Origin: Auanema rhodensis
Taxonomy: Eukaryota > Animalia > Nematoda
Direction of reading: 5' to 3'
DNA length: 64,000 nt
Assembly: GCA_964057225.1 (NCBI GenBank)
Contig: OZ059899.1
Coordinates: 6,014,001-6,078,000, forward strand
Shown here: positions 1-64,000 of the stretch, piece after piece
How the letters are laid out: the number at the start of each line of letters is the position of its first letter
Numbering within the stretch: the stretch's first letter is position 1
Position numbers and translations under genes: made by a program
The notes under the pieces: model-generated
Databases searched by the model: none
What the model saw: only the letters and a program-made list of their open reading frames with translations
What the model was told of the DNA's origin: nothing

Positions 1-3000
1 ATTGTAAGCAATGAGTGAATAATGAAATAAGAGTAGTTTGATATGATAGGCGTTTGAGCATATGTCCATGTACAAGTTGCAAGTATATATATGGACATAG
101 ATATAGATATAGTTACATATAGATAAACATACATATGTATACATGTATATATGCAATAGTTTGCTTCTGATGGCAACAGATGACGTAAACGAAGAAAAAT
201 ATATATTCAAAAAGGCCGTAATAATTATGAGATAATTTTTTTTATTTATTCACAATATTAAATTTTGATTTTAATTTTACACTCAAAAATGTCAACAACG
301 AATTAATTGAATGTTTAAGTATTGGCTAGTAGCAGCTAAAAAAAACGATGTTTGACGAGATAACGAACTGAAGTTACTATAGCATTATGAGTGAATACTA
401 TTATTAATGTCGCAAAATGATTTTTGTCACATGGTTATTTTACAAATCTGGTAAAAGAGGATATAACACTTTGATATTTTCTGTATATATATATATTTAT
501 ATGTATATGTACATTGATCTAATGTACAATCCAAAGATCATCTTTTAATAAAGTTTCAATTTCTTCATCCAGTTGCATGCTGCATTCTTGAATGTTAATT
601 TATCAATATGAGTGTTAAACTGGCTCACATCACTTAAGATGAAGTTATTACGAAGATCCAGCATGCATATGCATAATATCATTATGCAATCTATGAAGCT
701 AAATAATTAGCTTTTTGAGAACGTTGTATGATGATATCAGCATACAAATATCAATTACGCATATATGAGGATGTTTTTTGGGTTTATGAGATATTTTGAA
801 AAATAGTTTTTCTAATTTTAATAAGCAAAATCTGAAACATATATGTTATGTTTATTCATTCTGCTCTTTGATAATCAATCTTCCTAGAGATGAAAACTCA
901 CTTGCTGCTATGAAATCTAATTAAAACAGGATGATTATTCGGATACACAACTAGGACCACATATAATAAAGAAAGATATCAAAACTATTGACATGACATC
1001 AAATTTTCTCACATATATATATACATACACATATGAAGTTAACTCCGAAATCTCAAAAGAAATAGCTGCATCAATATAGGTTTTCTAGCTTCTGCACTTC
1101 TGTTGACGGGAATATATAATGTTAATATAATCTTTTCGAAAGGAACTAGTTAAGTAAAAAGACAGAAGATCTTACAAAATTGTGCTATTAGATAAGTAAT
1201 AGAAGCTCAGTAACGAAAAAGCTTTTTTTATTTTTAAATTAGTGGCTTCATTCACATATATTTTGTTTGACGTAGTAAGCTGAACAACTACAACTTCTAC
1301 TACTTTAAATAAGTAGGAGTAGAAATTAAAATAGAAGAAACTTTGATATGATAGAGCACGGCATTATTTATATTAAATCTGTGAGCATAGTGATATGAAG
1401 TATTTGAAATCTTAAGTAATTCTTAGTCGTAGTTTCAACACTTAAATGCCATTATTTCATCACATAGAGTAAATGTCAGGTCTTTAGTGAAATCTGTATA
1501 TACTTCAAAGTCTAACATTGAGTGTTTTTATCTTATGTTATTCTTGTTGAATATAATTAATCACGTCATATGAAAAGAAGACAAAAGAAGTACTGAAAGG
1601 TAATGAACTAATCTTGAGGGCGGATGAAAAAGAACTTACATGTATATGCATGCAATTCAAGTAGCAATTTTTGTTCAATAAGGTTGAAGAGGAATCCGAA
1701 AGACTGAGACGAAAAGCAATAAAAAAATCTAATCAGGTGAATTTGTATTTTGCTTTCTGGAAAAAAAAAGTATGTTTTCTTATTTCTTTGAAAATAAATT
1801 GCTTTCAAAAAAACCAGTTGTAAATGAATATCAAAATAAGCTGGCTTTCATTGCCAGAAGTTCTTTTTTGTATATGAAACTAATAAGATGTATTTATATC
1901 TCTAGGAAACATATAAGATAATGACGGAATTGAATACAAAAATATAATAAAGCTTTGATATTTATCCAAATGTATTTATATGTTCATACTAAATATACTA
2001 CTTAATGTGTTTATTTATATATTATTAAGATTAAGAAATATTACAAGATGATTTAGAGAAGAGTTATCGCCCAACAAATAGTTGTATTGCTTTTCGTTCA
2101 ACAAAAATATTCGACTGATGGTCAACGTTCCCAGAAATTGTTCTAATTATTCATTTTTATGATGAAGCTAGCTATTTACAATAATTATATGAAATGATTT
2201 CATATATTCGCGTCACCAAAATCATCAAGCCTAATCTTTTACATGTGAATGCATAATTTCTTCAGTAAATCGTGCTAGTCGCCTAGTTAAGAAGGCAGCA
2301 ATTGTTCATACTAACAAAGTGTCGAAAAATCCTCCAAGAAACGAGAATTTATATTTGTGGTTTAGCAACTAACACACGTTATTGCAAGCTGTAATGAAAT
2401 TAAGAAACATTTCTTGATCTTTGAGAACTTGAAGCTATTCTGTGGACGAAAATAGTATGTTTTCCTCAATGAATCCAAACACGTAAGAATCTGCAGCAAC
2501 TACTCTCACTGCACTTTGATTCACAAATGGGCATCAACTGTTTCCTTAAGGAATGTCATGCTCACTACCAATATACATATTTGGAAAATATACTATGATC
2601 GAATAATCGAACAACAAAACCTTCAGTTAGCTGATATCTGTTTCTATTTGAATTGATGATGCACATATTGTCCATGGTATTGAAGCTGTCACATAAAAAG
2701 AAGAAACATTTCTTTCAAATGATTGCGAAGAATTCTTATCTATTTTTGCTCCTATTCAAGAACAACAAACAAGGGAGTGTACCTTTTATTCGAGGTGGGA
2801 TGTTATTGAACCTAGATTCTTACCAAGATCAAAAGTCGGTGAAATCATATATAAAAGAAGTGGAAAAATTATCTGTATGAAATCAAGCTGCTTCTCTGAA
2901 AAACATTGTATACATTCCCAGTATATAATTCAAAACTTATTTTATTTTCTTAGACAACATACCTTATTTTTAAAAATCTATTGAATGTTTATATTTTACG

Positions 3001-3094
3001 ATTAGTGCAAATAATATTGTTCTGATATGCAAATTTTATGATATCATTCATAGCTAGCCTGAATACTATATAAGACATGTGTCGTTCAACAAGA

Positions 3095-3775
3095 ATGAAG
3101 AAAATGCTCGCGTTTGTGCTAAGTCTACTTTTTTCAACTTCCTTAGCATGTGCTCCACTAACACCTGCTCAAAATGGTAATTCAAATCTAATATGTAATT
3201 ATAATTTCACCATTTTCAGACACAAAAATGTCAAAAACTGCTACGTTTACATTCACCGCAAATCCTCTTGTTAGATGGACTTATGGTGATAACCCCGAAC
3301 TCGGACAACCAGCTGCCCAAGAAAAGGCCTTATCTTATGCAACAAGCGATATTACCCAAGCAGTAAGATAAATTACTAGAAAAAAATATAATCCATAATC
3401 ATTTAGATTCGTTCTAGTTTGGCCGATTACAATATAGATTATAATTCATTGAAATCAGTAGTAACATACACTCCTCAGGGATGTGAAAAAATTGATAAAG
3501 AATGTGGTAATGATGTTACTTGTAAAATAGCGGTAAACAGTATCACTGCTACATGTAAGGATAATGCTGCTGAGGCATTAACAACTAATACATACAAAAT
3601 CGAATTAACTAGTGCTACTGTGGTAATTAAGAATTTAAAATATATCTATATGAAATTCTGATATTTTTAGGCTGTTTCAAACTATGATTGGAGACGTTTA
3701 GCTGTCAAGCTCCGTGAAAAATTAGAAGTTAAGACTTTGGTTTTCGAATCAGATATCGTTATTTCCAGTGAATGA
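3095..3775 (+). CDS. Small secreted Cys-containing protein, 4 exons, unknown function
   Basis: Signal peptide MKKMLAFVLSLLFSTSLA-CAP; three short GT-AG introns join to one ORF ending SSE*; AATAAA follows. Confidence 0.7.
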
Positions 3776-3882
3776 TAACTTCAAAATTGCCTTTTATATG
3801 TAAATATTGAATATCAATAAAGATAATTTCATCAAAAATCTGAGATCTGTATTTCATACTTATATATCATAACACAATATAT

Positions 3883-6055
3883 TCAGACTTTACGTTTCTT
3901 AGCTCCCTTTTTGATAGCTTTAGAATCAGAAGGAGATTTTGGTCTCTTTTGTGCAAGTTGGGCATTGAAGAGCAATGCTTGAGCCCAACCAGCGTATTCG
4001 CCGAACTTTTCAATATAAAATTGGCCTGCAAATATATATGTTACAGAAAACACGAAAAGTTTTTTGATATTATACCAATCTCAGAGTGAACAGCAGGTGT
4101 TAATGATTTGCTGGAAAGGTTAGGTCTATAATTTTGCATAGTAATCTAGAATAATATTGTTATAATAAATACAGATTAATCATTAGACCTTGTAGACATG
4201 AGTATCAATAGGAACTACGTTATGTTTCTGAAGACCCATTAAACAAATGCAATCAGCAACCTAGAAAAAAGTTAATATAAACAAAAATGTCAACTAATAC
4301 TTACTTTAGGCCCAACCCCTGCGAATTGTCGAAGATTTTCTTTAGCTGTCTTCAAGTCTTTTGTTCTCTGATCATAAAGATAGTTTCTTTCGGTCTTATT
4401 TAGCATCTCGACAGTTTTCCTAAAACATTTGAAATTTTCAGCCCAAAATACTTTTTATTACGCAATATATCCAGCTCTGTAACCAAATCCATCAAGCCTC
4501 AATTGATTTTCCATTTTTGGTAGTCCTTTAACCAATTGATCAACTAAAGAATTCGATACAAATATTTAAACATCTTCTATTAATCAAACCAGTAGGAAAA
4601 GCAAACATGAAGTCCGCAAATTTGTTTAATATACACTGATCTTCTTCGGGAATTGGAGCAAGATATTCCATCTTTGAACCATACAAAAAACATAGACGAT
4701 TAACCATCTCTGAAATGAATATTAACTATTAGAAGTTTTGTTTAAATTATCATTTTACTTGATATTCGTTTTATATTATTATTAGCAGAACATATAAAGG
4801 CAAATAATGTTTCTAAAGGATCTTGATCTAAAATTCGTATGCCTTTGAGGTCCGGTTGAGTTATCAATAATTTTGAAATAAATTCATCGGCACTTGACCA
4901 TTCTTTACATAATTCTTCGAGATTTACATTACTCTGTTTCCAATAAAAGAAGATTTTATTTCTAAATATTTGGAAATTACCTGAAAGTATTTATTCAAAA
5001 CATCTTCATGATTATTAGTTGTGCTTGAGCTTGCAGCAAGAACAGAAAACTCAATCTGAAAACTAGCTACTGTTGATCCATATTGTGAAAAATAATGTCT
5101 ACCTTAGTGTCATCTAAACGGGTAATTTTCCATAAACGCTGGAAAGCTGTACCGAAGTAAGATCCATTTTCGTAAATCCATCTAAAAATTTAAAGTTAAA
5201 CAGAGGCCAAAATTGTAAACAAGATTAAGGCACACCAGCGTTTTCATATAGATTTATCTTTACAAGTACGCACCAATAGTATTGAAGTAAGAGATCGCGA
5301 GAGAAGTCAATAAATAAGTGGTCAGTTCCTTTTCTCACTTCCTCCATCAGCTTCTTTTTCGCCAAACTAAGTTTTTGACCATTATACCCTTCACTAACTA
5401 AGTTTGCTACGAGTTGACGTAGTGACTTCTCAAATAAAGCTAAGTTACTTGAAGATTCGCAAGGATGTTTCGATTGAGCCACTGCGGTTAATTCCGAAGC
5501 AGGTGAAACCAATAAGGGTAGTGATCGGATCTTGCAGGCCAGATCATGTAAATTAGTAAACTTGTAAACATCTTGAGGTATTTCTATCTCATCATTCATT
5601 TTACGAATCGTGTCAATTTCCACTTTCTTGATTCCTTGACGACAGTTATTCCGAGAGATTGCCTCATCAATGGCGCATTCCATAAGTACTACTAAGAAGG
5701 AATAGTGAAATGTTCGAGCTATGCGTTCGAATGGCCGTCTCATGCTTTGAAGATAAAAATTATCTTCGATGATTAAAGTTGTTTTTGGAGTCAAATCTTT
5801 AATAACATTTCTGATTTCATTTTCAAACTCCTTTCTTGATTTACGTGGATTATAGTTCTCAACTTTGTGTCCCACCATCTCATCAAACGACATAGTTATA
5901 CAGTCAATCTCATGTTTTAAATTATTAATTATAGTTGATTTCCCAGACGCAGGTATACCCATAATCAAAACAAGAGACATCTACCTGAAACTTTGTCCGT
6001 TTAGCAAAACTGAAGGTAAGTTTAATTGGGTAGACGAAAATTTGAGAACAGGCAT
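3883..6055 (-). CDS. OGG1: 8-oxoguanine DNA glycosylase/AP lyase (OGG1), multi-exon
   Basis: Exon 1 (6055-5985, MPVLKFSSTQLNLPSVLLNGQSF) splices to 5181 to give GQSFRW; further motifs GIRILDQDPLETLFAFICSANNNIKRI, GFGYRA, HhH GVGPKVADCICL, VPIDTHV, YAGWAQALLF. Confidence 0.9.
5225..5980 (-). CDS. PSTK: L-seryl-tRNA(Sec) kinase (PSTK)-like P-loop kinase, intronless, nested in OGG1 intron 1
   Basis: 251-aa ORF: LVLIMGIPASGKST (Walker A), IIEDNFYLQSMR, AISRN, and C-terminal LRQLV...LSLAKK helix typical of PSTK (KTI12 is the less likely alternative). Confidence 0.8.
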   Translation of the reverse strand: MSLVLIMGIPASGKSTIINNLKHEIDCITMSFDEMVGHKVENYNPRKSRKEFENEIRNVIKDLTPKTTLIIEDNFYLQSMRRPFERIARTFHYSFLVVLMECAIDEAISRNNCRQGIKKVEIDTIRKMNDEIEIPQDVYKFTNLHDLACKIRSLPLLVSPASELTAVAQSKHPCESSSNLALFEKSLRQLVANLVSEGYNGQKLSLAKKKLMEEVRKGTDHLFIDFSRDLLLQYYWCVLVKINLYENAGVP

Positions 6056-6342
6056 CTAAATTTGAAAAATAGCTATTGAAGAAAAAACTTCAAGACATTT
6101 CAGGAAAATCCTACATTTGATTTTGAAAAAAATATTTAACTACCTTATATTATCACAGTAGAATATTAAATAAAAATCTGTTGAACATCAAAAGAACAGA
6201 ATACATATTATATATAAATAGATAAAAATCCGAATATTACAGGCAAATAACCAGCATAACATGGGTTTCCAATCCTGATTGGGGTAAGGATTTGAAAGGC
6301 AAAATTATCATGCGTTAAAGAAAATACGTGTTTGAAACAATA

Positions 6343-8529
6343 CTAGACAAGACGTTCGTACCATTTTTTCGCCGAACGATTGAAATGTTTCTGAAATTTT
6401 TAATTTTTTTTATACATTAGATTAACTGATTAACCTTATCAATATACTGACAAAGGCATTGTTGTTTTGCACAATGTCTCGGAAGATAATCAGAAACTCC
6501 TAAAGATGGTCTTGAAGGAAAGACAAGGCGTTGCTAAAATAATAAACAAGCGACCTTCATATCAAATTATTTTTGTCATACCTTTACGGTATCCTTAACA
6601 TATCCCTGACTATATTTCAAAATTAAATGCACGGCCTGTTCTTCAATCTAAGTAATTTCATATTAAAAAATGTGAAAAATGCAAACATTACTTCTCGTTT
6701 AGTCATTTGTTTGCCAGAAGCTGATAGTGTTTCTCCTCCGTACACAACAGCACCTCCACTTGCTTCAATTCTAATAAGCCTTTCAATATCCGGAATACAA
6801 TCATCGATATCAAACCAAATGAAATTGATCTAAAACTATTAATTCTTCTACTGTTGTATTTGAAAATTTATCTATTCGAACAAATTTTCGAAAAAGAAAT
6901 TATTAAGAATCACCCTGCGGTTGCGTACAATACTAAATTATTATGTTTTATATGCAGATAATCAACTTTTTTTCTCGTCAATTCTGTGAAACTGTTTTCC
7001 CATCATGGGAAAATCTTTTTGTTATGACGCATCTACTCACCACAACTTTATGACAACTAAGTTGACCGCGATCTTCGATTCCGGCGAGAATGTTGTTCTT
7101 AATCAGAACTTTGTTTGCAGACTGGACACAATGACGAAGCCCGATTCTAATCTTAAAATAAGATGTTGCAAAAAAAGGATCTCGCGCAAAAAGCTCACTT
7201 GCTTCCTTATTATGGCACAACCTATTATCCCAGCAAAAAGAACGAAAATCCATACCAGGCAAAAAATCATGATTGGAAGTCCGCCCTGCTTAATTAGTTA
7301 TATAAAGCTGATGTCTATTTTGACTCACTTCTGTGTTCAAGAAAAGGACGACAAGTAGAACAACAATTGATAAAGTCATCCAAAAAGTAATTAGTCTCGA
7401 ATATAGTGTGGAAAAGCTATAATATAAAATTTTATGATATCGTATAATATAGTCAACTTTACCTTCGGAATCGGTAATCGTTAGTCAACAATTCCATAGC
7501 CATCAGAAAATCAGCTTGTGGTACCTAAACAATTTAGTTAAATATGTAGAGTGTGGAAATTATTCACATCTATTCCCTCAGCTCTAAGAGCAGCTGGCAT
7601 ACTTGAGGGTTCATACCGTGGAGGAATAATCCATGCACAACTGTTATTTTCGGGATACACTGTTGTTATTACTTTTGCATTCCCTATAAAATGTATGTTC
7701 AATTCACGAGCTGATCAATTTTGCAACAAAAAGCTGCAAATTTTGATAGCAAAGTCTCTATATTAAGGAATGATCTAAACTTTATAAATGGACAGTTTCA
7801 CTACAAGTCGATACTGTATGAAAGTAAATATTTCTTTGTTTGAACAGTGGACATATTGTGAGACATAGTAAAGTCGACAAGCCCATAACACTCAAAATTT
7901 TCACAAAATAAAATGAGCCATAGCTTAAAGTTATTTCAAAAATACAAGTACGGTTCAAACCACGATGAACTTACTTTTACTGGGAATAGGATGGTCAGGA
8001 GGATCCTTTTCTGTCGATACCTGCCCACTAAATTCTTGCATAGCATGAACAATAGGTGCTTGGCCAAGTTTCGAAGGATCTCAAAAAAAACAATATGTTT
8101 GAGAATTCAATGATAAAGAAATCTCAATAACGTACCAGCAATCATTTCGTTAGTAGGTAAAGGTGTTATTACTGGTCTTTCATTATCCTCAACGTCTAAT
8201 CTTTCTTCTGCTGCTACACTTTCTCGACCACTATCCATATCAATACTTTCTTCTCTGGTAACACTATGTCTTCCTTCATCAGATGCTGATCCTGGTCTCA
8301 TCTGAAACTAAAGGTTTTATGGGTTACAATGTCAGTAGCAGAAATAGAATAGTTACTTATAATATATGAAAAGTATTCTATATAGTTTTTAGAGAAAAAA
8401 ATGTATTTACAATTACATATATTAGAACAAAATATTTACCTCAGCAGGAGTAGACATAGGAATTTCATCGAATCCAACCCAGCTGCTTGGTCTTTGTCCT
8501 TCGCTTAGGGCATTTAGTGGGTCCGTCAT
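6343..8529 (-). CDS. TMEM268-like two-TM membrane protein, multi-exon
   Basis: Spliced exons give an acidic N-terminus, two TM helices, ANKVLIKNNILAGIEDRG and C-terminal RHCAKQQCLCQYIDK; family recalled by resemblance. Confidence 0.6.
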
Positions 8530-9282
8530 GGTATAATACGCTGTTACTAATGCATTTATTTTCCGAGTATATTTTCATGAGAATAGATTGTTTAAAACGA
8601 AAAATATAACATTATAATGAAGACTATTTTTACTAATCAGATCGTACAAACAGTAGGTAGAACTAGCGAGAACGGTGTGGCCACGCGCAGGAAACTGCAT
8701 CAAGGTCATGAACACACAAACAATAATCGATAACTGCTATTTAAAGAAAAAGATTTTTCAGATAAGGAATATAAGCTAAAAGCTTTAAAACCTAGATAGC
8801 CACTAGGTCACACGATCCAAATTAGGTCTGCCTTGCTCTAACCCTCCTCTTCTCGTGCAAAGCAAATAGGTAAGAAGCAAACAAAGGAATGCGGAAAAGC
8901 ACACATCTCAATCAGCGATTTGTTAGGGAAGCTGAAAATCAGAAACGAACTTATATTATTTCTAACTATATGCCTGAAAAAAACCTGTTTTTCTTACACT
9001 GTAATCAAAATGACTATCTCCTCTCACATGTATAAGAGGACACGATAATAATATGAGAATGTTGCAAACAACTATGCAAAACGATGTAGTATATCTCACA
9101 ATTTTTTCCCAAAAATGTATCCTGTATTATAATCGAACATAGTGGGCCAACGTACACTTTATTGAAGAATACATTAACAATAAGGTGGACAACAACTAAC
9201 AATTGAGACCATAGATGAACACACACATGGGATAAGAAAAAGTATTAGTTTTAAATTAAAATGGTTATATATCGCTGAATAG

Positions 9283-11294
<2,012 letters not shown>

Positions 11295-11389
11295 GGTAAA
11301 GCTGAACAGGATTATTGAAAAAAAATTAATTCGAAATCACTAATAATAAAAATTAATCTGAATAAGCTGGCCGGAAAAATAAACAAAAT

Positions 11390-11480
11390 TGTGTAAAGAA
11401 AACCGTTCGAAGCGTGGCTACACGTCAATTAAATAGAAACGAAAATGCGCGCCGCGTCCTCAGGGAGCGCGTTTATATGG
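11390..11480. promoter_or_regulatory. Probable bidirectional promoter between the divergent hel-1 and scc-3 clusters
   Basis: CpG-rich patch (gcgcgccgcg...gagcgcg) in a ~610-bp AT-rich gap between divergent start codons. Confidence 0.4.
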
Positions 11481-11907
11481 GGATGGTCCTGAACGGAAAT
11501 TCAAAAACTTTGAAATAAACGCTTATTTTGGTTATTTGCAACGTGCTTTTGCTTTGCAAATTTAAATTAAAAAAATCTTCTAATTTTAAAACATGGAATT
11601 TCTTAATAAATTCACAAGAATGAGTGTATACAAACATATACAAAACAGTCCATATTTGCACGCTTTTTACGGAGTCTTGGCGTTATGCCAAAATTTCTAA
11701 ACAGCGGTAAATTTAATATTTTTTTGGCTTGATTTTGTTCTCTAATTAAAAAGTTTGTTTATCATTGAATATGCAAATTACTATTTAAAAATTTTTTCTG
11801 AAGAAAGATTTTTTCTTTTGATTAGTATAATATAACATTAAATTTCTTTAATATTTCTTTCAGCAAAAAAACGTTTTTTTTTTGAATTAGCGCTTTAATT
11901 TAATAGT

Positions 11908-14900
11908 ATGGATCAGTCGATGATGTCCTCTGTGGACAATTCTCCTGTTAGGATGTCCACAAGAGGAGTACAAAGAGTAAATTATGCAGAAATGAATAGT
12001 TCTGGAGCTGGTGCACCTAGGTAAAACTACTGAAATTTAATCCTCTCACTTGTATCTATGAATTCCTGTTTTCAGTTCCGAACCTACAATAAATGACGAT
12101 GCTGTATTTCGATCACCTACTGCTAGTACGAGAGGAAGAAAACGAAGAATTCCCTCTGTAGATGAATCTTCACTTAATTTGTCAATGTCAGCGGTATGGT
12201 ACTATCATAAATTTTTTATTAAATATAGTTTTAGCCTAAACGAGGTCGCCCCCGAGGTTCTACATTACTAACAAGGGGTGGCGGCAGAGGAGGTGCTCGC
12301 AGAAACATAACTACACATGACGGGCTGAATCTCAGTGAAGATAAGGGCTTATTCGGCGCAGTAAAGACCGGAAAAAATGTTGATGTTTGTGTTTCTCTTT
12401 TTTTTCTTTTGATATAACTTCTAATTTAGACTGTAATCGATGAGTGGATTGAAGAATACGATCGCAATCCTGATGCTGCGTTGGTAAAACTTTTGCAATT
12501 TTTTATTTCTTGTTGCGGATGTAAAGGAAACATTACTTCTCAAATGATTCACAGTATGGAATACAGGTTGGACATATTTGGTAATACGGGTATAATACTG
12601 GGTTTTTTCAGTGATATAATTCGGAGAATGACAGAAGACTTCGAAGAAGAATCTGGAGATTATCCATTAGTTTTGGCGGGTCCTCAATGGAAGAAATTCA
12701 GAAATAATTTACACAGCTTACTATATGTAAAAATCAAAATTATTTAAGTTTTAACGGAAGTCTGTATATCTCTTTACAGGAACTTATTGATAAATGCAAG
12801 GCATCTGTAATATTTGATCAACGCATGATGGATAGTGTGATTCAACTACTTACTGGATTAGCCGACAGTCAAGTTCGAGCATTTCGTCATACTTCAACCT
12901 TTGCAGGTTAATAATAAATTTGATTTTGCTTCATTAATGCTATTTTGATTTTTCAGCAATGAAAATTTCTTCTGCTCTCGTCGACGTGACTATGGAAATT
13001 ATTTCCATTAAAGACAAAAACTCCAAGCAAATTGATGCTGAAAAGGTTTGTTCATAAAAAAAAACAATTGGTATTGCAATTTTATAGGCAAGATTAAAAG
13101 GTGGAGGAAGTACTAATGAGAAGTTGGATATGCTTATGAATAAGAAAAATGAAGTTTGTGGAATGTAATTTTTTAAATAATTTTCTATTCCTTAAAGATT
13201 GAAGAGCGTATTGATGACGTTCGACAAATGTTACAGTACATTTTTAAAAGTGTTTTCGTACATCGATATCGGTAACAGTTTACTATTAATTGTTTCTCAT
13301 TTTACATTTATAGTGATATCCTACCTGACACTCGAGCTATCTGTATAACAGAGTTAGGTAATTGGATGTTGATATATCCCGACCACTTTTTAGAGGATTC
13401 TTATCTCAAGTATATCGGATGGAGTTTACATGATAAGGTGAACGCTTGAAAGAATTTTTCTTTAATACATATGATTGTATAGATGCCTGAAGTTCGGTTA
13501 AAATGTATTAATGCATTGCTTCCCTTATATGAAAAATCAAATATGCTCTCAAAGTTAGAGTTGTTCACCAACAAATTCAAGGTTTATTTTACTATATTTA
13601 CGTATTTTTATTTTTTAAATTAGACACGCTTAGTTTCGATGGTTTTGGATAAAGATCACGATGTAGCCGTGCGTACTTGCACTTTAATGACTAGCATTTA
13701 CAGGTTTGCTTCGATAATTTTTAACCCATGATACCTTTAATATTCAGAGTTTTTCCTACAATTCTTCAGCTTAAAGATTGTATTCCTATATATGAGCTCG
13801 TTTATTCTACTCATAGGGGACTAGCTGTTGCTGCCGGAGAATTCTTAAATACTAAAGTTTTTCAACATAACGTGGACAACAGGCGAGGTTCGCATGGCAG
13901 ACAAGATCAAAATGCTGCGCTTATTAAGGACTTGATTCAGTTCTACATTGAAGGAGAAGTTTGTCTTAACTTTTGATCAAGAGTTATGATTTATGTTTAG
14001 TGCCATAGTCATGCTTCTTATTTAATTGATGCATTGATTGATACAAATCCTATCATTAAAGATTGGCAAACTCAAGTCGATTTGCTGCTTGGAGATGAAA
14101 GTATGTATTTGCTCATTTTTTAAAGTTGTTAATTATTCAATACTTCAGTGGAAAAAATGGAGACCCAGTTAATTGAAGTTCTTGTATGTAGTGTTCGCCA
14201 ATCAGCTACCGGAGAATCTCCGGTTGGAAGAGCTGTAGCTAAGCGAGGAGCTCCTTCAACCAAAGAAAATCGAATGCTTGTTGATGACCGAACAAAATTA
14301 AGCGAAATATTAATCCCTGTACTTTCCCAACTATTACAAAAAGCAAGTTCCTTATTTATCAAAATTTTTACATAATTTGTTACAGTTCATCGCCGATCGG
14401 GACAAAGTTGCTGGCTTGATTTGCATACCACTCTATTTCCAACTGGAAATGTTTATGGCTGCGAGGCTAGAAAACGTACTCTCTTGAATTTTTTTCGTGA
14501 TTCTTATTTTTCAAATTTTCTAGCATTTAAATGATTTGATGCGGGTCATCGATATTATTGTTGAAAAGCATGCTGATGAAGAGATGCTGTTGACTGTTGC
14601 TGAAGTTTTAACTTACTTTACCACTAATACTGCAGTCGCACAGCACACAGAAACCTACCGCCTTAAAGTAAGATATTTTGTTTTGTATTAATTCTTATTT
14701 ATTTTAGCTAATTGATGGTCTTGCCCTACAACTTCGTCACACTGTTCAAAGATTTTTTAATGAAAAAAATTGGGATGATGAAGATGATGCAGTAATGCTC
14801 TCATCTTTTAGAAAAATAGCAGCCTTCTCTAGGTAATTTCATGGTTTTGACAACAATATTATTTTTTTCAGTCATATTGATTTGAAAAAATGGGACTTAT

Positions 14901-16400
14901 GGGATGTTGTATTAAACTTACTATCCAACCATGAAGATCGGGCGCCCAGAGATGTAATTGACAAATCAATATGGTTCCTATGTTTGCAACTGGGCTATGA
15001 CTTAGCAAGATTTATCTCAGATCAAGAATCTAACAAAAACGTAATTTACTTAGATTAACTGTGAGGTTATTTCATATACTTACAGGAGGCCTTAAAGAAG
15101 CTAAAAAAACGGCGAGATCAATTTATTCATGTTGTGGATACGATGATGAAGGCTGGAGCATCTGGAGTTGAAACAGGCTTCCGGTGTTTATGTGACATAC
15201 TTTTTCTTTTCAATGATCAGCTTGTACGAGACTCCGCCTTTTGTGCTAGTCTGGTTGTAACTTTGGACAACGTAAGCAGTTGCAACCTATTTTTGCTCAT
15301 AATGAAATTTTTAGGAATTTGTTGATAAAATTCAACAATTTGTTTGTTCAAATGTGTTCACTGATGCTGGAATGGATACACATATGGATCAGCAAGAAAG
15401 AGTTGAACTCATGCAAAAGGTGATCTTTACATTTCACTTCTTATATCTAATAACCTGTTTATAGAAGCGTGTTATTCTTGCCCAATATTGTAAGATGGTA
15501 TTACATGGCAGTTTCAAAATTCAAGATGCTGCTAGTGTTCTCAAATATTACTGCTCTGTAAGTTATTCCTCTCTTCGTTCTGTGTAATTTCGTATTTAAG
15601 AGTTATACTGATTTTGGTGATCTACTCAAACAGCTTTTATACAAATGCCGTGATCTCAATTTTTTGGCTTGTGCTAAGGCTGTTACTAAAGTTCTAATTG
15701 AATCTTATGAAAGTATACGGGTAAGAAACATTGGTGAACACAATATTTTTAAATACCAAATTCTTCAGTGGGAAAACCGGACAGAGTTTGTTGATCCCTT
15801 ATCAGACTCGTTCCAAGCTTTACGTGATCTCGCAAAACGTTTTGCAGTTGCATTTGGAAACGATCATATTAAAAATAGAGAAGCAGTTGCTTCTGTACAT
15901 CGGTAACTAATCCATATATTAATAAGCTTTAATGTCGTTGAATTAACAGAGATGGAATTCAATACGCAATGGTAGGATATGATCCCCAATCCAACAAGAA
16001 AGATAACTTACCACACAATATTTCGTATTTGGAAGTTATCATGGAGTTTAGTGGTAAATTACTTAAACAAGATAAGCATAGTCTGTAAGTTTTCACTTCT
16101 GTTTAGGCTATTTAAATATTTTTTTAAGGGTACGATATCTTGAAAAACAAAGTGGCCCTGTAGTAGGAGCGAGTACTGCTGGTAAAGAGAACACCTGGGA
16201 ACCTTATCTTTTATATAAGAGTTCACTTTCTGTATGTTTAGTGAGGTGTAATAAATTATTATATTCCTGATTTATAGGATAACAAACCTGATGATGTTGC
16301 ATCTGTGAGAAGCTTTTCTACAATTACTAGTAACAGAGGCCGAGGTAGAGGCCGTGGTCGAGGAAGAGTAACACCTACACCATCTGAAATGATGGACTAA
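11908..16400 (+). CDS. scc-3: Cohesin subunit SA/STAG (SCC3), many exons
   Basis: [68 protein letters not shown]. Confidence 0.95.
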
Positions 16401-16678
16401 TTTTAGCATGATTTTTTATTTTAAGATGCAATCTCTTCACTTGAATAGCTATTTTTTATCTGTAAATGCAAAGCTTGCTCATTGTATATTTTTTGTTTTG
16501 ATATGAAACACGGAATAGCTATACCTTTGCTGATCTCTTCATGTAGTTCAATATGGGTAACTAATAATGAATCTGTATTCAAACTTTATTTATTTCATGA
16601 GCAATGTAATCTCATTATGATACCTTGAAAATTTATTTTACTTGATTTCCAATATTTCGCTGCAGGTGTTTAATCTAC

Positions 16679-17594
16679 ATGTTGCTCCTTGGCACATTAG
16701 TAATTCTGCTAATTGGAGCATCTGCACAATGGACAATAAATCTTGAATATTCTTATGATGGTAATATTAAGAACAAATTTTTTTAATCCAAATGAACTTC
16801 AGATTTCGCTCACTCTTTCCCTATGGGTGTGATTGATCTCCGTAAACAGTTCGATGGTAATTACAGTGCTGTTTTTAAGGGAAATGTGAGGGATATTTTA
16901 GTCGATCTAGGTTATTGTGTCCTTTTTTCAGGAGGATTCTTCATATATAAAAAGATTGAATGAAAATATTAATTCACAATATAGAATAAAAGCAGTGAGC
17001 TCATCGAAGCCAACAGTACCTTTGTACAGTTCAACTAAAGCAGTATGTTGACACATACTTTTCAATAAAAAGTAATTTTTTCAGTGTTTAATTTCTCAGT
17101 CTAATTTATATCATCACATTTGGGTGACTGTTGATCCTGATACTCAAGTAGCTCACTCCGTAACTGTTTTCCCCGACATTATCGCTGCTGGTTTGATTAA
17201 TGAATCGCAAAATTTTATATAATCTTTATTTGTGTAGGCGGCCATCTCGACTCTAATAATTGTGTAGCTAATGTTCAGAAGGGAAGTGTACAAGGAACTG
17301 TTAATGTTTTGAATAAAAGAAGTCTACCAAGGTTAGCTCATCAAAAAAAATATGTATATCACTTATTTTAGCCCGGATACTCTATCATTTGTTCAAAAAG
17401 TAGAGAAAGAAAGAAAGGCTCGTCAACATGGAGCTGATACTGATAACCGAAGTTTCATTGCTAAATACGTAAGCTTTATTATTTAAAGTGATTTAAAAAA
17501 TTATTTTTAGTGGATGTATATTGTCCCTGTTGTTCTTTTCATGTTCATTTCCAACGCAGTTGCTCCTGAAGGTGGCCAAGGAGAGGGTCAATAA
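16679..17594 (+). CDS. emc-10: ER membrane protein complex subunit 10
   Basis: Signal peptide; C-terminal PDTLSFVQKVEKE...RSFIAKYWMYIVPVVLFMFIS signature. Confidence 0.85.
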
Positions 17595-17801
17595 TTATTC
17601 AAACGCTCAAATTAGTTCCCTGCTAACGGGTCTTAATTATAAAAAAATAGTCAACTTTTTGTTATGTTTATTTCTTGTTATAGGGTGCTTTTTTCCAATA
17701 CACGATTATGCTTATGTTTTATTTTCTTCTTATTAACTCTTTATGTTGAGTTCAATATCTATCAGATTTTTTTGTTCAATTGTATATCATTATATTCAAG
17801 G

Positions 17802-18620
17802 ATGATTCGGAATTTTAACACTATGGGAGCTGGTCCGTCCCAGACGGCTAATACAGTTACAATTACAACTACAAATCAGACTCATACTCAACCTCCGCCA
17901 TCAATGACCTTTCCTGCAACTGAACCACCTGTTAATTTAGCTAGCAAGGTATGCTTTTTTAAACTTTTCTTTTTGCAAAATTTCATGTTAGGTAGCGGAA
18001 GTCTTCTTGACCGCTGGTCATGCTTTTCAAAAATTAGGTGATTTGACATTGCAACTTCATTCGAATGTAGAACCTGAAGAATGGTTAGAACAACGTTTTT
18101 TTATTTTCTTAATGATGTTTTTTTAAGTAAATGGACAGAGAAAGATGTTGATCAATTACGAGATTCACTTACTCGCTTTGCCCATGAACTCGACATGATT
18201 AGTCAAAGTGTACAAGGAAGAACATCGTATGGTTTTCTTTTTCCAAATTCAGATTTGTCCTGATATTCTGATAACCTGGTTTTATGAAATGTTTACTTTT
18301 ACTTTTAGAAAACACATTAAAACTGATATAAAAAGAAGGCATTTAATACCTGAGGAAGCTAGAAGACCATCTTCTCCTGGGATAAAAAGAAGTGCGACCA
18401 TGGTACCCTCCGGAATGATAACGAAACGAATTCCTGTTGTTCCAGCTTCGAAACCTATGCCTATTTCCAATAGAGTCAGTTGAGTTATTAAATTACGGAT
18501 TAAATCCTTTTTTTTTAGCCGATGGTTCCTTCTCAACAACGCGTTACTGTAACTCACACCTCTCAAATGAATCAACCTCTTTTGAATGAGCCTAGTCATC
18601 ATTACATTAATACTGGTTAA
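17802..18620 (+). CDS. BAP18 (C17orf49)-like SANT/Myb chromatin subunit
   Basis: ASKVAEVFLTAGHAFQKLGDLTLQLH...KWTEKDVDQLRDSLTRFAHEL. Confidence 0.8.
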
Positions 18621-19027
18621 TTAGATTTCTAAAGAAACTCTTATAAGTTCAATGCTCTCTCAGGATTAATTGTTTTAGTTTTTTAATAAGTAGTTGTGTT
18701 AAAGCATTTGCTTAGATCTTATCCATTTTGGATTGTTTTATGAAAACATGTAGTTTATTTTGCCAATGTTCTTTCTTTTTCATTAGCATTATTGTATATT
18801 TCACTGCAGAAGCAGAATCAGCTCAACGCATGAGTTCCAATTTCTCTTATTTCATATAGTGTCTTTGTTGTATGTACACATTGTCATGATCAGTTATAAT
18901 GATCCCCGTATATTTGCCTCATGTTGTTAAATATGATTGCTATTAGTACTTGTTTTATTACATCGTTTTTTTCGATTATACTTTTCTGAGCACAAAATTT
19001 TTATGAGGGGCAGTTTCATGATTTTAG

Positions 19028-19710
19028 ATGAATCGGGTGTCTATTCTATCGTTGAGGAACTTTACTTTAGCTTCTAGAGTTTTGCTATCTACCGAAGCTA
19101 CGACCAGTAATGAATCTATCAGTAAAATTGATTTGGATCAGTTTGTGGATAGTATTGGAATGGATGTAACAAGTAAAACAAAAGTGAGCAAGGCTACTGG
19201 TATAATGTTATTTATCGTCTGTTGTGTAGGGACAATCCTTTGCCAAAATGCTCAGAGACTCTAAATTTATGCAATTAGGTGATATGAGAGGACGTGTTGT
19301 TGTTGGAAAAATAGTTCATAGAATGCAAGATGTATGTCAATTTAATGAATCTGAAAAATATCTTTTATTTCTAGGATCTTTATATTGATATGGGATTAAA
19401 ATTCAATGCTGTTTGCAAGGCTCCAGCAGTCAACGGAGAGTGAGTAGTATATACTTGAGTTCGTATATTACGTTTGATTCTGCAGAGCTTATCGAACAGG
19501 GTCTCAAGTGTTGGTTAGAATGCATGATTCGGAACTGAGTGAAAGATTTTTGGGTTCGAAGAATGATTTAACCCTACTAGAAGCTGATGCTACACTAATA
19601 CGCTTACTTCGCTCTGGCCCACGAAAAGGTATTACCAGTAGTGATGCGATAATGTTACCTTGTTTTTAGAAAAGAAAGTAGAGTCTGCAGCAGCTGACGA
19701 TACTCCGTAA
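19028..19710 (+). CDS. mrps-28: Mitochondrial ribosomal protein S28 (bS1m)
   Basis: Basic presequence; SFAKMLRDSKFMQLG...VVGKI..DLYIDMGLKFNAVC...ELSERFLG...TLLEADA. Confidence 0.9.
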
Positions 19711-20502
19711 AAATGTCTTTACATCAATTAGTTGTTGAAATTTGCTAAATTTGTATTGCTTTTTCTATTTTAGAAATAAACCATTTTTTAGTTAGTTTTA
19801 TTTTTTCTTCACATATACATTTGTCAATATATTTGATTTTTAATGGTTATTTTATTGTCACTTTACATTTTTATCTAATATACAAGGATAAAACATGATT
19901 GCCAAATTGAAACGCACGCAAGAACCTCATACGTGCCATTTTCAACATTTGGAACACTTATGCTAGGCATCATTGATTTGCTGCTATTCTCTCGTTTTCT
20001 CTCTTTTCTGACACAACATGACCAACTTCTCTGAACCCAGGCCCATTTGATATTCTACTCTCCTCTAGTATCTTCTTATCTCTCGCCCTTCATGTTTTTT
20101 CATCAGTTGATCTATTGATTATAAACTTTGCAATTACCAGGAGATGCCAATACTTTCCGCGCCCTTTTTCATATATTATCTTTTGAACTCTGAGAATAAC
20201 TCATCAACGTCATCAGGTTTCTTAGATTCTGTGCAGTAGTGGCTAGAAAATATCGATCATGATGAAGTCATAGAGAATTTAATTATTTTTCTATAATTTA
20301 ATTCGATTTTATCAGTTTTCTGTTTGTTACCCATTGTTTAATTACCCAATGTCTATTGTTAACCACTTCTTAGTAATAACTCTAATGTTTCCCAAGAGTT
20401 TTTAATGGTTCATAGTTATAGATTTTTTCAAAGGGATTTTTGAGGTTTTTCATTGCAGGTTCTATCAAACCTTATTCTATTCGATACATTACTGTTAAAG
20501 GA

Positions 20503-22379
<1,877 letters not shown>

Positions 22380-22820
22380 AATCTTCGTTAGTAGATTGCT
22401 GTCTGTCGTCCGGTATACTTACTAGTCCATCGAAATTAATTTCCATTTTTTTTGGTAAAAGAACTATTTTTACAAAATATGAAATAAAATCTTAGTTGTT
22501 CAATAAATATGGTTCTAATTTTATTTTTATATTATTATATTTCGAAAGATATACGTATTTATTTACTTGAGAAATCACAGAATGAATTTATTCAGTTAAT
22601 TTTATAAAAATAATATTCCGTATAAAAAATTTGTTTAAAAATTAAAAGTTAGTAAGTTAAAAATGAGTATCATGTTATGAAGTAAAAATAGATTGTGCTG
22701 AAGAAACATTAAAGCATATAAATATTGTCAAACCCGTAAAAGGATAAAAGTAAAAATTAAAACTCATAATATCTACCTAAGAAATACTTCAGATATTAAA
22801 GATTAAAGATTCAAATAAAG

Positions 22821-23509
22821 CTATCTCCACATACAACGTTCTTCCGGAATATTATGATTTGATTTTTCTCTCAAATAGTGATAACATTTGGTAGCAGCCC
22901 AGATAGCAGAAGCACATACTATAATTCCTAAATATATTGATACGACCATTAACATTTGATCTGAAAAATTAAATTATAATTACAGTATTCTATTAGTTTA
23001 TTAACCAAATTTTTGATAAAATCTTTCTCTTTTGAATGTGAACGTATAGTATAAGGTATACGTTGCCAATATGAAGAATCCTACGCATTGTGCAATCTAA
23101 AGAAGTTCTGTGTCCATAAAATAGTTAGCATTATTGAAATCCTTACCTCACTAACTATAAAAGGAACTAGAAAATTTGCTTTATCATAAAATAATCCAAT
23201 CATCATAATTATAGCAACAAGTATATTTACGACGATTAAGAATACATCTAGCCAAAAATTAACAGAATATACTCCAAACAGCATACATATTGCTGAGAAT
23301 ATACATAGAAGGATGGCTGATACTCCAACATAGAAACAAGCTCTCTAAAATAATATTTATCATTAAACAAAAGTAGAATGTAAATTGAATATTACTTTTA
23401 CATGTACAAGTCCTTGACACATCTTATAAGTTGATGCTGGATCATTACCAGAGTCATCCTCGAATATAATTCGAGTTCCTTCCAAACATAAACAACATTT
23501 AATTTCCAT
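22821..23509 (-). CDS. Small four-TM membrane protein (LAPTM-like topology), 4 exons
   Basis: MEIKCC...MCQGLVHVK followed by four hydrophobic helices and KCYHYL; GT-AG introns join in frame. Confidence 0.65.
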
Positions 23510-24831
23510 TGGCAGATTATCATTCCAAGGTTTATGATCGTAGCATAAAGTGTACTGACAAAAGTGAAAATAAAAACTGAAAACGAAAATATGTGAATGA
23601 CGAGTAACGAAGCTATTTCCAGTATTCGTATACGCAAGCTTAAATTAAAAAAAAAACTGCTGAGATAGAAAGGATATGAGGAGTACAAAGAGCTTTTGTC
23701 ATACGTAGTCCTCCTGTTAGCTATAAAATTAACGGCAACAAGAAGTTTATAGCTTTGAACGGGAGACCATAAAAATTGAAGAAAGTTTGGTTCTTTCTGG
23801 ACTAAGTAATGTAAAATGTGCTATGATGTTCACTCGATATTTCACTGATTATCATTGTCATTTCCTATTAAAGTGGATAAGCTTTAATTAAGAAAAAGAA
23901 GTAGAATGTTTCATATAGTGGAACCTATAGCTTTAAAAGAAAGCTTCGGAATTTGGAAAAATAGTTCGGAAGACATGTGAGAAACGGCAGCTGGACACAC
24001 CTGCCAGCCATGTGGTTGGTTTACAAGATTTCGGAATAGTAATTGTGTTATTCTTTAATATTAAAATGTAAGTAGATTGTATGATTTTTAGGTTAAAGTA
24101 AGAAAAATAAAAGTTTGAATTGAATTGTTCTAAATATTACCTTTCGAAATTATTTAAACGAACAAATGTTCACAGATGTGACTTATGCTCTCACATAATT
24201 ATTAAGAATTGTAAGATTATTCTTGACTTAGTACGGTAGAAGAATGACAAGTCTTCAAAAGTTCAAATGAGTTCATAGCATTTCTATGAGAGCAAAGATT
24301 TTCTACAAATGATTGTAATGTAGTATCTAACAGCCTTAAGTTCAATTCTATAAATTTTAAAAAAAGCAGATATATTTCAAAGCAATTATAGAGAAATTAA
24401 TTTTTTTTTTGAAAGAGTTTGACAAAAACTTCTCGACAATAAATAAAATATTAGTAAAACATAAAGAATGGGAAGTACTAAAAGTCAAAAGAGATAGAAT
24501 ATAAATAATAAAGCAATTGATAGAATTAGACTGTAAATTAGAGAATTATTGATGAAAGGACAGGTGAGTGAAGTTGAAATGATAAGTTCAGAAGAAATGG
24601 AGGAAATTGAAGCTGGAAATGCAAAAGAAGATAAGGATGATGATGAAGAAGAAAAAGAAATGAAGGAATAGCCGTGATGAGTGAGGGTGCGGAAACTAGG
24701 AGATATTCCTCATATTACACATCTGAAGCTGGGCTATGAATAGTTGGATGATTTTGTCCGGGATAAAGAGAGGGATAAGGAAGAAAATAAGATCGTAGTA
24801 GCACAAGCAATTAATGAAATTTCATTTAAAT

Positions 24832-24833
<2 letters not shown>

Positions 24834-24866
<33 letters not shown>
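24834..24866. repeat. (TA)n microsatellite
   Basis: Uninterrupted TA run. Confidence 0.9.
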
Positions 24867-24871
<5 letters not shown>

Positions 24872-26738
24872 TTTATTTTTAATTTTAATAACTAAATAAT
24901 TAAACAAAGAAATAATTTTTTAGATCTTAAATAATACTATCAAAGTTAAAATCTTACAATTAGAGATTCATAGTCTCGAAGAAATAAAAAATGGTTTAAT
25001 GTAATATATTGGGTGTTACTGAGAAGATTTGTGAAGATTTAGATAAGATAAGAGATGAAGGTAAGCTAATTTCAAAAACATGTACATCTTGTTGTAAAAT
25101 AGATTAAGTAATTAATTGATTTTAATACTATATTAAGGTCATAGAACCAAAATAATTATATAATTTGAAGCTGAAGTTTTTTTCCGAATAATAGAGGAGT
25201 AACAGGTGGACGTATATACTTAAGTGATGCGAAAGCATGTAGTAAATATGTTTTCTCATATACAACAACATTTGCCTTTCGTACTGGTTTATACTGAAAA
25301 TCTTAGTTTTTTTTGTTTTTCTTGTTATAACGTGGGCGGATGTTAAAACGTAATTGAATACGAGATGTACTTGAAACTCGGAAGGTTTCAGCGAAGCTTA
25401 AGAAAGACTTTTAGTCGATAGCTTTCAGCGCAAAAGTCATTTATCACACAAAGTCTTGCCTATCAAGCTTGATCACTGATTAAATCGTGAACGATATAAG
25501 AAAAAATGCTGCTGATAGCTAATTGAAGGAGAAAAGAAACTTTTGATTTAAATATGCTCATGATAAACTTGAAAAAGACGCTTAATTTCTTCCTAATTAT
25601 CCCGATTCGGCTGAGTGACAGCTGACAACGCTGTGAGCCAAATAAAATCATTAAATGATATCTCTGAGGTGTGAACTTAAGTCTGAAAATTTTGATTGGT
25701 TTAGAAAAAAACGTGAGAAGCAAAATAACTTTATCATTTTTTAATTTTTTTTAAGGAGCTGAGTTTTCCATTTCTTATTTTATTCATTAGAACTGTTACA
25801 ATTTTGATTAAAAAAAATTGAGACTAATCATTGTTTTCTCTTCATTTGTCATAGACAAATCGAATAAAAACTTTTAAAAGTTATTATTTTAAGAAAAGGA
25901 CTTTATCATACTATAAAGTCCCTTTTGAACTTTGAACAGTACATATACATACATAAATTCACTTATGATCAATAAATCAAATTAGATTATTGAAAAACAA
26001 GAAGATTTTACAGTAATGAAGAAACAAAAAGTAACAGATATTGTTGTTTAAATTTAATTTTCATTGTTTGTAACATAAATAAATAAATAAATAAATAATT
26101 ATTTATTATTCTAATTATAAAGTTTTTCATAGTTTTCTTACATTTTTCAAGCTGAAAAGATCAGGTTTGTGGAATTGTTCGGATTGGAGACATCGAGGTT
26201 GTTATGAGTCACACAACGATTTGATTATGATGGATAAGGTTGATTTTTCATTATTCATTTTACATAAAAACAAAGGAAATACTTGGAAAAACCCAATTTT
26301 TCTAAGACATAATGATTGAAATTCTAGGTTTCACATGGATTTTATCTCTTCTTTATGAAATATTGCTAACATGCAAAATACCTAATAGGTATTGATTAAA
26401 GTAACTGATACGAGAGAATACATTATCAAATTACATAGTTTCTGTAGTTGTTTGTATATTTTTTGTATTCAATATATAGTATATATACATAAGTATAGAA
26501 GAAAAGATTATTTTGAAACATATATAATACCTTTAAAGTATTCTTAGTTTAATAACAATAACTGCTATTTTAATATCATGATGAAAACTGTTACTTCACA
26601 ATAATAAAGAAGAAACATAAAGCTGCAACCAAGGCAGTTTTTAAAAAAGATATTTATATATATATATATATTTATTTATATATAAATGGTATTGATAGAG
26701 TGAGCAGAACCTTGAGTGATTATTTCTACTCAGATGTC

Positions 26739-29281
26739 ATGATCAGCCAACATCTAACAATCGCATTGTTTAGCTATGCTTTATTAGGTATATATACTGA
26801 TATACAAGCATTAGTATACAGTACATTACCTGGACCTTTAAACCAGATATACAATGCAACTCTTATTCAACATTATCATATATGGACTGATGTTAAAGGG
26901 TATAAAGTTTATTTTAATAAAAAAAATTTTTTTTTCTAAATTTCTAGATTATCCGTTGTATCTACATGTATGATAATTTCTGTATCCATTGGTTCTATTA
27001 TATCTTTAACTAAATTAATGGTTTTATTCGATAAGAAAGGAAGAAAATTTGTAAATGTATATGTGAGGTAAGAAACTATTTTAAATTTAAAAAAAGTTTT
27101 TATCCATCATCTTAGAACTGGTCTAGGCTTAGCTGTTGGATTTTTACAACTAGCAGCATTTCAGCTTCAATCGGCTGAGTTATATTTCGTTTCTGAGGTA
27201 CATTTAATAGAAAAAACAATATAAATCAATCAAAATGAGAGATTATAAATTTTGAATTCATCTTTGTAACTTAATTGTAAAATAGAGTTTTTTTTAGTTT
27301 AAACTTTTCATTTATTTTGTTTCCTTTTTTTTTTGAAAAAAAAAAAGAAGAAAAGAATCACTCAAGCAATATATAAAGTGATCACAAACATTTCACGCGC
27401 TTTTCTACAAAATATATAAAAATACAAAATATTAAAAAAATATAATTTATCCAGGAAGTAATATAATTTTTATAGTTTTTCTTAGGATTAAGTATAATAC
27501 TTACAAACAGTGGTGTACAATTGTATATAACCGAATGTGCTCCAGATGAGCATCGAGGTTAACTAAAAATAAAAGAAAATATTATTTATTTTGCTATTTC
27601 AGGCTTTGTTTCAACAGTTTTAGCAGCTGGAGACACAATAGCTGCAATCTTAATGTATATTTTTAGAAATAAAATTCATTATTGTAGTTTGATTTGGCCT
27701 GATAAAGAGTGATCAGACAAACAAAATTTTATAAATAAATCAATAGAATAAATTGATAATTGAAATATTCGAAGTATTGAAATCATATATTTCAGGTATT
27801 TCTTAAGTAGTCCTAACATACTTGGAAATAATGGATATATGATATATATACCAATTATATCAATAATACTGTAAAATAAATAATTTTATAAAAAATAATT
27901 AAAATAGATCTCTTTAGATGTATTGCATTATTCTTGTTTTCATATAACCTTCCGGATTCTCCAAAATGGTTAGTATTAAAGGAAAAATGGGATGAAGCAC
28001 GTAATTCAATAGAATTATTTCATGGAAATCAAACTAATGTTGGTATGTTTTATAATAAATAAAATAAAATTTATTTATTTTCTTTAGAAAATGTAATGAT
28101 ATCATTAGTAAAAGAAGCTAATTTATCAGAAAAAGCTGGAATAAAAGAAGTTTTACGTGATTTAACATTGAGAGAAGTATATTTAAAATATTTATATATC
28201 ATAATTCATATGTTTTCATAGTCTTTGAAAGTTGTTATTACAACTGCTACCTTCAATGTTACTTCATCAACACTTATTGAAGGAATGTATGTTGTTATTA
28301 TATATACATCATTAGGGATGAAACCAGAAGAGGTTCAAAAATTTAAAAAAAAAAAAGAAGAAATAATTAAATTTTCTATTTAAAGGTATTAGCTATGACA
28401 TTAATTATTCGTTTATTATTATGTCCAATGCGATTTACTGGTACTATACTTATTGATAAGTATGGTAGACGACCAATTCTTTTCTTGGCTGGATTTTTAA
28501 GGTTTATTTTCTTTTTTTTTAAATTTTAATTATAACAAATTTATATTTTTATAGTTTACTTAAACTTATTGTTATGATAACTGCTTTATCTATTGTATTC
28601 TTTAATGAACCATCTTTCTTTACTGTATGCTTAGGTATTAGATCTTATCTCTTTTTAAATATTAATTATAGTAAATTATAGGAATTTTTAATGAAATACT
28701 TTCTGAGTTATACTTCGCTACTGGTGTTCGAGCCTTGCCTAATCTTCTAGTAGTTGAGTTATTTCCTCCAACTACTCGAATATCAGCTATGCAAGTTAGT
28801 TATTTAATATTTAATATTTAATATTTTTATATACGTTCTTTCCTAAATTTTCAGGTGATTTTTACTTTTCCAATGTTCTTTACTGCTCCTTACATCGTAT
28901 TCCCTACCATTTTCGCTATATTTCCACCAGCTTTTTATATTTTAATGATTTTGTATCAACCTTTACTCCTCTTATATCTATATAAGTAAGATTATAGAAC
29001 TTATACAATCATTTTATCATTTGACAATATTTATTTTTCCATTTCAGAGTTCTACCTGAAACAAAAGCACGAAGTACATATGATATCGTGCAATCATTCG
29101 ATTATGAAGTTCGGTCCAGGGTATATTTTGCTGATTGTTCAAATGAATATGTCAATATTATGTTTAGGCTAATACAGCATATTCTGAAAAACTGACGTTG
29201 TTAGCATCTCGCAGAAATACTTTAAATTATGGATATTGTGAGGATGTAAATGTGAAAACTGAAGATAAACTAACTATGTGA
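26739..29281 (+). CDS. MFS sugar porter family transporter, paralog 1
   Basis: FDKKGRK, YITECAPDEHRG, LPDSPKWL, LIDKYGRRP, ELFP, LPETK. Confidence 0.88.
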
Positions 29282-29902
29282 TCTCAAAGATGGGGCAAAG
29301 TTAATGTCAACTATACTTATTCCTTATTTCTCCTGTAAAATTATTTTAATTATTGTCATTTTGCCGTATTTTCCTTTGTTGACATTTTCATTGAATTTTG
29401 TCCTGAGAAATGAGAAATACATAGTAGCAAATTTTTATTTTGTAATATTTTATTTAAAATATTAAAAATAATATAAAGTTATGATAACTTATTTTTAAAT
29501 ATTTCTTTTTATTAGAAATATTATTGTCGTATTTATGTTGAATGATTTGTTCACGATTCAAATGATAAATTGTTTTCTGAAAAATCATATTTTGATGATT
29601 TGCAATGTTTGCTCAATCAAGCAAGCTGCTACAGCTACACCTATACTGATGGGTGGAGTAATGTCACTCCTCCCCGGTTAAAAAAAGACAAAACGAATTA
29701 TAGATTATAGTTCTACTGATTACGTATAAACAGTTGGAATAAGAAAAAAAACATATATGTATATCAATTAAAAAAAGTAAAATAAAAAAAAAATATTAAG
29801 AGATAAGAATTATATACCTAGGAGGTCCTTGATATGATCTATTCATCATAAAATATACTTTAAAGCACAGTTTTTAACATTTATTTATAGAAAGAATTCA
29901 AA

Positions 29903-32043
29903 ATGATTTCAAAAAACTTGTTGTTTGCACTACTAAGTTTTGGTATTTTGGGATTTTATATTGATATGCAAATGATGATTTATGGAGCATTACCATCATC
30001 ATTGGATTATTTATATAATAATACTCTTATTAATCATTATGGTATATATTCTGATGAAAATGGGTTTGTTTATAATAATTATAATAATATATTTAAAATA
30101 TAAAATTATTAGATTATCTATTATATCTTCTATAATGAGTATTTTAACTAAACTTGGAATTGTTTTTTCAATTATCTATGTTACACCTTTATTAGATTCT
30201 AAGGGACGTAAGTTTATATCTATTCATATACGGTAATTATTTATTAAAATTTAAAATTTAATTTAAAAAAATAATATTTAGTACTGCGTTAGGTACTGTT
30301 GTAGCTATCTGCCAAATTCTTTCAGCACTATTAACTTCAGCTGAATTCTTTTTTATTGCTCAAGTATATTATGAATATTACTAATAATTTTATTTTATTT
30401 TTAAAAAATTTAGTTTATAGTTGGAATAGCTGCAGCAATTCAAATGAATATGAATCAGTTATATCTAACAGAATGTGCTCCTGATAGTCATCGTGGCTTT
30501 GTATCATCAACTCTACTATTATCTACATTAAGTTCATCAATGCTTTCGTATAAATTATATTTTGAAATATAATTTATTTAATTTTTAATTTTAAGATATT
30601 TCTTATGTAATCCAAATATTCTTGGAACTGTAGATCATTGGTATCTAATATCATGTTTTACATTAATTTTGTAAGTTTTATTTTGAAATATTTAATTAAT
30701 TCTTTTATATATAAAGATGTTTAACACTATATTTCTGTACTTTTCGTTTTCCTGATTCTCCAAAATGGCTCGTAAGCCAAAAACGATATGAAGAAGCTAA
30801 ATCATCGATAAAGTTCTTTCATAGTAAAAACACGGATGTTGGTCAGTTATTTACTATATTATAATTAGTAATAAATATTATTTATAATATTAAAGATAAT
30901 GTTTTGAGTGCAATCATTCGTGAATGTTCAATGAAATCAGATTTCAAACTGACAATACGTGATATATGGAGAGATCAATCTCTTCGTGCTGTATGTTTCT
31001 TAAACATTATTTCAAAATTTATATAAAGTTTAGGCTATGTATTTAATAATTATAACTCAATTACAACATCTTCTATCAGTGTCAGGAGTTGAAATGCAAT
31101 TTTCAGTTTTAGTTAATACTCACCTAGGATTAACAGCATCACAAGTATCATTATATTCTCACATTTTTTAAAATTTTCAAGTTTTTAAGTCTTTAAACTT
31201 AAGTTTATTATCACGTATTCTTATTACACCTGTTCGCTTAATTGGGACAACATGCTTAGATAAACTTGGAAGAAGGCCCACATTCATGATTTTAGCTATC
31301 CTCAGGTGTAAACTCATAAATATTATTTAATTAAATATAATTTTTAAGTATATCAAAAGTTATATTAATGACAATAGCTCATATAATATTAATAATTTCC
31401 GGTTCTTCAATAATCACTGTAGTAATAGGTAGGTAGATCCATAATTTGTAAAATAAAACAATTTATATTGCAGTTTATATGAATGAATTCTTATCAGAAC
31501 TAGTTAATGCTACAGGATTTGCTGTTATTAATGTTCTTCTTGTATCTGAGTTGATTCCACCAGTTGCAAGGGTTTCTGCAATGCAGGTTTGATCTTCAAA
31601 AACTGATACGATAATTGACTTGAACAACAACATGATTTTGTAAAATTTGATTTCAGTTGACTCTTGGTTTGGGATTTTTCCTTTCAATACCTCAAAATTG
31701 TTTTCCATTTATATATTCTATATGGCCTCCTTTTTATTTTCTTATGTTATGCATAGTTCAACCATTTTTTATAGTATATATTTATAGGTAAAATAATATT
31801 TTTTTTTTGTATTTTAAAGAAAAAAAGATAATAATTCTATTATAGAAATCTACCTGAAACAAGTAATAAAGCTGTATATGATATTGTAAATGAATTTGAA
31901 CATGAGTCAACGTTTAAGGTAATCAAAGATAAATTCCTTTGAATTTAAATTTTTTTTTTCAGAGAGATAGTCTTCAGGAAACAACTTACCTTCTATCTAA
32001 ACCTAGATGTAAATCTAATTCTGATAATAGTTCTTCTTCTTAA
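29903..32043 (+). CDS. MFS sugar porter family transporter, tandem paralog 2
   Basis: LDSKGRK, YLTECAPDSHRG, FPDSPKWL, LDKLGRRP, SELIPP, LPETS; similar exon layout to paralog 1. Confidence 0.88.
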
Positions 32044-32809
32044 ATATTCATTGTATTTATATTTTAAGTATATCTTATATGTTTTTAAATCTAGTCTATA
32101 TTTATAAATAATAATTATAATAATATTAAAAATCTTAAATTTTTAATAAATAATACAATATATTCTAAATTTTAATTTTTGATATGTAATAGGAACTACG
32201 AAGCGTTTGCAAACTTGGAAGAAACGTTAGAATTTTTGTTTCCTCTTGGATTATACAAGCTTCCTTGTTTGAAACACCTATAAGGATGCAGGTGGCAACA
32301 AATACAGAACAGGCCAAAAACTAAAGAACAAATTGACTATGCTCAAGTTTGTTCAGGAGGTTGGAAGGGTTTATTATAGTATCACTAAATAGATATTGCA
32401 GATTACTGCTCATATAATATAGTATTACATTCATTCTATTTTGCTATATATTATAATCAATATTAAAGAAAAAGAAACCAAAAGAAAAAATTTCAATACA
32501 GTTTATGATGCTATAATTTTGAAATCAGCATAACATATAATACAATTTCAATTCAAAGTCAAATGATATACCGTATGACATTGTATAAAAAAATAATTTA
32601 TATTGTATCTTTCAGTGTTCATTTCAGTTTTATAAGCTTCTGGTAATGGTCGTCTCAAGGATCTTTGACAATTTTCGTTTATTCATGATGTGCTTTTAAT
32701 TAATTTATAATTATTAATGATAATAGATTACTTGGAAATATCATTTTGTTTTTTATTTTTAATAAAAACTTTAATTGAAAATAATAAATTTAAAAATACA
32801 TTGTCATAG

Positions 32810-33483
32810 ATGAATCTCGAGTTCTTACCTTGGTTTGCTGGCATCTCAAGTTTTGTGGGAATTATAATCAATACTATTTTCATTATTATAATTAATAAAT
32901 GTCCATCAACTAAAATATCTTCATATAAATATTATTTATATATTTATACAGTTATTGATTTATGTTTAAGTTTTTTTTTTATTTTTAACTTACCGGTAAA
33001 TAAAAAAAAGTTTTATAAGAGTAATAACAACAACATTCAAGGTTTTTCTTGAAAATCATACAATAATAGTTAAAATATCATATGGTCTATCGAGAAATTA
33101 CAATTATATTTGGAGTATGATTCTATTTTATGCACATTGTACATCACTATGTGCTTCTATGCTTATTTTATGCAATTGTTTCATCTATCGCTATATAGCA
33201 TTATGCTCGTAAGATTATTCATAATTAATATAATTTTATTTATTTTCAATTATTAGACATAAAACAGTTCGAATATTTAATCATCCTTTAACAATATCTA
33301 TTATAATATTATTAAATTTATTTGTTTTATTATTTTGGAGTTCAATAGTTCATAGGGGAATAGGTCCTCATCCTTTTATTGAAGAAACAATGAGAGATTA
33401 TATCATGGAAGAGTCTGGAATTGATATTGTTGGCCATTATTATATCGCAATTTCTGCTGAGGTTTGAGTTTTCTTGTTATTAT

Positions 33484-33517
<34 letters not shown>

Positions 33518-34021
33518 ATAAAATACAATTTATTTTAAAATATTTAGTTAACTCATATAGAGTCTAGTAGAATCAAATTTGTTATTGGTATTGTATCATT
33601 TTTTTCTTTGGGAGTTATTACAACAATATGTTGCACAATGGGAATTATAAATAAATTAAAACAACAAGAAGTTTTAAGTGAAAAAGTAAAAAAATATCAT
33701 AAACATATTGTAAAACTTTTACTTATACAGGTGATTGAATTAATTAATTAAATTATTTTTTTTCTTTTTTTTCAGAGTGGTTTACCATTTCTATTTTTAG
33801 AAATTCCTCTTTTAGCTTTTTATTTCTTTCTTTTTGTTTTTGATTATAAATTTCAAAAAGCTCAATTGTTATATTTAACAATAAGCTTTAACCTTCTTCC
33901 AATAGCAAATCCATTAATATCAATGATTTTTCTTAAAGATTATAGAAATTTTATTTTAAGAAAATTTGGAAGTTTGACCAACAACAGTTCAAAAGTTTCA
34001 CGAGCAGAAGAATGTACATAG
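32810..34021 (+). CDS. Serpentine 7TM chemoreceptor (Str-like class)
   Basis: SSYKYYL..YTVIDL, FIYRYIALC, LLIQSGLPFL, PIANPLISMIFLKDYR. Confidence 0.8.
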
Positions 34022-34172
34022 AGTTCTATCCAACCTTGGGGGGGGGGCAAAACAACTGATCAAATTCTTCTTATAATAATGGTCAAAAGCAGATGATCAG
34101 TATAAATATGTCAATAAGAATAACCAAGATGATTTCAATTGAAAATATTTATTTGAAATAAGTTATTTTAAC

Positions 34173-37000
34173 TTAAAAAGTTGTATAACCTTTATGTTCT
34201 TGAGGTAAAGAATGATAAATTCTTTTATATCCTGAACATGAATTCCATTTTGTACATAAATGTCCAATTATAATTCCAAGAATGAATAATATTAATCCTT
34301 TGAATAATGAATAAAATGAGTTTGATTTTGAATAATTTTCAATATCTTCAATCATTTCATTCTAAAAAGAATTATTTTAGTTTATTATAAAATATTATAT
34401 AAACCTTAATGGATATTAATGAAGATTTCTCAGATAAAGTAATATTGTTATCAAACTGTACCATATCATGAAGCCAATAATCCAAAACTTCTCTGAAATT
34501 ATTTAAATTGTTTCAAAAGAAATTGAAAATACTTTTACTTATTATAATGATTATTCATATATGGTTTAAGACCTGTTATTACATTCACATCGATATGCAT
34601 ATAATTATTTTTTTCTCCTTGTAATGAAATCCAATCTATAAAAATAAAATTGTTGTATTTCCTTATTAGTTGCTGATATACTTGAATCTGGAACTCCTGT
34701 TTTTATAAAATTTATAAAGTATTTCACATATAACTTAGATAATACTTGTTCGTTTTCATCTTTTTCAAATGGATGTGTTCCCAATAAATAATATAAATCA
34801 TCTGTATGTTCAGCATGACGAGGATTTTCATAAGAATATAGATAAACCTAATAAGCATAAAATGAATTTAAAACTTTAAACTTTTTATACATTTCCTCCA
34901 GCCTTTCTCATACTTTGAGCAACTTTATGTGCTCCTAAAAATACAGTTTGGGATATATGGCTATGATTAAATTCTGAATAGTAATATTATTAAACGAAAA
35001 AAATATTTCATTTGACTTACTGAACTTTTCAGCTAAAAGATTTTGATCAAAATCTTTTATATATTTCTTCATTACTTCTATTGGATTATGATATGAATGA
35101 AATTTATAATTACTATATTTAGAATTTTGTATTTGCCATGGACCATCATCAGTTATTTCAAAACGAACAGAACCAATTAACAAAGGTCTTTCCTAAATAA
35201 ATTTTTTTAATTCGAAAAATTAAAAGATTTCAACATACAATTGGAGGTTTTTCATAAAAATCTAGGATATTATCAGCATCAAATAAAGGTGGAAGTAATA
35301 AAATTCTATTATTATAAAATTTTTCCACTTCTAACTCACGTTGTATTCTGTAAAATAAACAGAATAATATATACCGTATCCATTAAGCTTTCGATAGATA
35401 GAAGTTGATTACGAACAGTCCAAATATTATTAAAAAAGGTTTTCAATTATTTTTTTCCGGCATAAACAGCAAAATACAATTTTTTTCAAAAAAAATCTTG
35501 GCTCTTTTTCCATATCTATACCCCCCGTTTTAAGCCCCGCCCCTTTTGCCTTTGGGCGCATACTTTTCTACCATTCGGCTTCCCTTCCTAAAACGGGGGG
35601 GGGGTTTGGGGGGGGGTTTCCCCCCCTATGGGGGTAGTTATAATAACTATAATAAACCTTGAATATATTATAATATAAAAACTGAATCATTATTGGTTAT
35701 TGCATCTACATTTTCAACCATTTTTCGTCTAAATGTTTGCTCCAAAAGAACGGTTTCGTACCGAAGCTGATGCCTTTCAATTCTTGCAAGAGAAAGGTAT
35801 AGTCTTTCAGACTAACAAATGTGACCGATGTTAACGACAAATGAGTCTTTCTTTTGCTCGAAATAACCATAAAAGACCGTCAAGACCGGAAATTTAAAAA
35901 AAAAGGGACATTTGTGGATATTTGGATACCACCGTATCTCATATAGGTATTACATTTTAATAAAAGTATGTGCCTAACGGCAAAAGGGGCGGGGCTTAAA
36001 ACGGGGGGTATAGATATGGAAAAAGGGCCAAAATCTTTGTTGGTTTTTTGCTAAGTTTTGTAAACAAAAACATTCATTTTTTTAAATTATGAAATATACT
36101 ATACATGAAAGATGATACCTGAGTAAGTCGTATTGATTAATTTTTCTTAAACAAGATATTGCTTCATGTGTCAAAATATCTTCAGGATTTAGAGGATGAT
36201 TAGTTATTGAACACTAAATAATATAAATTTAATTTAATCATAAATTATTAGAAGAATTAAATAAAAAGTTTACATTCGCCCGATATGTGGCTTCCCAAGA
36301 AAGCTCAAGTGATCGTCTTACATCAGCAAAATATATAGCTGGTGACATTGCAATTAATTTATGAAAAAGTCTATATATCTTATATTACTATAAATTTATT
36401 TTTATATATTTATTTACCTTTTATTAGGATCAATAACTTTACTAAATGCTAATTGAAGTACTTGTTCAGCTCCAGCTGAATGACCCATGATAGTGACATC
36501 ATCAGCATTTCCACCAAAATTATGAATTTCTTTGCGAACAAACTCCAACCCAGCAATCATATCTAAATATTTTATATTTTTTTATATATATATATACATT
36601 AATACCATATGATGCTAAATTTCGTGGAACAACTTTATCTGATTCGAATGTTAATGTAGAAAATAATCCTAAACGGAAAGCTGCCACAACCAAGACAACA
36701 TCTATATTAAAAATTATCCAAATATCATGCAATTATATTATTTGTAAATATATAAATATAAATAATATAAGTTATAATATTACCGTTTCCTGGAAAATTA
36801 TCCAACATAGTTTGATCATCAAACATTACAGCTGAATCCATCATTAGATTTCCACCATGCATAAAGAATACAACTGGACAAGATTTTCTTTTCTAAATTG
36901 AATAAAAATAATTTTAAGATTAAAAAAAAAAGATTTTACTAAGCAAAAATCAGAACTAAAAATATTAAGATGAAGACAATCTTCATCAACCCACTTAGGT
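34173..37000 (-). pseudogene. 5'-truncated copy of the carboxylesterase gene
   Basis: Same exons as 57364-59653 but cut mid-exon at 37000; start codon and first exons are missing. Confidence 0.88.
35500..36029 (+). mobile_element. Non-autonomous Merlin (IS1016/IS1595-like) DNA transposon, 530 bp
   Basis: ~66-bp imperfect TIRs starting GG; 8-bp TSD AAAATCTT (35492-35499, 36030-36037); empty site in the other duplicate near 58683-58690; relic ORF FQFLQEKGI..NKCDRC*RQMSL resembles a Merlin transposase N-terminus. Confidence 0.8.
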
Positions 37001-37344
37001 GGCATTTTTCATTTTAAGTGCATTTTCAGCTTGCTTAAGCATCTTTTCATTGAAAAAATCTTCACTTTTTAAATGAAAAAGTGTCTAAACTCATCAAAAA
37101 TTTACAGCTAATCCCATTTTTTAGATGGAGAAAATCTGTCATTTTACCACAATTTTTCATTAAGTTTGAGCATTTTTGAAAAATTAGAAAATCCCAAAAA
37201 CCCATTCTAAAGTAATCTAACAACCAGAGTGTTTTCAATAAAAAAAATTAAATCCGGAGTTTTATTTGATTCATTTTAAGGCACAAACACGCAAGAGAAG
37301 CCTGATAAAAACAAAGAAATATCAGTGATGGCAAAAACGTTGAG

Positions 37345-38194
37345 TCAAACGTATACGATATAATCAAGCTTGAAGCTCTTGCCTCCTAGCTTGACACAAC
37401 CGGAAGCTTTCTTAACATCTACATTAGGAGCAGTTGAAGCGATGAAAGACTTATGAAATTCCTGGAATAGATGAGCACGATCAAGTTGTGAGAAAGTAGT
37501 AACGAATGCTTCAATATTTTGAATGAGTTCTGAGTATTCCGACATCCGGAAGTTTCCCGAACCGTAAACGTCCTGGTGAAGCCTAAATGTATTTAATCTA
37601 TTAATATAAAGCGAAATAAAAATACCAAAACTCAACCAAAATTAAACAGAAAGTTAGAATTATAAGTCGATTATTCTTTAGGCATAAAAACTCAAACAAC
37701 TTACTTCTCTGCATTACCCCAGCAAGAGTAGCGAAGAAAGCTGCGTCGTTCGAATGGCAGACTGGAACAGTCGATCGCGAAGTCGGAGAAAAAGCGCAGC
37801 CCTTTGTGCGATTTGATGTCGATGTTCCCGCCAGTCAAGTAGAGCTCCTTTACTGCGTATACGGCTCCGAACCAGGCTTTCTCAGCAGACTGTATGATAT
37901 CCGGTGGCGTTAGAGACAGATAGTGACGGGCCTTTGCAAGAAAAGTCGTTGCCGTGTACTTCTCCATGGCTTCCTTAAAACAAAATTATTTCAAAAAAGT
38001 GTTTGTTAACTCATAGTTTTATTTTAGAAAGTTTATTAACATTTATTGAAAAAGAATTGAATAAATTATACCTTGCACTCCCATTGCTCTATGTCATCGA
38101 TCGTCACGTTCTCTTTGAATGTTTCACGCACTTCTTCGAAATCAGAATCTTCAACCCAAACTGCACGTCCGTTAACTAGGAATTTCTTCACCAT
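37345..38194 (-). CDS. PaREP1-like HEPN-domain protein, 3 exons, 209 aa, intact
   Basis: Exons 38194-38072, 37973-37705, 37582-37345 join in frame; FLAKARHYL...IIQSAEKAWFGAVYAVKEL...SHKGL...AEKLHQDVY; TTTCAG acceptor just before the ATG; AATAAA at 37266-37261. Confidence 0.7.
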
Positions 38195-39412
38195 TTTACT
38201 GAAATAAAAAAATAATTTAGTACAGCTAATTAAGAAAAAACAGAAAAATTAATAAGTAAACAAAATTATTATGGAAGAGCAGGATATTGGCAGGTTCTCG
38301 CTTTCCTCTGCGTCTCTGCTCACAGACACGTCTCTCCTTCCACTCTAGCTCAACGCGTTTGCGTGTCGCGTCGGAGTGCGCCTAGTTCAACTGGGGCAAT
38401 TGTGTGACTGTCCTCAGTCAGAGTGAGGAAGAGAAATGAAGGTCACACAAAGAGCAAGAGAAAAAGGGCAAGGTGAAGGTGTCACAAATTGAGAGAACTG
38501 AAGGAGAAAGAGAGAGTCGTTCCATTATGCTCCTACGTATATTGAACAGACCATTGTAGTCTACTCAACTACACGTATAGTATTCCATAAGTGTAGCGGT
38601 ATGGAAACAGAGCATAAGGATGTCATACGATAAGGAAATATATAGATTTATTATTGAAATACAATGTGACTACAATACAATAACACAAGGATAAAGTAAA
38701 CTACATTTAAAAGACAAGGACTAATGTATAAGATTAACTAAGTTAGATACAAACCGTACCATGGGCTTGCAAAGGGGCGAACTCCCGAATAAGGGCATGA
38801 GGGAAGGCGGTGCCATTCCACATTCCTCTAGTCGGTTTGGCTCCTTTTTCAAAGGTTGTCGCGACCTCGCGATATTTTAAACAAAAGTTTGGGCTTATAT
38901 GTAACTGAGTTTTAGAGTTTAAATGTTTCAGATTTACAATAACTATAGTATGGTAGAGTTTTAATTAGTATAAAAACAAAAATTACAATAATTTATAAGA
39001 AGGGTTCAATATAATATAAAAGTAACGATGAATTAGAATATTATTAATTTCATAAATTAATTATCTTAATATTTCCTAATAGAGATGGTAGAATAAGGGG
39101 CTAGTAATGAATGGGAATATGTTATTATTTTGACTAATGGTCTCAAGAAGTACTCATTTCTATATTGAACCGAGATTATGATTTAATAATGTGTCTCCAT
39201 ATGTCTCCCAGAGTGAATCCTTGATTACTAATGGAGACTACTACTTAAGATGAAATTGTGGTTTATACGCCTACCAGTGTTTATCTCATCTTATTTGGGG
39301 AGGCACATGGAGCTCTGATGGTTGTCAAAATGTTTTTTATTGTTACAATATAAACGATTGATCAAATAAATCATTTATTATTAATACAATTGTTTACAAC
39401 AACAGTGAGAAA

Positions 39413-40518
39413 TTATACATTTAAATTTTCTGCATCTATCCATTCATTAAAGTTGTCGGGATAGCCACTCCATTTTACAAATACTTGGCGTTTACCATTT
39501 CGTGTACGCTCTTTCAAAACTTTCTCAATATAGTACTGGTTGCTTTTATTAGTAGCCAACATAAGTTCAGGCTCATAGAATATTCCCTTTATACGTTCAC
39601 CATTATAATCTACAAGTTTATACACGGTTGGGTTCCCGGCTACAATCTCATCAATTGTGAATAGTTCCATTGTATATCCAGACTCGTAACTTTTTTTAAA
39701 AGTACGCCTGTTCTTGCTTATGCGAACATTATCACCAATTTTGAATCGGTTGCGAACAGCTGGTGCATATTCTTCAACGAATATATTTGCTGTAACATCT
39801 ACGGGGCGCATTTTAATCGACCGATTATAAGATTTGTTTATTCCTTCGACCAAGTCATCTAGTATATCAATCCATCGATGATTATTCTTGTAATAGAGAT
39901 ATTTCATCATGCGCGTTTTTAAAGTTCTATTTGCTCGCTCCACCATTGCCGCCTTTTGTGGTGAACTTGTTGATCCATGCAGTATGGCAAATTTTTTGAA
40001 TAGTTTTTCACAATGACTATTATAAAACTCTGCACCGTTATCCGTTATTAGTTGGATTGGTATAAAATCCTTGAATACATTTTCAAATGTAGTAGCAACC
40101 TCTAAACCACCTTTAGTTTTTAAAGGCCTAACATATAACATGCGTGTATAAACATCAATCATGGTCAGCATGTAAGCATAGCCGTCATTTGATTTTTTAT
40201 ATTTTTGCATATCAACCAAATCTGCTTGCATTGTTAGGAATCGACTACAGCCTCTAGTTTTTTAGTCTGCATATGCAGTCTGGTTGGTTTATGACGTGTA
40301 AAAGTTTCAGAGTCTTGCAAAAAACTTTCAACTTGTGCTTTTACGATGCCATGCTTTCGCGCTTCCAATAATAAATTTTTCGCAGACGTATAAGAAGCTG
40401 GATGCTTAATGTTATAATAAATGTTCTCCAAAACATTAATTGCATAATCTAATGTAGAATCGTTTACGGCCTTTGCCATTCTGGGTTTCTCCCGCCTGAG
40501 GTGTGTAATATGATTCAC
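39413..40518 (-). pseudogene. Maverick A integrase with chromodomain, frameshifted near 40258
   Basis: QADLVD, ITDNGAEF, MVERANRT DDE motifs; 1-nt deletion relative to the copy B integrase splits the ORF. Confidence 0.88.
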
Positions 40519-40991
40519 CAGTGTCAGCGGGTTTTGCCTTTTTATTTATAGCTTTGGATTTGAATGTACGACGCGGAGAGGGTGAATATCGAATAACAGC
40601 CTTACGATGACATGGTGTTCTAGGTAATATATTAATAGTAGCATCCAAGTCTGTGACAGCCGATGTGGATATAGGCACGGGATCAACTGAATCCTTGTTA
40701 CTGACGGCAGGCTCTACATTTTTTGTCTTCTTGTTAGGGCTAGAGACCCCATTACTGCCAAAAATTTGGCTAATACTGAGAATCCATTGGGTTCCGTTCT
40801 TGTTTTATCCAGTACAAAATCCAAAATTTTTGTAATATTTGTATTTGGTACGGGCTCATTATTAATCACAAGTTGGTTATTTTTGTTTGTACGCACCTCT
40901 GGAAATCGTTCTTCAATTCAGCATCAAACTTGTCTATATTCAGCGTTTCATCATCAACAGGTATTAGACGATATTTATGATTGAGTTTCAT
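40436..40991 (-). pseudogene. Maverick A copy of the 245-aa ORF, with internal deletion and frameshifts
   Basis: Aligns to 45469-46206 but lacks about 185 nt near 40908. Confidence 0.8.
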
Positions 40992-41307
40992 CTTTTAAAA
41001 CCAAAATAAGCAATTTCACATGAAACTATTGTTTTCAATTGTTTGTGTGAAATCGTTGCCAATAACGTTTTTTTTTTGTTTTAGCCTTTTCGGGTGTGCG
41101 TATCAAAGCTATTTGACGTAATAAAGAGGATATGGGCAAAAGGGTTTTATATTCCTTGTTAGTTAAGAGAAAATTATTATTTTTCACAATATTAAATACA
41201 ATTTCAACAATAATTTCAATTTGTGAAAAAGAAAATGAGGAAACAGAACAAGGGGTTTTGGCACAAGAAGATAAAAAGTTGTAATTTGACAAAATACGAC
41301 CACTCAT
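40988..41307 (-). pseudogene. Maverick A small conserved ORF, frameshifted by a T-run insertion
   Basis: Aligns to 46203-46511; extra T-rich insert near 41065-41078. Confidence 0.75.
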
Positions 41308-41319
41308 TGAACATGCACA

Positions 41320-41815
41320 TTAAACACTGAATATATTTCTAGATACATAAACAATAGGGTGCTCCGCTGTTATATCTGATAGTATACGCTGTTTCTCATT
41401 TGTTAAAGGATGGTTGTCAATCAGTAAATGACTATAGGGTGTAGACATTGTATCATCATATGCTTCTAGAGCATTTTTAAAGCGGGGGCCAAATAATTGT
41501 TGCAGACAATTGCGTATTTGTAATATATCCGAATGACTTTTCATTAGTATTATATATGTACTATTAATTCGACTGGTCCTGTCGAGCTGAAATGCAGCTT
41601 GCACAAGATTAAACACTGCCAAATTCCAGTGATGTGCCCACACTGTAAAAATGTTGTTGAGTAATTCTTTAGCCGCTTTATTCGATGAGAAAAAATTCAT
41701 CAAATCATCCAGCACTAGTATGGTGTTTACTCCCTTTTGCTCTTTTATTATATCCGGATCAGGTGGTCCTCGAATAACTATTAAACGCTCATCATTTAAT
41801 GGAGCACCTGACGAT
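41320..41815 (-). pseudogene. Maverick A packaging ATPase, C-terminal half; interrupted by Maverick B
   Basis: Walker B LDDLM; Walker A part absent beyond 41815. Confidence 0.85.
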
Positions 41816-41851
41816 AGTAGAGAGCCATGCCGAATTTACTAACCACGCCCC
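41816..41851 (+). repeat. Maverick B left terminal inverted repeat (matched part)
   Basis: AGTAGAGAGCCATGCCGAATTTACTAACCACGCCCC, exact reverse complement of 54241-54276; 5'-AG start typical of Polintons. Confidence 0.95.
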
Positions 41852-41855
41852 CAAA

Positions 41856-41965
41856 CAGTTGCTAAAAACATACTTTTGGGGGCGTCAGCTGCTAAAAACA
41901 TACTTTTGGGGGCGTCAGCTGTCAAAATCATATTTTCGGCGTCAGGTGTCAAAAATATACTTTTC
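41856..41965 (+). repeat. Subterminal ~30-bp tandem repeats of Maverick B
   Basis: gctaaaaacatacttttgggggcgtcagct twice plus degenerate copies. Confidence 0.85.
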
Positions 41966-43330
41966 CTCCCGATGCAGGCTCTCGAGCCTGCGCATGAATC
42001 AAAATGCATGATTTTTTTTTAAATCTTTTTAAAAATTATTTTTTAATGTATTTTAAATGAATTTTTATTATTTATATATTTGTTAATTGTATTTGTAAAT
42101 ATTTTTAAACTTATTTCTTTTTGAATGTATTTTTAATATTTATATATGTTTTAAATATTATTATTTAATTATTTCTTTTTAAATATATTTTTAAACTTAT
42201 TTCTTTTTAAATGTATTTGATATTAATATATTTTTTAATTGTATCTTTAAAACTGAATAAATTATTTCTCATATATATTGTTTTTTTTATTTATTTAAAT
42301 AAATTTAAAAGGTAATCAATACGTTCACTGTACCTCTTATGGGTTAATCAATGGAACTCATATCGAAGGTTAATTCGATAAGAAGTAATAAATATTTAAA
42401 CTAAATTTAATGAAACACATATCGAAGGTTAATTCGATAAGATCGTTAAAACAGGTGCACTACACATGTACCACATGGCAAAAGTTGTGTTCATAAAAAT
42501 ATGATAAATAGCTGTACACCACATGTACCTATAACGCTAAAGAATACTTACTATGCCAAGGGGTCATGAGTATATACGAATATTTTCAAACTTTTTAGCA
42601 TCAAAAAATGTTACTTTAAAGTAATTGTTGTTGTAGCCCTAATAGTTTATAAATGTTCTGATAGCTAATGTATTTCATAACTATGTTCAAGAATAGAATA
42701 AATGTTTCGTAATATATTTATTGAACAATAAATTTTCATTTAAAATTAGAACATGTGTTAACATTTTGTAAGAGTTTCTTTTTTACAAAGTGTCTGGAAA
42801 TGTTGTACTTGTAATCGGATGTGTACAAGTCTGTTTTTCGCAACAATCCTGCGTTTCCTCAGAAGGATCCAACATTTTGAATTAGTGTTTCCTAAACTAT
42901 AAAAATAAGAGTGTACCACAGCTGTTATAATAAGAATATGAATACAATATTAAACGATCCTATTGTAATATTCCACAATTTTGGCTGACAGTTGTTATTG
43001 TATAAGGACTTGTCACAAATGAGTTGAATTATTGTTAAATGTTTGGATTTACGAAATCGAATGCTGTAACAAGTAATTAATAAGCGGTTAGTTTACAGGT
43101 TGCTAATCCGGCAACTGTTGGCGCAATCGGTGAATTTTAGCGCATTTGGCAGCTGTTTGCGCAACAAACTGCTAATTAATGTATAAATGCATATATTTGT
43201 TGTAATATATAACAAATAGAAAAGCCGCATACAGCAGTCAACTGTTTTGTGAAAGAGGCGGAGTGGGTAGCGCTTTACAACAAAGTTTGTATAAAAGGTG
43301 GCAAAATTTTTTAGACCGAAATTTGCATTT

Positions 43331-43455
43331 CAGCTCCGCCAACAAGTCGACTCTACGATCCAGCTCTGTCAACAAGTCTACTCTCCGATCCAGCTCCGCC
43401 ACCAAGTCTTCTCGCCGATCCACCTCTGCCAACAAGCCGACGATCTGATCCAACG
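43331..43455 (+). repeat. 30-bp tandem repeat, 4 copies
   Basis: cagctccgccaacaagtcgactctacgatc-like units at 43331, 43361, 43391, 43421. Confidence 0.85.
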
Positions 43456-43552
43456 TCAACAGACTGCTGCTAGGACTTTCCTCTACTCTACTTGGACCCT
43501 AGACGTAAAAGTTCGTTGTTCTTTAGGAAAAGCCTCTAATTGGGCTACAAAC

Positions 43553-44146
43553 ATGAAGCGTTCCGCTCTTGTTGATGTAGAGAATATTGTACCTTCGACA
43601 CCGGAACCGGATGTTTCAAGACCACCCACACCAGGACCCAACTTTGCTGCCACATTCTTTGGTAAGGTTTTATTTTTGTTATTAATTATTTTTTGTTTAG
43701 ATACACCAAAAAAGCAGGTACAAATCTCAAAGGATAGCTCTCCACAACAGCCTGTAGTTATGAGACCAATATGTCTCTGCAAAACTTGTAGGGATACATT
43801 GCAAGTCGTAGACGAGTACCACTGTTTCAGCCTCTGTGTCAAGTGTAGAGCGAGGAATGATGCCTTAGGGCTTTTAAAAGTTTTCCGTCATTATAAACCT
43901 GAAAATTCAACAATCAATGTGAGATTATGAAATTATTAATTCTAATTATTATTTTTTCTTTTACAGATGCGTTCCTATTCTAGCATGTCATCAAAACAAT
44001 TGTTGAATAATATGGGTTACATTGCCATTTATACTGATGAGTCAACTGTCAAGTCTTTTGGTTATAAGCAGAATGTGTTCTACTTTAAATTAAGTCAACA
44101 GGCGCTCAACTTGAATATGCTTATCCGTTTTGATCCATCGTTTTGA
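43553..44146 (+). CDS. Spliced Maverick B accessory/cargo gene with CxxC-CxxC motif
   Basis: Introns 43662-43700 and 43919-43966 (GT-AG) join in frame; CLCKTC...CFSLCVKC; true 5' and 3' ends uncertain. Confidence 0.5.
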
Positions 44147-44444
44147 CTACAACAAGCACAAACTGTTTAATGGACAGTTGGTTGATTTTGTTATGTTATA
44201 TTTAAATTTTCTTAGCCGTAACATTTTTTTTTTCCAGCTCTTGAAGTTTGAAATTATCCATCAACAGCCAACTCTCAAACCAACTGGTAAGCATTGAAAA
44301 TTTAAATATTAATCAGTTTATAATTATAGGTTATATCATTGTCTTGGCTTTTATGTTTTGCTGGTTTTTTATTGTTACAATATAAACGATTGATCAAATA
44401 AATCATTTATTATTAATACAATTGTTTACAACAACAGTGAGAAA

Positions 44445-45551
44445 TTATACATTTAAATTTTCTGCATCTATCCATTCATTAAAGTTGTCGGGATAGCCAC
44501 TCCATTTTACAAATACTTGGCGTTTACCATTTCGTGTACGCTCTTTCAAAACTTTCTCAATATAGTACTGGTTGCTTTTATTAGTAGCCAACATAAGTTC
44601 AGGCTCATAGAATATTCCCTTTATACGTTCACCATTATAATCTACAAGTTTATACACGGTTGGGTTCCCGGCTACAATCTCATCAATTGTGAATAGTTCC
44701 ATTGTATATCCAGACTCGTAACTTTTTTTAAAAGTACGCCTGTTCTTGCTTATGCGAACATTATCACCAATTTTGAATCGGTTGCGAACAGCTGGTGCAT
44801 ATTCTTCAACGAATATATTTGCTGTAACATCTACGGGGCGCATTTTAATCGACCGATTATAAGATTTGTTTATTCCTTCGACCAAGTCATCTAGTATATC
44901 AATCCATCGATGATTATTCTTGTAATAGAGATATTTCATCATGCGCGTTTTTAAAGTTCTATTTGCTCGCTCCACCATTGCCGCCTTTTGTGGTGAACTT
45001 GTTGATCCATGCAGTATGGCAAATTTTTTGAATAGTTTTTCACAATGACTATTATAAAACTCTGCACCGTTATCCGTTATTAGTTGGATTGGTATAAAAT
45101 CCTTGAATACATTTTCAAATGCAGTAGCAACCTCTAAACCACCTTTAGTTTTCAAAGGCCTAACATATAACATGCGTGTATAAACATCAATCATGGTCAA
45201 CATGTAAGCATAGCCGTCATTTGATTTTTTATATTTTTGCATATCAACCAAATCTGCTTGCATTGTTAGGAATCGACCACAGCCTCTAGTCTTTTTAGTC
45301 TGCATATGCAGTCTCGTTGGTTTATGACGTGTAAAAGTTTCAGAGTCTTGCAAAAAACTTTCAACTTGTGCTTTTGCGATGCCATGCTTTCGCGCTTCCA
45401 ATATTAGATTTTTGGCAGACGTATAAGAAGCTGGATGCTTAATATTATAATAAATGTTCTCCAAAACATTACTTCCATAATCTAATGTAGAATCGTTTAC
45501 GGCCTTTACCATTCTGTGTTTCTCCCGCCTGAGGTGTGTAATATGATTCAC
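44445..45551 (-). CDS. Maverick retroviral-like (rve) integrase with C-terminal chromodomain
   Basis: YYNIKHPASY, QADLVDM, IDVYTR, ITDNGAEF, VERANRTLK; chromo YYIEKVLK...VKWSGY...NEWI; real start may be MVKAV at 45512. Confidence 0.95.
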   Translation of the reverse strand: MNHITHLRREKHRMVKAVNDSTLDYGSNVLENIYYNIKHPASYTSAKNLILEARKHGIAKAQVESFLQDSETFTRHKPTRLHMQTKKTRGCGRFLTMQADLVDMQKYKKSNDGYAYMLTMIDVYTRMLYVRPLKTKGGLEVATAFENVFKDFIPIQLITDNGAEFYNSHCEKLFKKFAILHGSTSSPQKAAMVERANRTLKTRMMKYLYYKNNHRWIDILDDLVEGINKSYNRSIKMRPVDVTANIFVEEYAPAVRNRFKIGDNVRISKNRRTFKKSYESGYTMELFTIDEIVAGNPTVYKLVDYNGERIKGIFYEPELMLATNKSNQYYIEKVLKERTRNGKRQVFVKWSGYPDNFNEWIDAENLNV

Positions 45552-46206
45552 CAGTGTCAGCGGGTTTTGTCTTTTTATTTATAGCTTTGGATTTAAATGT
45601 ACGACGCGGAGAGGGTGAATATCGAATAACAGCCTTACGGTGACGTGGTGTTCTAGGTAATATATTAATAGTAGCATCCAAGTCTGTGACAGCCGATGTG
45701 GATGTAGGCACGGGCTCAACTGAATCCTTGTTACTGACGGCAGGCTCTACATTTTTTGCCTTCTTATTAGGGCTAGAGACCCCATTACTGGCTAAGAATT
45801 TGGCTAATACTGAGAATCCATTGGGTTCCGTTTTTGTTTTATCCAGTACAAAATCCAAAATTTTTGTAATATTTGTGTTTGGTACGGGCTCATTATTAAT
45901 CACAAGTTGGTTATTTTTGTTTGTACGCACCTCTGGAAATCTTTCCCACAGATCGTTGTACTTTCGTGGCAGCTTGTATTCTGGCAATAATGGTGGATCA
46001 GCATTTTCCACTTGTACTGATATAGGCGCATCTATGCTTTCTCTATAGTTTTTGAGACGGGTGATCAAGTCTTCGTATAGTTCAGCCTTTTTATAATCGG
46101 GTATAGATTTATTCTCTCGTAAGAGCTTCAATTCAGCATCAAACTTGTCTATATTCAGCGTTTCATCATCAACAGGTATTAGACGATATTTATGATTGAG
46201 TTTCAT
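45469..46206 (-). CDS. Maverick ORF of unknown function, 245 aa
   Basis: Intact ORF overlapping both neighbours in the compact viral-type layout. Confidence 0.75.
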   Translation of the reverse strand: MKLNHKYRLIPVDDETLNIDKFDAELKLLRENKSIPDYKKAELYEDLITRLKNYRESIDAPISVQVENADPPLLPEYKLPRKYNDLWERFPEVRTNKNNQLVINNEPVPNTNITKILDFVLDKTKTEPNGFSVLAKFLASNGVSSPNKKAKNVEPAVSNKDSVEPVPTSTSAVTDLDATINILPRTPRHRKAVIRYSPSPRRTFKSKAINKKTKPADTGESYYTPQAGETQNGKGRKRFYIRLWK

Positions 46207-46511
46207 CTTTTAAAACCAAAATAAGCAATTCCACATGAAACTATTGTTTTCAATTGTTTGTGTGAAATCGTTGCCAATAAAGTTTTAGCCTTTTCGGGTA
46301 TGCGTATCAAAGCTATTTGACGTAATAATGAGGATATGGGCAAAAGGGTTTTATATTCCTTGTTAGTTAAGAGGAAATTATTATTTTTCACAATATTAAA
46401 TACAATTTCAACAATAATTTCAATTTGTGAAAAAGAAAATGGGGAAACAGAACAAGGGGTTTTGGCACAAGAAGATAAAAAGTTGTAATTTGACAAAATA
46501 CGACCACTCAT
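46203..46511 (-). CDS. Small conserved Polinton ORF, 102 aa
   Basis: QIEIIVEIVFNIVKNN..L pattern of the small ORF that commonly follows the Polinton ATPase. Confidence 0.7.
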   Translation of the reverse strand: MSGRILSNYNFLSSCAKTPCSVSPFSFSQIEIIVEIVFNIVKNNNFLLTNKEYKTLLPISSLLRQIALIRIPEKAKTLLATISHKQLKTIVSCGIAYFGFKR

Positions 46512-46523
46512 TGAACATGCACA

Positions 46524-47148
46524 TTAAACACTGAATATATTTCTGGCTACATAAACAATAGGGTGCTCCGCAGTTATATCTGATAGTATACGCTGTTTCT
46601 CATTTGTTAAAGGATGGTTGTCAATCAGTAAATGACTATAGGGTGTAGACATTGTATCATCATATGCTTCTAGAGCATTTTTAAAGCGGGGGCCAAATAA
46701 TTGTTGCAGACAATTGCGTATTTGTAATATATCCGAATGACTTTTCATTAGTATTATATATGTACTATTAATTCGACTGGTCCTGTCGAGCTGAAATGCA
46801 GCTTGCACAAGATTAAACACTGCCAAATTCCAGTGATGTGCCCACACTGTAAAAATGTTGTTGAGTAATTCTTTAGCCGCTTTATTCGATGAGAAAAAAT
46901 TCATCAAATCATCCAGCACTAGTATGGTGTTTACTCCCTTTTGCTCGAAATTGAATAACTATTAAACGCTCATCATTTAATGGAACACCTGACGATGCTC
47001 CACATTGACTGAACCAGAATATTCTATCAATGGGGACGTTGAAAAACTTTTCAGTATTTTCACATATACGTTTTATAAGGGTAGTTTTACCACATTGCGT
47101 TGCCCCTATTACAGTTGTCTGACTGGGTAGTTTGAAGCTGAAAACCAT
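46524..47148 (-). pseudogene. A32-like (FtsK/HerA) packaging ATPase, frameshifted by a deletion near 46947
   Basis: Walker A VIGATQCGKTT and Walker B LDDLM lie in different frames; copy A keeps the missing GPPDPDII segment. Confidence 0.88.
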
Positions 47149-47227
47149 AATCAACCACTCGTAAATGTACCTATAATGCAAATGATTTCATTTATACTAG
47201 TGTGCACGCATCAGGTGGTGGTCTCTG

Positions 47228-48085
47228 ATGGATGATTTTTACATTACTTTGCCGTCATCAGTTGACTCTGAAAAAAGTAATACCTCATCAGTGTTTCTTA
47301 CCAGGTTACCTGAAACATTAAGGCTACGCAATAACAGATATTGCATTGGGCTGACAGACATAATTTTTCCGTGTTCGATATTAAATGTACAAGAAAATCT
47401 TTCTTATACACTACGTTTTTCCAACAGAAAGTTTATTCTGCACTTACCCAAGGGTAACTATGCAAATGGTGATGAAATAATACGCGGAATCAATGCTGGA
47501 AAAGAACAATTTATTGCTAGTAGCACTAAACCTCTTGGAGCTGAGGAAGAAGCACGTATAAAGGGTTTAATAGATAAAGATGAAGATGTGAAAAAGTGGT
47601 ATAATAATCGACAAGCTGAGGCTAAACTTGTCAAGGAAATGCTGGCAGACGCCACGTTTCGGTTTAACAAAACACTACAACGCATAGAGTTTGTAACAAG
47701 TAAGCGGCTATTATTGAATGCAACACTCGGTGATGCTCTCGCATATTTTCTTGGCTTTGAGAATAAAATTATCAACGACACGTTAATAGCCAGGCGCCCC
47801 ATTGATTTTTCAAATAACATTAATACAATGTATATATATTGTGATATTGTAGAATATTCCATTCTCGGTAATGTGAAAGCTAATTTACTTGCATGTTTAC
47901 CTGTACCACCTCCCACTGAATTTGGTAAAATGATTGCCAAAACGTTTAATCCTATTCGTTATGTACCAATCACTAAGCAAACACTCGATACTATACGTAT
48001 TGAAATTTTAGATGAATTTGGCCGCCCTATGCAATTTAATTATGGTTCTACAGTTGTTACATTACATGTTAAAAATGTGAAATAA
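47228..48085 (+). CDS. Polinton minor capsid (penton, PX) protein
   Basis: FYITLPS...F.TRLP..L.L...IGL.DI.FP and MYIYCDIVE..ILG...LL, IRIEILDEFG motifs. Confidence 0.8.
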   Translation: MDDFYITLPSSVDSEKSNTSSVFLTRLPETLRLRNNRYCIGLTDIIFPCSILNVQENLSYTLRFSNRKFILHLPKGNYANGDEIIRGINAGKEQFIASSTKPLGAEEEARIKGLIDKDEDVKKWYNNRQAEAKLVKEMLADATFRFNKTLQRIEFVTSKRLLLNATLGDALAYFLGFENKIINDTLIARRPIDFSNNINTMYIYCDIVEYSILGNVKANLLACLPVPPPTEFGKMIAKTFNPIRYVPITKQTLDTIRIEILDEFGRPMQFNYGSTVVTLHVKNVK

Positions 48086-48090
48086 ATGTT

Positions 48091-48540
48091 TTATTCAACA
48101 GTTATACAAGACCACATTACGATTTTCGAAGGTTTAAAAGGTAGTTCAGCGCCGTTTTGTTCGATGCGCGGCTCGTGTTGTGAATATTCTCGGTTACTAT
48201 TGCAGCGGCATCGTTTTGGTTCGGTTGACTGTACAAACTCCTGAGTTTTTTCAGAGGGTTCGCTGGTATCATTTCCATCACCATCTTTACCATTCGTTCC
48301 ATTACTATTATGAAGACGCCGAATATGACGCTGACAATTGAATCTTGTTCAATAAGGGCACAAACGTCTACGAACACCATCCAAATGTCCATATTTTTGA
48401 ATAAAGTCAGCATTGCTGATATAACTGTTACATACGGGTTGAATCCCGTCATGTCTTTTCAATATGTGATCACTAAAATGCTTGACTGATGAAAATATTT
48501 CCTTGCACGTAACACAATACTTGTTACATAAAAGTTCCAT
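48091..48540 (-). pseudogene. Two-finger C2H2-like zinc finger ORF with one internal TGA (48349-48351)
   Basis: CVTCKEIF...HILKRH, then LCPY*TRFNCQRHIRRLH in the same frame, open to TAA at 48091. Confidence 0.55.
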
Positions 48541-48798
48541 TAGAGGAAAATAAAAAACAACCACACACAGTCAACTCACTTTTATATAATGAGTGGAATA
48601 ATGACTAGTGTAGTACAAAAGCCTAGTCCCAGAGATATTCCTTTAATGAATGGCACTGAAATACGTTTCAAAATCTTTTTGTACAGGGGTGTTGGCACAG
48701 ATTGTTCCAACGTGTATCTTATACATAATTCACAGTGACAGGGAATATTCATAACTGACCACCTAATGTAGCAGGTGACGTTTTAATGGCAAAGTTGA

Positions 48799-49254
48799 TC
48801 ATATGCTAGATAATTTATAGTCGAATACTTTATGCATAAACGCTTTAATAAAGACATCATCGTTTTGTAATAGTTTAAAAAATGAACAAATGCTTTCAAA
48901 TGTATTACCAGCTGACAACATTAGTATTACAAATATTGCATAACCACCACAAGTGTATTCAATTATGCGTTGTGGTTTGCAAGTATTAACTTTTACATTT
49001 TTATATTTGGCCAGATAATGACGAATGTACTTGTTCATTTTATAACCCAAGCTACAGAAAAAGTAAGCTTGATCATTACGTACAAAGATGACTTGCCAAT
49101 GTGTGCCCGGTTTATCGTGTGTGTCAGTATTTACAACAAGTGCAAAGTTCTTTCGACGTGTTTTGGGTAGAGTATCGGCGTTAAATACACCGAAGAATAG
49201 TTTTCGAGTGATGCGGACAGATCGCAATAGTGACGCTATTTCAGACGAATACAT
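48799..49254 (-). CDS. Adenain-like cysteine (maturation) protease
   Basis: VVNTD...PGTHW and Q......CGGY catalytic His/Cys motifs. Confidence 0.9.
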   Translation of the reverse strand: MYSSEIASLLRSVRITRKLFFGVFNADTLPKTRRKNFALVVNTDTHDKPGTHWQVIFVRNDQAYFFCSLGYKMNKYIRHYLAKYKNVKVNTCKPQRIIEYTCGGYAIFVILMLSAGNTFESICSFFKLLQNDDVFIKAFMHKVFDYKLSSI

Positions 49255-49292
49255 TTAGTAAAATGATCTAGTGTAACTTTTGTATTGCGCAC

Positions 49293-49757
49293 GTGCGGTT
49301 CAATATGCCACACCTCCTTCTAGACTTGAACTCAATTCAATGGACAACACTTTTGAATCAACAAATGGGTGGGGCGCCATTTAGTGGAATGATGTTTCAA
49401 CGTGGTATGCAGAGAGGTCATGGCCTGGGTGGTATACTGGCAACTTTGGCATCGTTTTTACCTCGCATTATTCAATCTCCTATAGCCCAAAATCTCATCA
49501 ATGCTGGAAGGAATGCATTATCCAGTGCTGTAAGCAATAGTCCAGTTGTAAATTCACCTCTTGGCGGCCAGTTGCTAAAAACTAGCAATGAAATTGTTGA
49601 TGGGGTGCTCAAGGGCGATAATATCAAGCAAACTCTTAAAACAGCCGGCCGGCAGGCTATACGTGATCTTACCGGTTTGGGCAAGCGGCGACGACGCAAA
49701 ACCACAAAACCTCATAAGCGTCTGTGCATAACTCGTGAGCGGTCGTATCGTATTCAA
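49293..49757 (+). CDS. Gly-rich/basic Polinton core-like protein
   Basis: FQRGMQRGHGLGG and TGLGKRRRRK motifs, the usual ORF upstream of the major capsid; no stop before the capsid ATG. Confidence 0.6.
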
Positions 49758-51091
49758 ATGGCTAAATTGATAGATTCAAAATCAGCACAAGCCCTTTTAC
49801 CTAATATTAATTATAGTGACATACCGGCGTCGGCATTAGGTGTTGAATCCACTCGTACTGTACAAGTTCCTTTAAAAATACTTTTCTTCCTCAAGGACCA
49901 TGGGAATTTGTTATAGCCCAAAATTCCAAATCATTTCTTAATCTGAGAAGGTGTTGGTTGAATGTAAAATTCAAAATTGTAACCACAAACGGCGATCCAG
50001 TACCAGACAACCTTGTTTTTGCACCATGCCAACAATTTGCAGCCAGTTTGATACACTCGTATCATTTAAAAATTGGTGATGTTAGCGTGTATGACTCTAC
50101 CGTAAATCATGCCTACAAAACATATATTGAGAATATTCTAATGTATAGCAACGATGTTAAAGAGAGCAAACTTGCCATATCAGGCTATTATGCGGATAGA
50201 TATATAGATAATGCAGCCAGTCCTGGATTTAGAGCGCGACAAGGGCTTGTTAAAAATGGCATATTGTGTGAGATGGCTGCTCCCATCAGTATCGACTTAT
50301 TCAATCAGGAACGACTGTTTGTAAACTATTCAAAAATGGAGCTAACTGCATATCCAAACCGTGATAATTTCTTAATTGACACACTTGGATGGAATAATGA
50401 AAGCAAGGATGCTGCAATGAAGGAGGAGTTTCCAAACCTGAAAATAGATATCAACGATGTGCACTTGCTTATTCAAGAGTTTGATCTAAACGCTGGATTA
50501 GCTATGGCTATAGAAGATAAACTTGTAAAGGAACGAATACACTACCCCATGACGTCAGTGAAAATGCGATCTTATTTCATAGAAGGAGGTTGTTTGGATT
50601 CACCCAATAACATATTATTCACGTCGCATACACCGAAACGTGTTGTAGTAGGTCTTGTCGGCGCACACGCCTATAATGGTACTTTTAAACATTCGCCATT
50701 CAACTTTAAACCGTTTGAATTGAAAAATATATACTTGACGCTCAACAATCGGGTAATACCTACCCGCCCTTATAATTTAGAATGGCGTTCTTCCTATGCC
50801 ACAGCATATATTGACATGTTGGAGGGTTTGGGTCTTGGTCGTACAGATTCATCCAATGGTATTACACCAGCAATGTATAAAACCGGCTTCACATTTTTTG
50901 TATTTGATATTTCACCGACTGTACACTCGTCCGAGTTATTTGATGTTATACGACAAGGTAATGTGGCCCTGAAATTGGAATTTGGTCAACAAACGCCGCA
51001 AGAGGGTTTATATGCTATTGTTTATGCAGAATATGACTCTATTCTTTCAATTGACAACAATCGTGCTCCATATATTGATACCAGTTTGTAA
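49758..51091 (+). CDS. Polinton major capsid protein (double jelly-roll, PY), frame break near 49871-49878
   Basis: SPFNFKPF, NGIT...YKTGFTFFVFDISP, IVYAEYD; N-terminus MAKLID... is one frame off the main ORF. Confidence 0.88.
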
Positions 51092-51229
51092 TGTATGTAA
51101 TAAACTCTTTAAAACATTTGATGAGAAGAATAAAATTTATTAATACAACTATACATAAAGATCTATAAATACAACCATATACAAATATACACGCAATAAT
51201 AAAATTTGTAAATTCACATATATTAAAAA

Positions 51230-54200
51230 TTATTCACAATAACCATAGGGTAAGGTACTAAAATCGTCTAGATAACAAAGTTTATCCATTACGACCTTGG
51301 TACTCTTTGTCATGTCCATCGTGGATATGGCACCAAGCTGCCTCTTTAATAACGTTGTTTTGGTTTTTAAAACCAATTTTTCTCCATCCATCACGAGTCC
51401 TCGAACCAATCGCTCCATACTTTGATAGTTTACCACGGTGGCTGCCGTGTGGTCCAGCGTCTGTAATTTTAAAAAGTTTCTCAATAATATATTTTTATAC
51501 TTACCACTCCCTTTGCCTTGGTGATATACTTGACCTGACCAGCTGCATTTACTAGCTCATAACTATAAACTTTTGCAGCTGGTGAAACAAATTTGGTCAT
51601 TGACCAACCATCGGGTATTTCTGAGGTTAGTTTACCTAACCATTCACCCTTCATATCCTCAATTGGATCAGGCTGATCGATGCATTTTAAATAAATTAGA
51701 GAATCGGTGTCTAAATGATGTACGTTTAAATTGTATACAAAGTATAAAATTACCTGTATACACCAAGTTCTTTCCAATTTTTTCCATTGCCTTATACAAT
51801 AGTAGCCTTGCATGAGCGGTTGTATAAGCCGCTATGGCTACATTTGTAAACGGCGCTGGTGCCAAGTGTGAGTCTTCTGGCACTGTTGTACAGTACGCCA
51901 CATCGTCCACAATTTTGAAACCCGTGAGTTCCCTTGCAGGATCAGTTATGATCCTACCAATTTCAGGATCCTCAACACCAATAATCTTGGTTTGGGCTTT
52001 ATCCGGTCTTTGACCCATTTTACCCCATACACTATAAGCAAATTTGTAAATTTTTATTTTTAAAAGTTTACATACCTATTCAGCTGTAGTTTGGCAATGC
52101 TACGCATGGGCGCATTCTTTTCAATTTTGTTGCTCTCCAGAGCAACACCAGTGTTCTCCTCGTGCTCTTGGAGATATTTTAGCTGTAAAATGTTATTTAA
52201 TGCCATACTTTTCATGACACATACCTTTTCAGCCTCTGTCATATTTGGCTTAAGCCAGCCCGATGCCTCTTGCTTAATTTTTATGTACTTTTGTACAAAA
52301 TCCTTGAATAGGCCGCCTTGCTGCCATTCATCCCAGTGCCAAACCTCATAAACATGAAGCACTTTGTAGCCACGCTGTATGGCACATTCGAGCTCTACAT
52401 GCGTTACAGTCAGATGCAGCTTTCGAGCGTCTTCATCATCTTGGTGCGGGCATGTTACATTTTTGCCTCTGTTTGCACATGTGCGGCAGTTTGTAAAAAT
52501 TAATTTACCGCCTATGCGTGTTCCTAATACAGGATACAACAAATTTGTGGGTGCAAGCACGTCACATTTCACAAGGCCGTTGTATGGGCAGCATGCCTCA
52601 AAACTTTCAAAGCCCTCAGTAATCACTTTAGGATTACCTACAGGGTAATAGGCATCAAATGCCGTTACATATGGATAAAGTGAACAAAAGTCCACATACT
52701 CTAGTGAGTATCTATCCGAAGCTTGGGCCAGAAGCTTATATGTTTGAGTTCGGCCGCCGGTGAAGGCATCTCGAGGTGCCAATCGAGTTACAACCTCAGT
52801 GTCCTTCATAAAATTTGCCATTTGCTCATTTGATGACATTTGAGCAGTAATTTCGTGTTCACACACAGTGGTTACACTAATGCCCTGGCTTTGAATAGCC
52901 TCAAGCCTTTTCATGGTTTTTTCATAAACCTAAATGTTTCAGCTTAAAATGATTAAAAAAGTATTGCTTACCTCTTCCATTGTTTCACCATTTCTGCCTG
53001 GTGCAATAGCAGTCTTGTTGGTGCACTGGGGGCAACCATGATAAATACAGCCATTAAACTACAAAATTCTATCATTTTTTACATTTATTACAAATTACTC
53101 ACCTCATAGCCGTGATTAGCCACACTGTCATAAGCATCAAGTAGATAGCGTTGGCCATCTACTCTCACAACAAATTCACCCCCATTAAGCTTATGCATTA
53201 ATGGGCGGCCTAATCCGTGTTCTAGCCATTTTATGTATTTTATGGCAATTATACTCTGCTTCTGGCCGGCATAATAACCAGTCTCAGGCAGAATACCCAC
53301 TTGGTTCTCTTTAATGTGGTTCATTTTCAACTGTAATATACTAGTTTTGAAAATGCTTGTATTTTAAAAAACTTGCCTGGAATAAAGAAAAACTGGCAAA
53401 TGTCATGCATTGTATGGCAGGATTCCAGCCAGTGGTGGCGGTGGCCAACTTCATGTACACTTTCATACAGTTAGTTAATATACGGACATCTGTCCTACAA
53501 TATTCCAGAAGCTCCTCATCAAAATCAAACGCACTTTGATTACGCTTCTCATACCAAACATTGAATGAAGCAAGGTCTTCGGCTTTCATTCTAGCAGTAC
53601 AATAGTAATGCTTTGGTGGCAAGGATGGTAGCACTTTGCCATAATTTATTGAGTGGTTAAAGAGGTATGGAAATTGTCCTTTACTCATATCAGGTACACC
53701 AAATGCCTTGAGTAACGCTGATAAGGGTAAAGGCACTAATAAATAACTGTCTTTAAAACATAAATGATTAATGTTTTGACCTCTTAAAGGCTTGACAACC
53801 ATGCTAATAATCTTGGTCCCATTTAAAATGGGGCCAGGATATATTCCACGGTTTATCAGCCTAGACACCAAGAAATGTATGTCAAAGCGCGGCCCGTTGT
53901 GCGCAATCAAATCATCAAAATTGCATTATCATTCTCAGAAAAGTTGAGTAACCAATCAAGGAAACGATCTGTTACAGATCATTCACTATCACCTTGTTGG
54001 TACCCAAAATGGCCCTACTCGGTTGTGCATTTTTTACAGAAACTGGCATCTATACAACTTTGACAAAATTTGTTATACACAACCATATTGGGCCATTGTT
54101 CATCTGCATATTCATGAACATTTGTGCCGTTTTTTAACACAACTGTTTCAAAGTCATAAAATATGAGCTTAAACAAGAAAGCATTACATTTGTAAAGATA

Positions 54201-54240
54201 AAAACTGCAAACCTTGAATTTTTCTTGCTTCTTTTTTTTC
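51230..54240 (-). pseudogene. Protein-primed family B DNA polymerase (pPolB), 8 introns, 5'-truncated, with lesions in the exonuclease exon
   Basis: IFYDFET, IAHNG.RFD, FKDS, KGQFPY, YC.TDV, GGRT, VDFCSLYPY, KLQLNSVWGK, YTDTDS, KAKG after splicing; stops and frameshifts at about 53905-54080. Confidence 0.92.
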
Positions 54241-54276
54241 GGGGCGTGGTTAGTAAATTCGGCATGGCTCTCTACT
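54241..54276 (-). repeat. Maverick B right terminal inverted repeat (36 bp retained)
   Basis: Exact inverted copy of 41816-41851, directly abutting a pPolB exon. Confidence 0.95.
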
Positions 54277-56885
54277 CACCAGCCCTTGTTAGCACTATTA
54301 TCAGGGACAAATACGTCTGCTAGAGTAATGAGGTGGGCCATCGAACTGCGAGGATACAGAATATGCAAAGAATATGTTAAAGGTACAACTAACAAGATAG
54401 CAGACGTTTTATCGAGAGGGCCAGTGCAAGAGAACATAGAACTATCACATTTTATAAATGAAACTGTAATAGCACAGATCATAGAAAAAGAGAAATGGTT
54501 ACAAGAGCTTGAAACGGACAGTGAAATAAAAGAAATAATCGATGACATTCGTAGTGGTAAGAATATTCCTAATTATGAAATTGTCAACGATTTTTTGTGT
54601 CGTATTGATGATTACGCGTAAAGTGGCGCCAACCACCGTAAGACCAAAACTCGTAGAACAATATCACGGGGGGAAGTGGGCAGGACATTTCGGTATTCCA
54701 CGTACTGTAAAAAGATTGAAAGAACACTATTGGTGGAAAGGGTTAGAGAAAGATGTATGAGAGTATCACAAAAAATGCATAAATGCAGGATGCAAGCTAA
54801 CAAATATGAAAGGTAGTCAAGTTCCGCCACTAAAGCCAATTTTAACAAGTTCGCCATTTGAATTAATAGCGATAGACCTGTTAGAGTTAGGAAAGACTAC
54901 GAGAGGACATGAGTATGTTCTAACGATAGTAGATCACTTTTCCAAGTGGATGGGTGCATATGCGTTAAAGACTAAATCTGCAAGAGAAGTATGTGATGTT
55001 ATAGCATATGAATGGGTAGCCAGGTGTGGATGGTGGCCTAGGAAAATCTTGTCAGATCGAGGTACGGAATTTGACAACGCGCTAATGGAATAGTTAAGTA
55101 GGCAGTTTGATATTGAAGTAGCCAAGACCAAGGGGTATAACTCGCGCATGAACGGAAGTGTTGAAAGAGCGCAACAAACATTACAGAGGATGTTAAAAAA
55201 GCAGACAGTCCCCCCAGCAGAGTTGGATAGACTTCTGCCCTTTGTTGTATTCGCATGCAATACATCCAGTCATGAAAGTACTGGGTTTACACCTTATGAG
55301 TTAGTGTACTGCATAGCTTCACCCGAGATTATGGGAAAATATGAGCCTACGTAGCATTTGACACAGTATGAAGATTATATAAGTGAGTTAAGAGAAGTAC
55401 TCGCTTATGCACAAGGTTTAGCAAAGGATAACCTTGCAAAGCAAGCAGAAAGAATGAAAAAGAGATATGACACGGTAAAAAAAGTCAATATGGACAAACT
55501 ACCAAAAACGGGAGATACGGTGTATCTGAAGTTAGGAAATAATGCAGATCCCCATCGTAAATTAATGCATAATATGAAAGGTCCATGTACCGTCGTAGAT
55601 GCGGGGGTTACTTCTTCTAGAATACAAGAGAGTCGAAATAGGAATGAGATGCGCGTGCAGCATGACCTATTAATACCTGTAGATAAGAGTATGTGTGAGC
55701 CTAAGTGTGTAGGGAAAGGCAGACGTACGAGAGGAAGGCCTCGTAAGGACGCAAATACTGTTGTGTCACAAGTGTACGTTAACTCAACTTATTTCAGTGC
55801 AACTGAAAGTATGCTACGAGAACGGTTGTTAAACAGGATACGAGGAAATGTAAAGCCGGTTGAGAAGTTGCCGACACAGAAGGATAATTTACTTATCCTG
55901 CCTCCTTCAATGATGATAGTAAAGAACCCTGGAGCTTTCCACATCAAAGGTGGAGCGGTACGGATCGGAAATGTACGTAGAGGTGTCTCAGACGCTTTAG
56001 GAGAAGATTGGAGAGATGTCCCAAAGCTAGTTATCGCCTTACCAAAGATGGTTCGATCCGATATCAAAAATTGGCTACCGGTTAAGATGTTACGAGAGTT
56101 TACTGAAAAACATCACACCAGAAGGATAGTGGTGGTATACCCGCCCGTTACAACGGTGGGCTACGAGGAAGTCGTAGGGGTGATTGAACAGGAGGTTCGG
56201 GTTATAAAAATGTGACTTGAAGCCAATAGCGTTGAGGCTAAGAACGACACTATCGGGGATCTGGACTTCGGAGCGATTCGTTTACATCGATGTGCAGGGA
56301 TGCCTGGGGCTGGTAAAGAAGACCTATTTGAACGCAGAAGAAGCCGAGATTTTCCTATGGACACTCTCTATACACCTCGTGAAGCTGGTGGACAGTTCTT
56401 ATCATATCACAATCGAACGGAAGTCAGCTGAGGAACCGTCTCCGAAGACTAGAAAGCGCAATTTTTCATCACGTCAAGAAATATCCAAAACGAGAAGACA
56501 GGGACGCCTTCATATGTAAGCCCCCCCCCATGTTGTAGTTAAATATACGACTAGTATATCGATTCCACTTTTTATATATATGATCTCGTTGACCAGGTGT
56601 TTTCCCGCTCTTTCTATACTGTATAATTGATGCCTGGAGCTCTGTGACTGCTCTCTGAAAGTCCGAATCGTCGTTGCTTTAAAGGAAACCTATTTTTTGT
56701 TCCTTCACTAGGGGTCGTAATACACACACTTTTTGTCTTATTATAGCTTATTATTGTGCTACAGCATTTAGTTTTAATATTTGTATTGGTTCTGTTTAAT
56801 TTTTTGAGTTTCTTCTTTTAATAAAGGTTTTTTCTAAAGTCAAACTTCCAAAATTACATTCGCAGTACGCCAAAACCATCACACA
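54277..56885 (+). mobile_element. Ty3/Gypsy LTR retrotransposon, degenerate 3' half (RNase H end, integrase, 3' ORF, probable 3' LTR)
   Basis: HQPL, RWAIEL, N.IADVLSR; HGGKWAGHFG; FELIAIDL, IVDHFSKW, SDRGTEF, NGSVER; several stops and frameshifts. Confidence 0.9.
56531..56885 (+). repeat. Probable 3' LTR of the Gypsy element
   Basis: TGT...ACA ends, internal TATA-like run and AATAAA; ends a few nt before the duplicated host segment; no second LTR to confirm and the upstream tract is C-rich rather than purine-rich. Confidence 0.5.
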
Positions 56886-56889
56886 TATG

Positions 56890-57211
56890 TAAACATATTG
56901 TAAAACTTTTACTTATACAGGTGATTGAATTAATTAATTAAATTATTTTTTTTCTTTTTTTTCAGAGTGGTTTACCATTTCTATTTTTAGAAATTCCTCT
57001 TTTAGCTTTTTATTTCTTTCTTTTTGTTTTTGATTATAAATTTCAAAAAGCTCAATTGTTATATTTAACAATAAGCTTTAACCTTCTTCCAATAGCAAAT
57101 CCATTAATATCAATGATTTTTCTTAAAGATTATAGAAATTTTATTTTAAGAAAATTTGGAAGTTTGACCAACAACAGTTCAAAAGTTTCACGAGCAGAAG
57201 AATGTACATAG
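56890..57211 (+). pseudogene. Orphan 3' end of the serpentine receptor gene
   Basis: Duplicate of 33700-34021 with no 5' exons. Confidence 0.85.
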
Positions 57212-57363
57212 AGTTCTATCCAACCTTGGGGGGGGGGGCAAAACAACTGATCAAATTCTTCTTATAATAATGGTCAAAAGCAGATGATCAGTATAAATAT
57301 GTCAATAAGAATAACCAAGATGATTTCAATTGAAAATATTTATTTGAAATAAGTTATTTTAAC

Positions 57364-60039
<2,676 letters not shown>

Positions 60040-60394
60040 CTAAAATATAAAATATTATAAAAAACATAAGAAACATTAAATGTTTTAAGCTATTTCAATG
60101 ATTTTTATGTTCTTTTCTTTATCTTATAAATTTAATTTTAACTCCCCCTCTTTCTTTTTCTTTTATTTTCTTATCATAATAAGCACATAATATAAACTTT
60201 TAGCAGATGTACAGCTTTTTTTCAATAATTTTCTTTTTTGTGCATATATCTTATCAAAATAAAATATTTTATTATTCTATATTAAATACTATATATTGAA
60301 AATCATGTGATGAAATAATCAGATGAAAATCTAAAAATAAAAAAAAGTATCTGATATAGATGATCGGTCGAATCATGATAAAGCTATATTATTA

Positions 60395-60660
60395 CAGGGT
60401 GGCGCTTAAGTATGTTCGTAAAAAGTAAAATGCAAGTTTTGGCCATCAAACTTGCCAGACCTGAATCCCATGGATTTTCCGTATATCTAGAAGAAAGTAT
60501 TGAAGAAAGACCTTACAATCTGCTGATCATCTTAAACAAGAATTACTTCTAGCATGGGACAAAATAGATAAAGCATATCTACGACCAAAGGTTGGATCAA
60601 TAGATCGAAGACTGAAAGCTTGTATCAAAAAGAACCAAAGCGACATTTTGAACATTTGCT
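60395..60660 (+). mobile_element. Tc1/mariner (maT-like) transposon relic
   Basis: TA|CAGGGTGG end and WPSNLPDLNPMDF (WPxxSPDLNP motif) at 60440; right end not resolved. Confidence 0.7.
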
Positions 60661-60756
60661 ATAATATTAATATTATTATAATATGTTTTGATCTTGAGTA
60701 AAATTTAATAGTAATTAATTTATTTTTGAATTATTTAACCATATACAAACAAAGTT

Positions 60757-62394
60757 TTATAAAACTTTTAAACAAGCCTGAAAATATTATATAATTTGAT
60801 TATTAATATTGTTTTTTTACCATTTCCATATTATGTACCAGATATGGACGATTTCGTCCATAAAATATAGAGAATGGGCATTGACTAGACCAAGAACATG
60901 AGTCAATATAGGAAGTAAGAGGAATAAAACTTGAATTTTGATTAGCAGAAAACATTAACTATAACATATATATATGAAAAATTATAATTATTATAGTATA
61001 AATAACCTGAACACTATAATTATTCTTATCATCTTTCCATAACTCGAAAGCAAGCATTGAAGCATAATCAACATTTTTCATTCCTATTACTTTTTTACGA
61101 ATTCCCAATGAACGAAGTACAGCATCAACACTAGTGTCATGCTAAATGGAATTAATACAACATTTTCTTTTTTCAAAAATATACTTACAGCGCTATATAC
61201 AAACATTTTTGGAGTTTTAATATTTGTATTATTTTGAATTTCACTCATATCTTGTAAAACTTTTGTTATAAATGGTCCTCCACTAAGTTTTAATAGTTCT
61301 GTTGATTCACCTTCACCAAAATCAGCTGAAAATACAGTTTTTTCTTTTTAGTTTCTAAGAAATATTCACCTTCTCCTTCTAAAAATCCTAATACTCGATA
61401 ATGATATTCAGTTAATTCTTTATAAAACACATCAGTTATCCATGCTGGTTGAGGAAGTTTATAGAATTCTTTCTGAAAATTGAAAATATTTTTTAAATAT
61501 AAAAATAAATTAAAATTACTTCAATTCGCACACAATCATAAAATTCTTTTAATGTTTTAATATTTTTCAAATTATCTCCAGTGTTTCTCATAACTTCTGA
61601 AATCATTGGCTGAAATATACAAATAATATGAGATAATACGATGATATCCTTACCAGATGCAAAGCTTCATACTCCAAAAACTGCTTATTATTTGCTCTTA
61701 AACCAATCAATTCATCTGTTCTGCCACATGAAAAGGGTTCAACCGTCTGATAAATATTGAGAATTAAATTATATTTATATAATATATATAATACATGTTT
61801 ATGAATTCCACTAACTGTTCGTACAGGTACAGGAGTCCAATTTGAAGGCCATCGTGAATCATTAGGTGAAGTATTCTGAGAAGTTGAATAAAATGCTGCC
61901 ATATTAGATTGACAACTTTGTAAGCATCTATACGATTGTGCTGATTCAAGAGATATCTATAAATTATTTTATAAACTATTTGAAAATATTAGAAAATTTT
62001 AATACTTCTAAACTATTATAATTTGGATTTATGAACTTTAATTTATTAATATATCTATTTTGAAGTTTAAATCCTTGATTAAGATGTTGTTCCATTCCGA
62101 TATGAAATTAAATAATTAAAATTATTTTAATTTTATGAATTTATACATACTGTTGTTAATTCACCATGTGGCCATTTACTCCAGAACTCTTTATTTGGAT
62201 CAGTATCATAGATTTTAAGAGGAGTACGATCACCATGTCGAAATATCTAATAATGAAATAACAAATTTTTAAATTTTATAAAAAATATTTTCAAATACCA
62301 AATGAACTTGAACTAATTCATCAGATGTAGCATAGCTGGCCAAGCACAAATAACAGAAAATATTTATAAAATTGAAAGAATTCATTCTTTTCAT
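60757..62394 (-). CDS. Histidine acid phosphatase, secreted/lysosomal type
   Basis: IFRHGDRTP, G.LT..G, WTPVPV, GGP, YSAHD; last exon uncertain. Confidence 0.88.
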
Positions 62395-63055
62395 TTACAA
62401 ATATTTCAAAAGAATTTTCTTATCAATTTTGGTTCGTATCAAATTAAAACATAATGTTTGATTATGATTTTCAAAGTGGCATTTGAACTTTTCAAGCTAA
62501 TAAAGACTCTTTTGAATCTCAAAGATCAAGTTGATTTTGAAAAAGTTGAAACATGCTTTAATATTAATATTTGTTATATTCTAACTATATATTTAATTCT
62601 ATTTATTTATAATTTAATATTTAAATATAATATATTTCAAAATAGGCAATGACGGTTTTTTAACCAAAAACATACATATGTTCAATAACCAGTTTCAGGT
62701 TCCAAATTAAGTTTATCAATATCGTATATATACTTAATAGATAATTTAGTTCATTTCATAAAGTTATATTGATATGATAAACATTATTAAAAGATTAATT
62801 TTTTCTTTTATAAAAATTAAAAATTATCAATTGAAATTAGTTTTAAAACTTTTTTTTTCTTTACAAAGATTGGCTTATCATCTCAGATTGAATAATTGCT
62901 TGCTTCACCTCTGTATCTTCTATTTTCTAAAAAAAAAAAGTAAAATCTGAGATTTTGGTTTCTTAATTTCATATAATTTCATCGAATATTTGATTTTAAT
63001 TGAAAAGAATAAATAAATTGGTGGATTTTCACTTTATTCCCCGAATAGATATCTA

Positions 63056-63998
<943 letters not shown>

Positions 63999-64000
63999 GT

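What the first reader, a model, noticed from the sequence alone, without database searches (positions are those of the whole stretch)
5182..6060. PSTK nested in OGG1 intron 1 on the same strand, sharing one junction that can read as splice donor and as trans-splice acceptor
Seen: OGG1's conserved GQSFRW motif forms only if exon 6055-5985 splices to 5181. The 803-nt intron between them (others are about 45 nt) is almost filled by the intronless 756-nt PSTK ORF. The junction reads TTTCAG|GTAG ATG: GT is the OGG1 donor, TTTCAG is the consensus nematode 3' splice/SL acceptor, and the PSTK ATG is 4 nt downstream. If unspliced, the OGG1 frame stops at the TAG directly before that ATG. Inference: one pre-mRNA yields either OGG1 (cis-splicing) or PSTK (SL trans-splicing at the same junction, or reinitiation), an either/or switch between 8-oxoG repair and selenocysteine synthesis, both redox-related. 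The PSTK stop is only ~43 nt from the intron end, so its 3' end formation must also be unusual.
Basis: partly seen in the sequence, partly recalled or inferred. Interest (0 to 1): 0.88.

Follow-up and report, generated by a model that had tools for sequence, protein, structure and literature searches.

The report
One nematode transcript, two unrelated enzymes
In this nematode, the gene for a DNA-repair enzyme (OGG1) and the gene for a selenocysteine-pathway kinase (PSTK) are interleaved in one transcription unit: which of two splice donors joins a single shared acceptor decides which enzyme the mRNA encodes, and the layout is conserved across distant nematodes, though it has been mis-annotated in public genomes.

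Summary
OGG1 exon 1 (6055-5985, minus strand) must join 5181 to form GQSFRW. The 803-nt intron between them carries a 251-codon PSTK ORF. The junction reads TTTCAG|GTAG ATG, with an in-frame TAG.

RNA-derived contigs from four runs change the picture. The PSTK region is not a free-standing intronless gene. Transcripts run unbroken from exon 1 through PSTK to a second donor (TATTG|GTGCGT, 5274/5273). They then splice to the same acceptor (5182). This creates a TGA stop at the joint, so PSTK is 235 aa. The transcripts continue through OGG1 exons 2-10, which act as 3'UTR. Contig ends fall exactly k-1 bases from both junctions, which implies the exon1-exon2 (OGG1) path is also present.

The same geometry occurs in Auanema sp. 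JU1783, an unnamed Logan nematode and Steinernema hermaphroditum. In S. hermaphroditum, S. carpocapsae and Heterorhabditis bacteriophora it is annotated as PSTK-OGG1 "fusions". PSTK stands alone in Haemonchus, Pristionchus, Caenorhabditis, Dirofilaria and Mesorhabditis.

The either/or logic is therefore supported, but it works through competing cis donors. Trans-splicing at the shared junction, and any redox regulation, remain untested.

I found no paper describing this locus.

The parts
5985..6055 (-). Shared exon 1. It encodes the first 23 2/3 codons of OGG1 (MPVLKFSSTQLNLPSVLLNGQSF+AG). In the PSTK isoform it acts as a 24-codon upstream ORF.
   Evidence: Read. It is 71 nt in all four species. 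Against Auanema, 11 codons differ synonymously and 4 non-synonymously. It aligns to human OGG1 residues 26-46, including G42 of SGQSFRW (via the Steinernema ortholog).
6056..6062 (-). AATTTAG directly before the OGG1 ATG. This is a candidate SL trans-splice acceptor of the unit.
   Evidence: Sequence. Auanema also has ATAG|ATG. The upstream gene's contigs end at 6144, 88 nt away. No SL was observed.
5979..5987 (-). Donor 1, CAG|GTAGAT. Its use removes all of PSTK and yields OGG1 mRNA. The preceding TTTCAG also fits an acceptor consensus.
   Evidence: TTCAGGTAG is invariant in four species. PSTK contigs start exactly at 6014 = 5985+29, the k-1 overlap expected from a graph branch at this donor. 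The Steinernema isoform P0165 joins exon 1 to exon 2.
5981..5983 (-). TAG that closes the exon-1 reading frame when donor 1 is not used.
   Evidence: Conserved in Auanema, Steinernema and the Logan nematode.
5276..5980 (-). PSTK (L-seryl-tRNA(Sec) kinase) coding sequence as present in the mRNA: 235 codons ending ...LLLQYY.
   Evidence: Pfam KTI12/PSTK family, 1.8e-14. PSTK-named nematode relatives. PDB M. jannaschii PSTK, 1.4e-8. Top NCBIfam hits TIGR03575/TIGR03574. Contigs cover 6014-5274 unbroken in all four runs.
5268..5276 (-). Donor 2, TTG|GTGCGT. Joining 5274 to 5181 makes TAT TG|A, a TGA stop for PSTK.
   Evidence: X4 record 16 and X2 record 8 run from 5274 straight into exons 2+3. Lengths were checked. 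The same TG|GT donor and TGA occur in Auanema and the Logan nematode L007.
5182..5273 (-). Short intron 1b (92 nt). It contains the last 16 codons and the TAA of the genomic PSTK ORF.
   Evidence: The depth of bin 5237-5403 is fully accounted for by the contig that ends at 5274, so nothing covers 5237-5273 in any run. Beyond the donor, the tail is not conserved as protein.
5182..5984 (-). Long intron 1 (803 nt), removed in the OGG1 isoform.
   Evidence: The homologous introns are 813 nt in Auanema and 808 nt in Steinernema.
5182..5193 (-). Shared acceptor TTAAATTTTTAG|A.
   Evidence: AG|ATGG is invariant in four species.
3883..5181 (-). OGG1 exons 2-10: 5181-5103, 5055-4981, 4933-4759, 4709-4590, 4543-4462, 4419-4305, 4260-4189, 4145-4076 and 4025-3883 (including the stop). 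They are coding in the OGG1 isoform and 3'UTR in the PSTK isoform.
   Evidence: Joints. Model and translation. Exon 4 matches human OGG1.
6144..6345 (-). Stop codon (6345-6343) and 3'UTR of the upstream DUF4481-family gene, a likely operon partner.
   Evidence: Contigs. Alignment to the Auanema DUF4481 gene end. DUF4481 Pfam on the Auanema and Pristionchus neighbours.

Best explanation
This is a compound OGG1/PSTK locus read out by competition between two 5' splice sites for one 3' splice site.

Transcription, possibly as the downstream part of an operon with the DUF4481 gene, produces one pre-mRNA.

Route 1: donor 1 (5985/5984) pairs with the acceptor at 5182. The whole PSTK sequence is then removed as an 803-nt intron. 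The mRNA encodes full OGG1, whose first 24 residues come from exon 1. These include the glycine of GQSFRW that in human OGG1 recognises 8-oxoG.

Route 2: donor 1 is skipped and donor 2 (5274/5273) pairs with the same acceptor.
- Exon 1 becomes a 24-codon upstream ORF closed by TAG.
- The PSTK ATG follows immediately.
- PSTK ends at a TGA assembled across the splice joint.
- OGG1 exons 2-10 serve only as 3'UTR and supply the poly(A) site.

Each transcript therefore encodes one enzyme or the other.

Shown: the donor-2 joint, the contiguity of exon 1 with PSTK, clean removal of intron 1b, and conservation of every element in other nematodes.

Inferred:
- That the exon1-exon2 joint is present in these runs. 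This rests on contig ends, on conservation, and on the annotated Steinernema isoform.
- That PSTK is translated from route 2 by reinitiation or leaky scanning past the short upstream ORF.
- That the unit is SL-trans-spliced at 6056/6055.
For: RNA contigs:
- Four spliced (RNA-like) runs give contigs covering 6014-5274 without a break.
- X4 record 16 (1699 nt) continues from 5274 into exon 2, exon 3 and all later OGG1 exons to 3856. The sum of the pieces from the exon list is exactly 1699.
- In X1 and X3 the PSTK contig is 770 nt = 741 + 29. It starts at 5985+29 and ends 29 nt into exon 2. These are the unitig ends expected at k=31 if exon1->PSTK, exon1->exon2 and PSTK->exon2 all exist (the two upstream exons both end in G).
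- No contig covers 5237-5273 in any run.

Translation: the OGG1 model gives a complete 333-aa protein with catalytic K and D. The long isoform reads uORF-TAG-PSTK(235)-TGA.

PSTK C-terminus: stand-alone PSTKs of Haemonchus, Caenorhabditis and Pristionchus end within a few residues of ...QYY.

Conservation:
- Auanema: exon 1 71 nt, GTAG, PSTK ATG 6 nt on, donor 2 TATTG|GTGCGT, TGA at the joint, introns of 813 and 94 nt.
- Logan nematode L007: the same, with CACTACTG|GTTAGT giving TGA.
- Steinernema hermaphroditum: exon 1 71 nt, intron 808 nt, annotated isoforms of 319 aa (exon1-exon2 OGG1) and 521-540 aa (PSTK joined to exon 2).
- Fusion models also exist in S. carpocapsae and Heterorhabditis.

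Exon 1 is under coding constraint: 11 synonymous versus 4 non-synonymous codon differences.
Against: - The 5985->5181 joint itself is not in the printed joint table; 8 joints were not shown. It is inferred, not read.
- In X2 and X4 the contig does not break at exon 2, so the OGG1 path may be rare or absent there.
- Contigs cannot show 5' ends, strand or abundance. The proportion of the two isoforms and the true 5' end of the PSTK mRNA are therefore unknown.
- A stop-start spacing of 0-2 nt (window, Auanema) is poor for classical reinitiation.
- Auanema exon 1 holds an extra out-of-frame ATG that overlaps the PSTK start. This would hamper scanning-based translation and favours a leader added at the junction.
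- A PSTK mRNA with about 1 kb of spliced 3'UTR might be expected to be an NMD substrate.
Confidence: 0.75

Rival explanations
1. The PSTK mRNA is made by SL trans-splicing onto TTTCAG|G at 5985/5984, the same phosphodiester used as the OGG1 donor. This discards exon 1, so PSTK is translated from SL-GUAG-AUG with no upstream ORF. Donor 2 splicing would still apply downstream.
For: - TTCAG|GTAG is invariant in four species, with an unusual G at +4 of the donor.
- The PSTK ATG lies 4-6 nt downstream in three of them. This is a typical nematode SL-to-ATG distance (general knowledge).
- The out-of-frame ATG in Auanema exon 1 would be harmless under this model.
- Earlier notes report SL1 gene arrays in this genome (I did not check them).
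Against: - All four PSTK contigs include 30 nt of exon 1 joined colinearly to 5984. None starts at 5984, as would be expected if a leader path converged there.
- No leader-like loose end is listed at 5984.
- TTTCAG is dictated by the conserved Ser-Phe-Arg codons and the intron phase.
- In L007 the PSTK ATG is about 110 nt from the junction.
- None of this is decisive, because 5' ends are poorly covered and contigs drop rare forms.
Confidence: 0.25
2. The long isoform is translated into a PSTK-OGG1 fusion protein. In this species that would require read-through of the junction UGA; in Steinernema and Heterorhabditis the junction is a sense codon.
For: - PSTK and OGG1 exon 2 are in the same phase across the joint in the window, Auanema and L007.
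- Public models in S. hermaphroditum, S. carpocapsae and H. bacteriophora are continuous PSTK-OGG1 ORFs.
Against: - The joint is TGA in three species.
- UGA followed by U is not a known leaky context (general knowledge).
- No SECIS-like or other Rfam match at E<=1 in 3000-8000.
- The fusion would lack OGG1 residues 1-24, including the GQSFRW glycine.
- Gene finders only report in-frame joints. Of the 5 GT and 2 GC candidate sites within the last 80 nt of the S. hermaphroditum PSTK ORF (5755-5830), 5 give an early stop.
Confidence: 0.05
3. PSTK is an ordinary nested gene with its own promoter inside or just upstream of exon 1. The exon-1-containing PSTK RNA seen here is read-through or incompletely spliced OGG1 pre-mRNA.
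For: Nested same-strand genes with their own promoters exist in nematodes (general knowledge). Contigs cannot show transcript starts.
Against: - Intron 1b and all eight downstream introns are cleanly removed in the same contigs, so this is processed RNA, not pre-mRNA.
- The PSTK contig depth is of the same order as the OGG1 3' exons in all runs (with the tool's caveat on depth).
- There is only 4 nt between donor 1 and the PSTK ATG, and the nearest non-coding DNA is the 88-nt spacer upstream of exon 1.
Confidence: 0.08

Closest known systems
Cholinergic gene locus (C. elegans unc-17 nested in the first intron of cha-1; VAChT/ChAT in animals)
   Same: Two unrelated proteins come from one transcription unit. 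The inner gene lies on the same strand inside the first intron of the outer gene. A shared 5' exon is used, and alternative splicing decides the product. The layout is conserved over long evolutionary distances.
   Different: There the shared exon is non-coding and the nested gene has its own 3' end. Here exon 1 is coding for OGG1 and becomes an upstream ORF for PSTK. PSTK has no 3' end of its own: it splices to the host's exon 2, gets its stop codon from the joint, and uses the host's exons as 3'UTR. This comparison is from general knowledge; it was not tested here.
Alternative 5' splice-site choice in simple retroviruses (avian leukosis virus env takes its AUG and first codons from gag by splicing)
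   Same: A short 5' coding exon supplies the start codon and N-terminus of the downstream protein only when spliced. Left unspliced, the RNA encodes a different protein.
   Different: This is a cellular locus. The 'unspliced' product (PSTK) starts at its own ATG after a stop, not at the shared ATG. A second donor removes its tail. The comparison is from general knowledge.
Nematode operons, including SL1-type operons with mutually exclusive processing
   Same: This is a polycistronic context. The upstream DUF4481 gene's RNA ends about 88 nt before an AG|ATG acceptor, and DEAD-helicase/DUF4481/PSTK synteny is conserved.
   Different: PSTK and OGG1 are not separated by 3' end formation plus trans-splicing. 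OGG1 exon 2 has no start codon and needs exon 1, which lies upstream of PSTK.
Recursive (ratchet) splice sites, AG|GT
   Same: A 3' splice-site consensus abuts a 5' splice site at one phosphodiester (TTTCAG|GTAG).
   Different: No evidence here that the AG is used as an acceptor. The exon upstream of it is a real coding exon.
Annotated PSTK-OGG1 'fusion' proteins (S. hermaphroditum QR680_017714 / KAK0404938-40, S. carpocapsae L596_029805, H. bacteriophora A0A1I7XW02)
   Same: These are the same locus and the same PSTK-to-exon-2 splice.
   Different: In the window, Auanema and L007 the joint is a stop codon, so no fusion ORF exists. The database entries are probably the PSTK isoform with its 3'UTR read as coding, although a real fusion in Steinernema is not excluded.

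Membership tests
PSTK (L-seryl-tRNA(Sec) kinase, KTI12/PSTK superfamily) | N-terminal P-loop kinase domain with Walker A GxxxxGK[ST] | tested here: met
   GIPASGKS at residues 8-15. G8, P10, G13 and K14 are invariant in the nine-sequence alignment. Pfam PF08433, 1.8e-14, 54 bits against a cut-off of 22.
PSTK (L-seryl-tRNA(Sec) kinase, KTI12/PSTK superfamily) | Walker B aspartate and RxxxR motif | tested here: met
   D33, R110 and R114 (RNNCR) are invariant across nematode PSTKs. The roles of these residues are assigned from published archaeal PSTK structures (general knowledge).
PSTK (L-seryl-tRNA(Sec) kinase, KTI12/PSTK superfamily) | Closest named relatives are PSTK rather than KTI12 | tested here: met
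   Hits are named L-seryl-tRNA(Sec) kinase or pstk-1 in Haemonchus, Parascaris, Dirofilaria, Syphacia and Pristionchus. The best PDB hits are M. jannaschii PSTK. The best NCBIfam hits are TIGR03575 and TIGR03574.
PSTK (L-seryl-tRNA(Sec) kinase, KTI12/PSTK superfamily) | Score above the NCBIfam equivalog cut-off | tested here: not met
   52.5 bits against 382 for TIGR03575. Nematode PSTKs are short and divergent, and the C. elegans pstk-1 accepted in PMC4114682 is of this type. I treat this as a limitation of the model, not as an exclusion.
PSTK (L-seryl-tRNA(Sec) kinase, KTI12/PSTK superfamily) | Phosphorylates Ser-tRNA(Sec) | not testable with these tools
   Needs a biochemical assay or 75Se labelling.
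OGG1 (8-oxoguanine DNA glycosylase, HhH-GPD) | OGG_N domain plus HhH-GPD domain | tested here: met
   Window exon 4 matches human OGG1 residues 96-148 at 2e-9. The Auanema and Steinernema orthologs carry PF07934 + PF00730. The Steinernema ortholog scores TIGR00588 at 5.5e-79, 265.5 bits, below that model's curated cut-off of 397.85, and human OGG1 at 8e-69. The window protein aligns to them over its full length.
OGG1 (8-oxoguanine DNA glycosylase, HhH-GPD) | Catalytic lysine and aspartate (human K249, D268) | tested here: met
   GVGPKVADCICLMGL...VPIDTHV in the spliced translation. The same columns are seen in the human alignment of the ortholog.
OGG1 (8-oxoguanine DNA glycosylase, HhH-GPD) | N-terminal GQSFRW strand with the 8-oxoG-contacting glycine (human G42) | tested here: met
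   Present only when 5985 is joined to 5181. Its position relative to human residues 26-47 is seen.
Nested gene with shared 5' exon (cha-1/unc-17 type) | Inner gene entirely within the first intron of the outer gene, on the same strand | tested here: met
   The PSTK ORF 5980-5225 lies inside intron 5984-5182.
Nested gene with shared 5' exon (cha-1/unc-17 type) | Nested gene has its own 3' end and poly(A) site | tested here: not met
   Contigs splice 5274 to 5181 and continue to the OGG1 3' end. Nothing covers 5237-5273.
Nested gene with shared 5' exon (cha-1/unc-17 type) | Shared 5' exon is non-coding | tested here: not met
   Exon 1 encodes OGG1 residues 1-24 and is under coding constraint.
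Nematode SL2-type operon (for the PSTK to OGG1 step) | Upstream cistron is polyadenylated and the downstream cistron is trans-spliced at an acceptor before its own start codon | tested here: not met
   There is no separate PSTK 3' end. Exon 2 has no in-frame ATG, and OGG1 needs exon 1, which lies upstream of PSTK.
Nematode SL2-type operon (for the DUF4481 gene to this unit) | About 100-nt spacer between the upstream 3' end and the downstream trans-splice acceptor, with SL on the downstream mRNA | tested here: inconclusive
   The upstream contigs end at 6144 (6160 in X4) and the AG|ATG acceptor is at 6056/6055, leaving 88 nt with no contig across it. No leader sequence was seen.
Dual-use AG|GT splice site (acceptor and donor at one bond) | The AG is used as a 3' or trans-splice acceptor | not testable with these tools
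Only contigs were available.
True PSTK-OGG1 fusion gene | Continuous ORF across the joint | tested here: not met
   TAT TG|A = TGA in the window, Auanema and L007.

The most novel reading that the evidence does not exclude
The bond between 5985 and 5984 is used in two opposite ways. It serves as the cis donor that makes OGG1 mRNA. It also serves as an SL trans-splice acceptor that makes an upstream-ORF-free PSTK mRNA. The spliceosome's choice at a single conserved TTCAG|GTAG would then set the ratio of an 8-oxoG repair enzyme to a selenocysteine-synthesis enzyme, possibly in response to redox or selenium state.
Probability: 0.2. Interest if true: 0.8.

Novelty: new variant of a known kind. Interest (0 to 1): 0.62.

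Why it matters
**An unusual gene architecture.** Two unrelated enzymes, a tRNA(Sec) kinase and a DNA glycosylase, are encoded by one transcription unit. A 71-nt exon is the N-terminus of one protein and an upstream ORF for the other. One acceptor serves two donors. The inner gene's stop codon exists only after splicing.

**It is old.** The geometry is the same in the suborders Tylenchina (Steinernema) and Rhabditina (Auanema, Heterorhabditis, this genome). Several lineages, including Caenorhabditis, which lacks OGG1, have since undone it.

**It corrects public annotation.**
- The Steinernema and Heterorhabditis "fusion" proteins are probably the PSTK isoform with its 3'UTR read as coding.
- The Auanema OGG1 model lacks exon 1 and part of exon 2.

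**It is testable.** Steinernema hermaphroditum and Auanema are genetically tractable. They offer a natural system to study donor competition, translation after a very short upstream ORF, and tolerance of a long spliced 3'UTR.

I found no paper that mentions the PSTK/OGG1 linkage. The six papers containing both words are unrelated.

Tried and rejected
- **Exact-product look-up of the 235-aa spliced PSTK in public assemblies.** Not on record, so the RNA contigs could not be read directly.
- **Look-ups of P0033, P0026 and P0006.** Not on record. The Steinernema locus was reached through the longest isoform, P0163. No DNA was obtained for Heterorhabditis or S. carpocapsae.
- **Rfam at E<=1 and ARAGORN on 3000-8000.** Nothing found. 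There is therefore no SECIS-like element that could recode the junction UGA, and no tRNA(Sec) gene nearby.
- **Sigma-70 promoter and terminator scan.** Irrelevant for a eukaryote; ignored.
- **Extended identity around donor 2 as a regulatory element.** 25 nt are identical between the window and Auanema. I do not claim this, because equally long identical runs occur inside PSTK coding sequence (for example IEDNFYLQS) and the run is not shared with L007 or Steinernema.
- **Retroposition of an intronless PSTK into OGG1.** Unlikely, because PSTK keeps its DEAD-helicase/DUF4481 neighbours in species both with and without linked OGG1.
- **Depth ratios between contigs.** Not used as measurements, because the tool warns against it.
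Full report
**1. What is in the sequence**

All features lie on the minus strand.
- An ATG at 6055, directly preceded by AATTTAG, opens a 71-nt exon that ends ...GGA CAA AGT TTC AG at 5985.
- The next bases are GTAG, then ATG (5980). This ATG starts a 251-codon ORF that runs to a TAA at 5227-5225.
- The interval 5984-5182 (803 nt) begins GTAGAT and ends TTAAATTTTTAG.
- Joining 5985 to 5181 gives MPVLKFSSTQLNLPSVLLNGQSFRWIYENGSYFG...
- Eight further introns of 42-50 nt (all GT..AG) then produce a complete 333-aa protein. It contains GVGPKVADCICLMGL and VPIDTHV, the HhH-GPD lysine and aspartate.
- If the intron is not removed, the exon-1 frame reads AGG TAG and stops immediately before the PSTK ATG.

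**2. What the two genes are**

The ORF is a PSTK:
- Pfam KTI12/PSTK family, 1.8e-14.
- The nearest proteins are an Auanema sp. JU1783 protein (51% identity) and proteins named L-seryl-tRNA(Sec) kinase or pstk-1 in Haemonchus, Parascaris, Dirofilaria, Syphacia and Pristionchus.
- The best solved structures are Methanocaldococcus PSTK.
- The two best NCBIfam models are the PSTK equivalogs, though far below their cut-offs.
- Walker A, an invariant Asp and the RxxxR motif are conserved.

The outer gene is OGG1:
- Exon 4 alone matches human OGG1 at 2e-9.
- The orthologous Steinernema protein matches human OGG1 at 8e-69 over its full length.
- That alignment places exon 1 opposite human residues 26-46, including G42 of SGQSFRW.
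- G42 is known from the human structures as the residue that discriminates 8-oxoG from G (general knowledge). An OGG1 lacking exon 1 should therefore be non-functional.

**3. RNA evidence**

Four runs of one study hold about 65% of the sampled words of 3800-6400. Laid on 3400-8400, their contigs lack every short intron, with GT..AG ends, and leave the 6072-6143 spacer uncovered. They therefore behave as RNA assemblies, although the record does not say so.

Three results matter.

(a) Unbroken PSTK contigs that continue into OGG1.
- In all four runs a contig covers 6014-5274 without interruption.
- In X4 the same 1699-nt contig continues from 5274 through 154 nt, then 4933-4759, and on to 3856.
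- Exons 2 and 3 are 79 + 75 = 154 nt.
- The sum 741+79+75+175+120+82+115+72+70+170 equals 1699 exactly (exon list).
- So 5274 is spliced to 5181.

(b) Donor 2 and the junction stop.
- The bases at that site are TAT TG|GTGCGT.
- The splice gives TAT TG|A, a TGA stop, so the mRNA encodes a 235-aa PSTK ending ...LLLQYY.
- Stand-alone PSTKs of Haemonchus, Caenorhabditis sp. 36 and Pristionchus end within a few residues of that point.
- No contig covers 5237-5273. The depth of that bin is fully explained by the contig ending at 5274.
- The last 16 codons of the genomic ORF are therefore intronic.

(c) Contig ends that match graph branch points.
- Each PSTK contig starts at exactly 6014, which is 5985 plus 29.
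- In X1 and X3 it is 770 nt, that is 741 plus 29 nt of exon 2.
- For a k=31 graph these are precisely the unitig ends expected if three paths coexist: exon 1 into PSTK, exon 1 into exon 2, and PSTK into exon 2.
- Both upstream exons end in G, which explains 29 rather than 30.

Limits of this evidence:
- I take (c) as good but indirect evidence for the OGG1-type joint. The joint table omitted 8 joints, and I could not call the tool again.
- In X2 and X4 the contig does not break at exon 2, so the OGG1 path may be weak there.
- No leader-like loose end is listed at 5984 or 6055, but contigs cannot show 5' ends.

**4. Conservation**

| Species (locus) | Layout |
|---|---|
| Auanema sp. JU1783 (L001) | 71-nt exon 1 (MPVLKISTSQLNLTSVLLNGQSF); CAG\|GTAGTT ATG; PSTK; TATTG\|GTGCGTAC; 94-nt short intron; TTTGCAG\|ATGG; introns of 813 and 94 nt; TGA at the joint |
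| Logan genomic contig of an unnamed nematode (L007) | 71-nt exon 1; TTCAG\|GTAGAG; PSTK about 110 nt further on; CACTACTG\|GTTAGT; acceptor TTTTTTCAG\|ATGG; TGA at the joint |
| Steinernema hermaphroditum (L006, suborder Tylenchina) | 71-nt exon 1; CAAAGTTTCAG\|GTAGGG ATG; 251-codon genomic PSTK ORF; 808-nt intron |

- In Auanema the public OGG1 model starts at an internal ATG and misses exon 1.
- Exon 1 differs from Auanema at 11 codons synonymously and at 4 non-synonymously.
- The S. hermaphroditum annotation lists one 319-aa isoform that joins exon 1 to exon 2. It also lists three isoforms (521, 535 and 540 aa) that join different PSTK-tail donors to exon 2 in frame.
- S. carpocapsae (543 aa) and Heterorhabditis bacteriophora (467 aa) carry similar "fusion" models.
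- TTCAGGTAG at donor 1 and AG|ATGG at the acceptor are invariant in the four loci.

PSTK stands alone, with no OGG1 match in the fetched flanks, in:
- Haemonchus placei
- Pristionchus pacificus
- Caenorhabditis sp. 36
- Dirofilaria immitis
- Mesorhabditis belari

Two further points bear on the history:
- Caenorhabditis lacks OGG1 altogether, while Brugia and Trichinella have it (PMC2941479). Many nematodes have stand-alone OGG1 models.
- The neighbours are also conserved. STAG, DEAD helicase, (DUF4481) and PSTK lie in the same order in Auanema and Steinernema. DUF4481-PSTK is found in Pristionchus and DEAD-PSTK in Dirofilaria.

The simplest reading is an old arrangement, at least as old as the split of Tylenchina and Rhabditina, that several lineages later dismantled. 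This is an inference.

**5. Mechanism**

My best explanation is competition between two donors for one acceptor.
- Donor 1 (CAG|GTAGAT) with the acceptor removes PSTK and gives OGG1 mRNA.
- Donor 2 (TTG|GTGCGT) with the acceptor keeps PSTK. It turns exon 1 into a 24-codon upstream ORF ending at TAG, creates the PSTK stop at the joint, and leaves OGG1 exons 2-10 as 3'UTR.
- Both donors depart from the nematode consensus, as do several others in this gene. This is compatible with balanced use.

How PSTK is translated is open.
- One option is reinitiation or leaky scanning past the short upstream ORF.
- The contigs show that exon-1-containing PSTK RNA exists, but they cannot say whether a leader-capped form also exists.
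- The extra out-of-frame ATG in Auanema exon 1 and the tight TAG-ATG spacing argue mildly for the leader model.
- The 110-nt spacing in L007, and the fact that TTTCAG is forced by the Ser-Phe-Arg codons, argue that the resemblance to an acceptor need not be functional.

A fusion protein is excluded as the main product here by the TGA. It remains possible in Steinernema, though gene finders only report in-frame joints, and most alternative donors there give early stops.

Nothing here tests regulation by redox state or selenium.

**6. Comparison and novelty**

- The nearest known system is the cholinergic locus (unc-17 within cha-1).
- This locus differs in three respects that I tested: the shared exon is coding, the inner gene lacks its own 3' end, and its stop codon is made by splicing.
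- It is not an operon junction, because exon 2 cannot start a protein.
- I found no paper that links PSTK and OGG1. The nematode selenocysteine-machinery survey does not mention it (PMC4114682).
- I rate it a new variant of a known kind, of moderate to good interest. It is a clean, deeply conserved and experimentally accessible case, and it corrects several database entries.

Noticed in passing
window 6236-6310 (minus strand), 3'UTR of the upstream DUF4481-family gene: A block of about 75 nt (CATGATAATTTTGCCTTTCAAATCC...TCAGGATT...TATGCTGGTTAT..CCTGTAA) is strongly conserved with Auanema sp. JU1783, while the surrounding UTR is not. There is no Rfam match at E<=1. It may contain a hairpin (TTTCAAATCC / GGATTGGAAA).
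   Followed up: partly
window 6056-8400; L001 828-5632; L003 598-5167; L005 3734-7611; L006 2851-4764: PSTK keeps the same upstream neighbours across nematodes: a DUF4481 gene in the window, Auanema and Pristionchus, and a DEAD-box helicase in Auanema, Steinernema and Dirofilaria. A Setaria model even fuses helicase and PSTK. In the window the DUF4481 RNA ends about 88 nt before the AG|ATG of OGG1, which is operon-like spacing. Whether DUF4481 has any link to selenocysteine use was not examined.
   Followed up: partly
window 4759-4933 (OGG1 exon 4): In X1-X3 this 175-nt exon forms its own 233-nt contig, flanked by about 29 nt on each side, with lower depth than the neighbouring exons. This suggests a second path around it, for example exon skipping, which would shift the OGG1 frame. 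The relevant joints were among those not printed.
   Followed up: no
L001 6845-8079 (Auanema sp. JU1783); proteins P0033, P0163, P0164, P0166, P0026: Public gene models look wrong. The Auanema OGG1 model starts at an internal ATG and lacks exon 1 and part of exon 2. The Steinernema hermaphroditum, S. carpocapsae and Heterorhabditis models read PSTK plus OGG1 as one protein named DNA-(apurinic or apyrimidinic site) lyase or OGG_N domain protein.
   Followed up: partly
L007 1875-1882: In the unnamed Logan nematode an AATAAA lies inside the short intron between donor 2 and the acceptor. PSTK might have an alternative poly(A) site of its own there. The window has only GATAAA at the corresponding place.
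   Followed up: no
L001 5974-5976: Auanema exon 1 contains an extra out-of-frame ATG (AAATGG, good context). Its reading frame overlaps the PSTK start codon. The window, Steinernema and L007 lack it.
   Followed up: no
window 3407-3838 (plus strand) and 3819-3885: A convergent plus-strand gene (intron 3622-3669) ends within a few tens of bases of the OGG1 3' end. In run X2 a single contig runs through both, so the two 3'UTRs overlap or abut.
   Followed up: no
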